NCBI GenBank assembly: GCA_963812015.1
Contig: CAWETI010000003.1
Span: forward strand, 224,001-288,000
Direction: 5' to 3'
Length of the DNA: 64,000 nt
From: an uncultured delta proteobacterium
Lineage (GTDB): Bacteria > Desulfobacterota > Desulfobaccia > Desulfobaccales > 0-14-0-80-60-11
Part shown: piece after piece, positions 1 through 64,000 of the stretch
Position numbering within the stretch: position 1 is the first letter of the stretch
How the letters are laid out: each line of letters starts with the position of its first letter
Notes under the pieces: generated by a model
Seen by the model: the letters and a program-made list of their open reading frames with translations, nothing else
Database searches by the model: none
Told to the model about the DNA's origin: nothing
Position numbers and translations under genes: made by a program

Positions 1-88
1 ACTGAGACGTTATCGCAGATCTGTGGAGACGAGTGGACGATCAGCCGGATGCTGCAAATTCCGATTCTTTGCCGCCATGTACCTCCCG

Positions 89-1639
89 TTAGTACCGGTA
101 GGAGAGTTGGCCGCCGGCGATGTAGCGGTGATAACTGTACAAGGAGACGTTAGAGTTGTCTCGGATATAGTAGAAGTGGATGCCGGCTTCCAGGCCTTTG
201 ACTAACTCGTAAGTGCCCTGCATCCCGAGCGTGACGATCTGGTCAAAGCGCTTGGGTTGGGGGATCAGGGGGGCCCCGATGATGTTGCCGACGGTGGCGC
301 CGTTGTAAAAAGTATTTTCATAGGGCTGGCTGGTGAGGTCCAGGAAGATATTGTATTTAAGCTTATCGGTGATGGGCCAGAGGGCCGACAGGAGCAGATC
401 GTAGCTGTTGCTATCCCAGTTGTTGCCGGTGGTGGTATTGTTCAAATAGCTCAAGCGGGCCTGGAGGAACCCTTTTTGCTGCTTGAAAAAGTAGTACATC
501 CCGACATTGCCCCCCAAAGCCTTGCCGCTGCGATCATCCGCATTTAAGAAGACGGGGGTCCAATAATATTGGCGATTATACCTGGCGCCCAATTCCAAGC
601 CGACGTGCTCGGTGAGCAGGTGGAGATACGTAGGGGTCAGGAGAAACCCGGTGTAATACTTGTCTGATTGCAAGTCCATATAGGTATAACTGAAGGGGAG
701 CCAGAAGCGGCCATCTTTAAAGCCATAGGTGGGGGTTAGGCCCAGGAAGTGGCTCATGATGTCGTAGCCCTGCACCGCGGGATGAAAATTCTGGAAATAG
801 GAATATTGGGTCAAAACGCTGAAAGGACCGGCGGGTAAAATAGTATATTCCAGCAGGGCGCTCTGGGAGAACACGGCGCTGGCCTGTCCGGAGACCGTGG
901 ATACCGTGGCGCCGCTGCCGGGGGCGAGGGTGACGTTGGAGTCGTAATCAATGCCCGACGATACGGTGATGTGGAAGGGGCGCAATTCTTCCAGCCGCTG
1001 GGAAAGGACCCCCATGTAGCGCTTGGCGAAATCCGCGGTCTGGGTCTCGGGATTCAGGGTGATGCTGTCCTGCATGGCCTTTTTGGCTTCTTTGAGGCGG
1101 TTGAGGGCGGCCAGGGCCAGACTGGCCTGGAACTTGGCCTCCTGGGCCACTTTGGGATCAGTCTCGGCCTTGCGAAAATAATCCAGGGCTTCGCTGTACT
1201 GGCCCTCTTTGGTGGCCGCAACCCCCAGCAAAAAGGCGGTCTGACCCGGCTCGTAACCGGAGGCCTCCACACTCTGTAAAATAGGCTTGGCGTCCTTGGC
1301 CTGATCCAGGGCGATGAGGGTGTCGGCCAGCATCAATTGGGCCGCCGGAAAATTCGGCTTGAGCCGTAAGGCTTCCTGCAAATTGTCTTTGGCTTTGGCG
1401 TAGTTGAGCATGAGCCGGTAAACCTGGCCCAACAGAAAAGCCTTTTCCGGAGTATGGGTGCCTTTTTCCCAGGCCTCGGTCAATTGCGCCAAGGCCTCGT
1501 CGTAATTCTCCTGCTGCAGGTTTTGGGCGGCCTTCTGCACCAACACATCATCGTAGGGCGTAATCGCCTGGCTCGGTAACGCCCCGATCAGGAGCAGAAC
1601 GAGGAAACATCCCAGGACCGTTGCCGTCCGCTTAGCCAT
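89..1639 (-). CDS. TPR-repeat protein with C-terminal outer-membrane beta-barrel (Slam/DUF560-like)
   Basis: Signal peptide (MAKRTATVLGCFLVLLLIGALPSQA), TPR-like helices, 'DYDSNV' barrel start, aromatic-rich strands, C-terminal 'QLSYRY'. ATG at 1639 preferred over the ORF-track start at 1663. Confidence 0.75.
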   Translation of the reverse strand: MAKRTATVLGCFLVLLLIGALPSQAITPYDDVLVQKAAQNLQQENYDEALAQLTEAWEKGTHTPEKAFLLGQVYRLMLNYAKAKDNLQEALRLKPNFPAAQLMLADTLIALDQAKDAKPILQSVEASGYEPGQTAFLLGVAATKEGQYSEALDYFRKAETDPKVAQEAKFQASLALAALNRLKEAKKAMQDSITLNPETQTADFAKRYMGVLSQRLEELRPFHITVSSGIDYDSNVTLAPGSGATVSTVSGQASAVFSQSALLEYTILPAGPFSVLTQYSYFQNFHPAVQGYDIMSHFLGLTPTYGFKDGRFWLPFSYTYMDLQSDKYYTGFLLTPTYLHLLTEHVGLELGARYNRQYYWTPVFLNADDRSGKALGGNVGMYYFFKQQKGFLQARLSYLNNTTTGNNWDSNSYDLLLSALWPITDKLKYNIFLDLTSQPYENTFYNGATVGNIIGAPLIPQPKRFDQIVTLGMQGTYELVKGLEAGIHFYYIRDNSNVSLYSYHRYIAGGQLSYRY

Positions 1640-1897
1640 TATCCCCCAACTCTTGATGATCACAGGTCATTTTCCCCTCGGTATTTTTTTGCAGGCCTAA
1701 GATAGCACAATAGTTTAGAATGTAAAGCGATTTATGATTTTTGTAGAATATCTTTATCATGATTGCCTGGTCTGCCTGGTATCTGGCTCAGGCACAATGA
1801 CCTTCTCCTGTGGGAGGGAAGGTGGCTGATTCTGGCCCCCAAAGGGCCGATTGCCCCGAGGACAGATGAGGTCCTGGGGAGTTCATGAGGAGTAATC

Positions 1898-2587
1898 ATG
1901 GCAGCGGAAAGAGAAGAGAGGTCCCAGGCCAAGGCCAAATTTCCCCGGGAAATGGACGAGATAAAGGACAAGGTCATGGAGTTGGCCCGTCTGGCCACCA
2001 CCGCCATGGCGCAGAGCGTCCAGGCCGTGCTGACGCGGGACGCGGACCTGGCCCGGGGGGTAATCACCAGGGACGTTGCCATCAATAACCTGGAGGAATC
2101 CATCGACCGGGAATGCGTGCGCCTGATCGCGTTATTCCAGCCGGTGGCCGGGGATTTGCGCCAACTCATGGCTGTGGACCATATCATTACCGAGTTGGAA
2201 CGGATCGGCGACTCCGCCACGAACATCGCCGAAGAAGTGCTTACCCTGGGGCACCTGTCGCCCCGACCCATCCACCCCAGTCTGGCGTCCATGGCGCAAA
2301 GCGTCCAGGGTATGGTGCGCCAGAGCCTGGAAGCCTTTTTCCGGAGCAATTCCCACCTGGCCCGGCAGGTCTGCCTGGCGGACGCCGACGTGGATGCCCT
2401 GGACCAGGCCATTATCCAGGACCTGCTCGGGGAGATGACCGGGGCGTTGGAGGCCATCCTTCCCGGCCAGAGCCAGATCAACATCGTGCGCAATCTGGAG
2501 CGGGTGGGAGACCACGCCACCAATATCGCCGAACAGGTGGTTTTTATGGTGGAAGGGGAGAGCATTCGCCACCGCTGCCAGGGGTAG
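1898..2587 (+). CDS. phoU: phosphate signalling/transport regulator PhoU
   Basis: Two PhoU repeats: 'QPVAGDLR...ELERIGD' and 'NLERVGDHATNIAE'; RBS GAGGAG upstream. Confidence 0.93.
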   Translation: MAAEREERSQAKAKFPREMDEIKDKVMELARLATTAMAQSVQAVLTRDADLARGVITRDVAINNLEESIDRECVRLIALFQPVAGDLRQLMAVDHIITELERIGDSATNIAEEVLTLGHLSPRPIHPSLASMAQSVQGMVRQSLEAFFRSNSHLARQVCLADADVDALDQAIIQDLLGEMTGALEAILPGQSQINIVRNLERVGDHATNIAEQVVFMVEGESIRHRCQG

Positions 2588-2689
2588 GGCCGGGACGACC
2601 GGGGTAGGGCCGGGCTCGGATCGGTCCCCGGGAGCCTCCCGGCCCGAGCGGGCGGGGGGCTAACCTGAGCCAAAAATCCCTTATATCTC

Positions 2690-2718
2690 TTGACAAATCC
2701 CTTTGCTCTTATTAATTT
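2690..2718 (+). promoter_or_regulatory. putative sigma70 promoter of hrcA-grpE-dnaK
   Basis: TTGACA (2690-2695), 17-nt spacer, TAATTT (2713-2718) in an AT-rich patch. Confidence 0.5.
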
Positions 2719-2748
2719 ATATGATTGAAAATGGAAAAGAGCCGCGTC

Positions 2749-3786
2749 ATGGAAGTCCTGGGGGAGAGAGACACCTGGGTATTGAAAACCGTGGTGGCCC
2801 AGTACATCGCGACTGGGGAACCGGTGGGGTCCCGGACCGTGGCCAAGACCTCGGGCCTTAATCTCTCGCCGGCCACTATTCGCAATCTCATGCTGGACCT
2901 GGAAGAAGGCGGCTACCTGCGTCAGCCCCACACCTCGGCCGGCCGGATCCCCACGCCCGAAGGCTTCCGCTATTACGTGGACCATATCCTGCCCGTCCGG
3001 GAATTGGGCCGGTCCATGCAGCAGCAGATCCAGGAGGCGTTCTCGCCCCCGACCCATGAGCCCCAAGAGTTATTTCGCCAGGCCTCCCGAGTCCTCTCCA
3101 TGGTGAGCGGCCACCCAGCCCTGGTGCTGGGCCCTCGCCCCCAGGGCATACGCCTGAAGCATATGCAGTTTATCAGCCTGAGTGAGGATGGGGTGCTGAC
3201 GGTGTTGGTGTCCCAGGATAATCAGGTGCAGACCAGATTTGTGCGCACCGAGACCCGTTTGTCTCAAGAGATGTTGGACCGCTTCAGCCGGTATCTCAAT
3301 GAGCTCTGCCAGAACCTGACCCTGGGGGAGTCCCGGCACCGGATCCTGGTCAAGATGGAAGAAGAAAAGAGCCTGTTCGATAAGATGCTCTCCCAGGCCC
3401 TGAGCCTCAGCCGCCAGGCCCTGCAAAATGACGAGGAAGAAGAACTCTACATCGAGGGCACCAGCCATATCCTGGATTACCCGGAATTTAGCGCCGATGT
3501 GGACAAGATCCGGAGCATCTTCAAGGCCTTTGAAGAAAAGCACCATCTCGTAGTGCTGCTGGACCGGACCATGGCGGCCCAGGGAGTGCAGATTATTATC
3601 AGTCCCGAGGAGCAGTTTCCGGAGATGCAGTTGTCTCTGGTGGCCTCCTCTTACGGCTCCCAGGAGACGTCCTTCGGGAGCCTGGGCGTCATCGGCCCCA
3701 TGCGCATGGATTACGCCCGGCTGGTCCCCATTGTGCGGTACACGGCCGCCATGGTCTCAGGCCTGCTCGCCAAACGACAGACGTGA
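2749..3786 (+). CDS. hrcA: heat-inducible transcription repressor HrcA
   Basis: 'YIATGEPVGSRT..SPATIRN..LEE.GYL.QPHTSAGRIPT..GFRYYVD' and 'GVIGPMRMDY'; lies upstream of grpE-dnaK. Start could be 2725, 2731 or 2749. Confidence 0.96.
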   Translation: MEVLGERDTWVLKTVVAQYIATGEPVGSRTVAKTSGLNLSPATIRNLMLDLEEGGYLRQPHTSAGRIPTPEGFRYYVDHILPVRELGRSMQQQIQEAFSPPTHEPQELFRQASRVLSMVSGHPALVLGPRPQGIRLKHMQFISLSEDGVLTVLVSQDNQVQTRFVRTETRLSQEMLDRFSRYLNELCQNLTLGESRHRILVKMEEEKSLFDKMLSQALSLSRQALQNDEEEELYIEGTSHILDYPEFSADVDKIRSIFKAFEEKHHLVVLLDRTMAAQGVQIIISPEEQFPEMQLSLVASSYGSQETSFGSLGVIGPMRMDYARLVPIVRYTAAMVSGLLAKRQT

Positions 3787-3885
3787 GTGGCGCGCCCTTG
3801 AGACCGGCCTCATCCGGGGGAGCCGGCCGCGGGATATATCGATGAGTTTTAGGTGGTGGGAAGCATGTTAAGGAGAAAGGGGTTT

Positions 3886-4488
3886 ATGACCTTATCCAAA
3901 TCCGATAAGGGCTCGCAGCCTGGAATGCAAGACCCGGAAGCGACGACGGCGCCAGAAGTGACCTCGGGAGCTTCAGGGGACCTGGCGGAGTTACAAAATA
4001 AGCTGCAGGAAAAGACGAAAGAGGCCGAAGAGAACTATGCTCGCCTGCTGCGCCTGGCCGCCGACATGGAAAATTTGAAAAAGCGCCAGGAGCGGGAACG
4101 GGCGGACCTCCTTCAATTCGGAAACGAGAACCTGATCAAAGAACTCCTGCCCGTGGTGGACAACCTGGAGCGGGCCTTGGACCACGGCCGGCAACTGGAT
4201 GCGCCGGGGGCCTTGCTGGACGGCATCGACATGGTTTACCAGGGTTTTCTCAAGGCCCTGGACCGATTCGGCGTCACTCCCCTGGACAGCGTGGGTCAGC
4301 CATTCGACCCGGCTTTCCATAATGCCGTGATGCAGGAAGCGGCCCCGGATCTGCCGGACGGCAGCGTCATCAAAGAATTACAAAAGGGCTACCTCATGAA
4401 CCAGCGCCTGCTCAGGCCGGCCATGGTCGTGGTGGCCCGCAATACCCAAGACGACACTACATCATGTCAAACCGATTCAACGGTTTAG
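3886..4488 (+). CDS. grpE: nucleotide exchange factor GrpE
   Basis: 'ADMENLKKR', 'LLPVVDNLERAL', 'FDPAFHNA', 'KGYLMNQRLLRPAMVVV'. Confidence 0.96.
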   Translation: MTLSKSDKGSQPGMQDPEATTAPEVTSGASGDLAELQNKLQEKTKEAEENYARLLRLAADMENLKKRQERERADLLQFGNENLIKELLPVVDNLERALDHGRQLDAPGALLDGIDMVYQGFLKALDRFGVTPLDSVGQPFDPAFHNAVMQEAAPDLPDGSVIKELQKGYLMNQRLLRPAMVVVARNTQDDTTSCQTDSTV

Positions 4489-4500
4489 GAGGAGAAATAC

Positions 4501-6429
4501 ATGTCTAAAGTAATCGGTATCGATTTAGGCACCACGAATTCCTGTGTGGCCATTATGGAAGGTGGCGAGCCTAAGGTCATCCCGAATGTCGAGGGGACCC
4601 GCACCACCCCTTCAGTGGTGGCCTTCACCGAGAGCGGCGAACGGTTGGTGGGGCAGATTGCCAAGCGCCAGGCCATCACCAACCCTTTAAATACCGTGTT
4701 TTCCGTCAAACGGCTCATCGGCCGGAAATTCAGTGACCCGGAAGTGCAGCGGGACCTGAAGATCCTCCCCTACAAGATCGTCCAGGCGGAGAACGGCGAC
4801 GCCCACATCGACATCCGGGGCAAGGTCTATTCCCCCGCCGAGATCTCGTCCATGATCCTCACCAAGATGAAGCAGACCGCGGAAGAGTATCTGGGGGAAA
4901 AGGTGACCGAGGCCGTGATCACCACGCCGGCCTACTTCAGCGACGCCCAGCGCCAGGCTACCAAGGACGCCGGGCGCATCGCCGGCCTCGAGGTGTTGAG
5001 GATCATCAACGAGCCCACGGCCGCCTCCATGGCCTACGGCCTGGATAAAAAGAAGGACGAACGCATCGCGGTGTTCGATCTGGGGGGCGGCACCTTCGAC
5101 ATCTCCATCCTGGAGATCGGCGAAGGCGTCTTCGAAGTCAAATCCACCAACGGCGACACCCATCTGGGCGGCGACGACTTCGACCAGCGGGTCATCGACT
5201 TCCTGGCGGATGAGTTCATGCGGGAACAGGGCATCAACCTCCGCAATGACAAGATGGCCCTGCAGCGCCTGAAAGAAGCGGCGGAAAAGGCCAAAATGGA
5301 GCTTTCCACCTCCATGGAGACCGAAGTCAACCTGCCCTTCATCACCGCCGACGCCTCCGGCCCCAAGCACCTGCTCATCAAGCTTAGCCGGGCCAAGCTG
5401 GAGGGCCTGGTGGCGAACCTCATCGAAAATATGGTCGGCCCTTGTCAAAACGCCTTGAGGGATGCCAAAGTCACCCCCAAAGACATCGACGAGGTCATCC
5501 TGGTGGGGGGCATGACCCGTATGCCTAAGGTCCAGGAGAAGGTCAAGGAGATCTTCGGCAAGGAACCCCACAAGGGGGTGAACCCCGACGAAGTGGTGGC
5601 GGTGGGCGCCGCCATTCAGGCCGGGGTCCTCAAAGGGGAGGTGAAGGATGTCCTCCTCCTGGACGTCACCCCCCTGTCCCTGGGGATCGAGACCCTGGGA
5701 AGCGTCTTTACCCGGATCATCGACCGCAACACCACCATCCCCACCCGGAAGAACCAGGTCTTCTCCACCGCGGCGGACAACCAGACTGCGGTGACCATCC
5801 ATGTGCTCCAGGGCGAGCGGGATATGGCCGGGGATAACAAGACCCTGGGGCGGTTCGAACTGTTCGGCATTCCGCCGGCGCCCCGGGGCATCCCCCAGAT
5901 CGAGGTCACCTTCGACATTGACGCCAACGGCATCGTCCAAGTCTCCGCCAAGGATATGGGCACCGGCAAGGAGCAGTCCATCCGCATCACGGCGACCAGC
6001 GGTCTTTCCGAGGAGGAGATCAAGAACCTCATCAGGGATGCCGAACTCCATGCCGAAGAAGACCACAAGAAGCGGGCGCTGATTGAGGCCCGCAACCAGG
6101 CCGATACCCTGATCTACACCACCGAAAAGACCGTGACCGACCTGGGGGACAAGGTTGACGCGGCCACCAAGGCGGACATCGAAAGCCACGTCGCCAGCCT
6201 CAAGACCGCCATGGAAGGGACTGACCAGGAGGCCATCAAGCAAAAGAGCGAAGAGCTGATGAAGGCTTCTCACAAGCTGGCGGAACAGATGTACGCCAAA
6301 TCCGGCGCGGCCGGCCCGGGCGAAGGCCCGGGTGCGGGTCCCGGCGCCGGGGCGGGCCATGGCCACGAAGAGAAGGCCAAGAAACCCGAAGAGGAAGTGG
6401 TGGAGGCCGAATTCGAGGAAGTGAAGTAG
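4501..6429 (+). CDS. dnaK: chaperone DnaK (Hsp70)
   Basis: '[11 protein letters not shown]', 'DLGGGTFD', 'GVNPDEVVA'; RBS AGGAGG. Confidence 0.99.
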
Positions 6430-6439
6430 GGCCGGCAAT

Positions 6440-6473
6440 GAGCCTGACACCGGCGGGGGCCAGGGGCTTTTTT
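6440..6473 (+). terminator. possible intrinsic terminator after dnaK
   Basis: Imperfect GC-rich stem (GAGCC...GGCTT) followed by a T run. Confidence 0.3.
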
Positions 6474-6528
6474 GTAAGTGCCCCTGCCCCTTCTGACAAT
6501 TGACACTTAAACCCCTGGCGGGGAAACG

Positions 6529-6577
6529 TTTGAGGGGAGGTCGGGAAAGTAGTTGGCGTCCCGGCCCTCCCCTCAAA
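6529..6577. repeat. palindromic repeat family A (TTGAGGGGAGG...CCTCCCCTCAA)
   Basis: 12-bp perfect inverted arms 6529-6540/6566-6577; the same arms recur at 35823 and 39871. Confidence 0.75.
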
Positions 6578-6614
6578 TTATTCTTTTTAACCAGACCCTG
6601 CGGAAGCCACCGTT

Positions 6615-8471
6615 ATGGTTCGAAAGCTTGTTTTCCTGTTCCTGGTCATGGCGCTGCTGCCGGCCTGCGTCGCCCTGCCGCCCGCTTCGCCTCCCGGGGC
6701 TCCGGGCCCCAAGGTCCAAGCGACCGACACCGCGGTTTTTCAAGAAGCCGAAGCCAGCTACCGCCGTCAGGCCTATCAACAGGCTTATCAGCAATATAAC
6801 CTTTACCTGGAGCGCTATCCCCAGGGGCCCCAGGCCATGGAGGCCCGCCTCAAGGCCGCCGAAATCCTCGGTCTCTTAGGGGACTGGCAGGGATCTCTCC
6901 GGCGCTATCAGGGCATCTTGGCCCGCCAGCCCGGACCGGAGGTCGGACTCAAGGCCCGCTATGGCCTGGGCTGGGCTTACTTCAAGTTGGGCGAGTACCA
7001 GCAGGCCTCCCAGGTGTTGGACAACTTGACGGCGGCGTCGGACCTGCCGCGCTCTCTGTGGTTTTCCACCCAGGCCCTGATGGGCGAGATCGCCCTGAAG
7101 CAGGGCCGGGTGCCCCAGGCTTTTGCCCGCCTCCGGCTGGCGGCCCAGGATTTGGGCTCCGGCGACCCGGAGTGGTTCGAGGACCTGAAAACCCGGCTGC
7201 TGGAACAGGCCACCGTCCAGGAACTCGAGCAGCTGGCGACCGACTACCGGGATGCCCCCCTGAGCGCCGCCCTGCTCCTCCGTCTGGCCCGGGTGGCCCA
7301 GGATTCCGGGCAACCGGAGGCGGCCCGCAAATGGGCGGCCACCCTTAAGGAGCGTTTTCCCGGCAGCCCCGAAGCGGTCGCGGCCGACCGGCTCTTGGTG
7401 GGAAGCAAGGTGGTGGTAGGCTGCCTCCTGCCCTTGAGCGGCCAGCTGAGCACCATCGGTTTTCGGGTGCAGCGGGGCATGGAACTGGCGGCGAAGCGGA
7501 CCCCGGTGAAACTGGTTTTTCGGGACATCGGCACGGACCCGGAATCCGCGGCCGGCATTACCCGGGAACTGGCCCAGGATGAAAGCGTGGTGGCCATCCT
7601 GGGGCCGCTGTCGTCCTCCGTGGCTCAGGACGCCGCCGACGCGGCCCAAGCGGCGTCGGTGCCCCTCATCACCTTGGCCCAGAAGGATGGCCTGACCCAG
7701 ACGGGCGCGTGGATTTTCCAGGCCTTCCTGACGCCCCGTCAACAGGTGCGGGCCCTGGTCCGCCAGGCCATGGGCCAGGGGATCAAGCGCTACGCCGTGC
7801 TCTACCCTGATTCCTCTTACGGCCGCACCTTCTTCCAGAATTTCCAAGACGAGGTGGCGTCCCAGGGGGGTGAGCTGGTGGCCCAGGCCTTCTACAGCCA
7901 GGGCTCCCAAGAGTTCGGACCCACCCTGGCCTCCATGGCTGAGGGTCTCAAGCCCCAGCCGGAAGAGGCGAAGGCAGCCACCGCCCTGTTCATCCCCGAT
8001 GACCCCGCCACCGTGGCCGCCATCGCCGGGAGCCTGGCCGACAGCCCCCTCCAGGGCTGCCAACTGTTGGGCACCAATCTGTTCCATAATGCTCAGATCC
8101 CGGAGGCCCAGGTAACGGCCTTGCAAGGGATTATCTTTCCCGACGCCTTTTTTGCCGGCGACCCCAATCCCGCGGTGCAGAAATTCATTGCCGCCTACCG
8201 CCAGCAGTACGGGGAGGAGCCTGACTACCTGGCGGCCCAGGGCTATGTGGTGTTGAGCCTGATGGCCCGGCTGGCGGAGTCGCACCCGGGACTGAGCCGG
8301 ACCGCGCTCCCCCAGCAGTTGCTGAGCCTCAAGCGCCTTCCAAACCTTCCCTGGTTTAAGGGGTTCAACTCCCAGCGGGAGGAGGAAGCCGATGTGTATC
8401 TCCTCACCCTGACGAGCGGGGGCATCCAGATGGTCCCCGCGTCCCCCGCCGGGACCGAGCCGGGTCAATGA
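6615..8471 (+). CDS. lipoprotein with TPR region and type I periplasmic-binding domain (LpoA/LppC-like PBP activator)
   Basis: Lipobox 'LLPAC', BamD/YfiO-like TPRs ('YLERYPQG'), 'GCLLPLSG', 'ILGPL', 'YAVLYPDSSYGR', 'PDYLAAQGY'. Confidence 0.8.
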   Translation: MVRKLVFLFLVMALLPACVALPPASPPGAPGPKVQATDTAVFQEAEASYRRQAYQQAYQQYNLYLERYPQGPQAMEARLKAAEILGLLGDWQGSLRRYQGILARQPGPEVGLKARYGLGWAYFKLGEYQQASQVLDNLTAASDLPRSLWFSTQALMGEIALKQGRVPQAFARLRLAAQDLGSGDPEWFEDLKTRLLEQATVQELEQLATDYRDAPLSAALLLRLARVAQDSGQPEAARKWAATLKERFPGSPEAVAADRLLVGSKVVVGCLLPLSGQLSTIGFRVQRGMELAAKRTPVKLVFRDIGTDPESAAGITRELAQDESVVAILGPLSSSVAQDAADAAQAASVPLITLAQKDGLTQTGAWIFQAFLTPRQQVRALVRQAMGQGIKRYAVLYPDSSYGRTFFQNFQDEVASQGGELVAQAFYSQGSQEFGPTLASMAEGLKPQPEEAKAATALFIPDDPATVAAIAGSLADSPLQGCQLLGTNLFHNAQIPEAQVTALQGIIFPDAFFAGDPNPAVQKFIAAYRQQYGEEPDYLAAQGYVVLSLMARLAESHPGLSRTALPQQLLSLKRLPNLPWFKGFNSQREEEADVYLLTLTSGGIQMVPASPAGTEPGQ

Positions 8472-9445
8472 TCACCCGGGTTCAGGGATTTTCGGTGGGG
8501 CATGCCCATGATTTCAAACAGGTCACGGGCTGCACCGTGATCCTGTGTCCCGCCGGGACCGTGGGCGGCGCTGATGTCCGGGGCTCCGCCGCCGGCACCC
8601 GCCAGATGGACGCCCTGGTGGGTCTCCACGTGGTGGAAGAAATTCAAGGCGTCTTAATCGCCGGGGGCAGCGCCTTCGGGCTGGACGCCGCCGGGGGGGC
8701 GATGGCCTACCTGGAAGAGCGGGGCCGGGGGTTCGATGTGGGGGTCACCCGGGTGCCCATCGTGCCCACCCTGGTGATTTATGACCTGTCGGTGGGCGAC
8801 TGCCGGGCGCGTCCGGACAAGGCCATGGGTTATGCCGCCTGCCTGGCCGCCACCGACCATCCCCAGGGGGATGGCAGCGTCGGCGCCGGCACGGGAGCTA
8901 CCGTGGGGAAGCTTCTGGGAGTGTCCCAGGCCACCAAGGGCGGCCTGGGAACCAGTTTTCTCACCGGGCCCCAGGGCTTGCAGGTGGGGGCCCTGGCGGT
9001 GGTCAACGCCTTTGGCGACGTGGTGGACCCGGCGACCGGCACCATTCTGGCCGGGGCGCGCCGGGAGCCCAACAGCCACGAGTTCGTCGACACCGCCTTG
9101 ATGCTGCGCCAGGGGTTTGTGCGGCGCCGATTCGGGGAACTCAATACCACCATCGGCGTGGTGGCCACCAATGCCATACTCACCCGGGAACAGGCCCAGA
9201 AAATCGCCCAGATGGGCCACAACGCCCTGGCCCGGTGCATCCGCCCGGTCCACACCCTCTTTGACGGGGACGTGGTGGTTGCCCTGGCCCAACCCCAGGT
9301 CGACGCCGACCTTCATGTTCTGGGCGTGCTGGCGGAAGCCGCCTTGGAACAGGCCATCCTGGGGGCGGTGAAGAGCGCCCACGGCTTGGGAACCCTGCCC
9401 GGCTACCAGGACTTGCACCCGGTCGGGGCAAAGGCAAGCCGCTAA
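8468..9445 (+). CDS. P1/S58 family peptidase (DmpA-like)
   Basis: 'TGCTVIL', 'GGSAFGLDAAGG', 'GSVGAGTGAT', 'NTTIGVVATNA', 'PVHTLFDGD'. Confidence 0.9.
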   Translation: MITRVQGFSVGHAHDFKQVTGCTVILCPAGTVGGADVRGSAAGTRQMDALVGLHVVEEIQGVLIAGGSAFGLDAAGGAMAYLEERGRGFDVGVTRVPIVPTLVIYDLSVGDCRARPDKAMGYAACLAATDHPQGDGSVGAGTGATVGKLLGVSQATKGGLGTSFLTGPQGLQVGALAVVNAFGDVVDPATGTILAGARREPNSHEFVDTALMLRQGFVRRRFGELNTTIGVVATNAILTREQAQKIAQMGHNALARCIRPVHTLFDGDVVVALAQPQVDADLHVLGVLAEAALEQAILGAVKSAHGLGTLPGYQDLHPVGAKASR

Positions 9446-9511
9446 CCCCCGCCGCCGGCTCCCCTCCCCGGGTCCTCTTGAACCACGACAGCAAAGCCTT
9501 TACGGAATCCC

Positions 9512-10177
9512 ATGACCCGAATAGCCGAAAAAATTGGGGTGGACCTCATCGTCTTTGACCTGGACGGCACCCTGGCCGACACCCTGCCGGACCTCACCGC
9601 GGCCGCCAACTTTGCCTGCCGCCGCCTGGGGCTGCCGGAACAGCCCCCGGAGGCTATTCGGAGGATGATCGGCGGCGGGGAGCGTAAATTGATCGAGCGG
9701 CTGGTGGGGCCGTCACATCAGGACGAGGTGGATGCGTGCCTGGAGCTTTATCTGGATCACTACACTTGCCACAACGGGGAATTAAGCCGCCTCTATCCCG
9801 GGGTGGCGGAGACCCTGGCGCTCGTGTCCGGGAAAAAGCTGGCGGTCCTGTCCAACAAACTCCAGCGCCTGACCCAACAGGCTCTGGAAGCTCTTGATGT
9901 TGCCAAATTTTTCACGGCAATCCGGGGGGGTGGTGCAGGTCTCCCCCTGAAGCCCGCGCCTGACCACCTCCTGGCCCTGATCTCGGACCTGGAGGCGGGA
10001 CCCAAGCGCACCCTCATGGTGGGGGATAAACCCGCCGATATCCTGACGGGACGTGAGGCCGGGGCCCGTACCGCGGCCGTCACCTATGGCTATGGGGATC
10101 TGGACTCCCTCAATGCGGCGTCCCCGGATTTCCTCCTGCAGCGCTTATCGCAATTGCCGGACCTCCTGACCGGCTGA
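9512..10177 (+). CDS. HAD-family hydrolase (phosphoglycolate phosphatase-like)
   Basis: 'FDLDGTLADT', 'LSNK', 'KPAP', 'MVGD...D'. Confidence 0.88.
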   Translation: MTRIAEKIGVDLIVFDLDGTLADTLPDLTAAANFACRRLGLPEQPPEAIRRMIGGGERKLIERLVGPSHQDEVDACLELYLDHYTCHNGELSRLYPGVAETLALVSGKKLAVLSNKLQRLTQQALEALDVAKFFTAIRGGGAGLPLKPAPDHLLALISDLEAGPKRTLMVGDKPADILTGREAGARTAAVTYGYGDLDSLNAASPDFLLQRLSQLPDLLTG

Positions 10178-10275
10178 TTCGGGGGCCCGGATTGCCATGC
10201 GGTCCGAGTCAGAATCTCAGGTGGGCCTTAGGGAAAAAACCACCGGACTCAGGGGGCTGGGGCCCGCAATTTTGT

Positions 10276-10304
10276 TTGACAGAACCGGCATTGCTGAATA
10301 TAAC
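10276..10304 (+). promoter_or_regulatory. sigma70 promoter for tRNA-Met
   Basis: TTGACA (10276-10281), 17-nt spacer, TATAAC (10299-10304), 13 nt before the tRNA. Confidence 0.7.
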
Positions 10305-10317
10305 TTGGATAAGTTTT

Positions 10318-10394
10318 GGCGGTGTAGCTCAGCTGGTTAGAGCATGCGGCTCATATCCGCAGTGTCCGGGGTTCAAATCCCTGCACCGCCACCA
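10318..10394 (+). tRNA. tRNA-Met (CAT), elongator type
   Basis: 77-nt cloverleaf: acceptor GGCGGTG/CACCGCC, D-arm GCTC/GAGC, anticodon arm TGCGG-CTCATAT-CCGCA, T-loop TTCAAAT, encoded CCA; G1-C72 paired. Confidence 0.95.
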
Positions 10395-10430
10395 CCAATT
10401 ATTTTAAGTCCTAATTTTAAGGAGGGGGAG

Positions 10431-10697
10431 ATGAAAAAACTCGTTACTTTGGCCAGCGTAGGGGTGTTCCTGCTGAGCCTCCAGGGGGCTTCCCTGGCCC
10501 AGGAAAAAACCCCCGCGGCCCCGCCGGCAGGCGCTCCGGCGGCGGAAGTTCCCAAGGCCCCCGTGGCGGAAACACCGGCGGCCCCTAAGGAAGAGGTGAA
10601 GGAAACCAAGAAGGCCAAGAAGACCACGAAAAAGACCAAGAAGACCAAGAAAACCAAGAAGACCAAGAAGACCCAGAAACCCAAAGTCGACGAATAA
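10431..10697 (+). CDS. small exported Pro/Ala- and Lys-rich protein
   Basis: RBS AAGGAGG, signal peptide 'MKKLVTLASVGVFLLSLQGASLA', PAP linker, (TKK)n tail. Confidence 0.8.
   Translation: MKKLVTLASVGVFLLSLQGASLAQEKTPAAPPAGAPAAEVPKAPVAETPAAPKEEVKETKKAKKTTKKTKKTKKTKKTKKTQKPKVDE
10605..10679 (+). repeat. 9-bp tandem repeat (ACCAAGAAG)n encoding TKK
   Basis: About eight imperfect copies, in frame within the gene at 10431. Confidence 0.85.
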
Positions 10698-10799
10698 AAA
10701 TTCAGCTGCATGCGCACCGGTCCGGGGTTCGAACCACGAGGGCTCGCATCCCGGACCAGGGCTCAAAACCCGACGCGCAGGGAGGTTCCTAAAATCGCC

Positions 10800-11153
10800 A
10801 TGAAAAAATACATAACCCTGGCTACTGCCGGGTTATTGCTTTTGAGCCTGCAGGGAGCCAGGGCTCAGCGAGAGGTGGAGCCACCGGCGGTGCCCCCCAT
10901 GCTGGAGGGGCAGAGGCCGCTGGCCCAGCCGGAAACACGGGAACCGGCCGCCCCCAAGCAAACCGAGGCGAAGGCGAAGGCCACGACCAAAACCAAAGGC
11001 AAGGCTGGCAAAAAGGCCCAGAAAAAGACCACGGTAAAGAAAGTGAGCCCCAAGAAAGCCAGCAAAGTCGCCCAGAAGAAAAGCCGGAAAACCCTCAAGA
11101 AGAAAAGCCCGGAAGCGGAACCCAAGCAACCGGGTGGTCCTGATGAAGGTTAA
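10800..11153 (+). CDS. small exported Lys-rich protein, paralogue of the gene at 10431
   Basis: Signal peptide 'MKKYITLATAGLLLLSLQGARA' closely matches the upstream gene; Lys-rich tail; RBS GGGAGG. Confidence 0.78.
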   Translation: MKKYITLATAGLLLLSLQGARAQREVEPPAVPPMLEGQRPLAQPETREPAAPKQTEAKAKATTKTKGKAGKKAQKKTTVKKVSPKKASKVAQKKSRKTLKKKSPEAEPKQPGGPDEG

Positions 11154-11200
11154 GGTGGCGAGCACGTCACACATTTTCCTCAGTCAAGGAGGGCAAGCCT

Positions 11201-11575
11201 ATGAAATGTAAGGGTATAGTCTGCTTCTCAGTGCTGGTGCTCCTCTGCGCCCTGGCCACGGCAGCCCTGGCCGCGGACAAAGGGTTTCTGTGGAATGGGA
11301 CCCACTGGAAAGACATGAGCCCCGAACTCAGGGTGGCCTATGTCAAAGGCATCGGCAACATGGCGGATTTCGAAGTCGCCGCGCCTGGCGCCCCGGCCCC
11401 TTGTATCGCCAAGGGTTTTGTCGATGAACTAAAGACCAAAACCATTGGGCAAGTGATAGCTGAGGTAGATAAATACTATCAAGAAAATCCAGGCAAGATG
11501 GACATGCCGGTGATTGCAGTGATTTTACAGCGCTGTACCAAACTCTGCCCGGCCCCCACTGCGGAGAAGAAATAA
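11201..11575 (+). CDS. exported hypothetical protein (Rap1a-like helical pattern)
   Basis: Signal peptide, RBS AAGGAGG, 'AYVKGIGNMADFE..C..KTIGQVIAEVDKYYQENP..C..C'. Confidence 0.8.
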   Translation: MKCKGIVCFSVLVLLCALATAALAADKGFLWNGTHWKDMSPELRVAYVKGIGNMADFEVAAPGAPAPCIAKGFVDELKTKTIGQVIAEVDKYYQENPGKMDMPVIAVILQRCTKLCPAPTAEKK

Positions 11576-11964
11576 TGAGAGCCGCGGTTATCTTGATAAT
11601 GGTAGGCCTCATGGTCGGCGGCCTGGCCGGGGCGGCTCCGGCGGTGGAGACCGGTAAGGCCTTTCTCTGGGACGGGGTGCACTGGAAGCAGGTTTCCGAG
11701 GATGGCAAGGTCGGATATATCTTCGGCATGGGGAACCTGGCCGATTTCGAAGCCGGGGCATCCAAGGGCAGAAAGCCGGTCTGTCTTTCCCAGGCCTTCG
11801 TGGATGATTTAAAGACCAGAACCGTGATGCAGATCGTCCAGGCAGTGGATCAGTTCTACCAGGAGAATCCCGGCAAGTTGGACATGCCGGTGATCGAGGT
11901 GGTCCTCAGACGATGCACCAAGGTTTGTCCGCCGGAGACTCCGAAAGCGGGAGGTAAGCAATGA
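11575..11964 (+). CDS. exported hypothetical protein, paralogue of the gene at 11201
   Basis: TAATG stop/start overlap; 'FLWDGVHWK', 'GYIFGMGNLADFE', 'VDQFYQENPGKLDMPVI', 'RCTKVCP'. Confidence 0.8.
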   Translation: MRAAVILIMVGLMVGGLAGAAPAVETGKAFLWDGVHWKQVSEDGKVGYIFGMGNLADFEAGASKGRKPVCLSQAFVDDLKTRTVMQIVQAVDQFYQENPGKLDMPVIEVVLRRCTKVCPPETPKAGGKQ

Positions 11965-12194
11965 AACAGGCAGCTGTCTTGGTCATGGTTGCGGCGCTTT
12001 TGATGGGCGGCTGTTCCGGCTTCTCCAATACCACGCAGCGGACGGTGAGCGGCGCGGCCGTCGGCGCCGGCGGCGGGGCCCTCATCGGCTGGGCTGCGGG
12101 CTGTCCGGCCTGCGGCGCGGCCATCGGCGCGGGGGCCGGGGCTGCGGGGGGGTTTATTTACGACCAGTATGAAAAATCCCAGGGCCGGCCGTAA
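11961..12194 (+). CDS. glycine-zipper lipoprotein (OsmB/YMGG-like)
   Basis: Lipobox 'MGGC', GxxxG zipper 'GAAVGAGGGALIG..GAAIGAGAG'; ATGA overlap with the upstream stop. Confidence 0.85.
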   Translation: MKQAAVLVMVAALLMGGCSGFSNTTQRTVSGAAVGAGGGALIGWAAGCPACGAAIGAGAGAAGGFIYDQYEKSQGRP

Positions 12195-12391
12195 AGCCGC
12201 CCCCTCATTTTCCTTGTAACGGCATGGTGAACCGGTTATTCACCCCGATCTTTACCTTCTCCTCCCTCAGGTATACGGGTCCCTGTCCTTCCGGACCCCC
12301 GGGTCCAGGATCCTGGCAACTACAGTCGATTATGGGTAAAACCTGATGGTAGCCTGTGCTTGGGCATAGTAACAACCAAGGAGAGGATGCG

Positions 12392-12667
12392 ATGAAAAAG
12401 GTGGTCATCTTGTTGGTGGTAGTAACCCTGGTTTTTGGAGGGTGCTCCAGCATGTCCACTACGCAACAACGGGTGTTGAGCGGCGGCGCCATCGGCGCCA
12501 GCAGCGGCGCCCTCATCGGCTGGGCCGTGGGTTCGCCGGCGGCCGGCGCGGCCATTGGCGGCGGCGCGGGCCTCCTGGGCGGGTTTCTCTATGACCAGTA
12601 CGAGAAATATCGCGGTCGCACTAATCCCGCAAGCTCCCCGGTCTCCCCGCCGGCCGGGGCAGACTGA
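12392..12667 (+). CDS. glycine-zipper lipoprotein, paralogue of the gene at 11961
   Basis: Lipobox 'FGGC', 'TTQQRVLSGGAIGA..GALIGW..GGFLYDQYEK'; RBS GGAGAGG. Confidence 0.85.
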   Translation: MKKVVILLVVVTLVFGGCSSMSTTQQRVLSGGAIGASSGALIGWAVGSPAAGAAIGGGAGLLGGFLYDQYEKYRGRTNPASSPVSPPAGAD

Positions 12668-12884
12668 CGCAGCTTGAGCTGACCACTCCACCCAAGGGCC
12701 CACCACCGGCCCCAGGGATTATTTACCCTTGCTCTAACGGCCGCCGGCGAGCTGGCCCCAAAGCCCAGGCCTTGTCCCGACGTGGACCCGCCACTCGCGG
12801 CTAGCGCCGGACTGACCAGAATTACCGAGGCAGTGGCACAGGGTGATAGTTAAGCCGGATAAACCTCCCAGGAAGGAAAAAACT

Positions 12885-13079
12885 ATGAAAATGGCATTGA
12901 TTCTGCTGATGCTGGCGGCCTTGATCGTGGGAGCCTGCGCTGATACGAGCAGCTCCCAGTACCGGAGCCGCAATTCGGTCATCGATCTGGCCAATACCTG
13001 CGCCACCTGCGGCGCCTCCGTCAGGGACGATTATTTTGCCGGCAGCGCCTATAGAGCCGTGGGCCCCGGCAACTATTGA
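12885..13079 (+). CDS. small hypothetical lipoprotein with CxxC
   Basis: Lipobox 'VGAC', 'CATCG'; purine-rich RBS upstream. Confidence 0.6.
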   Translation: MKMALILLMLAALIVGACADTSSSQYRSRNSVIDLANTCATCGASVRDDYFAGSAYRAVGPGNY

Positions 13080-13189
13080 TCGAGGGACCGGCCAGGGCCT
13101 CGGGGATTTTCCACCCCCGGCCGCGACGCGCCTCGTCCCCCTCTACCGCCGGGCGCCAGACCTTGCTTCCTCACCGAGTAAGACTGACT

Positions 13190-13507
13190 TTATTGGCCGA
13201 ATAGGCGCTTCCAGACCCCCCTGGTTTCCGGCTGCGGCGCGGGCAGCCCCAGGTGCTGCCGGATCACCGCCTCCAGTTTATCTTCAGCCACATCGCCGCC
13301 TTCCACCACGATCTCTTCCCCCACCATCACCGCGGGAGCCGTCGGCAGGTCCATTTCGAAATATTCGTCCGTCTGGTACTCGGCGATGGGTTTGGAAGTG
13401 GTCTCGATCTCAACCTCAAACTTTTGGCCCAACCTGGGCATCATTTTTTGAAAGTGCTTTCATGGCTTGCCGTTAGGTTCGTTCATGAAAAACCTGACTT
13501 TTAGCAA
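13190..13507 (-). CDS. thioredoxin-like selenoprotein, NEPNGKPU motif (TsoC-like), U16
   Basis: RBS AAGGAGG, then TTG at 13507 (or ATG at 13513). MLKVRFFMNEPNGKP-TGA(13460-13462)-KHFQK continues in frame into the 13190..13444 ORF. SECIS-like hairpin follows. Confidence 0.85.
13415..13459 (-). promoter_or_regulatory. SECIS-like hairpin for the UGA at 13460
   Basis: GCCCA-GGT-TGGGC (13427-13439); loop starts after 25 nt from UGA; lower stem TTTCAAA/TTTGAGG. Confidence 0.65.
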
Positions 13508-13527
13508 TGTCATCCTCCTTTGCAGAG

Positions 13528-15264
13528 TTATTTCTTCGCCACTGCGGCCATGCGGGGCAGCATCAGCGAAGGGGGCAGATAATCCACCAGCCGCAAATTC
13601 TGGCACTCGTTGCCCTGGCCGTCCAGAAAGATCACCGTGGGCACGCCTTTGATGGCGTACTGGCTGAGCAATCGCTGATGCACCGGATTGCCTTTCTGGG
13701 TGAGGTCCACTTTGAGCATGACAAAATTCTGCTCCGCCAGTTTCACCACGTCGGGATGATGAAAAGTAATCTCGTCCAGCTCTCGGCAAGGGGTGCACCA
13801 GGTGGCGTAAAAATCGATGATTACCGGCTGGTGCGCGGCTTTGGCTTGGGCCAGCACTTGATCCGAGTACGGCTGCCAGGTGACGCCAGGGCCCCGCAAG
13901 GCCCAGGAGCCCACCAGGAAGGTGGCGAAAATCACCCCCGCCAGGGCCACGGCGGTCTTGAGCCACGGGAAACTCCGGAAAGTGGCCGTGGAGCGGTCCA
14001 GCCAACCCAGGTTTATGGCCGCCGCCAGGGCCACCCCGGCCAGGAGCGCCTGGCTTGCGGTTTCGGGCAGCAGGGGCCGGACAAAATACGCGGCCATGGC
14101 CAGGAGCACCCAGCCCATGAGTTTGCGCACCCAGAGCATCCATTCTCCCGACCGGGGCAGTCTCTCCAGGCTGCCGGAAAAGAGGGCCAGGATAAAGAGG
14201 GGCAACCCCAACCCCAGGCTCAGGGTGAAGAAGACCAGAAAACCCAGCCAGGGCGATCCCATGGAAGCCACCCAGGTTAAGAGTCCCAGCACGAACGGCC
14301 CGATACAAGGCGCCGCCACTACTCCCAGAGTCAGGCCCATAAACAGGCTGCCGAAGTAGCCGGCGTAGGATTTGGACGCCGCTTGCGTCAGGCTGCCGGG
14401 CAGGCGCAGTTCCCAAAAGCCGAACAGGCTGGTGGCAAAGAAGACCAGGATGGCGGCCACCGCCACCAGCACCAGGGGATTTTGCAGCAAGGACCCCATG
14501 AGCCCGCCGGTCAAAGCCGCCACCACCCCCAGGGCGGAGTTGGTGACGGCCAGGCCCCCCAGGTACAGGAGGCCATGGACCAGCAAGCGGCCCCGCCCCT
14601 GGCCGCTTTTGCCGCCAAAGTAAGAAACGGTGATGGGGATGATGGGATAGACGCAGGGGGTCAGGTTAAGGGCCATGCCGCCCATGAAGATGCCCAGCAT
14701 GGTCCAGACCATGGCCCAACCGGAAAGCAGGCCGGGGGCATAGGCCTCCGGCGCGTAATCGCACAACCCCAGGGGATCGCTGGCCACCGGCAGCCTCCGG
14801 CTCTGCCATTCCGGAAACCCCAGGGGATCGCGGTACACGTTTTTGTAACCCAGCTTGACGGCCACCCGGGCCGCCGAGTCGCTCCGGACTCAGGCCAGGC
14901 CTGCTCAGTAAAACACCACCAGCCGGTCTTTATCCGGCCCCAATAAGGCCGCCAGGCCACCTTGAGACCGCCACCGCGACCACCAGGTGGGCTCCATGGG
15001 GAAATTGATCGCCCCCTGGATATGGCCGCTGCGATACTCCCAATCCTGGCGGGTGTCCACCAAAAACAGCTTTTGGGAGTCCTGCCGGTAACGCTCGGCC
15101 AGTTCAGCGGTGTTGATCAGGCGGTAGCCGCCGCTCCTGGCTTCGGCCAGCACGTCTTCCCCGCTGGCCTCTTGGGGGATTATCGGACGGTTGACATGCC
15201 AGAGCACCCCCAGGGTAAGGGCAATGGCCACCAGGGCCAGGAGCGTGGTCCTGCGGTTTTTCAT
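13528..15264 (-). CDS. rhodanese-DsbD(beta)-thioredoxin fusion selenoprotein (TsoB-like), U120 and U125
   Basis: ORFs 14905..15276 and 13528..14865 share a frame and are separated only by two TGAs: VVFY-U-AGLA-U-VRSDSAAR. DsbD motifs 'LTPCVYP' and 'AAPCIGP'; thioredoxin 'WCTPC'. Confidence 0.88.
14857..14891 (-). promoter_or_regulatory. two adjacent SECIS-like hairpins for the UGAs at 14905 and 14890
   Basis: GAGTC-CGGAGC-GACTC (14876-14891), loop after 18 nt from the first UGA; GGCGGCC-CGGGT-GGCCGTC (14857-14875), loop after 21 nt from the second. Confidence 0.6.
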
Positions 15265-15281
15265 AACCAACCTCATGGCGC

Positions 15282-15734
15282 TTAAGACAACTTTCCTGCC
15301 CTTTGCAACTTCGAGATGAGGAAGGTTGCGCCTCTTTGGGACAGGCCGAGCTGCGCGGCCAAGTCTTGAGGAGTGAGGGCCCCTTGCCTTTGGGCCAGAG
15401 AGATTACCTCCTCCTCCAATTCATCCAGCCAGTCCTCGAAAAGGACCAGCAAGTCCGGGTCGGCGACGGCCATCAGTTGCCGGGATTGAGCCACCCGGTC
15501 CACCAGTTTCTGACACATATGCGTTGGATCGACACCTTCGTCCATGCATTCCGCCAGTCAGAGGTGCACCATGCTGGATACCTTATCGTCGCCGGCGCCG
15601 CCGATGAGATTGACGACGAAAATCAACCGATCTTCATCGGTAACCAAGGGTAGGATGGTTTTCAGCGTTGCGGCGATTTCGGCCATAGCTTGCGCCGGGG
15701 CCATGCTCTTCAGTATTTCTTGAATTCCGGCCAT
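15282..15734 (-). CDS. LULAEC-motif selenoprotein with C-terminal HTH-like segment (TsoA-like), U59
   Basis: RBS GGAGGTGA, ATG at 15734. MAGIQEILKS...SSMVHL-TGA(15558-15560)-LAEC-MDEG continues in frame into the 15282..15545 ORF. Confidence 0.85.
15510..15557 (-). promoter_or_regulatory. SECIS-like hairpin for the UGA at 15558
   Basis: Nested pairs CTGGC/GTCAG, ATGC/GCAT, TGGA/TCCA region and GAC-GAAGGT-GTC; loop G after 18 nt from UGA. Confidence 0.6.
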
Positions 15735-15756
15735 GGTGATGAATCACCTCCCCAGG

Positions 15757-16092
15757 CTAAAAAGTTTTCCTCTCGGCCAGCAAATCCGTGGCCAGATCTT
15801 TCAACGCCGCTAAAATCTCCAAGATGCGGCCGTCGGCGATTTCGTAATATACAAAGGGGCCGCTCCGCTCCACCTTGACCAGGAGGGCCCGCCGCAATTC
15901 CTTCAGGTGGTGGGAGACCAGGGGCTGCGACAGATTCAGTGCTTCGACGATCGCCGAGACGGATTTCCTGCCATGATTGACGCACAGCAGAATCCTGAGG
16001 CGGTTTTCATCTGACAAACTCTTGGCCACAAAGGCGACCGTCTGGAGGTATTCCTCCAACGGCATCAGTGGCTCACGACCCGGTGGTGCCAA
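15757..16092 (-). CDS. ArsR/SmtB-family transcriptional regulator (TsoR-like)
   Basis: 'KSLSDENRLRIL', 'SVSAIVEALNLSQPLVSHHLKELR', 'ERSGPFVYY'. TTG at 16092 has RBS GGGAGG; alternative ATG at 16065. Confidence 0.93.
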   Translation of the reverse strand: MAPPGREPLMPLEEYLQTVAFVAKSLSDENRLRILLCVNHGRKSVSAIVEALNLSQPLVSHHLKELRRALLVKVERSGPFVYYEIADGRILEILAALKDLATDLLAERKTF

Positions 16093-16124
16093 GGTGACCT
16101 CCCCATCTCCAGGAGCTCGGCTGG

Positions 16125-16172
16125 GATAATCATATAAATAGATATTTATCTGTTTATCTACTTGGCTGTCAA
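16125..16172 (-). promoter_or_regulatory. promoter with overlapping 16-2-16 inverted repeat (putative ArsR operator)
   Basis: Minus-strand TTGACA at 16167-16172. GATAATCATATAAATA-GA-TATTTATCTGTTTATC (16125-16158, 14/16 symmetric) covers the expected -10/+1. Confidence 0.75.
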
Positions 16173-16268
16173 GGGAAAAATGCAGGAACTTTGTTTCGGG
16201 CAGGTCGTTAAGAATGGCGAAAAGCGGTTAGAGCGTTTGCTAAAATTCCTTCTGATTGCTGGTTTTTT

Positions 16269-16360
16269 AAATCCCCCTAAATCCCCCTTTTCCAAAGGGG
16301 GACTTTTAAAGGAATTTCGCTAAGTTCCCCCCTTTGGAAAAGGGAGGGTAGGGGGGATTT
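16269..16360. repeat. palindromic repeat family B (ATCCCCCTAAATCCCCCTTT..AAAGGGGGACT...GGGGGATTT)
   Basis: Double-hairpin inverted element; a close copy lies at 51938-52027. Confidence 0.8.
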
Positions 16361-16429
16361 GGGCTGTCCGCCCTCGCTTCGGGACGCACACCCAGGTGAA
16401 CCCCCTACATATCAAGGATTTTCTTACTT

Positions 16430-18337
16430 CTATGAACGCAACTTAGTATAAGCCCCCTGGCCCCCCAGGGAGCTGCGCCGTTTCAGATAAACCATCAGCA
16501 CGGCCAGGGCCGCGGGGGTGACCCCGGAGATGCGGGCCGCCTGTCCCAGGGAGCGGGGCCGCACCTGCTTCAACTTTTCCCGGATTTCCAGGGACAAACC
16601 CGGCACCCCGTCATAGTCAAAGTCCGCCGGGATGCTTTTGCCCTCCCCCTGGGCGAATTTTTTGGCCGTCTCTTCCTGGCGCTTGATGTAGCCGTCGTAC
16701 TTGTGCTGGATTTCCAGCTGCTCCACCACCTCCGGGGGCACCGGTGGTTCTTCTCCGGCCAGGCGATACAGGGTGGGAAGATCCAGCTGGGGCCGCTTCA
16801 ACAGGCTCAAGACCGGGGTGGGGACTTTGATGGGCGCGGTGCCCCGGGCTTCCAGCTCCCGGTTGACCGAAAGGGTGGGGAAGATCCGGCGGCCCGTTAG
16901 CCGCGCCTCTTCTTCCCGCATCAAGCGCTGCTTTTCCCGGAAGCGGTCCACGGCCTCCCGGTCCACCAGCCCCAAATCAAAACCCCATTCCAGGAGACGG
17001 GCGTCGGCGTTGTCTTCCCGGAGGAGGAGGCGGTATTCCGCCCGGGAGGTGAACAGGCGGTAGGGCTCCCGGGTGCCCTTAGTCACCAGGTCGTCCACCA
17101 GCACCGCCATATAGGCCTGGGAGCGGTGGGGCAGAAAGGGGGGGCGGCCCAAGATTTGGCAGGCGGCGTTGATGCCGGCCCACAGACCCTGGCTCGCGGC
17201 CTCCTCGTAGCCCGAGGTGCCGTTGATCTGCCCGGCCAGGAACAGCCCCTGGACCCGCTTGGTCTCCAGGGTGGCTTTGAGCTCCAGGGGGTCCACATAG
17301 TCATACTCGATGGCGTAGGCCGGGCGCATCACTTCGGCCTCCTCTAGCCCGGGGACGCTGCGGAACAGGGCCAACTGGACCTCGGCCGGCAGGCAATTGC
17401 CCAGGCCCTTGGCGTAGATCTCGGCAGTGTCCCGCCCCTCCGGCTCCAGGGTCACCTGGTGGCTGATCTTCTCGGGAAACCGCATCACCTTGTCTTCCAG
17501 GGAGGGGCAGTACCGGGCGCTCACCCCCTTGATCACCCCGCTGTATAACGGCGAGAGGTGGATATGGTCCCGGATGAGCTTATGGGTGGCGCCGGTGGTG
17601 TGGGTGACATAACAGGCCACCTGCTCCAGGGGCAACGCCTGCGTGCGCCAGGAGAAGGGGCGGGGCCGGGGATCGCCGGTGAGCACCTCCAGGCCGGCGA
17701 AATCAATGCTGCCGGCCGCCAGGCGCGGCGGCGTGCCGGTCTTTAAACGCCCCATCTTAAAGCCCAGGTCCTTGAGGCAGGCGGCCAGGCCGGTGGCGGC
17801 GAACTCTCCGGCCCGGCCGGCGGGGATGCGGCAGTCCCCGATGTGGATGAGGCCGTTCAAAAAGGTGCCGGTGGTGATGAGCACTGCCCGGGCCCGGTAA
17901 TTGAGGCCCAGGGTTTCCACCACCCCCACCACCCGGCCGTCCTCCACCAGGAGCCGCTCCACCATGGATTCTCTGAGATCGATGCGGCCCTCTTTTTCCA
18001 GGTGGGATTTCATGGCCAGGCGATAGGCCTGTTTGTCGCACTGGATGCGGGTGCCCCGGACCGCCGGCCCTTTGGAGAGGTTGAGGGTGCGGAACTGGAT
18101 GCCGGCCTGATCCGCCAGGTAGCCCATCATCCCCCCCAGGGCGTCGATCTCCTTCACCAAGTGGCCTTTGGCCAGGCCACCCACCGCTGGGTTGCAGGCC
18201 ATATGGGCCATGGTGTCCAGGTTGAGGTTGAAGAGCAAAACCTTCAGACCCATGCGGGCCGCAGCCAGCGCGCCTTCGCATCCGGCGTGACCGGCGCCGA
18301 CGACGATCAGATCATAATCTTTCGGATAAAAGGCCAT
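16430..18337 (-). CDS. mnmG: tRNA uridine-5-carboxymethylaminomethyl(34) synthesis enzyme MnmG (GidA)
   Basis: '[10 protein letters not shown]', '[11 protein letters not shown]', 'RLKTGTPPR', 'RYCPSLEDK', '[14 protein letters not shown]', 'TSRAEYRL'. Confidence 0.98.
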
Positions 18338-18581
18338 GAGGGTGGTTCACCACGCAGCATAAAAATGTGGAACGCGGCCGGCGATTTCCTGAAAAGGGGT
18401 GGCGCAGGAGGCGCACCTTTTCAGAAGATGGCCTTTGCCAATCCTCAGCCTTGGCTGAAAGCTGACCGCGGCAAGCTATTTTCATACAAAAGGCCCTGAG
18501 GGGAAACTTCGGGCTTGAATTACGGACGCGAGATGATTTATGCTTAATCTTCAAGCACTATTCAGAGCCGAGGAGGAAGAT

Positions 18582-18827
18582 ATGGTTCATCCCGTGCAAG
18601 GCGCCGACCCCGATAAAGCACAGCATCGCACCTATAAAACCCTCGAACCGGAAGGGGAGCTCGCGGTGGTGCAGCGCCCCGAGGGAACAGTAAAAATTCT
18701 GTTCTACACCTGTAGCGGCGCCGACAAGGCCTGTCATACCGAAGCGGTCCTGACCCGCGAGGCGGCCTTCAACTTTGCCATGGAAATTCTCCAGCAAGCC
18801 TACCGCACCGTAGGCGGAGAAGAATAG
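18582..18827 (+). CDS. small hypothetical protein
   Basis: RBS AGGAGG, ATG at 18582, 81 aa, host-like codon usage, fills an intergenic gap. Confidence 0.6.
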   Translation: MVHPVQGADPDKAQHRTYKTLEPEGELAVVQRPEGTVKILFYTCSGADKACHTEAVLTREAAFNFAMEILQQAYRTVGGEE

Positions 18828-18861
18828 TCCAACCCACCTGCTTCGGGGCCGGGGACTGCGG

Positions 18862-19251
18862 TCACCGGTCCCACTCCACCTCCCGCACCAAGTCGATGAA
18901 CTCCTGGGACTCGCCGTAGAGTTTCATGGACTGCTGGTAATCGATCCAGGACTGCCAGAGGGCCACCCACTCCTTATTGTGCCAGTAAAAGGGGCTTTCC
19001 TCGCCTTTTTCTTTAATCCGGACAAAGTCCTCGTACTCCTCCTGGCAAAAGGGGCAGAACCGGTAGGGACCCGTTTGCCGCTTGTACATTTCGTGGGTTT
19101 CGAATTGGATCCCGCACTTGGCGCAGCGGGCCAGGCAGCGGGTACACTGCACCATCTTGCGCACCGCCTCCATCTTCTTGGCCCGATCCACCTTGGCTTT
19201 TTTCTTCTGCTCCAGCTTGATCCGGTCTTCGATATCGATGATGTTGGACAT
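18862..19251 (-). CDS. hypothetical protein with Cys clusters (possible Zn finger)
   Basis: 'CTRCLARCAKC...CPFC'; RBS GAGG before ATG at 19251. Confidence 0.75.
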   Translation of the reverse strand: MSNIIDIEDRIKLEQKKKAKVDRAKKMEAVRKMVQCTRCLARCAKCGIQFETHEMYKRQTGPYRFCPFCQEEYEDFVRIKEKGEESPFYWHNKEWVALWQSWIDYQQSMKLYGESQEFIDLVREVEWDR

Positions 19252-19362
19252 GACTGACCTCAGAGGGGGGAATTGCCCCGGCAACGCCTTTTCCCCTCAA
19301 TAAAGCATATCAGGCGGGCCAGACCGGGTCAAGAGACGGCGCAGGCCCTCATTCTTTTCGGG

Positions 19363-20643
19363 TTAGTCCCCGCCCCGGTCCCGGTCCAGGTTGAACAGCC
19401 GCCGCACCAGGTCCAGTTCCTGGTGGGGGTTCTTGGGACGGCGGTTGCGCTTCAGGAAGATGATGGGGTCGTGGAGGAGTTTCTGGGTGATGGAGCCGGT
19501 GAGCACCTCCAGGGCCTGGCGCTGCTCCGGGGTCAGGGGACCCAACTGGTTCAGGGTCTTTTTCAGCTCCGCCTGGCAGATGGCCTCGGCCTTGTCCTTG
19601 AGGGCGATGATGGTGGGGTAGACCGCCAGGGTTTCCAGCCAGTGGAGGAATTTTAGGGTCTCGGCGGCCACCAGGCGCTCGGCTTTGGTGGCTTCGTGCC
19701 GCCGACGGTCCAGGTTGAGTTCCACCACCTCTTTCAGATCGTCGATGTTGTAGAGGTAGACGTTGTCCAGGTCGTTGATGCCGGGGTCCAGGTCCCGGGG
19801 CACCGCGATGTCGATGAGAAAGAGGGGCCGCTGCTTGCGCCGCCGCATCACCCCTTTGACCTGGTCCCGGGTGATGAGGACGTTGCCGGCGCCGGTGGAG
19901 CTGATGAGGATGTCGGCGGTGAGCAACTGGTCCGGCAATTCTTCCAGGGAGACCGCCTCCCCGCCGAAGCGCCTGGCCAGGTTGACGCCCCGCTCCAGGG
20001 TGCGGTTGGCCACGGTGATCTTGCCGGCGCCCTGGCCTTTGAGGTGCTCCAGGGCCAACTCCGCCATCTCCCCGGCCCCCATGAGCAGGACGTTTTTGCC
20101 GGCGAGGTCCCCGAAGATCTTTTTGGCCATGGTGACCGCGGCATAGCTGACACTCACGGCATGGTCGCCGATGCCGGTCTCGCCCCGGACCCGTTTGGCC
20201 ACGGAAAAAGCCTTGTGAACCAGGCGGTTGAGTATGGGGCCGGTGGCGTGGTGCTCCGTGGCCTCCCGGTAGGCCTGTTTCACCTGGCCGAGGATTTGGG
20301 GCTCCCCCACCACCAGGGAATCCAGGCTGGCCGCCACCCGGAAGAAGTGCTGCACCGCCTCCTGATCCCGGTGGATATAAAAGGACTCGTCCAGGTCACC
20401 CGGGGCGATCTCCGGGTGGCGGGCAAAGAATTCCCGGCTCCGCTCCGCGACGTCGTCCGGCGCCTCGGTGACGCACATCAACTCCACCCGGTTGCAGGTG
20501 ATGTACAACAGGCTCTCGGAGATCTCGGGCCAATGCTTCAGGCGGTCGTAGGCGTCCCCCACGTCCGGGATGAGGCAGGCCAGCTTTTCCCTGAGGGCCA
20601 CTGGCGCGGTTTTGTGGTTGACGCCGCAGAGGAGGAGGTTCAT
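19363..20643 (-). CDS. hemA: glutamyl-tRNA reductase
   Basis: 'GVNHKTAPVALRE', 'TCNRVE', 'SLDSLVVGEPQILGQVK', 'GAGEMA', 'DIAVPRD'. True start is ATG 20643, overlapping the ccsA stop. Confidence 0.97.
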   Translation of the reverse strand: MNLLLCGVNHKTAPVALREKLACLIPDVGDAYDRLKHWPEISESLLYITCNRVELMCVTEAPDDVAERSREFFARHPEIAPGDLDESFYIHRDQEAVQHFFRVAASLDSLVVGEPQILGQVKQAYREATEHHATGPILNRLVHKAFSVAKRVRGETGIGDHAVSVSYAAVTMAKKIFGDLAGKNVLLMGAGEMAELALEHLKGQGAGKITVANRTLERGVNLARRFGGEAVSLEELPDQLLTADILISSTGAGNVLITRDQVKGVMRRRKQRPLFLIDIAVPRDLDPGINDLDNVYLYNIDDLKEVVELNLDRRRHEATKAERLVAAETLKFLHWLETLAVYPTIIALKDKAEAICQAELKKTLNQLGPLTPEQRQALEVLTGSITQKLLHDPIIFLKRNRRPKNPHQELDLVRRLFNLDRDRGGD

Positions 20644-21473
20644 GGCTTTTGCAGGAACTTGGCGAAACTGTGGTAGCCCGTGAGCCACAGGTTGGCGCCC
20701 ACAAAGGTGCACACCAGCACCAGGAAGCCGCCGATGGCCATCAGCGCCGCCCGCCGGCCCCGCCAGCCCACCGTCAGACGCTCGTGGAGGAGCACGGCGT
20801 AGATGAGCCAGGCGATGAGGGTCAGGACCTCCTTGGGGTCCCAACTCCAGAAGCGCCCCAGGGTGTGCTGGGCATAGAGGGACCCGGAAATGATCCCGGC
20901 GGTGAGCAAGGGGAAGCCGAAGGTCAGGCACCAGGAGTTGAGGGTGTCCAGTTGAGACAATGACGGCAGCCGCCGATAAAAAAAGCCGAACTGCTTGCCC
21001 TTGATCTGCCGCTCCTGGATCAGGTAGAGGATGCCTCCCAGGCAGGCCAGGGCCAGGGCGGCATAGCCCGCCAGGGTCAGGCAGATGTGCACGGTGAGCC
21101 AGAAACCCTGCAGCAGGGGCGAGACGGCCCCTTGGGGCTGGGGCAGGATGAGGGCGCCGGACACCATCAGGGCCGCCAGGGGCGCCACCAGGGCGCCCAG
21201 GACCTTGATGGGGTAGCGCCAGATCAGGAGCAGAAAGGCCGCCACCAGGGCCCAGGCGAACAACAGCAGGGTGGCCCCGAAGCTGGCCGCGGGAAGGGAC
21301 CCTGAGATCCAAATCCGCTGGATAAGGGCCAGGGTGTGGCACGCCAGGCCCCCGGCCATGACCCAGGCGCCGGCGCGATAGTAGCCCTCCCACTGGGCCA
21401 GGAAGTATAACAGCCAGAGGCCGGTGGCGGCGAAATAGGCGGCCAGGGCGAGATAGAGGAAAAGGTTATTCAT
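20640..21473 (-). CDS. ccsA: cytochrome c biogenesis protein CcsA/CcsB (HemX-like)
   Basis: Multi-TM; WWD motif 'WSWDPKE'; conserved His residues; upstream of hemA. Confidence 0.9.
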   Translation of the reverse strand: MNNLFLYLALAAYFAATGLWLLYFLAQWEGYYRAGAWVMAGGLACHTLALIQRIWISGSLPAASFGATLLLFAWALVAAFLLLIWRYPIKVLGALVAPLAALMVSGALILPQPQGAVSPLLQGFWLTVHICLTLAGYAALALACLGGILYLIQERQIKGKQFGFFYRRLPSLSQLDTLNSWCLTFGFPLLTAGIISGSLYAQHTLGRFWSWDPKEVLTLIAWLIYAVLLHERLTVGWRGRRAALMAIGGFLVLVCTFVGANLWLTGYHSFAKFLQKP

Positions 21474-21522
21474 ATCATTGTGGCCTTAAGAGCATGTCTT
21501 CTGACGGAACGCCGGCCACCCG

Positions 21523-22212
21523 TCACCCCTCTGGTTCCTTAAAGGCCTGGGACACCAGTTCTCCCAGGACCGGGGTGCTTAAGACCGAGCCCAACACTTC
21601 GTGGAGCACGGTCAGCACCCGGGCCCGGTCCCCCTGGGCCACCGCCTCTCTCAGGGGGCTGCCCACCAGACGATGGAAGAGGGGGCCATTGTCGGGATGG
21701 GCCCGGCGCTCCGTGAGGAGCCGGGTCCGCACCCGTTGGAGCAGGTCCAGGTAAGGCCCGTATTCCGGCCCGAAATGCTGCTGCAGCTCCTCCCGCACCT
21801 GGCGGGCCAGGGCCGGGGACGCGCCACCGGTGCTGATGGCCAGGGTCAGATCGCCCCGGCGCACCTGAGCCGGGACAATGAAGGTGCAATGTTCCGGCTC
21901 GTCCGCCACATTGACCCAGATGGCCCGGGCCTGGGCCGCAGCGCTCACCTTGGCGTTGACCTCCGGGTCGTCCGTGGCGGCCATGACCAGGGCCATGCCC
22001 TCCACCTGGGACTCAGTAAAATCGGCCGCCAGATAGCGGATTTCCCCCCGGGAGGCCAAGGCTGCCAACTCGGGGGTCAGGGTGCGGCTGACCACGGTCA
22101 CCCGAGCCCCGGCGGCCATGAGGTCCTGGACTTTGCGTTCTCCCACCGCGCCCCCGCCCACCACCAGGCAAGGCTTGTTTTCAATGACGGCAAAAATCGG
22201 ATAAGTTTTCAT
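21523..22212 (-). CDS. precorrin-2 dehydrogenase/sirohydrochlorin ferrochelatase (SirC/CysG-N)
   Basis: 'YPIF', 'LVVGGGAVGERK', 'VNVADEP..CTF', 'ISTGGASPALA'. ATG at 22212. Confidence 0.92.
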   Translation of the reverse strand: MKTYPIFAVIENKPCLVVGGGAVGERKVQDLMAAGARVTVVSRTLTPELAALASRGEIRYLAADFTESQVEGMALVMAATDDPEVNAKVSAAAQARAIWVNVADEPEHCTFIVPAQVRRGDLTLAISTGGASPALARQVREELQQHFGPEYGPYLDLLQRVRTRLLTERRAHPDNGPLFHRLVGSPLREAVAQGDRARVLTVLHEVLGSVLSTPVLGELVSQAFKEPEG

Positions 22213-22444
22213 GGGGTAAGGGATTCGCTTTTTTCCAGGGGGAAGAGTCCGGCCACGGCCCTGATATTTATCTGCATCTGTAAAATATACCAAGTCTGGC
22301 CACGGTATGCAAGGGGAATGCCAGGGGCGCCGGGGCCAAATCTTCCCCCCGGGCCTTTGGCATTGACAGGAACCCAAAATCTTGGTTAGATACTAAGGTA
22401 GAGAAAGGCAAGCCCTTGGTGCATCCACGGCTTGCGCCCTGACC

Positions 22445-23095
22445 ATGAACCTTCTTCGTCTACTTGCCATCTGGCTGACCCTGGGGACCGGCGCCCTCTT
22501 GGGTCCTGGGGCACCGCCCAGTTGGGGGGGACAGGCCGCCATGAACCTGACTACCGCGGACAAACAGCTCTTACTGCAAGTGGCCCGGGACAGCATTGCC
22601 GCCCAGCTCACGGGAAAAACCGCCGCGCCGGTTAAGACCGCGTCGCCCGTGTTGCAGGAACTGCGAGGGGCCTTTGTCTCACTGCATCGCCAGGGGCAAC
22701 TGCGGGGCTGCATCGGCTATATTGAAGCGCTCAAACCGCTCCTGGAAACGGTGCGGGAGATGGCGCCGGCCGCGGCTTTTCAGGATCCCCGCTTCCGGCC
22801 CTTGCAGGCCAGTGAGCTGCCCGACCTGGAGATCGAGATCTCCGTGCTGAGCCCCTTGCGCCTCATCAAAAACCCCGATGAGATTGAAGTGGGCCAACAC
22901 GGCCTCTATATCGTCAGAGGTATAAACCGGGGCTTGCTCCTGCCCCAGGTGGCCACCCAGTACCACTGGGACCGCCTGACGTTCCTGGAGCAGACCTGCA
23001 ACAAGGCGGGCTTACCCCCGGATGCCTGGAAAGATCCCCATACCCAGATCTATAGTTTCAGCGCGGAGGTCTTCGCCGATCATCCCCACCCTTAA
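22445..23095 (+). CDS. AMMECR1-domain protein (AmmeMemoRadiSam protein A)
   Basis: 'GAFVSL', 'LRGCIG', 'AAFQDPRF', 'IEISVLSP', 'GLLLPQVA', 'CNKAGL'. Start 22445 or 22541. Confidence 0.92.
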   Translation: MNLLRLLAIWLTLGTGALLGPGAPPSWGGQAAMNLTTADKQLLLQVARDSIAAQLTGKTAAPVKTASPVLQELRGAFVSLHRQGQLRGCIGYIEALKPLLETVREMAPAAAFQDPRFRPLQASELPDLEIEISVLSPLRLIKNPDEIEVGQHGLYIVRGINRGLLLPQVATQYHWDRLTFLEQTCNKAGLPPDAWKDPHTQIYSFSAEVFADHPHP

Positions 23096-23130
23096 CCCTC
23101 TGAAGCTTTACGGTAGGAGCCTCAATCTCC

Positions 23131-24321
23131 ATGACTCCCAATGAAATTAAAGAACCGGGACAGTTTCCTGTTCCTGCGCCGGAGTCGCCCCCCGGGGGTC
23201 TGCTGGCCCTGGTGCTGCGTCACCGTTTCCTCGTGGTCTCCCTGGTGGTGGTGCTTTTTTTAGGGTCTCTATTTGCCTGGGGAGCCCGGTCCCGCAGCTC
23301 GGCCCCGCCGGAGTCGGCGGCATCCCCCCTGGCCGAGGCCACCCATGGCGAACCGGCCCCGTCGGCCTCCAAAGAAGCCGAGCTTAAGCCCCTCATCCCG
23401 GTGCCGCCCCCTAAAGACACGCATGAAGGAGGGCTTGCGGCGACGCCCCCCCATCCCGGCGCCCCGGAGCCTTCGATTGCCCCGGGCCCCCCCAAGGCAG
23501 GGCCGACCCACGTCCCGCCCGCCGCCCCGGCCCTGGCGACCCCGACCCGGGAACCGGTCAGAGGCGAGGTTTTTACCCAGGCCTTGATCAAGATCATGGA
23601 TGATCAGGTCAACCAGACCTGGTTCGGATGGCGGCCCAATACCATCGTGTTCGGCAAGATGGGCCTGACGGACAACGTCAACAACATCCAGCTGGGGGTC
23701 CTGGAAGTGGCCCGGCGTACCGTGGTGGTCCTCAACGAGCACATGACCCGGTTCGCCACCACCGAGGCCTATAATCCCCGGGTCAACGAGGCCATGAATT
23801 TTTTCATGGTCAGCCCGGATAAATACTGGTTCCCGTCCGCCTCCGGCAAGTATCGGGAAGCCATGCAAGACCTGGCCAGGTATATCGATGATTTAAAGGC
23901 GGGCCGGGCCCGGTACTATACCCGGGTGGATTATCTGATCGCCCTGCTGAGCAACTACAAAGACCTGTTGGGCAGCAGTTACCACAACCTGATTAAGGAC
24001 ACGGAAGCCGACGGCAAGCCGGTTTCCTGGTTCGTGGTGGACGACTATTTTTATTACTCCCAGGGAATCGCTGTGGCCATGGCCGAGATGCTGGAGGCGA
24101 TCACGAAGGAATTCCACCCGGAACTCCAGAAGAAGAACTCCAACAAGCTGCTGGAGGACGCCATCCACGCCCTGCACGCCGCTTCTCATCTGGACCCCTG
24201 GGTGGTGACCAACGGCGCCAAAGACGGTATTTTGGCCAATCACCGGGCCAATATGTCGACCTACATCGGGGAAGCCGAGCACGTTATTTCCACCATGCAA
24301 TCCCAGTTGGCCACCAACTAA
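23131..24321 (+). CDS. DUF2333-like membrane-anchored protein
   Basis: N-terminal TM, Pro-rich linker, 'DNVNNIQLG.LE', 'DDYFYYSQG', 'NG..DGILANH'. Confidence 0.7.
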   Translation: MTPNEIKEPGQFPVPAPESPPGGLLALVLRHRFLVVSLVVVLFLGSLFAWGARSRSSAPPESAASPLAEATHGEPAPSASKEAELKPLIPVPPPKDTHEGGLAATPPHPGAPEPSIAPGPPKAGPTHVPPAAPALATPTREPVRGEVFTQALIKIMDDQVNQTWFGWRPNTIVFGKMGLTDNVNNIQLGVLEVARRTVVVLNEHMTRFATTEAYNPRVNEAMNFFMVSPDKYWFPSASGKYREAMQDLARYIDDLKAGRARYYTRVDYLIALLSNYKDLLGSSYHNLIKDTEADGKPVSWFVVDDYFYYSQGIAVAMAEMLEAITKEFHPELQKKNSNKLLEDAIHALHAASHLDPWVVTNGAKDGILANHRANMSTYIGEAEHVISTMQSQLATN

Positions 24322-24428
24322 GCGAGTGCCGGGGCCAAGGCCCACGGTTCAGTCTGAGGCGGGAATTTCGTTGAAATTCCCGCCGCTTTGTTTTATGGTG
24401 GACGGGCGAAGGCGCAAGGAGGTTCGTC

Positions 24429-25031
24429 ATGCTGGTCGGCCAGATCATGAGCAAGAAGATTGTCACTATTTCTCCCGACAAGCTAGTGGGCCAGGCTTTA
24501 AGGGTGATGCAAAAGCAGCAGATCCGCCACCTGCCGGTCATGGAGCACAACCGCATGGTGGGGTGGATCACCTCCCGGGACCTGCGGGAGGTCCTCCTGG
24601 CCTCCATGTTGGAACAAATCAAGGTGGGAGACGTGATGGTCCCGGCTCCCCTGAGCGTCGGCCCCGACACCGAGGTGGAGGAGGCGGCCCGCCTGATTCA
24701 TGAACATAAAATCGGCGGCATGCCCGTGATGGAAGGCGATAAGCTGGTGGGGGTCATCACCATGCTGGATTTGATCTCCGCCTTCATCACCATGCTGGGG
24801 CTGCTCAAGAGCTCCTCCCGCCTGGACCTTCTCCTTTCGAACCGGCCGGAGGCCCTGGACGCGGTCACCCGCCTCATCAAGGAGGCGGGGGGCCAAATCA
24901 TCAACGTGGCCCTGGGGCCCACCCAGGGCGATCAGCGGCCTTTCTATTTCCGCCTGGGCAAGGTCAACCTGGAACCCATCGTCAAGACCCTCAAACAACA
25001 GGGCTACGCGGTGCTGGATGCCATTGCTTGA
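24429..25031 (+). CDS. CBS-pair plus ACT domain protein (AcuB-like)
   Basis: 'IRHLPV', 'IGGMPV', 'LVGVIT..DL', ACT-like 'NRPEALDAV'. Confidence 0.88.
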   Translation: MLVGQIMSKKIVTISPDKLVGQALRVMQKQQIRHLPVMEHNRMVGWITSRDLREVLLASMLEQIKVGDVMVPAPLSVGPDTEVEEAARLIHEHKIGGMPVMEGDKLVGVITMLDLISAFITMLGLLKSSSRLDLLLSNRPEALDAVTRLIKEAGGQIINVALGPTQGDQRPFYFRLGKVNLEPIVKTLKQQGYAVLDAIA

Positions 25032-25070
25032 AAGTGGTTTGGCAACGGCCGGGGAACATGAAAGAATTGA

Positions 25071-26489
25071 TCAGATCCGGGGTTGCGGTCCCCGGGAAGG
25101 ATTGGCGGGCTTCTCGGCTGGTGGGGCAGGTTCCGGACCGGCGATGCGGTTTTTTCCGGCCTGCTTGGCCCGGTAGTGGGCCTCATCCGCGGCCTGGATC
25201 AGGCTCTCCATGCTCATCTGGGGGTTCAGCCCCGAGACGCCGATACTAACGGTAACCGTGAGGCCTTGGGCCAGGGGGGACTGGGCAATGCGTCGGCATA
25301 GCCTCTCGGCCAACCCCATGGCCTGATCCGCAGGCGTCTGGCTCAGGAGGATGACAAACTCATCGCCGCCGTAACGGCAGAGCAGGTCGGCCTGCCGGAT
25401 CCCCTTCTTCAGGATAGTCGCCACTTGCCGCATGATTTTATCGCCTTTTAAATGGCCCAGGGTGTCGTTGACCTGCTTGAAATTATCGATGTCCAGGAAT
25501 AGCAGGGAGAGAGGGGTCTTATAACGGCGGCACTTCTCCACCTCATAATGGAGCGCTTCCTTGAAATAGCCGTAATTATACAAGCCGGTCAAAGCATCCC
25601 GGATGGCCATGCTTTTCACCTGGTTAAAGAGGACCAGGTTCTTGATGCCAGCCTCCCCCTGGAGGATGAAGATCCGAAAGAGTTCGATTTCCTCCGGGGT
25701 AAAAGGCTCCTGTCGCCCGGCCCCCGCCGCCAGGGTGATGTTGCCCACCTCGACCCTCTGCCACAGCATGGCCGCAACCGGCGTCGTAGCGGGAGGGGTG
25801 GGGGACTCAGGCGCCAAGAGCCCTTGCAGCACGTTTTGAAAGGTCTGAAACCGGGCATCCGGAACGTCCGGCTGACGCCGATAGGCCGCCTGGGGCAGCT
25901 CTCTTGCCGGGCCCCGGACTTCCAACCCTAAGAGTTCCAGGGAGAGGCTGTCCCAGATGAGATTGACCAGCCCCCGGATCAGTTGGTCCCAGGTAAGGGG
26001 TCCGGCCAGGGTTTCGGCGATTTGCCTCACGTGGGTGAGTTCCCGGGCCCGTCGTTGGGCCAGCTCTTCCTGAGCTTTCGAGATGTGTTCCGCCAGTTCC
26101 CGGTTTTCCCGGGCCAGGCGGCGCCGTTCCAGGGCCCGGGCCACCAGGGTCTGGAGGTCGGCCAGGCGCAGGTCCGCTTTCACCAGGTAGTCATAAGCCC
26201 CCGAGCGCAAGGCCTGCACCGCGCTCTCCAGGCCGGCATGGCCGGTGAAGAGGATCACCTCCGTATCCGGGGTGTGAGCCTTGATATGGGAGAGGAGATC
26301 CAGGCCGGAGCAATCCGGCAGCATCAGGTCCAGGATGGCCAGGGCGAACTCCTGATTTTGCAGGGCCGCCATGGCCGCCTGGCCGTCCGCCGCCGTCGTC
26401 ACCGCATACCCCTGGCTGTCCAGAAACTCCTGGATCGTGCCCATTAACTGGAGATCATCGTCCGCCAGGAGGATTGCGTCTCCCGTCAT
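25071..26489 (-). CDS. response-regulator diguanylate cyclase (REC-GGDEF)
   Basis: REC 'LADDD..ILDLMLP..GAYDYLVK'; 'DALTGLYN'; intact I-site and active site 'RQADLLCRYGGDEF'. Confidence 0.93.
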   Translation of the reverse strand: MTGDAILLADDDLQLMGTIQEFLDSQGYAVTTAADGQAAMAALQNQEFALAILDLMLPDCSGLDLLSHIKAHTPDTEVILFTGHAGLESAVQALRSGAYDYLVKADLRLADLQTLVARALERRRLARENRELAEHISKAQEELAQRRARELTHVRQIAETLAGPLTWDQLIRGLVNLIWDSLSLELLGLEVRGPARELPQAAYRRQPDVPDARFQTFQNVLQGLLAPESPTPPATTPVAAMLWQRVEVGNITLAAGAGRQEPFTPEEIELFRIFILQGEAGIKNLVLFNQVKSMAIRDALTGLYNYGYFKEALHYEVEKCRRYKTPLSLLFLDIDNFKQVNDTLGHLKGDKIMRQVATILKKGIRQADLLCRYGGDEFVILLSQTPADQAMGLAERLCRRIAQSPLAQGLTVTVSIGVSGLNPQMSMESLIQAADEAHYRAKQAGKNRIAGPEPAPPAEKPANPSRGPQPRI

Positions 26490-28108
26490 CAGTGCCAGCC
26501 CTCCGCGGACAGGACGGTGTCCTGGTGAAAATCTTCATCGTCCGTCTGGGGATAATCCAGGGTATAGTGCAGGCCCCGGCTCTCTTTGCGCCTCAGGGCC
26601 ATGCGGATGATCAGGTCGGCCACGTAGGCGATATTGCGCAACTCCAGGAGGTCGCTGGTGAGGAGAAATTCCCAGTAATAATCATTAATCTCTTTCAAGA
26701 CCAGGCCGATGCGGGCCTGGGCCCGGAGCAGGCGGCTGTCGCTGCGGACAATGCCCACGTAGTTCCACATGAAGCGCCGGATCTCCTCCCAACTGTGGGA
26801 GACCACCACCCCTTCCTCGCTGTCCTTGGCCCCGTAAGTATCCCAGGCCGCCACCGGAATGGCCGGCATGGCCAGCAGCCCCGGCAGGGTCTCCCGGGCT
26901 ACCTGGGCCGCCTGGTGGGAGAAGACCAGGGCCTCCAGCAGGGAGTTGCTGGCCAGGCGGTTGGCCCCGTGCAGCCCGGTCATGGAGACCTCCCCCACCG
27001 CGCAGAGGTTGGAGATGGTGGTGCGGCCCCAGGCGTCCGTCACCACCCCGCCGCACATATAATGGGCCGCGGGCACCACCGGGATGGGCTCTTTGGTCAT
27101 GTCGATGCCGAATTCCAGGCATTGGTGGTAGATGTTGGGGAAGCGGCTCCGGACAAAATCCGCCGGCTTGTGGCTGATATTGAGATAGACGCAGTCGGCG
27201 CCGCTCTTTTTCAGCTCCGTGTCGATGGCCCGGGCCACCGTGTCCCGGGGCGCCAGGTCTTTCAGGGGATGATACTTCTCCATGAAGGGCTGTCCGGCCT
27301 GGTCCATGAGGACGGCCCCCTCGCCCCGGAGGGCCTCGGAGATCAGGAAGTTCTTCGCCGCCGGATGGTACAGGCAGGTGGGGTGGAACTGCACGAACTC
27401 CATGTTGCCGATCCGGGCCCCGGCCCGGTAGGCCATGGCCACCCCGTCGCCGGTGGCGATGTCGGGATTGCTGGTATAAAGATAGACCTTGCCGACCCCG
27501 CCGGTGGCTAAGAGGGTGAGGCGGGCCAGGAAGGTATCCACCTGGCCGGTCTCCTTGTTGAGCACATAGACCCCCAGACAGGTCCTTTCCGACTCGGTCA
27601 CCATCCGCCCCTGGCGCACCACCCGCTCCAGGGTGATGAGGTTGACCCCCATGTGGTTTTCGAAGACCCGGATGTTGGGGTGGCTCAGGACTTTTTCCGC
27701 CAGGATGCGCTCCACTTCGGCGCCGGTCATGTCCTGGGCGTGGATCACCCGGCGGTGAGAATGGCCGCCTTCCCGGCCCAGGTCATAGCCGTTGTCCTTG
27801 CCCAGATCGAAATGGGCCCCCATCTCCACCAGCTCCCGGATGCGCGCCGGCCCCTGGCGCACCACCAACTCCACGATGTCCGGATGGGACAGGCCTTCCC
27901 CCACCGTCAGGGTGTCTTGGATGTGGTATTCAAACCGGTCATCAGGACCGAGCACCGCGGCAATGCCCCCCTGGGCCTTGCTGGTGGAGGTCTCGGTCAA
28001 CCCCCTTTTGGTCACCAGATTGACCCGGGCGAAATCCGCCACCTTCAGGGCGTAACCCAATCCCGCCAGCCCTGAGCCGATTACCAGAATATCCGAGGTG
28101 TGTTCCAA
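26489..28108 (-). CDS. nadB: L-aspartate oxidase
   Basis: 'IGSGLAGL', 'AQGGIAA', 'REGGHSHRR', 'EFVQFHPT', 'GLHGANRLASNSLLE', 'ESRGLH'. TTG start with AAGGA RBS. Confidence 0.97.
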   Translation of the reverse strand: MEHTSDILVIGSGLAGLGYALKVADFARVNLVTKRGLTETSTSKAQGGIAAVLGPDDRFEYHIQDTLTVGEGLSHPDIVELVVRQGPARIRELVEMGAHFDLGKDNGYDLGREGGHSHRRVIHAQDMTGAEVERILAEKVLSHPNIRVFENHMGVNLITLERVVRQGRMVTESERTCLGVYVLNKETGQVDTFLARLTLLATGGVGKVYLYTSNPDIATGDGVAMAYRAGARIGNMEFVQFHPTCLYHPAAKNFLISEALRGEGAVLMDQAGQPFMEKYHPLKDLAPRDTVARAIDTELKKSGADCVYLNISHKPADFVRSRFPNIYHQCLEFGIDMTKEPIPVVPAAHYMCGGVVTDAWGRTTISNLCAVGEVSMTGLHGANRLASNSLLEALVFSHQAAQVARETLPGLLAMPAIPVAAWDTYGAKDSEEGVVVSHSWEEIRRFMWNYVGIVRSDSRLLRAQARIGLVLKEINDYYWEFLLTSDLLELRNIAYVADLIIRMALRRKESRGLHYTLDYPQTDDEDFHQDTVLSAEGWH

Positions 28109-28126
28109 GTTAGTTCCTTTATGAAA

Positions 28127-28160
28127 AGCGGTCAGCTTTCAGCGCTCAGCTTACAGCTTT
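28127..28160 (-). repeat. short heptamer tandem repeat (GCTGAnn)n, left copy
   Basis: Reverse complement reads GCTGAGC-GCTGAAA-GCTGACC; mirrored at 28994-29022; a short copy is near 18454. Confidence 0.65.
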
Positions 28161-28183
28161 CTTTTGGTTAATGTCGGGTACAT

Positions 28184-28237
28184 CTCGTTCCCAAGTTGCA
28201 CTTGGGAACGTAGTTACGGCCCAAGCTGGGCTTGGGC
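28184..28237. repeat. REP-like palindrome family C (CTCGTTCCCAAG-TTGCA-CTTGGGAACG) plus internal hairpin
   Basis: 10-bp perfect stem 28186-28210; second hairpin GCCCAAG-CTGGG-CTTGGGC at 28219-28237. Confidence 0.8.
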
Positions 28238-28274
28238 ACCAGAATAAAATTTCATCGAGGAGTTCTGCGTTCGG

Positions 28275-28913
28275 TCATTGGGTGTCTTCGGTAAGATCGC
28301 CAGCTTTAAGGATTTTTTTGCTCATAAAATCGTAAATACCAAAACAGCCATTGATATTTCGTGAAGTAACCCTCCAAAATCGGAATGGATAATCGTACTT
28401 TCCTGGCGACTCCTCTATAAAAAAAGGCTCCCATTTACCATCTCTAATTTCCATTGGCATAATTATTGTATCTGACTTGCATTCTTTTAATCTACCATTA
28501 TCTATTTCGTTCATTACATCAATCATAATTAATGATATATTCTTGAGGATGTTGTCGTCTACGTATCGTATCTCGATGTCTACATCATCGTAGCTTATTA
28601 TTATGCCGGCGATAGTTGGCCTAAAAGAATGCGAAGGCCTTTTCATAAATGAGAGTATCTTTGCACCAAGTTTATTAAAAAATTTGACAGCTAAATGTCC
28701 AATAATGCCTTTTACTGCCGCAAGTCCAATAAACCCGATTGATATCCAAAGTTCAGCGCCTATACCGGCCGCGGGACCGATATGTCCGCGTATTCGTGTA
28801 TAACCGAGTTCCTGTAGCTCTGCCTTGAATTGTTGAATGTCATTATCAGGAATGTCTCCTGCATTGTAGTTCACTGTAATGGTTGTGATACTCTCTGTTG
28901 ATAAAGTTGACAT
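28275..28913 (-). CDS. AT-rich hypothetical protein, probably horizontally acquired
   Basis: 212 aa open frame, visibly AT-richer than its flanks, one hydrophobic segment ('ELWISIGFIGLAAVKGIIG'). Confidence 0.75.
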   Translation of the reverse strand: MSTLSTESITTITVNYNAGDIPDNDIQQFKAELQELGYTRIRGHIGPAAGIGAELWISIGFIGLAAVKGIIGHLAVKFFNKLGAKILSFMKRPSHSFRPTIAGIIISYDDVDIEIRYVDDNILKNISLIMIDVMNEIDNGRLKECKSDTIIMPMEIRDGKWEPFFIEESPGKYDYPFRFWRVTSRNINGCFGIYDFMSKKILKAGDLTEDTQ

Positions 28914-28931
28914 AATCGATACCCTTCGCAT

Positions 28932-28960
28932 CTCGTTCCCAAGTGCAACTTGGGAACGAG
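28932..28960. repeat. REP-like palindrome family C, inverted partner
   Basis: CTCGTTCCCAAG-TGCAA-CTTGGGAACGAG; its loop is the reverse complement of the loop in the 28184 copy. Confidence 0.8.
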
Positions 28961-28993
28961 GAAAGAGTAGAACTAGTAATAAAAAAGCTTTTA

Positions 28994-29022
28994 GCTGACC
29001 GCTGAAAGCTGACTGCTGATAG
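28994..29022 (+). repeat. short heptamer tandem repeat (GCTGAnn)n, right copy
   Basis: GCTGACC-GCTGAAA-GCTGACT-GCTGATA. Confidence 0.7.
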
Positions 29023-29028
29023 CTAAAA

Positions 29029-29874
29029 TTACCATCTCAGCAATTTTGCCAGGTTTTTCCCCAAAATCATCTCCCGCCAGTCTTCCGGCAGGTCGGCTGC
29101 CTCCAGCTCTTTCAGGTAGCGGCTGACGGGCAGCAGGGGGTAGTCGCTGCCGAAGATGATCTTCTCCGGGCCCACCATCTCCGCCGCCAGGCGGTAAATC
29201 TCCGGCCGGTAGAGGTAAGGGGAGGCGGCGGTATCGAAGTAGACCCGGCGCAGGACCTCGGGGCCTTCCTTTTTCATCAGGCCGTAAAAGGGCAGGCCGC
29301 CGCCCCAGTGGGCCAAAATCCAGTCGACTTCGGGAAAGGCCTTGATGGCCGAATATAAGGCTGGCAGGGACAGGGCGGCTTTCCCCGGGTAGGTGGGTCC
29401 CACCGGGTCGTTGGTGTGGAGCAAGAGGGGCGCCCGGTAATGCTGGCAAAGCTCAGCGATGGGCGCCAGCACCGCAGTCAGGTCCTCTCCCAGGTCGGTT
29501 TCATACCAGGCCAACTCGCCCACGCCCCGAAACCCCGAGGCCAGGCAGCGTTCTACTTCACGGCGGGCGCCGGGTTCCAGGATGTGCACCGCACAAAACC
29601 CCATGAGGGTTCGGGGAAAGCGGCGCATGGCCTCCAAAATCACTTCGTGCTGACGGCGCCAGAGGCCTTCCCGCCGCCAGGGAAAGCCCATGACCACCGC
29701 GGCCTCAACCCCGGCCTCGGCCATGGTCGCCACCATCTCCTCCGGCCCCACCAGCTTGGATTTGGGCGAATCGTACAGCAGGCGAAAGGCCGGCTCATCG
29801 GCAAAGTAATCCTCACGGTGGCGGCAGACTTCCTCCGGGAAGACATGGGTGTGACCATCCAGAATCATACTCAT
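29029..29874 (-). CDS. amidohydrolase family protein (Amidohydro_2)
   Basis: 'DGHTHVF', 'GVGEL', 'LLHT', 'ILAHWGGG', 'FDTAA', 'FGSDYP'. Confidence 0.9.
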   Translation of the reverse strand: MSMILDGHTHVFPEEVCRHREDYFADEPAFRLLYDSPKSKLVGPEEMVATMAEAGVEAAVVMGFPWRREGLWRRQHEVILEAMRRFPRTLMGFCAVHILEPGARREVERCLASGFRGVGELAWYETDLGEDLTAVLAPIAELCQHYRAPLLLHTNDPVGPTYPGKAALSLPALYSAIKAFPEVDWILAHWGGGLPFYGLMKKEGPEVLRRVYFDTAASPYLYRPEIYRLAAEMVGPEKIIFGSDYPLLPVSRYLKELEAADLPEDWREMILGKNLAKLLRW

Positions 29875-30024
29875 ACTATGGCGCTAAACGTCTTGAGGCG
29901 CAAGCCCTTTCTGGGATGGATAACCATCGGGAAAAGCTGATTTTTTCCCATGGCCGGCGGCCGGCGGCCGCAAATCGGCCCTTTTCCCTTGGTTTGCCCC
30001 CCTTTTTTGGATAAAATATCCATA

Positions 30025-30933
30025 ATGTCAACGATCTGGAGAGTTCTCGCCTTTTTCCTGCTGGGGTGGCTGGCCATCCCCGGAACCCCCACCTGGGCGG
30101 CCGGGCCGTTTACCTACCGCTTGCCCCAGGGCTCGGGGGTGGACCCGGCCGCGGTCACCGTGGTCGGCGAACCTCAGACCCACCACATCGTGCGCTATGA
30201 GAATCTCTATAAGATCGCCCGGGATTACGACCTGGGGTTCTGGGAGCTGGCCAATTTTCACCGCTCCCTGGATCACTTCTATCTGCCCTGGGAAACCGAT
30301 ATCGTCATTCCCACCCAATGGATCATCCCCCAAGTCGCCAATCCTCCCGGTTACCTGATCAATGTGGCCGAGCTCCGGGGCTACCGGTTTTTCCCGGATA
30401 AGCACGAAGTCTGGACCTATCCCATCGGCATCGGGGTCTTCGAATACAAAACTCCCATCGGCAAGCATTTCCGGGTGCAGAACAAAGCGGTCGATCCCGG
30501 CTGGCGTATCCCCCCGGGCCTCCAGGCCAAATACGGCATGGCCTATATGCCGCCGGGGGAAGACTGTCCCGTGGGCAACCGCTGGATGGGCTTGTCCCAC
30601 TACGGCCTCCACGGCACCCACGCCCCCATGGGGGTGGGCCGCCTGGTCAGCCACGGCTGTATCCGCCACTACCCCGAGGACATTATCAAGCTCTTTGACA
30701 TGACCCCGGTGGGCACCTCGGTGGAGATGATTTATGAGCCGGTGAAATTCGGTTTTCTCCAGGGGCGCGCCTATGTGGAGGTGCATCAGGACATCTACTC
30801 CCGGATCCCGGATATGCTCCAATACGCCATAAAGCGCCTCCAGGACACCAACCTGGCCGGCCGGATCAACTGGGACCGCTTCATTATGGCCGTGGAAGAA
30901 AAAACTGGGGCTCCGGTCGATATTAGCCGATAA
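30025..30933 (+). CDS. L,D-transpeptidase (ErfK/YcfS/YnhG family)
   Basis: Signal peptide, 'INVAELR', 'YPIGIG', 'YGLHGT..GVGRLVSHGCIR'. Confidence 0.93.
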   Translation: MSTIWRVLAFFLLGWLAIPGTPTWAAGPFTYRLPQGSGVDPAAVTVVGEPQTHHIVRYENLYKIARDYDLGFWELANFHRSLDHFYLPWETDIVIPTQWIIPQVANPPGYLINVAELRGYRFFPDKHEVWTYPIGIGVFEYKTPIGKHFRVQNKAVDPGWRIPPGLQAKYGMAYMPPGEDCPVGNRWMGLSHYGLHGTHAPMGVGRLVSHGCIRHYPEDIIKLFDMTPVGTSVEMIYEPVKFGFLQGRAYVEVHQDIYSRIPDMLQYAIKRLQDTNLAGRINWDRFIMAVEEKTGAPVDISR

Positions 30934-30966
30934 ATCTTACACCTCCTCAATCCCGTCGGGATTATC

Positions 30967-31168
30967 CCTGCCAGGAGAGAACCAGAGTGGGGCGAGGGGT
31001 CGTCTCTGTGCCTGACTTCCCCTTAACCGGCTGGTATTTCCTTCCGGCGCAACATCCTTGATTCCGGTTCCGACGTGTTATAGGGAAAGGTATCCGCATG
31101 CCGCCTCCAGCGCCCGGCAGGTTATGCCATAATTTTGGCTTCCCGGCCTCGCCAGGTGTCCTGGCAGG
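30967..31168. ncRNA. candidate ~200-nt rod-like structured RNA (6S-like shape), unconfirmed
   Basis: Nested inverted stems CCTGCCAGGA/TCCTGGCAGG, GGCGAGG/CCTCGCC, CCTG/CAGG and GCTGG/CCAGC span the whole intergenic gap. Confidence 0.3.
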
Positions 31169-31207
31169 AAAAATAAGGTTGATTTGACCCGCAACCGGGA
31201 TAGTCGC

Positions 31208-32736
31208 ATGGAACCGGACAACGTGAAGCATCGCCTCCTGAGTCTCAAGGCCGCTACGTTTCTTTTAATAGTGATCTTTTGTCTCTGGCGCTTGAGCGCT
31301 ACCACGGCGGACCCGGATCTGTGGGGCTACCTGGCCTTTGGCCGGCTGTTCTGGGGTCAAGAACAATTTCCCTATCTCGATGTCTTTGCTTATGTTCCCA
31401 CCCTGAAGCCCTGGGTCTATCATGAATGGCTCACCGGGGTGGTATTTTACCCAATTTACTGGACCCTGGGGGCCCCCGGCCTCCAGGTGCTCAAGTATGC
31501 TTTTGGCCTGGCTACCGGGGGCGCGATCTACCTCACCGCCCGCCGGCGCGGCGCCGATTTTCTGACCACGGCCCTTATATTATGTGTTTGCCTCGTGGGC
31601 ATGTCGTTTGGTTACAGCCCGGTCCGGGCCCAGGTGTTCACTACTTCTTTTTTGCCCTTTTCCTCTACCTCCTGGAGGACGCCAGGCTGTCGGGGGACTG
31701 GGGTAAGCTATGGCTCCTGGTGCCGATCCAGATCGTCTGGTGTAACCTGCACGGCGGTTTTCTCGCCGGCTTGGGGTTGGCGCTGTTATACGCCGTGGGG
31801 GAAGCCCTGTCTCGCCGGCCTTTCTGGCCCTACCTTTTGTGGTTCCTATTGTCCGGCCTGGCCACGGTGATCAACCCCTATGGCCTGAAATACTGGAGTT
31901 ACCTGGCCCAGGCGGTGACGATGCCGCGTCCTGAAATCACTGAATGGGTTTCGGCATTTGAAGCGTATAAACATGGCTTTTTGGCCGGTCAAGAATTTGG
32001 CTACAGCCTGGCCTTGATCGCCGTGGCGGTCTCTTTGTCCTGGTGGGCCCGCTGGCGGGAAATCACCCCGGCCCTGGTACTCCTGTTCACCGGTTACCTG
32101 GCGGTAACCCACAGTCGGCACCTGGTCTTGTTTGCCTTGACCTTCGGGGCTTATATACCTGCCTTGCTCACCGCTTATTTCCGGGAATTAAGCACCCGGC
32201 CCGGTTGCATGGATTGGGTGCATCGCCTGGGCTGGAAAATCCCCGCCCTGGCGATAATCTCCCTCACCTGCTTGTTCGCCTTCCGGTTAGCCAGTCGCCA
32301 TCCCCTGCAACTGGTAGCCACCTCAGAACCGCGTGGGGGAGTTGCAACCGGGATGTATTATCCGGTGGGCGCCATTGATTATTTAGAGCAGCGTCATCTT
32401 TCGGGAAAATTATTGGTTGATTTCACTTGGGGAGAATATTGTCTCTGGAAATTATACCCTCGATGCCGTGTGGCTCTTGATGGACGTTACGAGACCGTTT
32501 ATCCCGAAAATGTGCATAAGGAATATTTCGATTTTCTCATGGCCCGCAAGGGTTGGCGAAATTTTTTGGACCATTATCCGCCGGACCTGATCTTGATTGA
32601 ACTCCGCTCCGAGCTGCATGGCCTTTTGAGCCGCGATCCCGAGTGGCGCCAGGTTTATGCCGATCCCGGCTGTGTTCTGTTCCGGCGACACCGACAGATC
32701 CCGCCCGGACCGGCTCAGGCCTCCAGCCAACCGTGA
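31208..32736 (+). pseudogene. frameshifted polytopic membrane protein (GT-C-like)
   Basis: 'DPDLWGYLAFGR..HEWL..VRAQVFT' in one frame; 'YFFFALF..WCNLHGGF..INPYG..DGRYE' in the -1 frame; switch at about 31640-31653. Confidence 0.75.
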
Positions 32737-32824
32737 GGTCCGGCCTTCGAGGGGGCCGCCGACGTGACCGGCGTTCGTTGGCGACGCAGCCGGATTTTTT
32801 TGCCACTAAAGGTTCTGGAACCTC

Positions 32825-34165
32825 ATGACGTACGATTGCCTGATCCATAATGCCCTGGTCCTGACCCTGGCGCCCGGCGCCAAGCCTCTTTCTCACGGCT
32901 ATGCGGCGGTTGAGGGGGGAAAAATCGCCGCGCTGGGGCAGGCCGATGCTATACAAGACCTCCCCCCCGCCCGGGAGCGTCTGGACGTCCATGGGGCCCT
33001 GGTCCTTCCCGGTTTGGTCAATACCCATTGCCACGCTCCCATGGTCTGGTTCCGGGGCCTGGCCGACGACCTCCCCTTGCAGCAATGGCTCACGGAGTGC
33101 ATCTTTCCCGCCGAGGCCGGCTGGCTCGATGCCGACAAGGTCTATTGGGGCGCGCTCCTGGCCGCGGCCGAAATGATCCGGGGAGGCGTCACCACCGTGG
33201 CCGACGGCTATTTTTTTGAGGCCGCGGTGCGCCAGGCCCTGGCTGACGCCGGCCTCCGGGCCGTGGTGGCCCAGGGGGTAGTGGACTTCCCGGCTCCCGG
33301 CGTCCCGGACCCCGCCCGCAACCTCGAGGTGGCCGCAGAATTTCTGGACACGGGCTCGGCCTACCGGGACCGGCTCACTTCGGCCGTCTTCTGCCACTCC
33401 CCCTATACCTGCGGGCCGGAGACCCTGCAAAAGGCCAAGGACCTGACCCGGGCCCGGGGGGTGCCCTTTTTCCTCCACCTGGCCGAGACTCGGCAGGAAG
33501 TCGACGACCTCACGTGCCGGACCGGCCTGTCCCCGGGAGCTTACCTGGACCGTTTGGGCGTCCTGGATGAGCTAACGGTGGCGGTTCACGCCGTGTGGCT
33601 CCCGCCCCCCGACCGGGAACTCCTGGCCCGCCGGGGTGTAAAGGTGAGCCATTGTCCCGAAAGCAATCTGAAGCTGGCGGCCGGTGTCGCCCCCATCCCC
33701 GATCTGCTCAAACTCGGGGTGACGGTGGGGCTGGGGACGGATGGGGCCGCCTCCAACAACAACCTCGACCTCTGGGGCGAAATGAGCCTGGCGGCCCGGC
33801 TCCACAAGGTCTGGGGCCATGACCCCACCCTGCTGCCCGCCGCCCAGGTGGTGGGGCTGGCCACCCGGGAGGGTGCGCAAGTCCTGGGGCTGGGCGAGAT
33901 CACCGGGACCCTGGAGATCGGCAAAGCCGCCGACCTGATTGTGGTGGACGTAAACCAGCCCCACCTCACCCCGCTCTACGACCCTTACTCCCATCTGGTC
34001 TATGCGGCCCGGGCCGCCGACGTGCGGCATGTCATGGTGGGCGGCCGCTGGCTTCTCCATGACCGCCGGTTCACCACCCTGGATTGGCCCGCCCTCGCCG
34101 GTAAAGCCCGGAAGCACCGCCGGGACCTGGCCGCCTTCTGCCGGCAACTCCGGCCCCGCTCCTGA
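32825..34165 (+). CDS. mtaD: 5-methylthioadenosine/S-adenosylhomocysteine deaminase-like amidohydrolase
   Basis: 'PGLVNTHCH', 'RGLADDLPLQQWL', 'HSPYTC', 'HLAET', 'HCPESNLKLA', 'GTDGAASNN'. Confidence 0.85.
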   Translation: MTYDCLIHNALVLTLAPGAKPLSHGYAAVEGGKIAALGQADAIQDLPPARERLDVHGALVLPGLVNTHCHAPMVWFRGLADDLPLQQWLTECIFPAEAGWLDADKVYWGALLAAAEMIRGGVTTVADGYFFEAAVRQALADAGLRAVVAQGVVDFPAPGVPDPARNLEVAAEFLDTGSAYRDRLTSAVFCHSPYTCGPETLQKAKDLTRARGVPFFLHLAETRQEVDDLTCRTGLSPGAYLDRLGVLDELTVAVHAVWLPPPDRELLARRGVKVSHCPESNLKLAAGVAPIPDLLKLGVTVGLGTDGAASNNNLDLWGEMSLAARLHKVWGHDPTLLPAAQVVGLATREGAQVLGLGEITGTLEIGKAADLIVVDVNQPHLTPLYDPYSHLVYAARAADVRHVMVGGRWLLHDRRFTTLDWPALAGKARKHRRDLAAFCRQLRPRS

Positions 34166-34261
34166 CCTGACCACTGGCGCTTCGGGAAAAATCTGATAGA
34201 ATTTAACCGGGTTAAGGATCCCGAATCCGGTAATCTCTCTATACAAGGAAAAGCGGCGCCC

Positions 34262-35812
34262 ATGGCCAGAACCCACGTCCAGACCAGGGAATTCCTCGCC
34301 TCCCGACTTGACTTCCTCATTAATACCCCCGAGGTCCTGCGCCTGGTGAATGACATCACCACCTGCACCGTGGAGTGGGAAGACCATCCAGACCTGGAAG
34401 CCCTGGAGCAGGCCGGCGGCCGGGAGCTCTTTCCCTGCTTCACCACCTACCTCCAGCGGCACCCCATGGAAGTCCGGGGGGTCATTTATCCAAACCTGAC
34501 GGAAAATGAGCACGTCATCTCCCATGTGATCCGGCTGGACTTGGCGGATTTCCAATTTTTTTTCCGGCTGCGCACTACCCAGACCGCTTTCCTGCTCTCC
34601 CCCTTCCACTGCCGGTTCCTCAGCATGCTCTTCGGGCGGCTGGTGATCCAGCATTTGTCTCTGGCGGCCCGGGAACAGGAGGGCTTCTACCCCTTTACCC
34701 CCTACTCCCTGGAAGAACAGGTGGTGGCCGACTATCTCCAGAGCCTGACCCAGGCGCCCTGCGCCACCATCAAGCTGGACGCCCAGGACAACCCCTATAT
34801 CGGCTCCATGCTCTACACCGCCGCCGACTTGCGCCGCTGCGGCATGCTGGACAAAGTGCGGGAGGAGGCCATCATCCGGGCTTGGCGCCTGTTCAAGCGT
34901 CTCCTCTATTATTCGGTGGAAGGGGAACGCCTGTTCACCGGGTTTGCCATTTTGACCAACTACCGCCCCTTAGAGTACTACCGCCAGCGGTGGCCTTCCC
35001 TCCTCTGGTTTCATGAAGCCAACTATACCGCCCTGGACCAGGGGCTGCAGGGCCTCCGACAGTTCCTCCTCAACGCCGATGGCCGCTCCACCTTCCTGGC
35101 CTCGTACAACAGCCGGATCGTGGGCCTCCTCAAGTTTACTCAAGGAACCCACCGGCAGCTTGCCACCACCATTGCCTGGCGTACGGTGCTGCCCCTGGCC
35201 ACCATTTCCCACCGGGGCCAGGTAAGCTTTTGGGTCGCCTTGAAGGGCCGCAAAAACCCGCGCATCCGCCTCTCCCTCCTGGAATACCGCCAGGGCCACC
35301 TCCACATCCCCCTGTTCCAGGACATTTTCTGGCAGGAGATGGAGCGCCAGTTAAAGGAGGTCTGCCCCCGCTGCAGTATCGAAGGGGCCGGGACCGTGCC
35401 CCGCCTCAAGTCATTGCTGGAGGTGGTGCGTCGCAGCGGCCACGGCGCCATCTTCCTCCTGGGGATGAGCCAGGACCGGCTCGATGACCCTCACACCCCC
35501 ATTGAAAACCAGGTGCGTCTGGCCCAGCCGGCGCCCCTCGCCGAACCGTGGCTCCAACACTTCATCGGCCTGGCCAAGTCCGACGGCGCCGTGATCTTCA
35601 ACGACCGGCTGGAGGCCTGCCAGTTCCGGGCCCGACTGAAACCCGCCAACATCTGCCTGCTGCCGGACCAGGACGACCTGGGCGGCGGTATGCGCCACCA
35701 GGTAACCCGGGAGTTTACGGCCTATGCCCTGGACGTCTTGGGCATCTGCGTCTCCCAGGACAGTTATATCTCCCTCTACCGCCACGGCAAGCTGGTGAGT
35801 AGGTTGTATTAG
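34262..35812 (+). CDS. protein with C-terminal DisA_N/DAC-like domain
   Basis: C-terminal 'HGAIFLL', 'LAKSDGAVIF', 'GGGMRHQ', 'ICVSQD' match the DAC fold (DGA, RHR-like, VSE-like); N-terminal ~370 aa unrecognised. Confidence 0.7.
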   Translation: MARTHVQTREFLASRLDFLINTPEVLRLVNDITTCTVEWEDHPDLEALEQAGGRELFPCFTTYLQRHPMEVRGVIYPNLTENEHVISHVIRLDLADFQFFFRLRTTQTAFLLSPFHCRFLSMLFGRLVIQHLSLAAREQEGFYPFTPYSLEEQVVADYLQSLTQAPCATIKLDAQDNPYIGSMLYTAADLRRCGMLDKVREEAIIRAWRLFKRLLYYSVEGERLFTGFAILTNYRPLEYYRQRWPSLLWFHEANYTALDQGLQGLRQFLLNADGRSTFLASYNSRIVGLLKFTQGTHRQLATTIAWRTVLPLATISHRGQVSFWVALKGRKNPRIRLSLLEYRQGHLHIPLFQDIFWQEMERQLKEVCPRCSIEGAGTVPRLKSLLEVVRRSGHGAIFLLGMSQDRLDDPHTPIENQVRLAQPAPLAEPWLQHFIGLAKSDGAVIFNDRLEACQFRARLKPANICLLPDQDDLGGGMRHQVTREFTAYALDVLGICVSQDSYISLYRHGKLVSRLY

Positions 35813-35822
35813 GAAAGAAAAT

Positions 35823-35885
35823 TTGAGGGGAGGGCCGGGGGACGCGAGTCCCCCGCCCTCCCCTCAAGCTCCCCTCCCAACCCCC
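35823..35885. repeat. palindromic repeat family A
   Basis: TTGAGGGGAGGG...CCCTCCCCTCAA plus CTCCCCTCCCAACCCC, as at 39871. Confidence 0.75.
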
Positions 35886-35892
35886 TTTAAAA

Positions 35893-35918
35893 GTAGGGGC
35901 GACCCGCTGGGTCGCCCT
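35893..35918. repeat. GTAG-type REP hairpin
   Basis: GTAG-GGGCGACCC-GCT-GGGTCGCCC; related copies at 36007 and 46808. Confidence 0.7.
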
Positions 35919-36006
35919 TGCATGAGGGATTGGAGACCGAGAGGTATCCCGTTCTCAGGCTCCCCTTGGGAACCAGAAAAAATTGGCTGGCGTTGCCAGA
36001 GACCAT

Positions 36007-36029
36007 GTAGCCGCAGGCTTTAGCCTGCG
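36007..36029. repeat. GTAG-type REP hairpin
   Basis: GTAG-C-CGCAGGCT-TT-AGCCTGCG. Confidence 0.6.
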
Positions 36030-36080
36030 TTTACCAAGGTGGGTGACTGTTCCCAGTTGCTCACGAATCGGAGGATCACC

Positions 36081-36275
36081 ATGACCATGGAGCACTATGT
36101 CCGCGCCATCGCCGGCAGTTTCATCTTGCTGTCTCTGCTTTTGGGCTATGTCTACACCCCCTACTGGCACCTTTTCACCGCCTTTGTGGGCGCCAACCTC
36201 CTCCAGTCGGCCTTCACTAAGTGGTGCCTGATGGAAGACATCTTGCATAAACTGGGCGTGCCCAAGGCTGGCTAA
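36081..36275 (+). CDS. DUF2892 (YgaP-like) small membrane protein
   Basis: 'VRAIAGSF', 'FVGANLLQSAFTKWCLM'; RBS GGAGG. Confidence 0.9.
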   Translation: MTMEHYVRAIAGSFILLSLLLGYVYTPYWHLFTAFVGANLLQSAFTKWCLMEDILHKLGVPKAG

Positions 36276-36345
36276 TCTTTGGTGGCATAGGCTTTCCAAC
36301 CTGTGCAGCCGCAGGCCGAAGGCTAAGATTAAGAGGAGACCACGC

Positions 36346-37218
36346 ATGCGGTTAAAGGACAAGGTCGCGATTATCACCGGCGCCGGCACCGGCATCGGCG
36401 AGGCCATCGCCCATAAGTTCGCCCGGGAAGGGGCCTGCCTGGTTTTGAACGGCCTGCCCACCGATCCGGTGCGGGAGGTGGCGGAGGCCATCGTGGCCGG
36501 CGGCGGCCAGGCGGTCGCATATCTCGGCGATGTGGCCGAAGAAACCGCGGCCCGGGCCTGTGTGGCTCTCGCCCTTCAACACTTCGGTCGCCTCGATGTC
36601 CTGGTGAACAACGCCGGCATCTTCATCGCCAACGCCGAAACCGACGACTACCGGATTGAGGATTTCGACCGCACGGTGCGGCATAATCTCCGCACCGCCT
36701 TTCTCATGACCAAGTTCGCCCTGCCGTATCTCCAGAAAAGCCGCGGCAACATTATTTGCGCCGGCTCCGAGGCGGGATGCAACGGCTCGCCGGGATTCAC
36801 TCCGTATGGCGGCAGCAAGGCTTTTTTACATGCCTTTATGCAGGGGGTGGCATTAGAGCAGGCCAAATATGGCGTGCGGGCCAACTGCGTCTGCCCCGGC
36901 CCCATCGACACCGCCTGGACGCGTCCGGACACCGGTCCCCTGGACGAAGCCATGGCGAAGTCGATTGATGCCGTCGTGCCCCTGGGCCGCCGGGGCACCC
37001 CGGAAGAAATGGCGAATATCTATGCTTTCCTGGCTTCCGATGAGGCCAGCTATGTGACGGGGGCGCTGTGGCTGGCCGACGGGGGTGTCACCCCCGCCAA
37101 GGACAGTATGGGAGCCAACGTGCCGGAGGAGCTTCGCCGGGCCCCGGCGGGGGTATTGCCGCTGCGCCATTCCCATGACGGCGAGAACGGCAAGGAAGTA
37201 TATCGCGCTAAGAAATAG
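36346..37218 (+). CDS. SDR-family oxidoreductase
   Basis: 'TGAGTGIG', 'LVNNAG', 'YGGSK', 'VRANCVCPG', 'DGG'. Confidence 0.95.
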   Translation: MRLKDKVAIITGAGTGIGEAIAHKFAREGACLVLNGLPTDPVREVAEAIVAGGGQAVAYLGDVAEETAARACVALALQHFGRLDVLVNNAGIFIANAETDDYRIEDFDRTVRHNLRTAFLMTKFALPYLQKSRGNIICAGSEAGCNGSPGFTPYGGSKAFLHAFMQGVALEQAKYGVRANCVCPGPIDTAWTRPDTGPLDEAMAKSIDAVVPLGRRGTPEEMANIYAFLASDEASYVTGALWLADGGVTPAKDSMGANVPEELRRAPAGVLPLRHSHDGENGKEVYRAKK

Positions 37219-37416
37219 GTCGCCGCGGGGCGATCCGTGAGCGTCATTAGCCTTTATTTGGTCTTTAAGCGGGGTTTGGGAACGATAATAAATTAAAACT
37301 TGAATTATAAGATAGATTGCATTAAGATTTTCTTAAATATTAGCGGATTTAGTAAATAGCAATTATAATATCGGTCAAAACCGAATCAACCTATTTCAAT
37401 AAGCAGGAGAAACATT

Positions 37417-38508
37417 ATGGCGGAAAAGGATTCTTCTGAGATTGAAACTGCCCCAAAGCCAAAACGTACACGGAGGAGCCAGAGTGACGTCCCGCGGCTC
37501 TCATTGCGAGAGGTGCTTACTGTTGCTCAAGCAATCACCGACAATTTCGCAGGCCAACCGACTGCGCCTCATCAAATAGCAATGGCTCTCGGGATTTCGC
37601 CAACTTCATCTGCATGGCGCACACTCACAGGCGCCGCGGTTGCATACGGCCTTACTACAGGAGCTTATAACTCAGCAAAGATTGGACTGCAGGAACTTGG
37701 GCGCCGCGCAACAGCGCCGACAGAAGAGGGTGACGATACAAGGGCGAAAGCAGAGGCAGCTCTAAAACCAAGAATATTCGCCCAGTTCTTCACGAAATAT
37801 AACCGGAATAAGTTCCCCCCAGACAACATTGCGAAAAATGTTCTGCAACTAGATTTTTCGGTTCCATTGGACCGAGTAGAAGATGCGCTGTCAACCCTTA
37901 AGGATAACGGCGCTTTTGTAGGATTTATACATCAGACTAAAACCGGACCTTTTGTCTCCACAGAAGATTTAAAGCCTTCGCCAGTTACCCTGACAACCTC
38001 TGAGCCGGAAATCTTAGAAGAAAAGCCAGCTTCTGCATATATTGAAAACGAGCCACAGTCACCTGCAGGCACACATCCAACAAAGACTGAGGGGAGAACA
38101 TTTAAGGTATTTATCAGCCACGGCAAGAATATGAATATCGTCGACCAAGTTAAAGACGTTCTTGAACTTTACGATATTGATTATGAAGTCGCAGTTGAGG
38201 AAGAAACGACTGCTATTCCTGTACCGCAGAAAGTCTTGGCTGCGATGCGACGTTGTGATAATGGCATCATGATTGTTTCTGCAGATGACGATGCGGCGGC
38301 CGCGGCAGGAACTATAAACAATAATGTGCTAATAGAAATCAGAGCGGCATTTGTGCTTTATGATCAAAAGGTGGTATTGCTTTGGGATAAGCGGATGAAG
38401 GTGCCATCGAATCTACAGGGTTTGTATCGTTGCGAGTTCGAAGGAAATCAACTTTCATTTGCCGCTGGAACTAAGTTAGCGAAGGCAGTCAAAGGATTTC
38501 GGAAGTGA
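37417..38508 (+). CDS. AT-rich gene with C-terminal TIR-like nucleotide-binding domain
   Basis: 'KVFISHG', 'NNNVLIEI', 'VPSNLQGL'; RBS AGGAG; AT-rich 5' flank. Confidence 0.8.
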   Translation: MAEKDSSEIETAPKPKRTRRSQSDVPRLSLREVLTVAQAITDNFAGQPTAPHQIAMALGISPTSSAWRTLTGAAVAYGLTTGAYNSAKIGLQELGRRATAPTEEGDDTRAKAEAALKPRIFAQFFTKYNRNKFPPDNIAKNVLQLDFSVPLDRVEDALSTLKDNGAFVGFIHQTKTGPFVSTEDLKPSPVTLTTSEPEILEEKPASAYIENEPQSPAGTHPTKTEGRTFKVFISHGKNMNIVDQVKDVLELYDIDYEVAVEEETTAIPVPQKVLAAMRRCDNGIMIVSADDDAAAAAGTINNNVLIEIRAAFVLYDQKVVLLWDKRMKVPSNLQGLYRCEFEGNQLSFAAGTKLAKAVKGFRK

Positions 38509-38546
38509 GTGCCCCACAATTGCTTATAGCCTCCAACCTAGTGTGG

Positions 38547-40031
38547 TTACACCTCATGAACTCCCATCTTTAACCAGCCATCCAGCGCCCTTAAAGCCCT
38601 TTCCGCATAAGCTGCACCCCGGAGTTTCTTGGGGATGCGGCCCTCTAATGGCGAAAACAGCCCGAAGTTGACGTTCATGGGCTGAAAATTTTTGGTGGCG
38701 GTGTTGGTGAGGTGTCCGATGAGGGCCCCCAGCGCGGTCTCCCGGGGCGGGGTGATGAGCGGGCGGGACGTGGCCTGGCGAGCGGCGTTGATCCCCGCCA
38801 GCAAACCCATGGCCGCGGATTCTACATACCCCTCCACCCCGGAGATCTGCCCCGCCAGAAAGATCTGGGGATAATTGATTAAATTGAGGTGGGCTGACAG
38901 CAAACCCGGGGAGTGGATAAACGTGTTGCGGTGGATGGACCCCAGGCGCACGAACTCGGCTGACTCCAGCCCCGGGATGAGGTGGAAGACCCGTTCCTGC
39001 TCCCCGTACTTCAGCTTGGTCTGGAACCCCACCAGGTTGTACAGGGTGCCTTCCCGGTTCTCGGCCCTGAGCTGGACCACCGCGCAGGGCTGGCGGCCGG
39101 TGTGGGGGTCCACCAGGCCCACGGGCTTTAAGGGGCCGAACAGGAGGGTCCGATAGCCCCGGGCCGCCATGATTTCCACCGGCAGGCAGCCCTCGAAGTA
39201 GCGGGGCTCTTCAAAGGCCCGCAACGGCACCTGCTCGGCGCCCATCAACGCCTCATAAAAGGCGGCGTACTCGGCCTCGGAAAACGGGCAGTTGAGGTAG
39301 TCATCCCCGGCCCTGTAGCGGGAGGCCCGGAAGACTTTTCGTAAGTCGATGGACTCCGCCGCCACGATGGGGGCGATGGCATCATAAAAGTGCAGATGCG
39401 CCTGGCCGGTGAGTTTCCCCAAAGCCTCGGCCAGGGGCTCGGAAGTCAGCGGCCCGGTGGCAATGACCGTGGTCTGCTCCGGGTCCGGGGCCGCAATTTC
39501 TTCCCGGATGATTTCGATAAGAGGCTCGGCTTCCAGGGCCCGGGTGATGAACGCCGCGAACTCCCCCCGGTCCACCGCCAGGGCCTTGCCCGCGGGCACC
39601 CGGGTGGCCAGGGCCGCGGCCATGATCAGGGAATCGAGCCGCCGCATCTCCTCCTTGAGAAGACCCACGGCGCTCTCAACCCCCTCGGCCCGGAGGGAAT
39701 TGCTGCACACCAGCTCCCCCAGTAACGGCGACTGGTGGGCCGGAGAAAATTTCCGGGGCTTCATCTCATAGAGACGGACCTTAACCCCCCGGCGGGCCGC
39801 CTGCCAGGCCGCCTCACTCCCCGCCAGCCCCCCGCCGATGATGGTGATGGCGGGATGATAGTGAGAAGGATTGAGGGGAGGACCGGGGGATTTTTCGTAA
39901 GTCAATTCCCCCGCCCTCCCCTCAAACTCCCCTCCCAACCCCCTGTAAGGGGTTGGGGGAGGGGGCGTGGGGGAGGGGGCAGGGGCTATCCGCCCCTGGC
40001 CCCCTTCCCCACAATATCTCCACTCACTCAT
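38547..40031 (-). CDS. trmFO: tRNA (uracil-5)-methyltransferase TrmFO (Gid)
   Basis: '[16 protein letters not shown]', 'ELVCSNSL', 'YFEGCLP', '[10 protein letters not shown]', 'FQPMNVNFG'. Start uncertain (ATG 40031 or TTG 39905) because a repeat occupies the 5' end. Confidence 0.95.
39871..40011. repeat. composite palindromic repeat family A (three hairpins)
   Basis: TTGAGGGGAGG/CCTCCCCTCAA, CCCAACCCC/GGGGTTGGG and GGGGGCAGGGGC/GCCCCTGGCCCCC. Confidence 0.75.
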
Positions 40032-42372
40032 TGACGGCCGCATTGGCGGCGGCGGCCTCCTGGTGGCCGCATTCGTCCCGGGGGCAGAGGATTTTCTTGC
40101 CTTTTTTCATGAGCCAGGGGAACTGGCACTTAGGGCAGGCCTGTTCCTGGGGCGGCTGGTTCATGGTGAAATCGCATTTAGGGTAGTTGCTGCAGCCGTA
40201 AAAAAAACCCCGCCGGGACCGGCGTTTCGTCAGGTGCCCGCCGCAGCCCTCCCGGGGGCAGCGGTGGGCGGCCTCGTCTTCCGGGGACTGGGGGACTACC
40301 TGCCCCTGGGCGTCCCGGGTGAAATTTTGGGTGAATCTGCACTTGGGATAGCCGGAACAGCCGAGGAATTCTCCCAGGCGTCCCCGGCGCACCAGCAGTT
40401 CTTTTTTGCACTTGGGGCAGGAGAGTCCGGTTGGTGTGGGCTTGCCCCGGGTCGCCGGGGCCTGCTCCGGCGCTTCTCCCGGGGCCGGGGGGGAGGCCGG
40501 TTCCATTCCCTGGAGGATGATCTGTCCCCGGGCATCCCGGGAAAAATCGCCCGTGAAGCCGCACTTGGGATAAGCGGAGCACCCCACGAACTCGCCGTTT
40601 TTGCCCCAGCGCACCACGAGGTCGGCGCCGCACTCCGGGCATTTCAGTTCGGTGGGCACGCTCTTCACCCGGCGCATGCCGGTCTTGGCCGCATCCAGAT
40701 TCTGGGCGAAGGCGCCGTAAAAATCCCCCATGAGCTGCTGCCAGGGGATCTTGCCTTCGGCCACCCGGTCCAGGTCGTTCTCCATGCCCGCAGTGAACTT
40801 GGGGTCCATGATATCCGGAAAATTCTCCACCAGGAGATCGCTCACCACCAGCCCCATCTCCGTGGGCTTGAGGGCGGTCTTCTCCTTCACCACATAGAGG
40901 CGGTCCTGGAGGTTGGTGAGGATGGTGGCGTAGGTGCTGGGCCGGCCGATCCCCTGGACCTCCAGTTCCTTGATGAGGGAGGCCTCGGTATAGCGGGCCG
41001 GGGGCTTGGTAAAGTGCTGCTGGGGGTCGAAATCCCGCAGGGTAAGGAGATCCCCCGCGGCCAGGCGGGGAAACTTCGCCGGGCCCGCAGCCTCTTCGGT
41101 TTCCCGGGACTCCTGATAAACCTTGGTGAAGCCGGGGAACTTGAGGACCGAGGCGGTGGCCCGGAAGAGATAATCTCCGGCGCTGATGTCCACGGTGGTC
41201 AGGTCAACGACCGCCGGCGCCATCTGGGAGGTCACGAACCGTCGCCAGATCAGGTCATAGAGGGCCAGCTCATCTTTACTCAGAAAGGCTTTGACGTCCT
41301 GGGGCCGCCGCATCACCCCGGTGGGCCGGATGGCTTCATGGGCCTCCTGGGCCCCCTTGGGGCTTTTGAACCGGTTGGGGGCCGCGGGGAGATACTCGCC
41401 GCCGTAAGTCTGATCGATGAAGCTTCTCAGCGCCTCCAGCGCCTCCGCCGACACCCGGGTGGAGTCACTGCGCATGTAGGTGATGAGGCCCACGGGGCCT
41501 TCGTCCCCCAGATCCTTGCCTTCATAGAGCCGCTGGGCCAGGCTCATGGTCTTTTTGGGGGGGAACCGGAGCTTGCGGTTGGCCTCCATCTGGAGGCTGC
41601 TGGTGATGAAGGGCGGCGCCGGGTTGCGCCGCTGGGGCTTGGTGTCGATTTTGGCGACCCGAAACTCCGCGGTGTCCAGGGCATCCAGGATCTTCTCCAC
41701 CGCCACCACGCTGCCGGGCTTGATATTCTTGTTCTTATGCTTGTAGAGGTAGGCTTGGAACGGCGGGGGCGCGCCCGCCTCCAGACAGGCGTCCAGGGTC
41801 CAGTACTCCTCGGGGACAAAGGCCATGATGGCCCGTTCCCGGTCGCACACCAGGCGCAGGGCCACGGACTGCACCCGGCCGGCGCTTAACCCCGTTTTGA
41901 CCTTCTGCCACAACAGCGGGCTGATCTGGTAGCCCACCAGACGGTCCAGGATGCGCCGGGCCTGCTGGGAATCGTAGCGGGGCCGGTCGAGCTTCACCGG
42001 CTTCGCCAGGGCCGCCTTGATGGCCTTGGGGGTCAACTCCAGGAGCAGCACCCGGTGGAAGCGGTGGTTTTTCTCTCCCAGGACCTCAGCGATGTGCCAG
42101 GCGATGGCTTCCCCTTCCCGGTCCGGGTCCGGCCCCAGGTAGATCTCCGAGATGCCTGCGGCCGCTTCCTTCAAATCCTTGATGACCTTGGCTTTTCCCA
42201 GGATAGTGACGTATTTGGGCGCAAATTCGTGTTCCAGGTCCACCCCCAGCTCGTTTTTGGGCAGGTCCTTGATGTGCCCTTTGCTGGAGACCACCTGGAT
42301 GTCGGCGCCCAGGTATTTTTGCAAGGTTTTCGCCTTGGTGGGTGATTCCACGATGAGTAATGATTTAGGCAT
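40024..42372 (-). CDS. topA: DNA topoisomerase I
   Basis: '[12 protein letters not shown]', 'DPDREGEAI', 'SAGRVQS', 'ITYMRSDS', 'GIGRPSTY', C-terminal Zn ribbons. Confidence 0.98.
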
Positions 42373-42507
42373 AGGCTAGGTTATATACATTATTTTAAAT
42401 CTGGGTCAATCGGGATGGACCCTTCTCAGCCGCATGGTTGGCGCATGAAGCATTTTTTTAAGCTCTTGCGACCGGCCTTAAGAAGCAGAGAGAAACCGTG
42501 CAGCCCG

Positions 42508-42738
42508 TCAATGAGCAATTTTGCCGTGGCGGCGCCAGGGGTTGTGGGTCGGAATCCGTACCAGGGTCCCGGCCTCCTTGCTCCGGAGGGCAGAGTTCCC
42601 CCCGGTCTTGATAGCCCCTAAAGATCCGGTGGATGGTCTCGGTCCCACCCCCAACGGCGCCGCGGCCCTGCCCATGCCCAGGGAGGCCCCGGTGATGATC
42701 AAGGCTCTGCCGCTCAGTTCGGCTCTTTTGCCGCCCAA
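42508..42738 (-). pseudogene. possible SDR gene remnant
   Basis: 'LSGRALIITGASLGMGRAAA' is an SDR Rossmann motif, but the frame decays right after it. Confidence 0.4.
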
Positions 42739-42992
42739 CGTTAATCATTGCCGTCGCAATCCGGTTATGTGCAAAATAATTATTCGAGGCGGATTAGCCA
42801 GGGGGGGGATTGAAAAAGTTCGCAGGAAAAAATAGAGCGCCGAGCGTCAAAATCACGACACTATTTGCCAAAAATTCCGACGGACCCTAGTAACGACAAA
42901 TCACTTTTTTCGTTTTTTTCGTTAATAACCTCCGACATATTTTCGTATACGTTAATTAAAAGCTATCAGCCATCTATGGTTATGAAAAGTTC

Positions 42993-44111
42993 TCACGTAT
43001 CCAACACATAACACTTGCCCGGCAGTTCCTTCACCAGGCCCTGGAGTTCCAGGAGGGTGAGGCGGGCCAGCACGTCCTTGACGGGGAGGCGGGCGGTTTG
43101 GACCAACTCCTCCAACTGTACCGGCTCCGAGCCCAAGAGTGGCAGCAGGGGGTCCTCCGGCGCCGGCCGGAGGGGGCCGGGGGCTTCCGCTACCCGGCCG
43201 GCGGGGGCGGCCGGGGCGAGCCCGGGACCGGGAGCCAGGCGCAGGGCGGGCAACTCCTGGAGGATATCTTCCACGTCCTGGACCAGCTTGGCCCCCTCCT
43301 GGATGAGGCGGTGCGGCCCCAGGCTGGTGGGGGAGTCGATGGGGCCGGGCACCGCAAAGACCTCCCGGCCCTGGTCCAGGGCATAGCGCACCGTGATGGC
43401 GGTGCCGCTGGTGGACCCCGCTTCGATCACCACCACCCCCAAAGCCAGGCCGCTGATGATGCGGTTGCGGATGGGGAAATTCTTGGCATCCGGGGGGGTG
43501 CCCAGGGGAAACTCGCTGACCAGGGCCCCCCGGGCCGGGATTTCCTGGTAAAGTTGGCGGTTTTCCGGCGGGTAGACCACGTCCAGGCCGCAGCCCAAGA
43601 CCGCCAGGGTGCGGCCGCTCATCTCCAAAGCCCCCTGGTGGGCGGCGGTATCGATGCCCCGGGCCAGGCCGCTCACCACCGTCACGCCCCGGGCAGCCAG
43701 GGCCCCGGCCAGGCGGCGGCCGGCCTTGAGCCCGTAATAAGAAGCCCCCCGGGTCCCCACGATGGCCACCGCCAGGCTGTCTTCCGGCGCCAGCGTCCCC
43801 TTGATAAAGAGAAAGGGCGGCGGATAGGGGATCTCCTGGAGCCGGAGGGGGAAGCGGGGATCATCCCGGGTGACCATCTCGGCCCCCAGGGCCGTGAGCC
43901 GGGCCAGCCGCTCCTCCAGCTTATCCCAATCCCGGAAGGTGAGGATGGCCTGGGCCAGGGCGGGAGTGATGCCCTTGACGGCCACCAGGTCCTTAAACGA
44001 GGCTGTAAAGACGGCGGCGGGGCCGCCGAACCGCTGCACCAGGCGCTGGCCCAACACCAGCCCCACCCCGGGGATACTCCGGAGGCCCAGCCAGGGGAGT
44101 TTGTCGGTCAT
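42993..44111 (-). CDS. dprA: DNA-processing protein DprA
   Basis: 'AIVGTR', 'VSGLARGIDTAAH', 'FPIRNRIISGL', 'GREVFAVPG'. ATG at 44111. Confidence 0.96.
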   Translation of the reverse strand: MTDKLPWLGLRSIPGVGLVLGQRLVQRFGGPAAVFTASFKDLVAVKGITPALAQAILTFRDWDKLEERLARLTALGAEMVTRDDPRFPLRLQEIPYPPPFLFIKGTLAPEDSLAVAIVGTRGASYYGLKAGRRLAGALAARGVTVVSGLARGIDTAAHQGALEMSGRTLAVLGCGLDVVYPPENRQLYQEIPARGALVSEFPLGTPPDAKNFPIRNRIISGLALGVVVIEAGSTSGTAITVRYALDQGREVFAVPGPIDSPTSLGPHRLIQEGAKLVQDVEDILQELPALRLAPGPGLAPAAPAGRVAEAPGPLRPAPEDPLLPLLGSEPVQLEELVQTARLPVKDVLARLTLLELQGLVKELPGKCYVLDT

Positions 44112-44539
44112 GGCACCTTCCCGTTCAGGATGTCGGCGCCCATGGCGGTGGTTCGCCATGAACCCGCCACGTGAGCATGCTTGATCTCTTGAGGTCAGGT
44201 TGAGCTGAAAGTATGGTTCCGGTTCTAATCGATTTAGGGCTTGAGCACAAGGAAAAAGCCGGTGATGCTCAGCAAAATTTAGGGAGACAGACTCCCCTGC
44301 CGATTTACCATGATCTGCAGGGCCGCAGGTTTGCCGATGGTCGAGTATGGCGAAATTGTCCTAAACAGTGGAATATTAAAGAACCATATACTATCATGCT
44401 GACCAGTTGTAGTTTCCCTGCGGGGAGAGGTGGCTTTTGGGGTTCAACCCGGGAGCAGAGGCTTCGGATACGCTTTGGGCGGGTGAAACTCGGGCTTCCG
44501 GATAATCATGGATTAAATCAATGAGTTGAAGGAATAATT

Positions 44540-46723
44540 ATGTCCGTTGAGGAAGGCCGTACTCTGGGCCGGGATGATTGGGGGCCCGCCAACCCCACCT
44601 GGGCCATTTTTCTGGTGAGCGTCTTGGGGTTGTTTCTGGAAATGCTGCTCATTCGCTGGATTTCCACGGAAATTCGGATATTCGCCTACTTACAGAACAC
44701 GGTGTTGGTGGTCTGCTTCCTGGGTTTGGGTTTGGGTTGCTTTACCAGTCGCCAGCCCATAGTCATGCGGAAGCTTCTCATCCCCTTGTTATTTTTGGTC
44801 ACGATCATGGCTATCCCCATAACGCGCCAAGAGGTCGGGAACATCAGCGAAATGTTGAGCGGTATTGGGGACTATGTGATCTGGTACCAGGCGGCCAGCA
44901 CCAGTTTGGGCAAGATAGTGGTGGGGTCGCTCCTTACCTTGTTGCTCATGGTTCTGCTCCTGGAAATGTTTATACCCTTGGGCCGCCTCTTGGGGCGTTT
45001 ACTGGATGAGCATCCCCGTATTATCTGGGCGTATTCGGTCAATATCGGCGGCAGCTTTGTCGGTACCTGGCTGTTTGTGTTGTTGAGTATCCTGTATCAG
45101 CCTCCGGTAATCTGGTTTGGGGTAATGGCGTGCCTTCTGCTCTATTTCATAGTCAAAAGCCGCCGATGGAAACTTGATACCGCCCTGCTGATCGCCATAG
45201 TGATTATTTCCTGGGCCACCTACGAACCCGCCCTGAAAATCCTGTGGTCCCCCTACCAAAAGTTGGTGGTCACAAAGACCAAGGATGGAGCCAACAAGCA
45301 GATTCTCGTCAACAATGTCGGCTATCAGGTCATGTTGGATTTAAAAAATCCTCCGGTGCAAACCCGCCCAGACCGGTTTCCTCCCGAAATGCTGGGCCTG
45401 AGCCAGTACGATATCCCGTTGCTGGTCCATCCCCATCCCCAGAGCATTCTCATTGTGGGCGCGGGTTCCGGCAATGATGCGGCGGGGGCGCTCCGCAATG
45501 GAGTGCGCCGGATTACGGCGGTGGAGATTGATCCGGCCATCATTGCCCTGGGGCGTCGATATCATCCCGAAAAGCCCTACGACTCTCCCTCGGTTAACCT
45601 GGTCAATGACGATGCCCGTTCCTTTTTTGCCACTTCCAAGGATAGGTACGATGTCATTTCCTTCGGTCTCTTAGATTCACATACGACCACCGCCATGACC
45701 AATGCCCGCCTGGACCATTATGTCTACACCCAGGAGAGTATTGTCCGGGCCAAATCCCTGTTGGCTCCCGGCGGCATTATGGTCTTGAGCTTCGAGGCCC
45801 AAAAAGAGTTTATTGCTGATCGCATGGCCGGCGTCCTGCGGGAGGTCTTCGGTGGGGAACCGATTTGTTTCCGCATACCCGATACGGGCTATGGCTGGGG
45901 CGGGGTGCTCTTCATAACGGGGGACCTGGAGGCGGCGAAAAGCCAGATCGCCCAAAATGAGAGATTGTCGGCCTTCATACAAGCCTGTCAGGCAAAAGAG
46001 CCGGTGCCCCTGACCTATACCACGAAGATCACCACGGATGACTGGCCTTACATCTATCTCCGCAGCCCCGGCATTCCCCTCCTGTATTTTATGCTGGCCG
46101 GGTTGATGGTCCTGTTGGTGATTCGCTGTCGGAGTTACCTCAATCTCGGCCAGCTTATCCGGGCCTGGGATCGTTCTCACTGGCATTTCTTCTTCCTGGG
46201 CGCCGCTTTCCTGTTGCTGGAGGTGCAAAATATCAGCAAAGCCGCGGTGGTGCTGGGTAATACCTGGGACGTCAATGCCGTGATCATCTCCGGGGTCCTG
46301 ACGATGATTCTGCTGGCCAATCTGGTGGCGGCGCGTTTCCCCCACCTGCCCCTGAAAGCCACGTATATCGCCCTGGTCGCCACCTGCCTGCTCCTCTATT
46401 TTGTGGACCTCTCACGGTTTGCCTTTTTACCGTATGCCACCAAGGCGGTAATCATCGGCGCCCTCACCACCTTGCCCATGCTCTTCAGCGGCATCGTGTT
46501 CATCCGCTCCTTTGCGGTAGTGGCCGGGAGAGACGTGGCCTTGGGGGCCAATTTAATCGGCGCCCTGGTGGGCGCTCTGCTCCAATCCGTCACGTTTGTC
46601 ACCGGCATTAAAGCCCTGTTGCTCATGGTGGCCGGGCTCTATCTCCTCTCCATGCTGACCCGGCCCAAAGTTTTGGAGCTGGAGCAGGCGCCGGCCCGGG
46701 AACCTGTCCCAACGGTTCCGTAA
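44540..46723 (+). CDS. membrane-bound spermidine-synthase-like SAM-dependent transferase
   Basis: N- and C-terminal TM blocks; 'WSPYQK', 'ILIVGAGSGND', 'AVEIDP', 'DDARSF', 'TDDWPY'. Confidence 0.82.
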   Translation: MSVEEGRTLGRDDWGPANPTWAIFLVSVLGLFLEMLLIRWISTEIRIFAYLQNTVLVVCFLGLGLGCFTSRQPIVMRKLLIPLLFLVTIMAIPITRQEVGNISEMLSGIGDYVIWYQAASTSLGKIVVGSLLTLLLMVLLLEMFIPLGRLLGRLLDEHPRIIWAYSVNIGGSFVGTWLFVLLSILYQPPVIWFGVMACLLLYFIVKSRRWKLDTALLIAIVIISWATYEPALKILWSPYQKLVVTKTKDGANKQILVNNVGYQVMLDLKNPPVQTRPDRFPPEMLGLSQYDIPLLVHPHPQSILIVGAGSGNDAAGALRNGVRRITAVEIDPAIIALGRRYHPEKPYDSPSVNLVNDDARSFFATSKDRYDVISFGLLDSHTTTAMTNARLDHYVYTQESIVRAKSLLAPGGIMVLSFEAQKEFIADRMAGVLREVFGGEPICFRIPDTGYGWGGVLFITGDLEAAKSQIAQNERLSAFIQACQAKEPVPLTYTTKITTDDWPYIYLRSPGIPLLYFMLAGLMVLLVIRCRSYLNLGQLIRAWDRSHWHFFFLGAAFLLLEVQNISKAAVVLGNTWDVNAVIISGVLTMILLANLVAARFPHLPLKATYIALVATCLLLYFVDLSRFAFLPYATKAVIIGALTTLPMLFSGIVFIRSFAVVAGRDVALGANLIGALVGALLQSVTFVTGIKALLLMVAGLYLLSMLTRPKVLELEQAPAREPVPTVP

Positions 46724-46807
46724 ACCTTACCGAGATACTTTGTTTGCGGCTAGTGTCATGTCCCGGGAGTATCTTGCAATTGCCGACTTCCATTCCCGGA
46801 GGCTGTT

Positions 46808-46832
46808 GTAGGGGCGGTTCGCGAACCGCCCC
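46808..46832. repeat. GTAG-type REP hairpin
   Basis: GTAGGGGCGGTTCGCGAACCGCCCC. Confidence 0.7.
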
Positions 46833-47001
46833 GACGAAAATCTCCCAAACAAGGGGAAATTTTTTTGAAAGATATATCTGGGACGCAACACGAGAGTTAT
46901 TTTTTAAGAGAAGCGAGGGTCTTTCGGACAACCGGTATCGGGTGAAGTGAGGGGCGGATGCGGTGTGGTTTTGGCAGGCAACTGCACCGGCGAGATTGCC
47001 T

Positions 47002-49227
47002 CTAGGGCTGACCTTCTTTGGCCTCTAAGCGGGCCTCGATGCGCCGGGCCAGGGGGATCAACTCCTCCAGGCGCTGGCGGCGTTTGGCGCGCTCTGCCTC
47101 CGCCAGATGCATGGCTTCCGCCGCGCCTTTGAGGCTGCCCAGGAGGGACCTCAGGGTATCGTCCAGGCTGGCTTCCTGCTGTTTCAACCATTGGTCCACC
47201 AGGGGGAAGAAGTACTGGAACTTCAGGCCCTCCCGGTAATTGAGGAGCTGGGCCGCCACCTCTTCCTGGAGCCAATTCTTGAGGGCGGCCAGGGCCCGCT
47301 CCAGGTCCCGGAGGAGTTGTTGGCGGGGGTCGACTTTCCCGGCCCGGCCCAGGCGGCGCTTAACGGCGTCCCAGGCCCGGCCCAAAAACCCCATGCCGGA
47401 ACGCACCCACACCTCCCGGGCAAAGCGCCAGTCGGGGGCCACCTCCAGGTTCAGGAGGGGCACCTCCAGGCCCTGGGGCCGGTGGCTGGCCGCGGCTTTT
47501 AGGGTGGGGGCCACAGCCGGCAGGCCCAGGTCCGCAATCTCCCGGTAATAGAGCGTCAGGGATTCCTGGAGGGTCAGGAACAGCGGCTGCCACAAGTGGT
47601 CCAGTTCCTGGCGCAGCCACTCTTCCTGCCCCCGGATGAATTCCACCAGGGCGATGTTGACCTCGGCGGTGACATGGTGGGCCGATGCCTTGGCAAAGTC
47701 CTGAAATAGTTGATAAAGGGCCGGGCGAAAGGCGGGCGCCCCTCCCGGCGGCGCCAGCTGGTCCCAGTCCGGGGCAAAATTCCGAATAAATTCGTAGAGG
47801 TCTTTCCCCACCTGGCCGGAATGCCGGTCCAGCAGGCTGTCCACCCGGGAGTGCAGGACCTTTTTCAGGCGGTTGCCGGCGCCCTCCAGGGTCTGGCTCA
47901 CCGTGGCCATGGTGGCGTGCAATGGCTGACGCCGGGCCTCCAGGCGGGTTTCCAACTCCTTGATGGCGCTAAGCCCCCGAGTCAGGAGATCGGCGGTGAG
48001 TTCCAACTGCTCCCTCAGACCCCGGGCCACCATCTTCACCTGGGCCAGGCTCCCCCCGGCCAGGCGGCGGGTCCGCAGGTCTCCCAGGGCGGCCTTCAGG
48101 TCGTGCTCGAACCGGGCCGCTTCCGCATCGGAAAAGGCGGCGGAGTCCGGATTCGTGGCCCACACCTTGAGGACCGCGGCCTCCCGGGGGTCCAGACTCT
48201 CGCCCCGGGCCTGTCGGCGGTCCAGGAGCAGCTTCAGGGCGGAAAAGGCATAGATCCGGGGGTCCGGCCCCCAGGAGGACAGCTCCTGGGCCACCCGGTC
48301 CCTGATCTTGATCACCTCCGCATAGGAGGTGTGCTCCCCCAGGTCCAGGTTGAGGAGGGCCAGGATATGGGGCATCAGCCCCATTCTCTTCAACTCCGCC
48401 AGAAACTGGAAGTCCGCCTGGCGCAGCCCCACCCGGGAGCTGACGACATAGAGCACCAGGTCGCTCTTGATGAGATACGCCAGGACTTGGGAAAGGTGTT
48501 GGGGGAAGGGTGAATCGCTCCCCTGGCAGTCCCCCAACTCCACCCCCTCCGCCCCCCAGGGAAAAGGGATGGTGAGGAGCACGTCCTTGAGGTAGACCGC
48601 GGTGGCCTCCCCGGTGACCAAGTCCCGGTGGCGGGCCAGATCCGGGCCGGCCAGGGGCAGCAACCCGGTGGCGGGCATGAGGTCCTTGAGAAGATCGTAA
48701 CCCTCCAGGTAGGACCTGAGGAGCAGGTAGTTCTGATCCAGGCTGCCTCCGGTCCAGAGATCGGCCTCCTGGGCCTCGGCCAGGACCTGGGCCAGGAGTT
48801 CCCGGTCCGGGGCCTCCTTCAGGTCCAGGGGGGTGGCCCGGTCCACCAGGCGGGGGTTGGGTAAGAGCCCCAGGGCCCGGTTGATCTCCCCGTTGATTTC
48901 CTCCCAGCCTTTGAACCTGAGCTCCGCCCGGGGTTCCGGGCCGGGCTGGACCCGGGTGATCATGGCCGTGAGAATCCCGGCGCCCCGGCGCAACAGGTCT
49001 TGGCCCACCAGGGCGTTGATCATGGTGCTCTTGCCGGACTTGACCGTCCCCACCACCGCCAGGCGGCAGCTATCCTCCGCCGCATGGGCCTCTACCTGGG
49101 ACAGCACCTTCTGCCAGTGCTGGCCCTGGACCGCGGCCTGGGGAAAGAGACCGGTCCATTCCCGGGCCATTTCCTCCAGGCGGCCGATCTCCTCCCTGAA
49201 GGCCTGGTGGGCTTGGGTCTCCGGCAT
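47002..49227 (-). CDS. bacterial dynamin-like GTPase
   Basis: G1 'GTVKSGKSTMINAL', G2 'ILTA', G3-like 'DCQG', 'LNLD'; long helical C-terminus. Confidence 0.82.
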   Translation of the reverse strand: MPETQAHQAFREEIGRLEEMAREWTGLFPQAAVQGQHWQKVLSQVEAHAAEDSCRLAVVGTVKSGKSTMINALVGQDLLRRGAGILTAMITRVQPGPEPRAELRFKGWEEINGEINRALGLLPNPRLVDRATPLDLKEAPDRELLAQVLAEAQEADLWTGGSLDQNYLLLRSYLEGYDLLKDLMPATGLLPLAGPDLARHRDLVTGEATAVYLKDVLLTIPFPWGAEGVELGDCQGSDSPFPQHLSQVLAYLIKSDLVLYVVSSRVGLRQADFQFLAELKRMGLMPHILALLNLDLGEHTSYAEVIKIRDRVAQELSSWGPDPRIYAFSALKLLLDRRQARGESLDPREAAVLKVWATNPDSAAFSDAEAARFEHDLKAALGDLRTRRLAGGSLAQVKMVARGLREQLELTADLLTRGLSAIKELETRLEARRQPLHATMATVSQTLEGAGNRLKKVLHSRVDSLLDRHSGQVGKDLYEFIRNFAPDWDQLAPPGGAPAFRPALYQLFQDFAKASAHHVTAEVNIALVEFIRGQEEWLRQELDHLWQPLFLTLQESLTLYYREIADLGLPAVAPTLKAAASHRPQGLEVPLLNLEVAPDWRFAREVWVRSGMGFLGRAWDAVKRRLGRAGKVDPRQQLLRDLERALAALKNWLQEEVAAQLLNYREGLKFQYFFPLVDQWLKQQEASLDDTLRSLLGSLKGAAEAMHLAEAERAKRRQRLEELIPLARRIEARLEAKEGQP

Positions 49228-49271
49228 GCTAAGGTTCCTGGGTGATACGGGTGAAGTGCATTAACGCCGGC

Positions 49272-50800
<1,529 letters not shown>

Positions 50801-50816
50801 TCCCGTAAGTTTTAAG

Positions 50817-51866
50817 TTATAAAATCAACATACAATCGCCATAACTATAAAACCGATAACCTTTTTTCACCGCCGCCGCATAGGCCCCCAAGATCAGCTC
50901 CCGGCTGGCGAAGGCGCTCACCAGGAGCAGCAGCGTGGATTTGGGCAGGTGAAAGTTGGTGAGCATCCGTTCCACGGCCTTGAATTGATACCCGGGATAG
51001 ATAAAGAGGTCGCACCAGCCCTGCTGGGCCGTGAAACCCTGGGGCGAGGCGCAGGCCTCCAGCACCCGGACGCTGGTGGTGCCCACCGCCACCAGGCGTT
51101 TTCCGGCCGCCCGGGCCGCGTTGAGGCGGGCGGCCGCGGCTTCGGATAAGGCAAAATATTCCGGCAGCATCCGGTGCCGGGTATAGTCCTCCACGCGCAC
51201 CGGCATGAACGTCCCCGGCCCCACGTGGAGGGTGAGGCGCACGATTTCGACCCCCCGCCGGGCCAGGTCTTGTAACGCCGTCTCGGTGAAGTGGAGCCCG
51301 GCGGTGGGACAGGCCACGGCCCCGGCCTGGGCGGCAAAGACCGTCTGGTAGGTGTCCCGGTCAGCCGCCGCCGCAGCGCGGTGGATATATGGCGGCAGGG
51401 GCACTTTCCCCGTCCCCAGCACCGCCCCTACCACATCGCCGCCGGGGGCGCTGAAGCGTACTTCCGCCACCCCAGGTTGAGGCAGGGCGACGATTTCCGC
51501 GGCCAGGTCCGCCCCGAAATTCAGGATTTGGCCGATCTTCAAATGCCCCCGGTGCGTGGCCCGGGCCCGGGCCGCCTGGGGGACGGCGCCGTTGCCCTCG
51601 GGCTCCGGCAGGTGGTGGAGCAGGAGTTCCACCTTGCCGCCGCTGTCTTTATGGCCCGAAAGGCGGGCCGGGAAGACCCGGGTGTCGTTGACCACCAAAA
51701 CGTCGTTTTCATCCAGGCAGGCGGGCAGCTCCTTAAAGTCGGCATGGCGGATCTCGCCCCCGTCCCGCCGGAGCACCAGGAGTCGGGACGCGTCCCGCCG
51801 GGCCAGGGGGTATTGGGCCACCAGCTCCGGCGGCAGACAGTAATCGTAATCCTCGATCCGCGGCAT
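50817..51866 (-). CDS. queA: S-adenosylmethionine:tRNA ribosyltransferase-isomerase
   Basis: 'YDYCLPPELVAQYP', 'NDTRVFPARL', 'PLPPYI', 'PTAGLHF', 'TNFHLPKSTL', 'YRFYSYGD'. Confidence 0.98.
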   Translation of the reverse strand: MPRIEDYDYCLPPELVAQYPLARRDASRLLVLRRDGGEIRHADFKELPACLDENDVLVVNDTRVFPARLSGHKDSGGKVELLLHHLPEPEGNGAVPQAARARATHRGHLKIGQILNFGADLAAEIVALPQPGVAEVRFSAPGGDVVGAVLGTGKVPLPPYIHRAAAAADRDTYQTVFAAQAGAVACPTAGLHFTETALQDLARRGVEIVRLTLHVGPGTFMPVRVEDYTRHRMLPEYFALSEAAAARLNAARAAGKRLVAVGTTSVRVLEACASPQGFTAQQGWCDLFIYPGYQFKAVERMLTNFHLPKSTLLLLVSAFASRELILGAYAAAVKKGYRFYSYGDCMLIL

Positions 51867-51937
51867 GTCAGGGCTACCTGGAATTATTACCCGGAGCAGC
51901 AAATGGGTTGCACCAGGTTTTTATAACCTGAATGAAT

Positions 51938-52027
51938 ATCCCCCTAAATCCCTCTTTTTCAAAGGGGGACTTTCTAAGCGATTCCGCAAAATCCCCCCGT
52001 TTGACAAAGGGGGGATAGGGGGGATTT
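51938..52027. repeat. palindromic repeat family B
   Basis: ATCCCCCTAAATCCCTCTTTTTCAAAGGGGGACT...GGGGGATTT; matches 16269-16360. Confidence 0.8.
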
Positions 52028-52175
52028 GTCTTAGGGTTCAGGTTTTAAGAGAAGTAATCTATATAAATGCTCCAATTAATAATCTCCAAGGCCGGGTCCG
52101 TCGCGGCGCCGCCGGGGAGACGGCGCAATTGACGGCGGGAGGCGCATTTGATAAGTTTAACCCAGCCATTTTTTC

Positions 52176-52868
52176 GTGCAAGGACCGAGACCTACCGTGA
52201 CCCTTAAAATAGTGCTGACGACCATGGCGTTGCTGGCCTGCCTCTGGCCGCTCTCGGCCACCGGGGAGATCACCCCGGAAGCCGTGATGACTCGGGTGCA
52301 GGCTCAATATGACAAAGCCGGGGGCTTCCAGGCCCGCTTTCTCCAGGATTCGCGCCTCAAGGCGGCCGGCGCCTCGGATTCCGCCGCCGGGTGGATGTAT
52401 TTTAAGAAACCGAGCCGCATGCGCTGGCAGTACGAGACCCCGCCGGAACAGAAAAAGGAGATCGTTTCCGACGGCCGGCTGGTGTGGATGTATATGCCCG
52501 CCGACAGCCTGGTCATGGTCTATAAGCTGGACCAGGTCATGCGCTCGGACCTGGTGATGCGGTTTTTTTCGGGGATGGGCCAATTCCAAAAAGACTTCAC
52601 CATCTCCTGGCAACGCCCGCCCCAACCGGGCGCCAGCTTCGTCATCGACCTGTTTCCCAAAAAAGAGCAGCCGGAGCTCAAGCGCCTCACCCTGACCATC
52701 AACCCGGACAGCTATCTGGTGGAGAAGCTGGATTTCACCAATGCCCTGGGAGAGGAGAGCCGTTTCACCTTTACCCAGGTGAAGCTGGAAGTCCCCTCGG
52801 GTCCCGACTTTTTCACCTTTAAGCCGCCCCCGGGGGTTCAGGTGGTTCGGGAGACTCCGGGCTCGTAA
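52176..52868 (+). CDS. lolA: outer-membrane lipoprotein carrier LolA
   Basis: Signal peptide, 'FKKPSRMRWQY', 'IVSDGRLVWMY', 'FTFKPPPGVQV'. Start 52176 or 52197. Confidence 0.88.
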   Translation: MQGPRPTVTLKIVLTTMALLACLWPLSATGEITPEAVMTRVQAQYDKAGGFQARFLQDSRLKAAGASDSAAGWMYFKKPSRMRWQYETPPEQKKEIVSDGRLVWMYMPADSLVMVYKLDQVMRSDLVMRFFSGMGQFQKDFTISWQRPPQPGASFVIDLFPKKEQPELKRLTLTINPDSYLVEKLDFTNALGEESRFTFTQVKLEVPSGPDFFTFKPPPGVQVVRETPGS

Positions 52869-52970
52869 CCCGGCTGGATGGCTTAGGCCCTTGAAGGCGT
52901 CAGGCCTTGCGCCCCTCGGTGGCATTGATCTTACGTCCACCGCGGAAGTCTAGACTTCAAAAAGCGAACC

Positions 52971-53885
52971 ATGGAATATTCCGAATCGCAACAAGAGGTG
53001 CGGCGCTGGCTGGAACGGCGCCGGGGAATTCTCCTGGCCCACAACTACCAGCCGGGAGAAATTCAGGATGTGGCCGATTTTCTGGGGGACTCCCTGGCCT
53101 TATCCATGACCGCGGCCAAGACCCCGGCTGAGGTCATCGTGTTTTGCGGGGTCCATTTCATGGCGGAGACCGCGGCCATCCTGTGCCCGGACAAGACGGT
53201 CCTCCTGCCCCGGCAAGATGTGGGCTGCTACATGGCCGCCACCATCACCCCGGAGCAGCTTAAGGCCCGAAAAGCCGAGCTTCCCGGGGTGCCGGTGGTC
53301 ACGTATGTTAATTCCACCGCCGCGGTCAAAGCCGAGAGCGATATTTGCTGCACGTCGGCCAATGCCATCCAGGTTGTCAATTCTTTGACAGCCTCCCGGG
53401 TCTTGATGGTCCCGGACCGCAACCTGGCCCTCTATACGGCCCGGCGCACCACCAAGGAAGTGCTCTACTGGGAGGGTTGCTGCAACGTTCACGACGCCCT
53501 GACCTCCGCCGAAGTCCAGGCCTGCCGGGCCACGCATCCCAACGCGGTCTTTTTGGCCCATCCCGAATGCCGTCCCGAGGTCCTGGAACTGGCCGAGGCG
53601 ATCCGCAGCACCAGCGGCATCCTCGAGTACGTGCGCCGGTCAGAGGCCCGGGAATTCATCATCGGCACGGAAATGGGCATTCTCCATACCTTGCGGAAAG
53701 AAAACCCGGATAAACTTTTTTATTCCCCTTCCTCCCGCCTCGTCTGCCCGGATATGAAGCGCATCACTTTGGCGGACGTCATTGCCGCCCTCAAGGACAA
53801 CCGCTACCAGGTCACCGTGCCGGAGGAAGTCCGCCGGCCCGCCTTGCTGGCGGTGGAGCGCATGCTGGCCGTCCCCCGGGATTAG
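52971..53885 (+). CDS. nadA: quinolinate synthase
   Basis: 'LAHNYQ', 'GDSL', 'FCGVHFMAET', 'YVNS', 'CTSANA', 'HPEC', 'CPDMK'. Confidence 0.97.
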   Translation: MEYSESQQEVRRWLERRRGILLAHNYQPGEIQDVADFLGDSLALSMTAAKTPAEVIVFCGVHFMAETAAILCPDKTVLLPRQDVGCYMAATITPEQLKARKAELPGVPVVTYVNSTAAVKAESDICCTSANAIQVVNSLTASRVLMVPDRNLALYTARRTTKEVLYWEGCCNVHDALTSAEVQACRATHPNAVFLAHPECRPEVLELAEAIRSTSGILEYVRRSEAREFIIGTEMGILHTLRKENPDKLFYSPSSRLVCPDMKRITLADVIAALKDNRYQVTVPEEVRRPALLAVERMLAVPRD

Positions 53886-54031
53886 CGGTTATTCCGGCGG
53901 TGAGGCGCTCTGCTCTGCCCCCGCACCCCTTTGCCCTCCTCCGGCCGGGAAAGTCTCGCCTTGCTGACCAATTGGCCCGTTTCTTGCTCATTAGCCAATC
54001 AATTACTCGCGCCCAACCGGGAAGCATTGGC

Positions 54032-54304
54032 ATGCACAGGCAAGAGGCGGGATTGTCTCCCTACTACGATAACCTCAGGCATTTCCTCCATGATCTGGCC
54101 CAGCCCCTGTCCACCGTCGCCGGCCTGGTGGATCTTTTGCTGCTGGAGCTGGATGAACGGGACAAGGTATTCCAGGAAATTCAGTTGATCAGCCAGCAAC
54201 TGGAGAAGGCGATGCAGATTATCGGCGAGATTCGCCGGCTCGCCCAGGAGGCCGCCGAACATGAGACGAGAACCCTAAACTCTCCCCAGGCCCCCCTGTC
54301 TTGA
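54032..54304 (+). CDS. small stand-alone HisKA (DHp)-like protein
   Basis: H-box-like 'FLHDLAQPLSTVAGLVDLL' followed by a second helix; 90 aa; no ATPase domain. Confidence 0.65.
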   Translation: MHRQEAGLSPYYDNLRHFLHDLAQPLSTVAGLVDLLLLELDERDKVFQEIQLISQQLEKAMQIIGEIRRLAQEAAEHETRTLNSPQAPLS

Positions 54305-54423
54305 AGTTCTTGTAGGCTGACCTGGCTCCGGCCGGTCTCTTAAATTAGAGCAATTGCCAAAAGTTCTTTCCACTTATCCCCTCTCCCCTTCACCATGGCT
54401 TCCGGCCCCGGAGCCTTTGGCCC

Positions 54424-54452
54424 TTGCTAATCCCGCCAAAACTCCCTATCAT
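54424..54452 (+). promoter_or_regulatory. putative sigma70 promoter upstream of ligA
   Basis: TTGCTA, 17-nt spacer, TATCAT. Confidence 0.45.
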
Positions 54453-54492
54453 GGTAACCATGGGACCAGCGGCACGGGTTCCGGCCGGGTAA

Positions 54493-56936
<2,444 letters not shown>

Positions 56937-56967
56937 AGGGAGATGAATGAGAAGTGGAGGAACCGGC

Positions 56968-56995
56968 TTGACAGTCAACCTCTATCAACTATAAT
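56968..56995 (+). promoter_or_regulatory. consensus sigma70 promoter of the toxin-antitoxin operon
   Basis: TTGACA, 16-nt spacer, TATAAT; the -35 lies within the palindrome TTGAC-A-GTCAA (possible operator). Confidence 0.75.
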
Positions 56996-57030
56996 GGTCA
57001 TATCAGCCATAACAATTAAACGAGAAGGCG

Positions 57031-57474
57031 ATGGCCATGCTTAAAAAAATTTCCGCCATGAAGGCCCGGCAGAATTTGGGTCAACTCTTAAATGAAGTCT
57101 CGATCCGGGGAGACTCGTTTATCATCGAACGGGCCGGTAAACCTTTGGCGGCCCTGGTTGACATGGAAAGATTCCAACAATTACAAGAGGACCAAGACGC
57201 CGCTCTCCAGGCGCTGAAAAAGGTGTGGGAGAAAATGGCCGGAGCGGAAGCTCAGGATATCCAGGCAGCCTTAGAGGAGGCCGAGATGATTGCCAAGGAT
57301 GAGAATCGCCCTAGGAGCGAACTCATTCGAGAAGCACTCCGGCGTTATGTTGCCGAAAGGGAACTCATGCGTCTGCAACGCTACGGCATGAAAAAGGCCA
57401 AAGAGCTTGGCTTAAAAATGGAGGACGTTCAGCGCTTAATCGATGAGTATCGAGCCGAACAAACCTATGCTTAA
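57031..57474 (+). CDS. type II antitoxin: Phd/YefM domain fused to a CopG/RHH-like segment
   Basis: N-terminal 'ISAMKARQNLGQLLNEV..IIERAGKPLAALV'; C-terminal 'AKDENRPRSELIREALRRY'. Confidence 0.82.
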   Translation: MAMLKKISAMKARQNLGQLLNEVSIRGDSFIIERAGKPLAALVDMERFQQLQEDQDAALQALKKVWEKMAGAEAQDIQAALEEAEMIAKDENRPRSELIREALRRYVAERELMRLQRYGMKKAKELGLKMEDVQRLIDEYRAEQTYA

Positions 57475-57883
57475 AGTAGTGCTTGATACCAATGTTATCG
57501 TTTTTGGCTTAAACTTTCAAAAGAGCAATCCTGCCAAAATTTTGCTTTTGATGGCTTCGGGAGAGATAGCCAACCTTACTTCTGGACATATACTCAATGA
57601 AACGAAACGTATTCTGGTCGATAAGTTTTTCTGGACACTGGAAGAAGCTGGCGCGGCTGAGGTTTGGCTAAATAATTTCTCTACGTCAGTCAACCCCAAA
57701 AACCGAATTGCAGTTATTGCTGATGATCCGGACAACCGAATTCTGGAATGTGCCATAGAAGGTCAGGCTGACTTTATCATTTCGGGGGACCATCATCTTA
57801 CCGACCTGGAAAATTATCAAGGAGTCAAGATCGTTGAGCCGGCTACTTTTTTGGCATTCATGACCAGGCTCGATGAAGCATAA
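57467..57883 (+). CDS. PIN-domain toxin (VapC-like)
   Basis: 'VVLDTNV', 'DDPDNRILECA..ADFIISGDHHL'; overlaps the antitoxin stop. Confidence 0.92.
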   Translation: MLKVVLDTNVIVFGLNFQKSNPAKILLLMASGEIANLTSGHILNETKRILVDKFFWTLEEAGAAEVWLNNFSTSVNPKNRIAVIADDPDNRILECAIEGQADFIISGDHHLTDLENYQGVKIVEPATFLAFMTRLDEA

Positions 57884-57891
57884 CCCCTTTT

Positions 57892-57959
57892 TCATCCTGA
57901 AGGAGTGAAGGCTCTCAACTTATTTAATACAATAGATTCTTCGCTGCGCTCAGAATGAC
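57892..57959. repeat. degenerate palindromic repeat family D (TCATCCTGA..GAAG / AGATTCTTCGCTGCGCTCAGAATGAC)
   Basis: Imperfect inverted arms directly downstream of the PIN gene. Confidence 0.5.
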
Positions 57960-58036
57960 CATGCTTCTACAAAAAGAGGTTTTGTACCAGCTTCTCAGCA
58001 TACATCGTTTGGTGAAATCCATTCGGGAGGAACTTC

Positions 58037-58471
58037 ATGGCGGCAACGGAACCGGCGACTTCCGGCGACCTGGTGTTCAAACCCTGCGGTCGCGCGTTTT
58101 TTGTCTATTACGTGGCCTTGATTCTGGTGGTTCTGGGCCCCCGGCTCAACCCCGCGGTGGGACTGCCCGTCTGGTTGGGGACCCTGTTGGGGGTCATCAT
58201 CCTGGCCGCGGTGGTTTACCAGAAATACGGCCATGAGTACCGGGTCACTTCCCTGGGGGTGGCCAAGGTCAGGCGCTGGCCTTCTCCCCGGCTCCAGGAG
58301 ATCGCCTGGGAGAACCTGGGGGAGATTCTGGTGCTCCGGGGCTTGACCCAGACCATGCTCCAGGTGGGTAATCTCGCCTTCGAGGATAAAGCCGGGGAGC
58401 CCGAGATGTTCTGGTACGGGTTGCTCAACCCCAAAGATATTAAAGACCTGATCGACGGGAAGCGGCCGTGA
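58037..58471 (+). CDS. membrane protein with bacterial PH (bPH_2-like) domain
   Basis: Two TM segments, then 'EYRVT', 'RGLTQTMLQVGNL', 'GLLNPKDI'. Confidence 0.75.
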   Translation: MAATEPATSGDLVFKPCGRAFFVYYVALILVVLGPRLNPAVGLPVWLGTLLGVIILAAVVYQKYGHEYRVTSLGVAKVRRWPSPRLQEIAWENLGEILVLRGLTQTMLQVGNLAFEDKAGEPEMFWYGLLNPKDIKDLIDGKRP

Positions 58472-59160
58472 TGGAACTGGAAGAGGGGTGGGGGGCGGAA
58501 GCGGCTGTGGCCGAACCGGACTCAACGCTTCCGGTGCCCTGGGAAGATCCGGGGTTATCCGGGATGGTGGGGTTTTTTCGCACTCTCCGGGACGTCCTGT
58601 TTCATCCGCAGGAATTTTTTGGGAACCTGGGTCGGGAAGGCTGGGCCGAACCGTTGGCCTTTGCCCTCATCGTGTCCAGCGCCGGGTTGCTGTGCGCCCT
58701 CTTTTGGCACCTCTTGGCCCTGGCCCCGGCTGGCCTGAACCCGGAGGACGCTGCCGGCCTGTCTCCTGCCCTGGGTCTGGGGCCGGGCGCGCTGGTGGCC
58801 ATGATGGCCGGCGCACCGCTCCTGGTGCTAGTTAACCTAGGAGTGGGCGGCCTTTGCTGGTGGGGGAGTGTGGCCCTGGTGGGCGCCGGCCGGGATTTTA
58901 TCCCGACCTGGCGGATATTCTGCTATGCCCAGGGGGGTATGGCCCTGGCCTTCATTCCGTTCTTCGGCATGTTCGTGGCGGGAATCTGGGTCCTGGTCCT
59001 GATGTATCACGGGGTGAAGCAAGTCTACGGCCTCTCCGCCTGGGGCTCTTTGGGCGCTCTGGCCGCCTTTCTGTCGCTGCAAGCCTTGCTGGCGATGACC
59101 CTCTTACTGGGCCTGGCGGCCGGCTTGGCCTTCCTGGGATGCCTGCTGCTGCTGGGCTGA
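58471..59160 (+). CDS. Yip1-family membrane protein
   Basis: 'PVPWE..GFFRTLRDVLFHPQEFF', multiple TMs; TGATG coupling with the upstream gene. Confidence 0.78.
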   Translation: MELEEGWGAEAAVAEPDSTLPVPWEDPGLSGMVGFFRTLRDVLFHPQEFFGNLGREGWAEPLAFALIVSSAGLLCALFWHLLALAPAGLNPEDAAGLSPALGLGPGALVAMMAGAPLLVLVNLGVGGLCWWGSVALVGAGRDFIPTWRIFCYAQGGMALAFIPFFGMFVAGIWVLVLMYHGVKQVYGLSAWGSLGALAAFLSLQALLAMTLLLGLAAGLAFLGCLLLLG

Positions 59161-59394
59161 AGCGGCCTGGGCCGCCTGGGCTTCCCGCCGCTTCCGCCTT
59201 ATTCTCAAGCCGTGGGCGACCCAACCGATGGCCAATCCCACCGTCAGGCTGATGTAAGCCAACAAGAACGTGGGCAGCTCGCCCAAGAGAAATTTAAAGA
59301 CCTTGATCGGCGGCGCCGGCTGGGAGTTTTCAAAGGCAAAGTCCACCAGCACCACGGCCAGGATGATCAACAATACCACCTTGATCTTACTCAT
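59104..59394 (-). CDS. LapA/DUF1049-like small membrane protein
   Basis: 'VDFAFEN' between two TMs; basic cytoplasmic tail; overlaps the convergent Yip1 gene by 57 nt. Confidence 0.7.
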   Translation of the reverse strand: MSKIKVVLLIILAVVLVDFAFENSQPAPPIKVFKFLLGELPTFLLAYISLTVGLAIGWVAHGLRIRRKRREAQAAQAASAQQQQASQEGQAGRQAQ

Positions 59395-59413
59395 GGGCGC
59401 CTCTCTTGTGCAC

Positions 59414-59767
59414 TCACTCTTTCAGGTAACGTTTCACCACGGCCTTGAGATCCTCCAGATCCGAGGACTTGACCAGGTACTCGTCTGAGGCCCAGGTGGC
59501 AAAATCCTGCTTATACTCTCCATAGGCGGTACTCAGGACTACGGGCAAATCCGGCCGCTTTTCCTTGATCTGTCTCAGGGCCTCGATGCCGTCCATTTCC
59601 GGCATTTTGATGTCCAGGATGACCAGGTCCAGGGGAATTTTATCCACGACTTCCAGGGCTTCCCGCCCGTTGGCAGCCTGATAGACTTCGTAACCCTCTT
59701 CTTTCAGTTCTTCGCTATAGAGGAGGCGAATGCTCATTTCGTCGTCCGCCACCAAAATCTTCTTCAT
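59414..59767 (-). CDS. single-domain response regulator
   Basis: 'ILVADDE', 'ILDIKMPEMDG', 'STAY', 'YLVKS'. Confidence 0.93.
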   Translation of the reverse strand: MKKILVADDEMSIRLLYSEELKEEGYEVYQAANGREALEVVDKIPLDLVILDIKMPEMDGIEALRQIKEKRPDLPVVLSTAYGEYKQDFATWASDEYLVKSSDLEDLKAVVKRYLKE

Positions 59768-62124
59768 TAGCGTCCTCCTGTAGGGGCCTTGAGCACGCTG
59801 GCGGGAACGGCGCCCTGGCCCACATCTTTAACGAGACAATATTTAGCCACCGGCAGGGTGACGATGAAAGTCACGCCTTTGCCTATTTCGTTGTTGACTT
59901 CGATCTGACCATAGTGGCGGGAAACGATCCGTTGGGCAATGGCCAGACCCAGGCCGGTGCCATAATCCTTGGTGGAAAAAAACGGGTTGAAGATATTGTG
60001 CAGCACTTCCATGGGGATGCCGGCCCCGGTGTCGGAGATCGCCGCGGCGGCATAGAGACCGTCCGGCCTCTCCACCGGGTAGGTGCGAATGGTCAGGGTG
60101 CCCCCGTGGACCATGGCCTGCATGGCGTTCTGAAAGAGGTTGTAAAAGACCTGCTTCATCTGCCGGTCGTCGCAATGGAGCCGGGGCAACTGGGCAAATT
60201 CCCTTACCACCTTGATTTTATAGGCATCCAGGTCTCGCTGGACCAGAATCAGGGTATCATCGATGAGCTTGGCCAGCTCGTGGTCGCCGTAGTAGGACAG
60301 ATTTTCCCCGGTGAAGTCCAGGATCTCACGGAGGAGCTTTTCCAGCCGGGTCACTTCCTCCTGGATGACTTCCACGTATCCCCGGAGGGGCGAATTCGGT
60401 TCCACCAATTTGGCGATGCGCCGGGCGAAGCCGCCGATGGAGACCAGGGGGTTGCGGATTTCGTGGGCCATGCCCGAAGCCAGGCTGCTCAAGGCGGCCA
60501 GGCGGTCCGACTCCAGCATCCGCTCCCGGATGAGGAGTAATTCCCGGTTGTTGGTTTCGATGGTGGAGTAGAGGTGGGCATTCTCCAGCACCAGGGCGGC
60601 CTGGGTGGCAAACATCTGGAGGGCGTGGAGGCGCTCCGACTCCAGGGGCCGCCCGGAAGCCTGGTTGTCCACCAGAATCACCCCGGTGGCCCGGTCTTTC
60701 ACCACCAGGGGCACCACAAAAAATTCCTGGGCCGCGTACCTGCTCGAGAGGACGGCGGGCACTCCCGGCTCCTTGTTCGTCTGATGATGATAGGGGAGCT
60801 TCCGCAGGACTGCCAGGGCCAGGGGGCCCTGATCCACCCGGAGGGGGATTTCCCACTCATCCATCGGGATCATCTCCGCTGGCGGCAGCTGCAGGGCCTT
60901 GAGGGTGGGAAGGTCCCGGGTGACGGGACTGCGACAGGCGCCTTTCGCGCCTCTCAAGGTTTGCGTGGCTTCATCCACCATCAACACCACCGCTCGATCA
61001 AATCCCAGGCCGTGCTCCAGGGTGAGGCCCTGGAGGATGATCTCCTGGAGCCGCACCTCCTGCACCGACGTCAGCATAATCTCGGAGATCTCTTGCAAGG
61101 CGGTGAGATTTCGGACCATGCGTTCGTTCTTTTCCGCCAGGTCCTCTACCTGTTGATAGGTGAGGGCATTTTCGATGGCGTTGATGATGACGCCGGCCAT
61201 GGTGAAGAGCAACTGGCGGTTTTCCGGATCAAAGGGGAGGTATTCGCCGTTGGGGTTGAACTTGTCGTACACCCCCAGAGTCCCCGTCAACTGCCCCTTG
61301 AAGGTGAGGGGCACCGCCAGGCAGTAGTGGGTGTGGCCGGCCGCATCCGTCGATTCTCCTTCAAAATAGGGGGGTTCTCCGGAACCGGCGCCGGGGGGCA
61401 TCGTGGGCAGGGCCGGGCATGCCGGGGGAATCTGCCCATAGCGGGACGAGACCCGGGGCTCACCGGTGGTGGCATCAACAATGTGGAGGGCTGCACCCCG
61501 GGCGGTGATGACCTTGGCGGTGGTGCCCACGATGCGCTCCAGGAGTTCATCCAACTCCACGGTGGAAGTGAGGGCTTTGCCCACCTCGAACAGCACCGAC
61601 AACTCGGCGATGCGCTTCTTGGCTTCTTCCTGGACGATGGCCTGTCGCAGGGCGGCAGCCAGCATCAGGCAGGTCAACTCGATGTTCTGGCGCTCGGCGG
61701 GGGTGAAGGATCGGTCCTGCCGATCCACCAGGATCAAGACCCCGTAGAGAAAATTATCATCGGCCACCGGAAAGGCGGCCAGGGTCTGATAGGCGGGATG
61801 GAGTTTTTCCAGGGGGGCATTGGCCTCCACCACTCCCGGTTGCTGGCGGTGGACGACGGCAATCTTGCGGGTGCTGGCCGTTTCACCCACCAGCCCCTGA
61901 CCCACGGGAAATTCCAGGCGCAGGTGGGGCGGGACGGGCCCCTGGCTGCTCACGTTGAGGAACAGGGTCTCCCGGGCTTTGTCCAGGCCGAAATAGAGAG
62001 CCAGGTCCACCTTCAGGTGGCGGCCCAGGAGGTGAACCATGTTGTTGAGCCGTTCCCCAAAGCTGACGGTAGAGGTGAGCACCTCCACCATTTGGGTCAA
62101 GAACGCGGCACGATCCGAAGCCAT
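59767..62124 (-). CDS. GAF-domain sensor histidine kinase
   Basis: Three GAF-like regions; H-box 'AHEIRNPL', 'NLFQNA', 'DTGAGI', 'FNPFFSTK', 'GTGLGL'. Confidence 0.95.
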   Translation of the reverse strand: MASDRAAFLTQMVEVLTSTVSFGERLNNMVHLLGRHLKVDLALYFGLDKARETLFLNVSSQGPVPPHLRLEFPVGQGLVGETASTRKIAVVHRQQPGVVEANAPLEKLHPAYQTLAAFPVADDNFLYGVLILVDRQDRSFTPAERQNIELTCLMLAAALRQAIVQEEAKKRIAELSVLFEVGKALTSTVELDELLERIVGTTAKVITARGAALHIVDATTGEPRVSSRYGQIPPACPALPTMPPGAGSGEPPYFEGESTDAAGHTHYCLAVPLTFKGQLTGTLGVYDKFNPNGEYLPFDPENRQLLFTMAGVIINAIENALTYQQVEDLAEKNERMVRNLTALQEISEIMLTSVQEVRLQEIILQGLTLEHGLGFDRAVVLMVDEATQTLRGAKGACRSPVTRDLPTLKALQLPPAEMIPMDEWEIPLRVDQGPLALAVLRKLPYHHQTNKEPGVPAVLSSRYAAQEFFVVPLVVKDRATGVILVDNQASGRPLESERLHALQMFATQAALVLENAHLYSTIETNNRELLLIRERMLESDRLAALSSLASGMAHEIRNPLVSIGGFARRIAKLVEPNSPLRGYVEVIQEEVTRLEKLLREILDFTGENLSYYGDHELAKLIDDTLILVQRDLDAYKIKVVREFAQLPRLHCDDRQMKQVFYNLFQNAMQAMVHGGTLTIRTYPVERPDGLYAAAAISDTGAGIPMEVLHNIFNPFFSTKDYGTGLGLAIAQRIVSRHYGQIEVNNEIGKGVTFIVTLPVAKYCLVKDVGQGAVPASVLKAPTGGR

Positions 62125-62130
62125 GAAATC

Positions 62131-63603
62131 TCACCCGCCCAACAGGCGCTGCCGTTTTTCCGCGGCCAACCGGTAGAGGTCCACGTATTTGGGGCCCGCG
62201 GTCTTGGTCCAGGAATAATCCAGGGCCATGTTGTGCTTCATCAGGGCTTCCCAGACCGGGGGCTGTTGATAAACCGCCAGGGCTCGCTGCACCGCGCCCA
62301 GAAGTTCGGCCGGGGTGTAACCGGCGAACTTGAACCCGGTGCCTTGGCCGGTGGCGGGGTCGAATTCCTGCACGGTCTCATCCAACCCGCCGGTGGCCCG
62401 GACCACCGGAATTGTGCCGTAGCGCAGGCAGTATAGCTGGTCCAGGCCGCAGGGCTCATAACGGGAGGGCATGAGGAAGATGTCGGCCCCGGCGATAATC
62501 TGGTGAGCCAGTTCCTCGGTGTAGCCGATCATGAGGCCCATGTGCTCCGGATATTTAAGGCTGAATTCCTGGAGCAGAAAGTGGTGGCGCTCTTCTCCGG
62601 TGCCCTGGATGATGAAACCCACGTCCAGGCGCATCAGGTCATCGAGGATGTTTTCCACCAGGTCGATCCCTTTACGCTCAAAGAACCGGGTGGTCATGGC
62701 GATGAGAGGCCGCGCCGGGGACAGCTTTAAGGTGAAGCGCTCCAACAGGGCCAGTTTGCAGGTCTTTTTGCCGGCAAGGTTATCCTGGTCATAGGGCGCG
62801 GCCAGGAAGGCATCCCGGTTGGGGTCCCAGCGGTGATAATCAACCCCTTCCAGGACGCCGTAGAGCTCAGAGGCCCGTTCCCGGAACAGCCCCTCCAGCC
62901 CGAAGCCAAATTCCGGGGTGAGAATCTCTTCCCGGTATTTGGTGGATACGGTGGTCAGGAGGTCGGCAAAGACCAGGCCGCCTTTCATAAAGTTGAGCTT
63001 ACCGTAAAATTCCAGGGCCTTGGGAGAGAGCAATTCCCACCCCAGGCCGGTAAGGGGCAGGTCATAGGAAGAAAAGAGCCCCTGGTAACCCACGTTGTGA
63101 ACCGTGTACACCACCGGCAGGCGCTGCAAGCGGGGGCGTTCGCGATAGAGGGTCCTGAGATAAACGGGGACCAGGCCGGTCTGCCACTCGTGGGCGTGGC
63201 AGACGTCGAAATCCAGCTGCAAGGCGTCGATCATCTCCACCACCGACCGGGAAAAGAAGATGAAGCGCTCGCCATTGTCGTCAAAATCCCCGTACGACGT
63301 GCCGTAGAGACCTTCCCGGTTAAACAGGCTGTCCTGGCCGATAAAGTAAAAATCCAGGTTGGGGTCGACCTGGGCGGTAAAGATTTCGGCCGGCAGGGTC
63401 TTCAAGGAGAGGGGAATGGAAAGCTTTTGCCCGGTGGAGGTCAGGGGGCGGCCCGATTCCCGCACCTGGCGGTACAGGGGCAAAACCACCGATACTTGGT
63501 GGCCCAGCTTGACCAGAGCCCAGGCCAGGGCGTAGATCACCTCTGCGAGCCCGCCGCTGCGGGCAAAGGGATTAGATTCAGGGGTTACCATCAGGATACG
63601 CAT
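62131..63603 (-). CDS. glgA: glycogen synthase
   Basis: 'PFARSGGLAEV', 'HAHEWQT', 'TVHNVGYQG', 'MPSRYEPCGL', 'TGGLDETV'. Confidence 0.93.
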   Translation of the reverse strand: MRILMVTPESNPFARSGGLAEVIYALAWALVKLGHQVSVVLPLYRQVRESGRPLTSTGQKLSIPLSLKTLPAEIFTAQVDPNLDFYFIGQDSLFNREGLYGTSYGDFDDNGERFIFFSRSVVEMIDALQLDFDVCHAHEWQTGLVPVYLRTLYRERPRLQRLPVVYTVHNVGYQGLFSSYDLPLTGLGWELLSPKALEFYGKLNFMKGGLVFADLLTTVSTKYREEILTPEFGFGLEGLFRERASELYGVLEGVDYHRWDPNRDAFLAAPYDQDNLAGKKTCKLALLERFTLKLSPARPLIAMTTRFFERKGIDLVENILDDLMRLDVGFIIQGTGEERHHFLLQEFSLKYPEHMGLMIGYTEELAHQIIAGADIFLMPSRYEPCGLDQLYCLRYGTIPVVRATGGLDETVQEFDPATGQGTGFKFAGYTPAELLGAVQRALAVYQQPPVWEALMKHNMALDYSWTKTAGPKYVDLYRLAAEKRQRLLGG

Positions 63604-63620
63604 CTGTCATCCCTCGAGGA

Positions 63621-64000
63621 TTACAGCGTCAACTCCCGAAGATATTTAGCCGCATCTTCCGGAGGCGTCGGATTGATATAGAAGCCCGAGCCCCACTCGA
63701 ATCCAGCAATCAGAGTCAGCTTGGGCACAATCTCAAAATGCCAGTGGTAATAATTGAGTTGTGATTCCCGGATGGGCGCGGTGTGCAGGATGAAATTGTA
63801 CGGGACCTGGCCCAGGGCTTTCACCAGGCGCTTCAGGGTTTCCGAGAAGAGCTCGGCCAGTAGCTGGAAAGACCCTTCCTTTAAATCCACGTAGGATGAA
63901 AAGTGCTGCTTGGGCAGGATCCAGATTTCAAAAGGAGAGCGGGGCGCAAAGGGACAAATCGCCAGAAATTCTTCGTTCTGCAGCACCACCCGGCTCTCCT
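63621..64000 (-). CDS. galT: galactose-1-phosphate uridylyltransferase-like protein, 3' part (start outside the window)
   Basis: 'CPFAPRSPFEIWILPK', 'YNFILHTAP', 'YHWHFEIVP', 'AGFEWGSGFYINPTPPE'. Confidence 0.88.
   Translation of the reverse strand, partial: ESRVVLQNEEFLAICPFAPRSPFEIWILPKQHFSSYVDLKEGSFQLLAELFSETLKRLVKALGQVPYNFILHTAPIRESQLNYYHWHFEIVPKLTLIAGFEWGSGFYINPTPPEDAAKYLRELTL

Follow-up and report, generated by a model that had tools for sequence, protein, structure and literature searches.

A Tso-type operon with three predicted selenoproteins and a possible redox-relay function in an uncultured delta proteobacterium

Layout and identity of the operon

The minus strand of the window, i.e., the whole analysed stretch of 64,000 nucleotides from an uncultured delta proteobacterium, carries a close-packed quartet of genes which, if TGA is read as selenocysteine (Sec, U), follow each other in the order tsoR-tsoA-tsoB-tsoC (Table 1). 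The intergenic gaps amount to 22 nt (tsoR-tsoA), 17 nt (tsoA-tsoB), and 20 nt (tsoB-tsoC). This layout bears out a preliminary description of the locus, which had noted an ArsR gene followed by three genes A, B, and C, closely spaced on the minus strand, with in-frame TGA codons at 15558, 14905, 14890, and 13460 and products of 150, 578, and 105 aa; identical coordinates and identical product lengths were obtained here. An alternative ATG start of tsoB at 15276 would give a product of 582 aa. No terminator-like site was found downstream of tsoC.

Table 1. Genes, in-frame UGA codons, predicted hairpins, and promoter region of the tso locus (positions in the window).
Feature	Position	Strand	Remarks
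Likely promoter and candidate TsoR operator	16125..16172	-	TTGACA and inverted repeat
tsoR	15757-16092	-	111 aa, TTG start
tsoA	15282-15734	-	150 aa
UGA of tsoA	15558-15560	-	TsoA U59
tsoA UGA-59 and SECIS-like hairpin	15510-15560 (hairpin 15510-15557)	-	Fold: upper stem from +17, loop AGGUG +24 to +28
tsoB	13528-15264	-	578 aa; ATG preceded by GAGG
First UGA of tsoB	14905-14907	-	TsoB U120
Second UGA of tsoB	14890-14892	-	TsoB U125
tsoB UGA pair and two tandem hairpins	14857-14907 (hairpins 14876-14891, 14857-14875)	-	Fold
tsoC	13190-13507	-	105 aa, TTG start
UGA of tsoC	13460-13462	-	TsoC U16
tsoC UGA-16 and hairpin GCCCA-GGU-UGGGC	13427-13462 (hairpin 13427-13439)	-	Fold: stem +24 to +36, loop GGU

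A search of NCBIfam and Pfam with UGA translated as U, as the preliminary description had proposed, matched four Tso families as well as rhodanese, DsbD_TM, and thioredoxin domains. All four proteins exceed the curated NCBIfam cut-offs, i.e., 165.9 vs. 115 bits for TsoR (NF045707), 224.2 vs. 170 bits for TsoA (NF045695), 1010.3 vs. 805 bits for TsoB (NF045694), and 151.2 vs. 45 bits for TsoC (NF045708), so that the family names TsoA, TsoB, TsoC, and TsoR given in the preliminary description proved to be correct. The motifs LULAxC (TsoA), UxxxxU (TsoB), and NEPxGxxU (TsoC) are all found, and the locus resembles the described Tso system in having the same four genes, the same order, and the same motifs. 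Very probably, it represents a canonical tsoR-tsoA-tsoB-tsoC operon, in which four in-frame UGA codons are decoded as Sec via the SelA, SelB, SelD, and tRNA-Sec of the genome, with a hairpin 3' of each UGA. The operon is a rediscovery and is already known from curated family models and from mention in print. The 2026 review PMC13188914 presents TsoA, TsoB, and TsoC with the same motifs and under the name "three selenoprotein operon" (Tso) and credits Tso to Haft and Tolstoy (2025, mSystems 10:e0141724); the naming, in 2025, was based on genome comparisons. As operon and families appear in this review, they are not new. A literature search returned this review as the only match and no experimental work on Tso.

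Decoding of the in-frame UGA codons

Judged from the sequences compared, the four apparent stops almost certainly encode Sec. The preliminary description had suggested to look for selA, selB, selC, and selD, and all four were found in the genome above the cut-offs, with 608.5 bits for selA, 368.5 bits for selB, 372.7 bits for selD, a gene which itself contains one TGA, and 74.7 bits for tRNA-Sec (selC; gathering score 47). In a set of 80 loci from other species, every locus that could be aligned has TGA at the sites in question, namely 79 loci for the two sites of TsoB, 47 for that of TsoA, and 67 for that of TsoC. Next to tsoB, no tsoA is found in 31 of the 80 loci and no tsoC in 13, some of these being cut contigs. 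Closer to the present genome, the UGA of TsoA is conserved in all 15 relatives, and TsoB scores above its cut-off in 16 of 41 related genomes, each time with two TGA codons. Homologues with Cys in place of Sec, the traditional line of evidence for Sec, are almost absent: cysteine is found neither at the Sec sites of TsoB (79 aligned loci) nor at that of TsoA (10 full-length matches read and the aligned loci), and a Cys form of TsoC was encountered once (P0130) among nine full-length matches read, the other eight showing W from code-4 gene calls. One TsoA homologue of the 80-locus set carries TGA at the C74 position, and the membrane and thioredoxin Cys of TsoB are encoded by TGY in every aligned locus. 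Four wetland RNA libraries contain contigs (90-99% alike) that stem from relatives, may hold DNA, and yield no single transcript; these contigs span the UGA of tsoA (X16 record 15), tsoB (X18 record 30, X15 record 5), and tsoC (X18 record 25) and cross the tsoR-tsoA junction (X17 record 24, X18 record 32), while the tsoA-tsoB junction (about 15166-15279) is thinly covered.

Bacterial Sec insertion uses a SECIS hairpin located just 3' of the UGA. Folding places a hairpin with a G in the loop after every UGA, with loops at +22 to +31; the preliminary description had seen such G-loop hairpins starting 18-25 nt downstream, and the hairpins were recovered with slightly different stem starts of 17-24 nt. 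In tsoB, the stem following the first UGA extends from +17 to +32 and encloses the loop CGGAGC, and the stem following the second starts at +18 with the loop CGGGU. An Rfam scan of positions 12500-16800 with E up to 10 gave no SECIS, and its 11 weak matches were all far below the gathering scores. Across relatives, 87.9% of cells are paired in the tsoA hairpin (11 distinct sequences), in which pair 20-33 varies in a compensatory manner (AU in five, GC in five, GU in one). For the tsoB hairpins 95.1% of cells are paired (17 sequences) and the majority of pairs never vary; the closing pair 33-51 is CG, GC, and GU in four sequences each and something else in five, and 5 of the 17 cannot form pair 18-31. 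The bases of the tsoC hairpin are invariant or almost so (15 sequences). Synonymous sites are more conserved after the UGA of TsoA (0.854 vs. 0.667, p 0.001) and after those of TsoB (0.847 vs. 0.707, p 0.0003; 6 of 326 windows as high), both p-values overstating the significance because the sequences are related by descent, and the value after the UGA of TsoC (0.813 vs. 0.756) is not significant.

It has to be considered whether the TGA codons are true stops, which would mean that the genes are split or degenerating and that their continuation in frame is fortuitous. Most public gene calls indeed end or begin anew at the TGA, as seen among the matches listed for TsoA (at least 120, mostly 82-91 aa) and TsoC (mostly 82-90 aa), and none of the hairpins, folded as a single sequence, outperforms shuffled sequences (z -0.35 to -1.01). 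However, conservation at the protein level extends to both sides of each TGA in 80 species, the motif flanking the TGA is the best-conserved part of each protein, and the Sec machinery is complete. Neither TAA nor TAG, either of which the preliminary description had named as speaking against Sec, occurs at a Sec site in any homologue of the 80 loci. Moreover, a genuinely broken copy that exists elsewhere in the genome looks different, having TAA instead of Tyr before the first U and having lost the upstream frame. We therefore regard true stops as highly improbable. Even closer to negligible is an alternative genetic code with TGA read genome-wide as Trp or Gly: of 10 neighboring housekeeping genes in the window, 4 end with TGA as an ordinary stop and none contains an in-frame TGA, the Tso genes of some relatives end in TGA, and the genome encodes tRNA-Sec and selB, whereas in favor of such a code it can be said that some metagenome pipelines call full-length TsoA and TsoC with W.

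The three selenoproteins and the regulator

The gene that heads the operon encodes an ArsR/SmtB-type regulator with a Pfam HTH_5 domain. The sole Cys of TsoR, C37, is retained in only 10 of 14 relatives and hence does not qualify as a conserved sensor residue; the protein has neither a conserved Cys nor an obvious metal or His-rich site. In front of tsoR, a TTGACA box (16167-16172) and a promoter-like site (16156..16129) are accompanied by an inverted repeat, whose 16-nt arms (16125-16140 and 16143-16158; 88% complementary, 2 nt apart) lie over the -10 region. A similar AT-rich palindrome following a TTGACA-like box, which is exact in three cases, is present upstream of tsoR in 6 of 10 aligned relatives and missing from L023, L025, L028, and L022 in the stretch taken. 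We infer that TsoR represses the operon by binding to the palindrome over the promoter.

TsoA carries the motif H57-L58-U59-L60-A61-E62-C63, i.e., LULAxC with Sec at the second position, followed by C74; none of H57, C63, and C74 varies among 21 sequences. Residues 103-147 match Pfam HTH_24 (25.2 vs. 21.9 bits), and in the structure model (pLDDT 71; below 50 around the Sec motif) the C-terminal part can be superimposed on winged-helix DNA-binding domains with rmsd values of 1.1-1.7 A over 42-49 columns (E 0.3-1). As Foldseek gave no match for the model at E <= 0.001, the likeness to helix-turn-helix proteins is weak and leans on HTH_24. TsoA is probably a cytoplasmic selenoprotein composed of a helical N-terminal part and a C-terminal helix-turn-helix, the latter having been overlooked in the preliminary description, which had left TsoA out of its relay. 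The N-terminal parts of distant non-Sec relatives of TsoA are rich in Met and Cys.

TsoB combines the Pfam domains Rhodanese, DsbD_TM, and Thioredoxin_7. Hydropathy indicates an N-terminal anchor (residues 6-24) behind a positive N-terminus and eight membrane helices, a topology that, like that of DsbD, would put the rhodanese and thioredoxin domains together on the outer side. The membrane cysteines C204 and C320 and the C-terminal C490-TP-C493 (WCxPC) are retained in all 14 sequences compared. Domains, helices, and invariant redox cysteines agree with the rhodanese/DsbD fusion that had been postulated before. With Escherichia coli DsbD the protein shares the anchor, the eight-helix domain with Cys in helices 1 and 4, and the periplasmic C-terminal thioredoxin-like CxxC, but it contains a di-Sec rhodanese where DsbD carries an immunoglobulin-like alpha domain with a Cys pair, and it reaches 242.5 bits against the model of DsbD proper (NF001419), which is below the cut-off of 330. 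Because of this domain swap, the final acceptor of TsoB would differ from that of DsbD. The rhodanese domain has the fold of single-domain rhodaneses (GlpE, PspE; solved relatives 6mxv, 2hhg, and 3d1p), and U120, the first Sec of the loop U120-AGLA-U125, takes the place that the catalytic Cys occupies in solved rhodaneses, behind the conserved (V/I)FYC. Unlike these, TsoB has Sec for Cys, a loop that is two residues longer and contains a second Sec, and a tether to a membrane electron conduit.

For TsoC no Pfam match was obtained, while its model (pLDDT 85.8) adopts a thioredoxin fold, in accordance with the earlier assignment of the protein as thioredoxin-like. The best Foldseek matches are 1xg8 (SA0789), the arsenic chaperone ArsD (3kgk, E 7.7e-4), and glutaredoxin 4tr0, all with an E-value of less than 0.001, and numerous thioredoxins come next; ArsD and SA0789, two thioredoxin-fold proteins that lack a canonical CxxC, are similar in fold with a TM score of about 0.5, and the thioredoxins and a glutaredoxin match about as well. 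The metallochaperone ArsD has a Cys triad near its N-terminus. TsoC, in contrast, has one Sec and neither such a triad nor a conserved Cys in that region, and its identity to 3kgk and 1xg8 is 17-19%. The motif N9-E-P-N-G-K-P-U16 places Sec at the second position of a CxxC that is otherwise not present (G13-K-P-U16), and with this single Sec (GxxU) TsoC cannot act as an ordinary dithiol thioredoxin. TsoC is predicted to be a cytoplasmic thioredoxin-fold selenoprotein.

Proposed function and significance

By analogy, a redox relay is a plausible mechanism for Tso, and the chances that TsoB works like DsbD are about even. Reducing power from the cytoplasm would enter TsoB through TsoC and/or an ordinary thioredoxin, would cross the membrane via C204/C320, and would next reach the periplasmic domain with WC490-TP-C493. 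The relay would end at the periplasmic rhodanese domain with the catalytic Sec U120 and, five residues on, the second Sec U125, and the substrate of the reduced diselenol might be a chalcogen or soft metal(loid) species in the periplasm. A relay of this kind had been proposed in the preliminary description, and the thioredoxin fold modelled for TsoC as well as the anchor, the eight helices, and the invariant cysteines of TsoB fit it. TsoA might be connected to this relay as a Sec-bearing sensor or co-regulator, in which His57, Sec59, Cys63, and Cys74 signal the redox state or ligand state of TsoC-TsoB and the helix-turn-helix passes this on at the DNA or by holding TsoR; we consider such a role doubtful. 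If true, sensing by TsoA would rely on selenium and would be linked to transcription, next to a TsoR that itself has no conserved sensing residue.

A different function would be the handling of soft metals or metalloids rather than mainly an electron relay: elements such as Hg, As, Sb, or Cu would be bound by Sec and Cys side chains in the rhodanese loop, in the membrane domain, and in TsoC and TsoA and would be passed along in the manner of MerP/MerT or ArsD, with TsoR as a metal switch. The affiliation of TsoR with the ArsR/SmtB family would fit, yet its lack of a conserved Cys or His-rich site would not. Likewise, ArsD ranks in the top three fold matches obtained for TsoC, but TsoC has no ArsD three-Cys site and matches thioredoxins and a glutaredoxin equally well. 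The retention of His57, Sec59, Cys63, and Cys74 in TsoA and the Met- and Cys-rich N-terminal parts of its distant non-Sec relatives are consistent with metal binding; what argues against it is that TsoB has the complete set of DsbD redox cysteines, that 5 of 80 loci have a gene for thioredoxin reductase next to the operon, and that no gene for a metal transporter or reductase adjoins the operon in this window. Overall, metal handling as the main function appears unlikely.

The present copy is the minimal Tso form and does not differ essentially from the described Tso. Other Tso loci contain a GcvH-related gene between tsoB and tsoC (6 of 80), a second TsoC-like paralogue (relatives L023 and L027), or a gene of the membrane di-iron fatty-acid-hydroxylase family after tsoC (34 of 80), all of which are absent here. 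TsoX and TsoY had no match in the genome, a weak result since the same searches gave none in control genomes either. The single fatty-acid-hydroxylase-family gene of the genome (C3:816531) was considered as a possible relocated Tso partner; it lies after recO and shares only 40-43% identity with its Tso-linked counterparts.

Since operon, regulator, and the three selenoprotein families are already curated and published, the locus has limited weight as a discovery. A collection with one genome per species contains at least 554 stretches with relatives of TsoB, among them a locus of the cultured Desulfacinum infernum DSM 9756, and standard gene calling still splits the tso genes, the public entries among the matches listed being mostly fragments of 82-91 aa. 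Its bare four-gene form and clear candidate operator make the copy described here a clean template for functional tests. The hydroxylase-family neighbor of tsoC in 34 of 80 species may hint at the real client of the system. A DsbD-type conduit ending in a diselenol rhodanese would be an unusual chemical tool in anaerobic relatives of sulfate reducers.

The operon, its family and the selenocysteine machinery

The minus-strand segment 13190-16172 contains four co-directional genes, tsoR, tsoA, tsoB and tsoC, separated by gaps of only 22, 17 and 20 nt, and the reading frames of the last three were translated with TGA as selenocysteine (Sec, U). The positions of four in-frame TGA codons and the lengths of the three selenoproteins claimed in the preliminary description are those recovered by this translation, and the family names that it gave are confirmed because all four proteins score above the NCBIfam cut-offs: TsoA reaches 224.2 bits against NF045695 (cut-off 170), TsoB 1010.3 bits against NF045694 (805), TsoC 151.2 bits against NF045708 (45) and TsoR 165.9 bits against NF045707 (115). 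The analysis shows four Sec codons and, at the protein level, a conduit of DsbD type headed by a di-Sec rhodanese, a Sec protein with the thioredoxin fold, a His/Sec/Cys/Cys protein that also has a helix-turn-helix, and a regulator of ArsR type, for which there is a candidate operator.

Features of the Tso operon and its upstream region (window coordinates)
Feature	Coordinates	Strand	Description
tsoR	15757-16092	-	111 aa, TTG start, stop TAG
tsoA	15282-15734	-	150 aa, stop TAA
tsoB	13528-15264	-	578 aa, stop TAA
tsoC	13190-13507	-	105 aa, TTG start, stop TAA
TsoA U59 codon	15558-15560	-	in-frame TGA
TsoB U120 codon	14905-14907	-	in-frame TGA
TsoB U125 codon	14890-14892	-	in-frame TGA
TsoC U16 codon	13460-13462	-	in-frame TGA
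TTGACA box	16167-16172		upstream of tsoR
Inverted repeat (16-2-16)	16125-16140, 16143-16158		candidate operator
Palindromic element	16262-16365		between mnmG and tsoR
hemA frame	19363-21393	-	676 aa

TGA is an ordinary stop codon in this organism, since among ten housekeeping genes from the rest of the window it terminates four and occurs internally in none; some Tso genes of relatives also end in a genuine terminal TGA. The machinery by which the preliminary description had proposed to check its claim is encoded in the genome: selA (608.5 bits), selB (368.5 bits), tRNA-Sec (74.7 bits; gathering score 47) and selD (372.7 bits; contig C2:1058596-1059513), the latter with one in-frame TGA of its own, as in Sec-type SelD. 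The finding is already known, as a table in the review PMC13188914 lists TsoA (LULAxC), TsoB (UxxxxU), TsoC (GxxU), TsoX and TsoY. A search of the genome for TsoX and TsoY gave no match, a weak negative because the control genomes were likewise silent. A search of the available literature for experimental work on Tso found none.

Conservation of the UGA sites and hairpins

Judged singly, the folds of the hairpins following the UGA codons are no more stable than those of shuffled sequences (z -1.01, -0.35, -0.65 and -0.69), and an Rfam search of the operon region gave no match. Comparison across relatives provides strong evidence that the pattern goes beyond chance. TsoB exceeds its cut-off in 16 of 41 related genomes with two TGA codons in every full-length copy, and in the loci of related genomes (L022-L039) TGA is kept in 15/15 TsoA, 17/17 TsoB (both sites) and 15/15 TsoC. 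Scanning a single genome for each species yielded at least 598 pattern matches, at least 554 of which encode a TsoB relative. The best 80 of these at least 554 loci belong mostly to Desulfobacterota (Desulfobaccales, Syntrophobacteraceae, Desulfobulbaceae, Desulfobacterales, Desulfacinum infernum DSM 9756) and include a few Nitrospirota. Among these best 80, both TsoB sites are TGA in 79/79 aligned sequences, and the membrane and thioredoxin Cys codons of TsoB are always TGC or TGT; TsoA was detected in 49 (TGA in 47/47 aligned), TsoC in 67 (TGA in 67/67) and TsoR in 53.

Synonymous-codon identity in the 17 codons following the UGA of tsoA is 0.854 compared with 0.667 elsewhere (Mann-Whitney p 0.001), and following the UGAs of tsoB 0.847 compared with 0.707 (p 0.0003; 6 of 326 windows as high), p-values that overstate the effect because the sequences are kin; for tsoC the difference (0.813 and 0.756) is not significant. 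The tsoA hairpin has 87.9% of cells paired with one compensatory pair (AU:5, GC:5, GU:1), and the two tandem tsoB hairpins are almost invariant with 95.1% of cells paired, one pair being broken in 5/17 and the closing pair being mixed. Homologues with Cys at the Sec sites are nearly absent: full-length database hits have W in all ten TsoA sequences read, via code 4 gene calls, and in eight of nine TsoC sequences, the ninth (P0130) having Cys. Public TsoA and TsoC entries among the matches listed are mostly fragments that start beyond the TGA.

Architecture of TsoB, TsoC and TsoA

TsoB comprises a positive N-terminus, a hydrophobic anchor (6-24), a rhodanese domain, eight hydrophobic helices and a thioredoxin-like domain, matching Pfam Rhodanese (58-159), DsbD_TM (191-402) and Thioredoxin_7 (466-552; 582-aa numbering). 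U120, U125, C204 (TPCVYP, helix 1), C320 (APCIGP, helix 4), C490 and C493 are invariant in 14/14 sequences. In alignment to solved rhodaneses the catalytic Cys corresponds to U120, and the loop is two residues longer in TsoB and bears U125. The plan is that of DsbD with the alpha domain replaced, and the score against the DsbD model is 242.5 bits (cut-off 330), so from its sequence TsoB would work like DsbD, yet is not DsbD proper. Two identical remnant copies in this genome (C2:293365-293547 and C2:808813-808995; L122 760-1131, minus strand; VVF*UAGLAUVRSDSAARVAVKLGYQNVYRDP...) resemble the TsoB rhodanese loop with TAA replacing Tyr and an unrecognisable upstream frame, and look like a decayed, putative stand-alone di-Sec rhodanese; a secreted tandem-rhodanese gene lies downstream of the remnant. 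Intact stand-alone forms (166-aa frame, two TGA) occur in two related genomes, G001 and G012.

TsoC occurs in one copy in the genome and has no Pfam match. Its model is a thioredoxin fold (pLDDT 85.8), with three Foldseek matches at E <= 0.001, SA0789 (1xg8), the arsenic chaperone ArsD (3kgk) and a glutaredoxin (4tr0), and many thioredoxins ranking just beneath. In the CxxC motif Gly takes the place of the first Cys and Sec that of the second, so TsoC cannot act as a plain dithiol. Some same-genus relatives have a second TsoC-like gene directly after tsoB (L023 1184-1468 and L027 about 1190-1480, both minus strand) with NEPCGLTU, a CxxxU motif, in contrast to NEPNGKPU, the only form in the window; an additional ArsR-like gene (L023 500-907, plus strand) is sited between both TsoC genes.

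The modelled TsoA structure consists of helices alone (pLDDT 71.2, falling to less than 50 near the motif) and gave no Foldseek match at E <= 0.001; its final 42-49 residues overlay winged-helix DNA-binding domains with rmsd 1.1-1.7 A in matches not reaching that threshold, and Pfam HTH_24 covers 103-147 (25.2 bits; threshold 21.9). U59 lies among the invariant H57, C63 and C74, and one homologue from the best 80 loci carries TGA at the C74 position, resulting in a Sec/Cys pair at a second site. Searched against 1.84 billion representative proteins, TsoA returned 196 hits at E <= 0.001, including distant non-Sec relatives (P0270-P0389). Seventeen distant hits that were read have N-terminal parts rich in Met (MMxxMM) and in Cys and a terminal winged helix-turn-helix, and most keep Cys at the C74 position (NPMEMC-like); in twelve that were scanned the only named family was TsoA itself, matched below its cut-off with 56-80 bits. 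The distant relative P0306 retains H-[U read as W]-xxx-C.

Regulation, neighbourhood and predicted function

The inverted repeat that follows the TTGACA box is 88% complementary, and a similar palindrome after a TTGACA-like box (exact in three) is present in 6/10 relatives aligned; TsoR may repress the operon via this candidate operator. TsoR is without an evident sensing residue, since its sole Cys is kept in just 10/14 relatives. Contigs from four wetland RNA libraries, 90-99% alike, span the UGA of tsoA (X16 record 15), both UGAs of tsoB (X18 record 30; the first also in X15 record 5), that of tsoC (X18 record 25) and the tsoR-tsoA junction (X17 record 24, X18 record 32). They hint at expression of Tso genes in relatives, although they may represent DNA and do not prove a single transcript. 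The palindromic element of about 100 nt (-53.6 kcal/mol, z -4.52) has 56 genome matches, of which some 15 are almost complete and at least 89% identical, and looks like a REP/MITE-like repeat; its summed contig depth in the four libraries is about 100x that of its flanks, and many contigs terminate at 16264/16269 and 16305/16360.

The operon is placed between mnmG and small lipoprotein genes, and no other selenoprotein gene was found adjoining it in the window. In the nearby hemA frame the glutamyl-tRNA reductase model covers residues 254-670 only; either the true start lies downstream of the called GTG, or the protein carries a fused N-terminal domain of about 250 aa. A same-strand gene for a fatty-acid-hydroxylase-family membrane protein lies past tsoC, mostly within about 500 nt, in 34 of the best 80 loci (e.g., L082 3493-4347 and L055 4389-5237; PF04116, 94.3 bits; OlsE-like, below its cut-off). 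The family is known for di-iron enzymes that depend on oxygen, an odd trait for anaerobes such as these. Same-strand neighbours also include a GcvH-related protein (NF045810; 6 of the best 80) and a thioredoxin reductase (5 of the best 80). None of these three genes is linked to the operon in the window, and the single hydroxylase-family gene of the genome lies about 580 kb away.

The observation made in the preliminary description is confirmed and its interpretation is supported. The main rival, a ligand-passing metal(loid) system, is suggested by the ArsR-type family of the regulator, the likeness of TsoC to ArsD and the Met/Cys-rich relatives of TsoA; with the DsbD redox set intact in TsoB and a TsoR that has no metal site, we consider it rather improbable. 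An electron relay from TsoC or thioredoxin through TsoB to a periplasmic substrate has a finely balanced probability in our judgement. In such a relay, electrons would start in the cytoplasm from TsoC and/or thioredoxin, enter TsoB at C204/C320 and pass to C490/C493 and on to U120/U125, whose target would be a chalcogen or soft metal(loid) in the periplasm.

Follow-up and report, generated by a model that had tools for sequence, protein, structure and literature searches.

We found that positions 13528..15264 on the minus strand of the window (the whole stretch of 64,000 nucleotides analyzed here, from an uncultured delta proteobacterium) hold a single fused gene, tsoB, whose sequence predicts one 578-residue protein: a membrane anchor, a rhodanese domain with a Sec-x4-Sec loop, an eight-helix DsbD core with two buried Cys, and a CxxC thioredoxin domain. 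The gene is an ordinary member of TsoB, an NCBI-curated family already named in 2025. The explanation that best covers the data as a whole, and which we consider probable, is that TsoB is part of a complete tso operon in a bacterium probably akin to the Desulfobaccales (phylum Thermodesulfobacteriota), that its two in-frame UGAs are decoded as selenocysteine (Sec), and that a DsbD-like relay leads to the Sec pair.

TsoB architecture and the tso operon

Translation of 15264..13528 with TGA read as U gave 578 codons followed by a TAA stop, with two nonstandard steps relative to translation table 11; the plus-strand translation of the same interval is unstructured. The ATG start, 119 codons upstream of the first Sec codon, is common to 21 of 26 orthologues from the same phylum, and one more has GTG there. 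An N-terminal hydrophobic helix (residues 4-25; 15190..15255), preceded by K2, R4, and R5, is a predicted signal anchor or signal peptide. The rhodanese domain (residues 54-155; 14800..15105; PF00581, E = 2.5e-14, 54.0 bits against a gathering score of 22.2) spans both TGAs, UGA1 (14905..14907; Sec120, or U120) and UGA2 (14890..14892; Sec125, or U125). It is followed by the DsbD_TM core (residues 187-398; 14071..14706; Pfam E = 9e-42), with C204 in a TPC and C320 in an APC motif, by two further helices that reach residue 457, and by a gamma-like thioredoxin domain (Pfam Thioredoxin_7, residues 462-548; 13621..13881) with C490 and C493; all of these features lie on the minus strand. The frame, the loop text (LVVFY-U-AGLA-U-VRS...KLGYKNVY...GFPEW) with TGA at both cysteine positions, and the motifs TPCVYP (C204), APCIGP (C320), and WCTPC (C490/C493) are exactly as an earlier, sequence-only reading of this DNA had claimed. 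C204, C320, C490, and C493 are invariant in 26/26 orthologues, as are the residues between and after the two TGAs; the loop residues R127 and S128 are likewise invariant in this set.

The TsoB model, NF045694, scored 1010.3 bits on the full protein (residues 6-575; curated cutoff, 805) and 998 bits in a six-frame search of the genome. Because this score and those of the models for the neighboring TsoA, TsoC, and TsoR all exceed their cutoffs, we assign the gene to TsoB: it shares with the family the full-length match, the U-x4-U loop with two Sec, the three-domain architecture, and the tsoR/tsoA/tsoC neighbors, and nothing distinguishes the present copy. The novelty that the sequence-only reading had implied is thus lost, since the family is both curated and in print. 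The table of a 2026 review (PMC13188914) lists TsoB as NF045694, UxxxxU, with 2 Sec, and names Haft & Tolstoy 2025 (mSystems 10:e0141724; PMC12013261; doi 10.1128/msystems.01417-24) as its source, a paper also cited by BSepDB (PMC13326102). That review was the sole match in our literature search for a rhodanese/DsbD selenocysteine fusion.

The tsoR-tsoA-tsoB-tsoC operon is complete, with all four genes on the minus strand in the order R-A-B-C and four Sec codons in total (one in tsoA, two in tsoB, and one in tsoC). tsoA (15282..15734; NF045695, 224 bits; cutoff, 170) encodes a selenoprotein with the LULAxC motif; its single TGA is at 15560..15558, and its C-terminal part matches a winged-helix domain (HTH_24, E = 1.2e-5). 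tsoC (13190..13513; NF045708, 151 bits; cutoff, 45) encodes a small NEPxGxxU-motif selenoprotein with one TGA at 13462..13460; its Thioredoxin_3 match is weak (E = 0.089). tsoR (15757..16092; NF045707, 165.9 bits; cutoff, 115) encodes an ArsR/SmtB-type regulator; translation may in fact begin with the ATG of residue 10, and the NF045707 profile begins at residue 14. The name of the TsoR model, Dbac_1936_reg, may point to Desulfomicrobium baculatum as a cultured carrier. An inverted repeat, ATAAATA-TC-TATTTAT (16134..16149, minus strand), lies directly downstream of a TTGACA (16172..16167) and is a candidate TsoR operator; 8 of 22 loci have a perfect AT-rich repeat of like kind, with 7-nt arms, ahead of tsoR. 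We found tsoR at 21 of the 26 orthologous loci, tsoA likewise at 21, and tsoC at 22; a contig end accounts for two or more of the absences.

In DsbD, electrons flow from thioredoxin to the beta domain, then to gamma, and finally to alpha. The model for E. coli-type DsbD (NF001419) scored 242.5 bits on TsoB, below its cutoff of 330, and matched with its positions 168-566 only, on residues 185-569; profile positions 1-167, the alpha domain, are unmatched, and TsoB residues 54-155 are rhodanese. This bears out the earlier proposal that a rhodanese stands in place of DsbD alpha. Common to the two proteins are a beta core with a Cys in each of its two P-C motifs and, at the C terminus, a thioredoxin domain with CxxC, whereas TsoB has, in place of the immunoglobulin-like alpha domain, a two-Sec rhodanese with its own membrane anchor. 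From these profile matches, TsoB reads as a DsbD-like beta-gamma module with its alpha domain exchanged, not as a DsbD.

The active-site loop also departs from the textbook forms. Sulfurtransferase rhodaneses have a six-residue loop, C-x-x-G-x-R/T, and Cdc25/Acr2 a seven-residue loop, C-x5-R; the TsoB spacing, U-x6-R, fits neither. U120 aligned with the catalytic Cys of the solved rhodaneses 6mxv and 3d1p and of Cdc25B, and in the solved rhodaneses HMMER opened a gap of two residues facing L-A-U of the TsoB loop, so that U125 falls within the added stretch. In ordinary solved rhodaneses and in Cdc25, Cys occupies the first loop position only, and the loop is two residues shorter than that of TsoB. 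The sequence-only reading had taken YC.G..C.RS as the normal form of the loop; this holds for a C-x4-C subgroup of rhodaneses and not for these ordinary ones. The Cys/Cys TsoB orthologues described below (P0004-P0006) also show the C-x4-C form. Exported members of that subgroup, among them a paralogue in the same genome (FYC-GFVK-C-TRS; G000:C3:1333606-1334055), a DoxX-rhodanese (P0072), and a triple rhodanese (P0008), share FYC-x4-C-x-[RL]S...KLGY and 32-41% identity with the TsoB rhodanese domain, but have Cys at both positions and no DsbD fusion.

Two Sec residues a few positions apart in one redox motif also occur in animal selenoprotein L, whose UxxU motif is reported to form a diselenide; in contrast to TsoB, that protein has a thioredoxin fold, a U-x2-U spacing, and a eukaryotic SECIS in its 3'UTR, and is not membrane bound. 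Single-Sec rhodanese-like selenoproteins (forms 1-4 and NF041203, "LYCAU") appear in the table of PMC13188914; as tabulated there, they share with TsoB the rhodanese fold and a Sec in or near the active-site loop but have one Sec (UxxS, UxxG, or CxU) and no DsbD fusion. NF041203 matched TsoB weakly (E = 9e-8).

Probable reading of the two UGAs as selenocysteine

In the sample of 401 genomes of the phylum, the TsoB model gave 30 matches above cutoff in 26 genomes, each with exactly two TGAs inside; in one genome (G360), tsoB is in two pieces. Matches below the cutoff covered the DsbD part only, from about query residue 154-183 onward, and were mostly without stops. The sequence-only reading had proposed looking at how C/C, U/C, and U/U states are distributed among homologues, and we tallied the loop in three locus sets. 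With one locus per genome, all 26 loops of the phylum sample were U/U, as were all 80 among the best 80 of 483 relatives in genome contigs (79 called by pattern and one, L067, by eye). Among the best 80 loci from metagenome contigs, 73 had the full loop, of which 70 were U/U, 1 was C/C (L122), and 2 were S/S (L137 and L139); of the other seven, six had no loop and one (L180) begins inside it, with the second U only. The total is thus 176 U/U, 1 C/C, and 2 S/S at 179 loci, not all of which are independent, since the three collections may overlap. The two S/S loci are identical over all 4731 bases, with TCA at both loop positions and TGA kept in their tsoA and tsoC. We saw no mixed state (U/C or C/U) in the 179 DNA loci or in the protein clusters listed. 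Matches listed from a set of 5.8 billion proteins included three full-length Cys/Cys orthologue clusters: P0004 (FYC-AGPD-C-VRS), P0005 (FYC-TGQT-C-VRS), and P0006 (FYC-ADLS-C-SRS), which are 578-581 aa long and score 853-929 bits on the TsoB model.

Could the TGAs be true stops, so that the region holds a shortened rhodanese gene plus an independent DsbD-like gene that starts at GTG 14865, or a pseudogene? Protein databases would seem to say so: the rhodanese domain is missing in 110 of 120 listed relatives, 109 of which are 434-458 aa long, and close listed relatives start just past UGA2, at the position of GTG 14865 in the window. Such short DsbD-like entries are, however, the expected output of gene callers from a Sec gene. 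A GGAG precedes the GTG by about 17 nt, a distance too great for a typical ribosome-binding site. Only when both TGAs are read is the rhodanese domain complete, and the natural Cys/Cys orthologues are single proteins; both points argue for one fused gene rather than two, as the sequence-only reading had held. The residues that flank the TGAs do not vary among the 26 orthologues, the frame is kept in the 176 U/U loci, and the genome has the full Sec machinery described below. Homologues do not always occur as separate rhodanese and DsbD genes: in none of the 179 loop-bearing loci does a gene boundary replace the TGAs. We regard true stops as highly improbable.

The same genome encodes SelB (368.5 bits; about 7 kb past the end of the window), SelA (608.5 bits), and SelD (372.7 bits; its gene has one in-frame TGA), all above cutoff, and a tRNA-Sec (74.7 bits; cutoff, 47). 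On the basis of this machinery, the Cys orthologues, and the conserved hairpins described below, both in-frame UGAs of tsoB are predicted to be decoded as Sec. TGA also works as a stop in relatives, since TGA closes 9 of the 26 orthologous frames where the C terminus is expected. An alternative genetic code in which TGA means Trp or Gly was considered and discarded, given these terminal TGAs and the orthologues with Cys at both positions.

A bacterial SECIS is a conserved hairpin a short distance 3' of the UGA, with a G in its apical loop. Hairpin 1 (14876..14891, minus strand; GAGUC, a 6-nt loop, and GACUC), a candidate SECIS for UGA1, begins 13 nt downstream of UGA1 and takes in the GA of UGA2. 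Hairpin 2 (14858..14874, minus strand; 6 bp with loop CGGGU), a candidate SECIS for UGA2, starts 15 nt after UGA2; in a single-sequence fold it has 7 bp and starts 14 nt after UGA2. Among the 26 orthologues, four of the five pairs of hairpin 1 are constant, and pairing holds in 98.5% of cells; one pair is broken in 2 of the 26, and we found no compensatory change in this set. About 5 of 80 further loci (the best 80 of 483) have a mismatch in hairpin 1. For hairpin 2, 100% of cells in the 26 orthologues are paired and two pairs show compensatory changes: pair 45-57 is GC in 19, AU in 5, and CG in 2, and pair 48-54 is CG in 25 and UA in 1. The 80 further loci add a UA type at pair 45-57 and show a few mismatches. 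When the partners were slid by 1-3 columns, pairing of both hairpins together in the 26 orthologues fell from 99.3% to 23-63%.

Codon choice points the same way. At 102 invariant residues with four- or sixfold-degenerate codons, mean synonymous entropy was 1.38 bits; it was 0.0 at V126 (GTC in 26/26 orthologues), 0.24 at A132, 0.39 at R133, and 0.24 at V134, and only two codons elsewhere in tsoB were at or below 0.25 bits. These low values at V126 and A132-V134 show that the constraint there at the RNA level is real. The alignments back hairpin 2 through compensatory changes, the backing for hairpin 1 being confined to invariant synonymous sites. Neither hairpin folded better than shuffled sequence (z = +0.84 and -0.44), and an Rfam scan of 13000-16300 found no family, with matches at chance level only (E ≥ 2.3). 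An outer stem around both hairpins, suggested by the single-sequence fold, was rejected: pairing reaches only 71% of its cells, and about half of the sequences cannot form the inner pairs.

L122, the sole Cys/Cys DNA locus, has an intact hairpin 2 and a hairpin 1 weakened by one mismatch and one wobble. The presence of the hairpin is therefore not strictly bound to that of the UGA; a recent Sec-to-Cys change would explain its retention. We tentatively propose, with somewhat less than even confidence, that the two hairpins would serve as one SECIS per UGA and be used in turn, because hairpin 1 must melt before UGA2 can be read.

Topology and possible role of the Sec pair

We used an AlphaFold model of TsoB, built with the 26 orthologues, for helix order only. 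The model is mediocre (mean pLDDT 65.4, dropping under 50 across much of the membrane core; pTM 0.46), which makes the helix count soft and the Sec-Sec distance unreadable. It gives the order helix 4-25, rhodanese, helices over residues 182-457 that form eight transmembrane (TM) segments, and thioredoxin domain. K and R residues lie at the N terminus and in the loops after TM1, TM3, TM5, and TM7; the short loops after TM2, TM4, and TM6 have none. By the positive-inside rule, this distribution and the helix count would place both soluble domains in the periplasm, as in DsbD, and we think this placement likely. A periplasm-facing rhodanese, as the sequence-only reading had predicted, is compatible with one anchor plus eight core helices and with the alternation of K/R between loops. 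Prediction of a complex between the rhodanese and thioredoxin domains, run on a Cys/Cys orthologue alignment (A3), returned "no answer" with a score of 0.00, which counts neither for nor against their interaction.

By analogy with DsbD, cytoplasmic reducing power would pass to C204/C320 and from there to C490/C493, and the latter pair would keep Sec120/Sec125 reduced. Sec120, at the canonical position of the rhodanese nucleophile, might then attack a periplasmic chalcogen or metalloid substrate, candidates being sulfane sulfur or polysulfide, Se or Te species, and As. Resolution of the adduct by Sec125 would give an Se-Se (or Se-X-Se) bridge, to be reopened by the thioredoxin domain. We give this sequence of relay, attack by Sec120, and resolution by Sec125 about an even chance. 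From the DsbD analogy and the all-or-none occurrence of U/U, C/C, and S/S, we infer that the U-x4-U loop may be the terminal electron acceptor, with diselenide cycling, as the sequence-only reading had suggested. That both positions differ together or not at all supports a function of the pair as such; the pattern leaves the chemistry unspecified. Diselenides have reduction potentials much below those of disulfides, so that a thioredoxin-type CxxC may face an uphill reaction in reducing an Se-Se bond that the loop does not strain. A more specific claim, namely that the two Sec act only as a pair and that TsoB is a periplasmic Se-Se or Se-X-Se center on a DsbD-type relay, made by way of two sequential, UGA-matched SECIS hairpins, seems to us doubtful.

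The regulator of the operon, TsoR, is of the ArsR/SmtB metalloregulator type, and metal(loid) binding by the selenolate pair fits this as well as chalcogen reduction or catalysis does. The Sec-x4-Sec loop could thus be a binding site in which two selenolates chelate a periplasmic soft metal(loid) (Hg, As(III), Cd, Cu(I), or Te) to sequester it, pass it on, or sense it, with the DsbD module merely keeping the selenolates reduced. Two positions that always change together would be expected of a two-ligand site, and a catalytic rhodanese loop is shorter than this one by two residues. However, U120 falls exactly on the position of the rhodanese nucleophile, R127 and S128 are invariant, and a transmembrane electron relay would be costly for a passive site; TsoR itself, inspected by eye, shows one Cys only and nothing that looks like a His-rich alpha5 site. 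We consider a binding site unlikely.

Exchange of the N-terminal periplasmic domain within a DsbD architecture raises another possibility: the rhodanese domain could be an adaptor that reduces disulfides, sulfenic acids, or persulfides of periplasmic proteins, much as DsbD alpha serves DsbC, DsbG, and CcmG. It is in keeping with this that the periplasmic rhodanese of E. coli, PspE, can engage in thiol-disulfide chemistry. The tso operon offers no exported partner, though: reading the TsoA and TsoC sequences by eye, we saw no N-terminal hydrophobic leader in either, and nothing that we observed explains why reduction of protein disulfides should need two Sec. An adaptor role therefore seems quite improbable. 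A relay to the Sec pair, with attack by Sec120 on a periplasmic chalcogen or metalloid substrate, is the reading that we favor. A rhodanese-like protein, ExtH, is found in a selenite/tellurite-linked cluster of Geobacter; the available part of that paper, on ExtI (PMC5877670), gives no link to TsoB.

For the family, one consequence concerns annotation: public protein sets mostly hold tsoB as a truncated "DsbD/CcdA," as in the 110 of 120 listed relatives that lack the rhodanese domain. The four-selenocysteine tso operon is widespread in relatives of sulfate reducers, with 483 relatives in species-representative genomes. TsoB is also a natural bacterial case of two Sec residues five codons apart and could reveal how SelB and SECIS elements handle closely spaced UGAs.

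Variation at the two selenocysteine codons of tsoB

In two metagenome contigs (L137:1501-3231 and L139:1501-3231), whose sequences are identical to one another, both selenocysteine (Sec) positions of tsoB are TCA, encoding Ser. The remaining loop residues, as well as hairpins 1 and 2, the candidate SECIS elements, are the same as in the U/U forms, and TGA is retained in tsoA and tsoC at the same locus. The two G-to-C changes, placed exactly at the two Sec codons, look non-random.

The sole Cys/Cys tsoB found at the DNA level lies on another metagenome contig (L122:1501-3018); it has TGC at both positions and is 91% identical to P0005, a full-length Cys/Cys orthologue. Hairpin 2 is intact despite the Cys/Cys state, and hairpin 1 carries one mismatch and one wobble, a pattern suggesting that Sec was replaced by Cys recently and that the SECIS has persisted as a remnant. 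In two of the three Cys/Cys orthologues, the database proteins P0004 and P0005, the linker that joins the rhodanese domain to TM1 contains an additional C-x2-C motif, CTEC, which is not present in the U/U forms. P0007 (541 aa; 856 bits), a database protein that also belongs to the TsoB family, lacks ∼37 residues, including the entire U-x4-U loop (…LGPDK|VYRDP…); this absence may be a genuine deletion or a gene-calling artefact.

tsoB-like remnants in the same genome

Away from the intact tsoB, the window's own genome contains a degraded tsoB-like fragment in two identical copies in opposite orientations (L004:1543-1680, at G000:C2:293365-293547, and L005:1504-1641, at G000:C2:808813-808995). 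The fragment shares 83% identity with residues 116-161 of TsoB; the Tyr preceding U1 is replaced by a stop codon, and the part upstream is broken. Each copy is adjoined by a rhodanese gene with a Cys C-x4-C loop.

Surroundings of the operon and selD

Upstream of tsoR, on the minus strand (window 16134-16172), TTGACA is followed by the inverted repeat ATAAATA-TC-TATTTAT, which is probably the TsoR operator; among 22 orthologous loci, 8 have a similar AT-rich perfect repeat with 7-nt arms (ATATAAA…TTTATAT) 5' of tsoR. Elsewhere in the window, the plus strand carries, in order, a tandem pair of small paralogous ORFs with a …FLW.G.HWK… motif (11201..11575 and 11575..11964) and two similar small, glycine-rich, lipoprotein-like ORFs (11961..12194 and 12356..12667), the second with a weak YiaD-type glycine-zipper match.

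The genome's selD (L040; G000:C2:1058596-1059513) contains one in-frame TGA; therefore, the organism's own selenophosphate synthetase is itself a selenoprotein.

Follow-up and report, generated by a model that had tools for sequence, protein, structure and literature searches.

The window, the whole 64,000-nucleotide stretch of DNA that was analysed, carries on its reverse strand the operon tsoR-tsoA-tsoB-tsoC, with gaps of 22, 5, and 14 nucleotides between the genes and all four products scoring above their NCBIfam cut-offs. The first gene, tsoR (15757..16092), encodes an ArsR/SmtB-type regulator (NF045707, 165.9 bits against a cut-off of 115). It is followed by tsoA (15282..15734), the gene of a 150-residue LULAXC selenoprotein (NF045695, 224.2 bits against 170, covering positions 1–143 of the 144 in the profile), by tsoB (13528..15276), which encodes a rhodanese/DsbD fusion selenoprotein with U124 and U129 (NF045694, 1010 bits against 805), and by tsoC (13190..13513), which encodes an NEPxGxxU selenoprotein with U18 (NF045708, 151 bits against 45). 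TsoB and TsoC were scored after reading through the TGA codons of their genes. TsoA, TsoB, and TsoC are predicted families in the 2026 review PMC13188914, which names the "Tso three-selenoprotein operon", cites Haft & Tolstoy 2025, and in the sections covered here assigns no function to TsoA. The tsoA product matches the whole span of the family model, contains a single selenocysteine (Sec) within the LULAxC motif of Table 1 of that review, with an in-frame UGA (HL-U-LAEC), and is encoded in the same operon as the family, with no family-level difference. The gene is tsoA; it adds a further member to a known family and belongs to the known Tso operon. The names of the family and the operon already existed, and the sequence-only reading of the locus was made unaware of them.

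The operon is located directly after mnmG and has its own predicted promoter. The neighbours identified by resemblance are a MnmG/GidA-like protein (16430-18337) and a small Cys-rich protein (18862-19284), both encoded on the reverse strand, as well as DnaK (4501-6429) and tRNA-Met (10318-10394) on the forward strand. An inverted-repeat element rich in G-runs and C-runs was spotted by eye in the gap between mnmG and the tso promoter (16287-16365); it may be a dispersed repeat or a terminator. A tblastn search of the organism's own genome found no paralogue of tsoA, tsoR, or tsoC. Two identical short stretches on contig C2 of this genome (G000; 808816-808956 and 293404-293544) are 81% like TsoB residues 120–166, and a more distant rhodanese-like paralogue is encoded on contig C3 (1333639-1334106).

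The reading frame of tsoA is as the sequence-only reading had described it. When TGA is translated as Sec, positions 15734-15282 of the reverse strand yield 150 residues followed by TAA, and the single in-frame TGA is codon 59 (15558..15560). The ribosome binding site GGAGGTGA is positioned at 15744..15751, 9 nucleotides ahead of the ATG. The segments HL-U-LAE-C63, HMC74QK, and the C-terminal TPQDLAAQLGLSQRGATFLISKLQRAGKL are all read in frame. Cys63 (15546..15548) forms a U-x3-C motif with U59 and is predicted to be on the same helix face, and Cys74 (15513..15515) is part of a PxxMC motif common to Met-rich homologues. The N-terminal codons are indeed absent from the list of open reading frames, which was made with translation table 11 and a minimum of 70 residues and contains only an 87-residue frame at 15545-15282. 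Homologous tsoA loci were collected from GTDB genomes, and 79 loci from the best 80 of the 97 stretches found were compared. TGA59, Cys63, and Cys74 are kept in 79/79 of them. A lack of homology upstream of the TGA had been named as an outcome that would refute a Sec-containing protein; both flanks of the TGA are homologous in the 79 loci. Among 401 genomes of the phylum, every TsoA match above the cut-off contains a single in-frame TGA.

A SECIS-like hairpin is predicted 3' of the UGA on the reverse strand (15510..15557) from fold energy, covariation, and codon conservation. Its apical stem-loop (15544-15525) exposes the loop AGGUG (15537-15533), 20 nucleotides from the UGA. The 54 nucleotides past the TGA fold with -17.7 kcal/mol (z -2.7), and none of 200 shuffled sequences was as stable. 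In 9 of 66 distinct rows, one pair of the stem has G-C instead of A-U, and it is broken in none; over the 79 GTDB loci from the best 80 of 97, it is A-T in 67 and G-C in 12. The covariation score exceeds those of all 500 shuffles, but it is inflated by kinship and comes mainly from this one pair; six pairs are invariant, and the lower stem shows little conservation. GAA and GGT occupy codons 66 and 67 in 80/80 sequences, and the codons adjacent to them vary synonymously. The genome encodes selA and selB, both above the cut-off, and a tRNA-Sec (74.7 bits) on a small separate contig. Judged from sequence comparison, Sec at residue 59 of TsoA is well supported. The classic Cys/Sec-pair criterion is missing at this site because no homologue with Cys59 was found, neither in the 79 GTDB loci nor among the matches from the 401 genomes. 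The corresponding regions past the TGA codons of tsoB and tsoC fold as single strands no better than shuffled sequences (z 0.0, -0.07, and -0.75), and the fold test therefore does not show a SECIS for these genes, although both contain a small stem whose loop includes GGU.

The same TGA could be a true stop separating two small coupled genes, or could be read as Trp. Most proteins in the databases correspond to a downstream piece of 82–91 residues, 14 full-length database matches among those listed have W at position 59, position 64 holds a start codon in 60 of the 79 loci from the best 80 of 97, and the missing Cys59 homologue fits such a reading too. However, codons 60–63 (LAEC) past the TGA are kept as protein, and codon 64 is CTG in the remaining 19 of the 79 loci. 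A word resembling a Shine-Dalgarno sequence precedes the tsoA start in 66/79 loci, in contrast to 0/60 ahead of codon 64, where a start codon is present, and 0/79 ahead of codon 73, which makes a separate downstream gene unlikely. The next in-frame stop of tsoA is itself TGA in 25/79 loci; therefore, TGA is not generally read as Trp in these organisms. The covarying hairpin and the presence of selA, selB, and tRNA-Sec also speak against a stop or Trp, which is very improbable. The W at residue 59 is probably an artefact of gene callers, which either break tsoA in two at the UGA or translate this codon as Trp; the databases therefore mostly hold fragments. The database entries of the TsoA family contain a systematic annotation error: P0002-P0022 have Trp in place of Sec, and the remaining matches are mostly fragments of 82–91 residues that start past the TGA.

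The ArsR-type protein encoded upstream of tsoA has one Cys, as read from its translation and as the sequence-only reading had stated. This Cys is not conserved: in 34 of 75 loci, TsoR is entirely free of Cys, and the best Cys column is occupied in 39% of 76. TsoR lacks the conserved two- or three-Cys site of Cys-based ArsR sensors, which, according to the part of the review PMC11672702 that deals with them, need three Cys for As(III) and two for reactive sulfur. The sensors SqrR and HlyU (reactive sulfur) and the ArsR proteins of A. ferrooxidans and C. glutamicum (As(III)) are, like TsoR, ArsR repressors with a palindrome at their own promoter, and share with the tso module a cargo of thiol/sulfur or arsenic genes and a cluster of two or three chalcogen residues. 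Whereas these sensors carry the Cys residues in the repressor (PMC11672702, same part), the U/C cluster of the tso module is on a separate HTH protein, and TsoR is without a conserved Cys.

The predicted operator of TsoR is an inverted repeat of the type ATATAAA-n6-TTTATAT (16132..16151, reverse strand), which covers the predicted -10 region and is located 15 nucleotides past TTGACA, the predicted -35 element (16167..16172, reverse strand). The palindrome is found 5' of tsoR in 54 of 72 loci, compared with 8.1 expected from shuffled sequences, with a pattern that was drawn by eye from the same loci. TTGACA precedes it in many homologous upstream regions, and some tso promoters contain tandem palindromes. 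A promoter scan returned two sites, neither of which is the pairing of TTGACA with the palindrome. When the genome was scanned for the operator pattern, many AT-rich matches turned up, and no regulon emerged from them.

The AlphaFold2 model of TsoA, computed from an alignment of 71 sequences, has a mean pLDDT of 76 and a pTM of 0.41. It consists of an N-terminal helical part (residues 4–44), a poorly resolved helix of low pLDDT that carries U59 and C63 (49–65), a helix with C74 (70–83), an acidic helix (93–117), and a helix-turn-helix (HTH) at residues 122–145 (15300..15371, reverse strand) with a pLDDT of about 90; the helical domain as a whole spans about 99–150. The Pfam profile HTH_24 matches residues 103–147 with 25.2 bits against a cut-off of 21.9. 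A C-terminus resembling a winged HTH had been suggested, with failure to model as an HTH as its refutation. The HTH stands, but the wing does not: the chain ends five residues past the recognition helix, and the model contains neither strands nor a beta-hairpin wing. The predicted HTH fold is judged to be real.

The fold search proposed for the C-terminal domain likewise returned generic HTH domains for the last 50 residues, both with Foldseek and with VIA-align. Foldseek found no match to the whole model at E 0.001; the rows that it returned were generic HTH domains with E above 0.2, and the best Z of the wide VIA-align search, 7.4, concerns residues 93–150 only. A separate model of residues 1–92 (pLDDT 77.6, pTM 0.45) gave a lone Foldseek row with E 7.5, and a sequence search of the PDB with the TsoA family profile yielded nothing useful (best E 0.024). 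The winged-helix domains of AsnC/Lrp, IclR, MntR, Z-alpha, and SelB share the helical HTH core with TsoA (rmsd 1.2–2.2 Å over ~50 residues). TsoA matches these families by its last 50 residues only, with generic scores, and their effector domains are absent from it. The structural neighbours also include HTH domains of non-regulatory proteins.

The fold raises the possibility that TsoA, beside TsoR, binds DNA as a Sec-switched transcription factor in its own right, at the tso promoter or elsewhere. HTH_24 scores above its cut-off, DNA-binding HTH domains (such as AsnC, IclR, ROK, and Z-alpha) make up most of the top structural neighbours, S132 is conserved alongside G135 and K142, the helix 132–145 is net basic (median +3), and tandem palindromes are present at some promoters. 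However, the structural matches are generic (E above 0.2 in Foldseek, Z no higher than 7.4) and some are to non-regulatory HTHs, no wing is modelled, and residues 60–150 have a median net charge of -7. W102, G135, F138, and K142 are invariant in the family, and positions 133, 134, 137, and 141 of the recognition helix vary, with 133–134 mostly E/K-E in the Met-rich branch. The recognition helix of TsoR, unlike that of TsoA, is nearly invariant, and the sole conserved palindrome seen is ArsR-like and located at the tsoR promoter. The suggestion that TsoA may bind DNA finds no support beyond the fold; it is unproven because the outward positions of the recognition helix vary and the domain is acidic, and a role as a transcription factor of its own is unlikely.

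The other suggestion, that TsoA partners with the ArsR protein, fares better, by indirect evidence from gene neighbourhood, co-occurrence, and the absence of conserved Cys residues from TsoR. A TsoR match ends at most 500 nucleotides upstream of tsoA in 78 of the 79 GTDB loci from the best 80 of 97, a near-obligate linkage. In the same loci, tsoB is found 3' of tsoA in 44/79 (41 of the 71 with room for it) and tsoC in 57/79 (55 of the 66 with room). In the 401 genomes of the phylum, at E 1e-20, the TsoA model matches in 41, the TsoR model in 39, and both in 37, counts in which kin genomes are not independent. TsoR is present without TsoA in G221, where tsoR contains an internal TAA, and in G287. 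TsoA-like proteins without a TsoR match occur in G275, where a divergent ArsR adjoins, in G321, and in G191, beside one noise match. A predicted complex of two TsoR and two TsoA(60–150) chains, from 120–121 alignment rows, scored 0.22 against a mark of 0.32, with controls that were unfolded.

Genes further downstream encode VTT proteins (27 loci), DsrE-like proteins (clusters of 10, 6, and 5 loci), SQR-like proteins (8), TauE (7), DsrC/TusE (5), and SelD (4). The 10-locus cluster has no Pfam match at 1e-5, and we take it to be DsrE-like by resemblance. At two loci (L160:1346-1684 and L161:1294-1746), TsoR occurs without TsoA and is followed directly by a DsrE-like gene that contains an in-frame TGA (U-x-x-C or U-G-K). 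Tandem duplicated tsoR-tsoA pairs are present in L167 and L168 (G046), L164 (G056), L041, and L071; in L167, a frameshift interrupts one of the tsoR copies. Two tsoC paralogues occur in several loci. A divergent TsoA (L169:1052-1525 and L162, from G397 and G275) keeps U-x3-C and has Ser in place of Cys74; it scores 102 bits, below the cut-off, and follows an ArsR closer to that of the Met-rich branch.

A search of 1.84 billion representative sequences for homologues of TsoA gave 196 matches at E 0.001, including many Met-rich proteins. The Met-rich proteins are homologous to TsoA residues about 64–149 (hhalign probability 99.75), and all 47 tested match NF045695 below its cut-off. They form an unnamed HTH family (automatic names are hypothetical, HTH_24, and FeoC-like), which, like TsoA, follows a TsoR-like ArsR with a similar palindrome. 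It differs from TsoA in its Met-rich N-terminus, the absence of U59/C63, arsenic-type cargo, and the Cys-tailed ArsR. The Cys74 equivalent is kept in 58% of 45 rows. The best 80 of the 287 metagenome loci found were compared, of which two lacked an anchor and were unscored. ArsR is upstream in 53 of these 80 loci, and in 38 of the 43 with room for it. The one such ArsR tested scores best against the TsoR model, and in a quick tree the ArsRs of the Met-rich loci group with TsoR (SH-aLRT 89, with five other ArsRs inside the group). By eye, 50 of the 53 have a Cys within the last 32 residues. The palindrome recurs in 24 of 41 loci against 3.7 expected. The cargo includes genes for an ArsM-like methyltransferase, Acr3, ArsC, MTH895, and ArsP-like proteins, and is often of arsenic type. 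A small Trp/Met-rich gene is often positioned between the ArsR and its partner; in L114 (1615-1833) and about 35 Met-rich loci, the gene in this position encodes 72 residues starting with MWWWNGPPPMWGMWW, with no Pfam match at 1e-5, no NCBIfam match at 0.01, and a weak SHOCT match in a relative.

It would be wrong to regard all Met-rich homologues as selenium-free, since 26 of the best 80 of 287 loci contain an in-frame TGA. They read PPMME(K/R/N)-TGA-MQ(M/I), as does L166, and comprise L113:2664-3026 and 25 further loci among L102-L157. L166 (1220-1579) comes from genome G191, in which selA is present. Most of these loci have a short stem with an AGGU loop. Cys occupies the site in eight loci (L103, L117, L124, L131, L139, L147, L152, and L158), four of them distinct, and the hairpin is retained in half of the Cys-form loci. 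In a tree built with one of every three TsoA rows, the U and C forms are closely related and make up one group. The sole NCBIfam match of the PPMME-U proteins is NF045695, far below the cut-off; the family table of PMC13188914 has no entry for a PPMME-U-MQM subfamily, and the main text of the BSepDB paper PMC13326102 contains neither "Tso" nor "LULA". The Met-rich PPMME(K/R/N)-U-MQM proteins are a candidate subfamily of Sec proteins whose Cys counterparts occur naturally, outside the catalogues checked. A lone homologue (L144:95-97), on one contig and with its start cut off, has a TGA at the site equivalent to Cys74 (PMDM-U-RQMM). Read as Sec, these codons and codon 59 of tsoA place it at three different positions within the same segment of the superfamily.

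The Met-rich branch also bears on whether TsoA is a carrier or sink of sulfane sulfur, selenium, or a soft metal(loid), that is, the first cargo gene under TsoR, without a regulatory role. Methionine binds copper and silver, and the Met-rich N-termini suggest buffering of soft metals. The neighbours are relay and detoxification genes (DsrE, TusE/DsrC, rhodanese, ArsM-like, Acr3, and ArsC), and a first cargo gene would likewise stay next to its regulator. However, the linkage to ArsR is tighter than that to any enzyme or transporter and persists even where the cargo is entirely exchanged. It is not obvious why a carrier would require a conserved HTH in which W102 and F138 are invariant, and TsoR itself lacks a conserved Cys. 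A purely carrying function is rather unlikely.

The reading that we prefer, with a probability of about one half, is that TsoA is the selenium/thiol sensor subunit of the ArsR-type repressor TsoR. TsoA is likely to be the chemical sensor of TsoR because tsoA nearly always follows the gene of a repressor that has no conserved Cys. From genomic context, we infer that the two proteins bind each other, and the ligand and the direction of control would be as follows. TsoR may bind the palindrome that overlaps the promoter and thereby repress its own operon, and TsoA may contact TsoR through the conserved acidic helix (W102 and E107) and the hydrophobic face of the HTH (F138). A sulfane-sulfur or selenium species, or a soft metalloid, would modify U59, C63, and C74. 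Modified TsoA would then lift the repression of genes that handle thiols, sulfur, and selenium, namely those of rhodanese-DsbD, TsoC, DsrE, SQR-like proteins, TauE, TusE, and SelD. A three-ligand site formed by U59, C63, and C74 is putative, and the model has a pLDDT of 52–75 in this region.

The sensor role is favoured by a linkage to TsoR that is tighter than those to tsoB and tsoC (78 versus 44 and 57 of the 79 loci from the best 80 of 97), and by the distant Met-rich homologues, which likewise follow TsoR-like ArsRs. Against it stand Ser in place of Cys74 in the divergent proteins of L162 and L169, the net basic helix 132–145 with its invariant K142, which fits DNA binding, and the TsoR of G287, which occurs without TsoA. 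The ArsRs of the Met-rich branch have Cys tails of their own and nevertheless keep the partner; therefore, the partner must do more than supply thiols. A broader interpretation, which we put forward tentatively and with less than even confidence, is that of a two-protein ArsR switch in which the thiols have been handed to the HTH partner TsoA. It would be an old, cargo-swapping cassette with Sec at up to three positions, one of them that of the uncatalogued Met-rich PPMME(K/R)-U-MQM subfamily with Cys counterparts. The cargo of the cassette consists of sulfur/selenium relay genes at tso and arsenic genes in the Met-rich branch.

The literature searched offers no function for TsoA and no comparable ArsR accessory protein beyond PMC13188914, and Haft & Tolstoy 2025 and its supplements may already note some of these points. 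The 119-family table of PMC13188914 includes no HTH or ArsR-linked selenoprotein by name, and its sole regulator-like entry is a putative FmdB protein. The gene itself is a rediscovery; what the analysis adds is a function that can be tested for a family that had a name but no known role. With the Met-rich Sec subfamily, the catalogue of the selenoproteome would grow. If TsoA senses for TsoR, Sec would act in gene control, TsoA would be a selenoprotein that controls transcription, and an ArsR protein would sense through a separate subunit.
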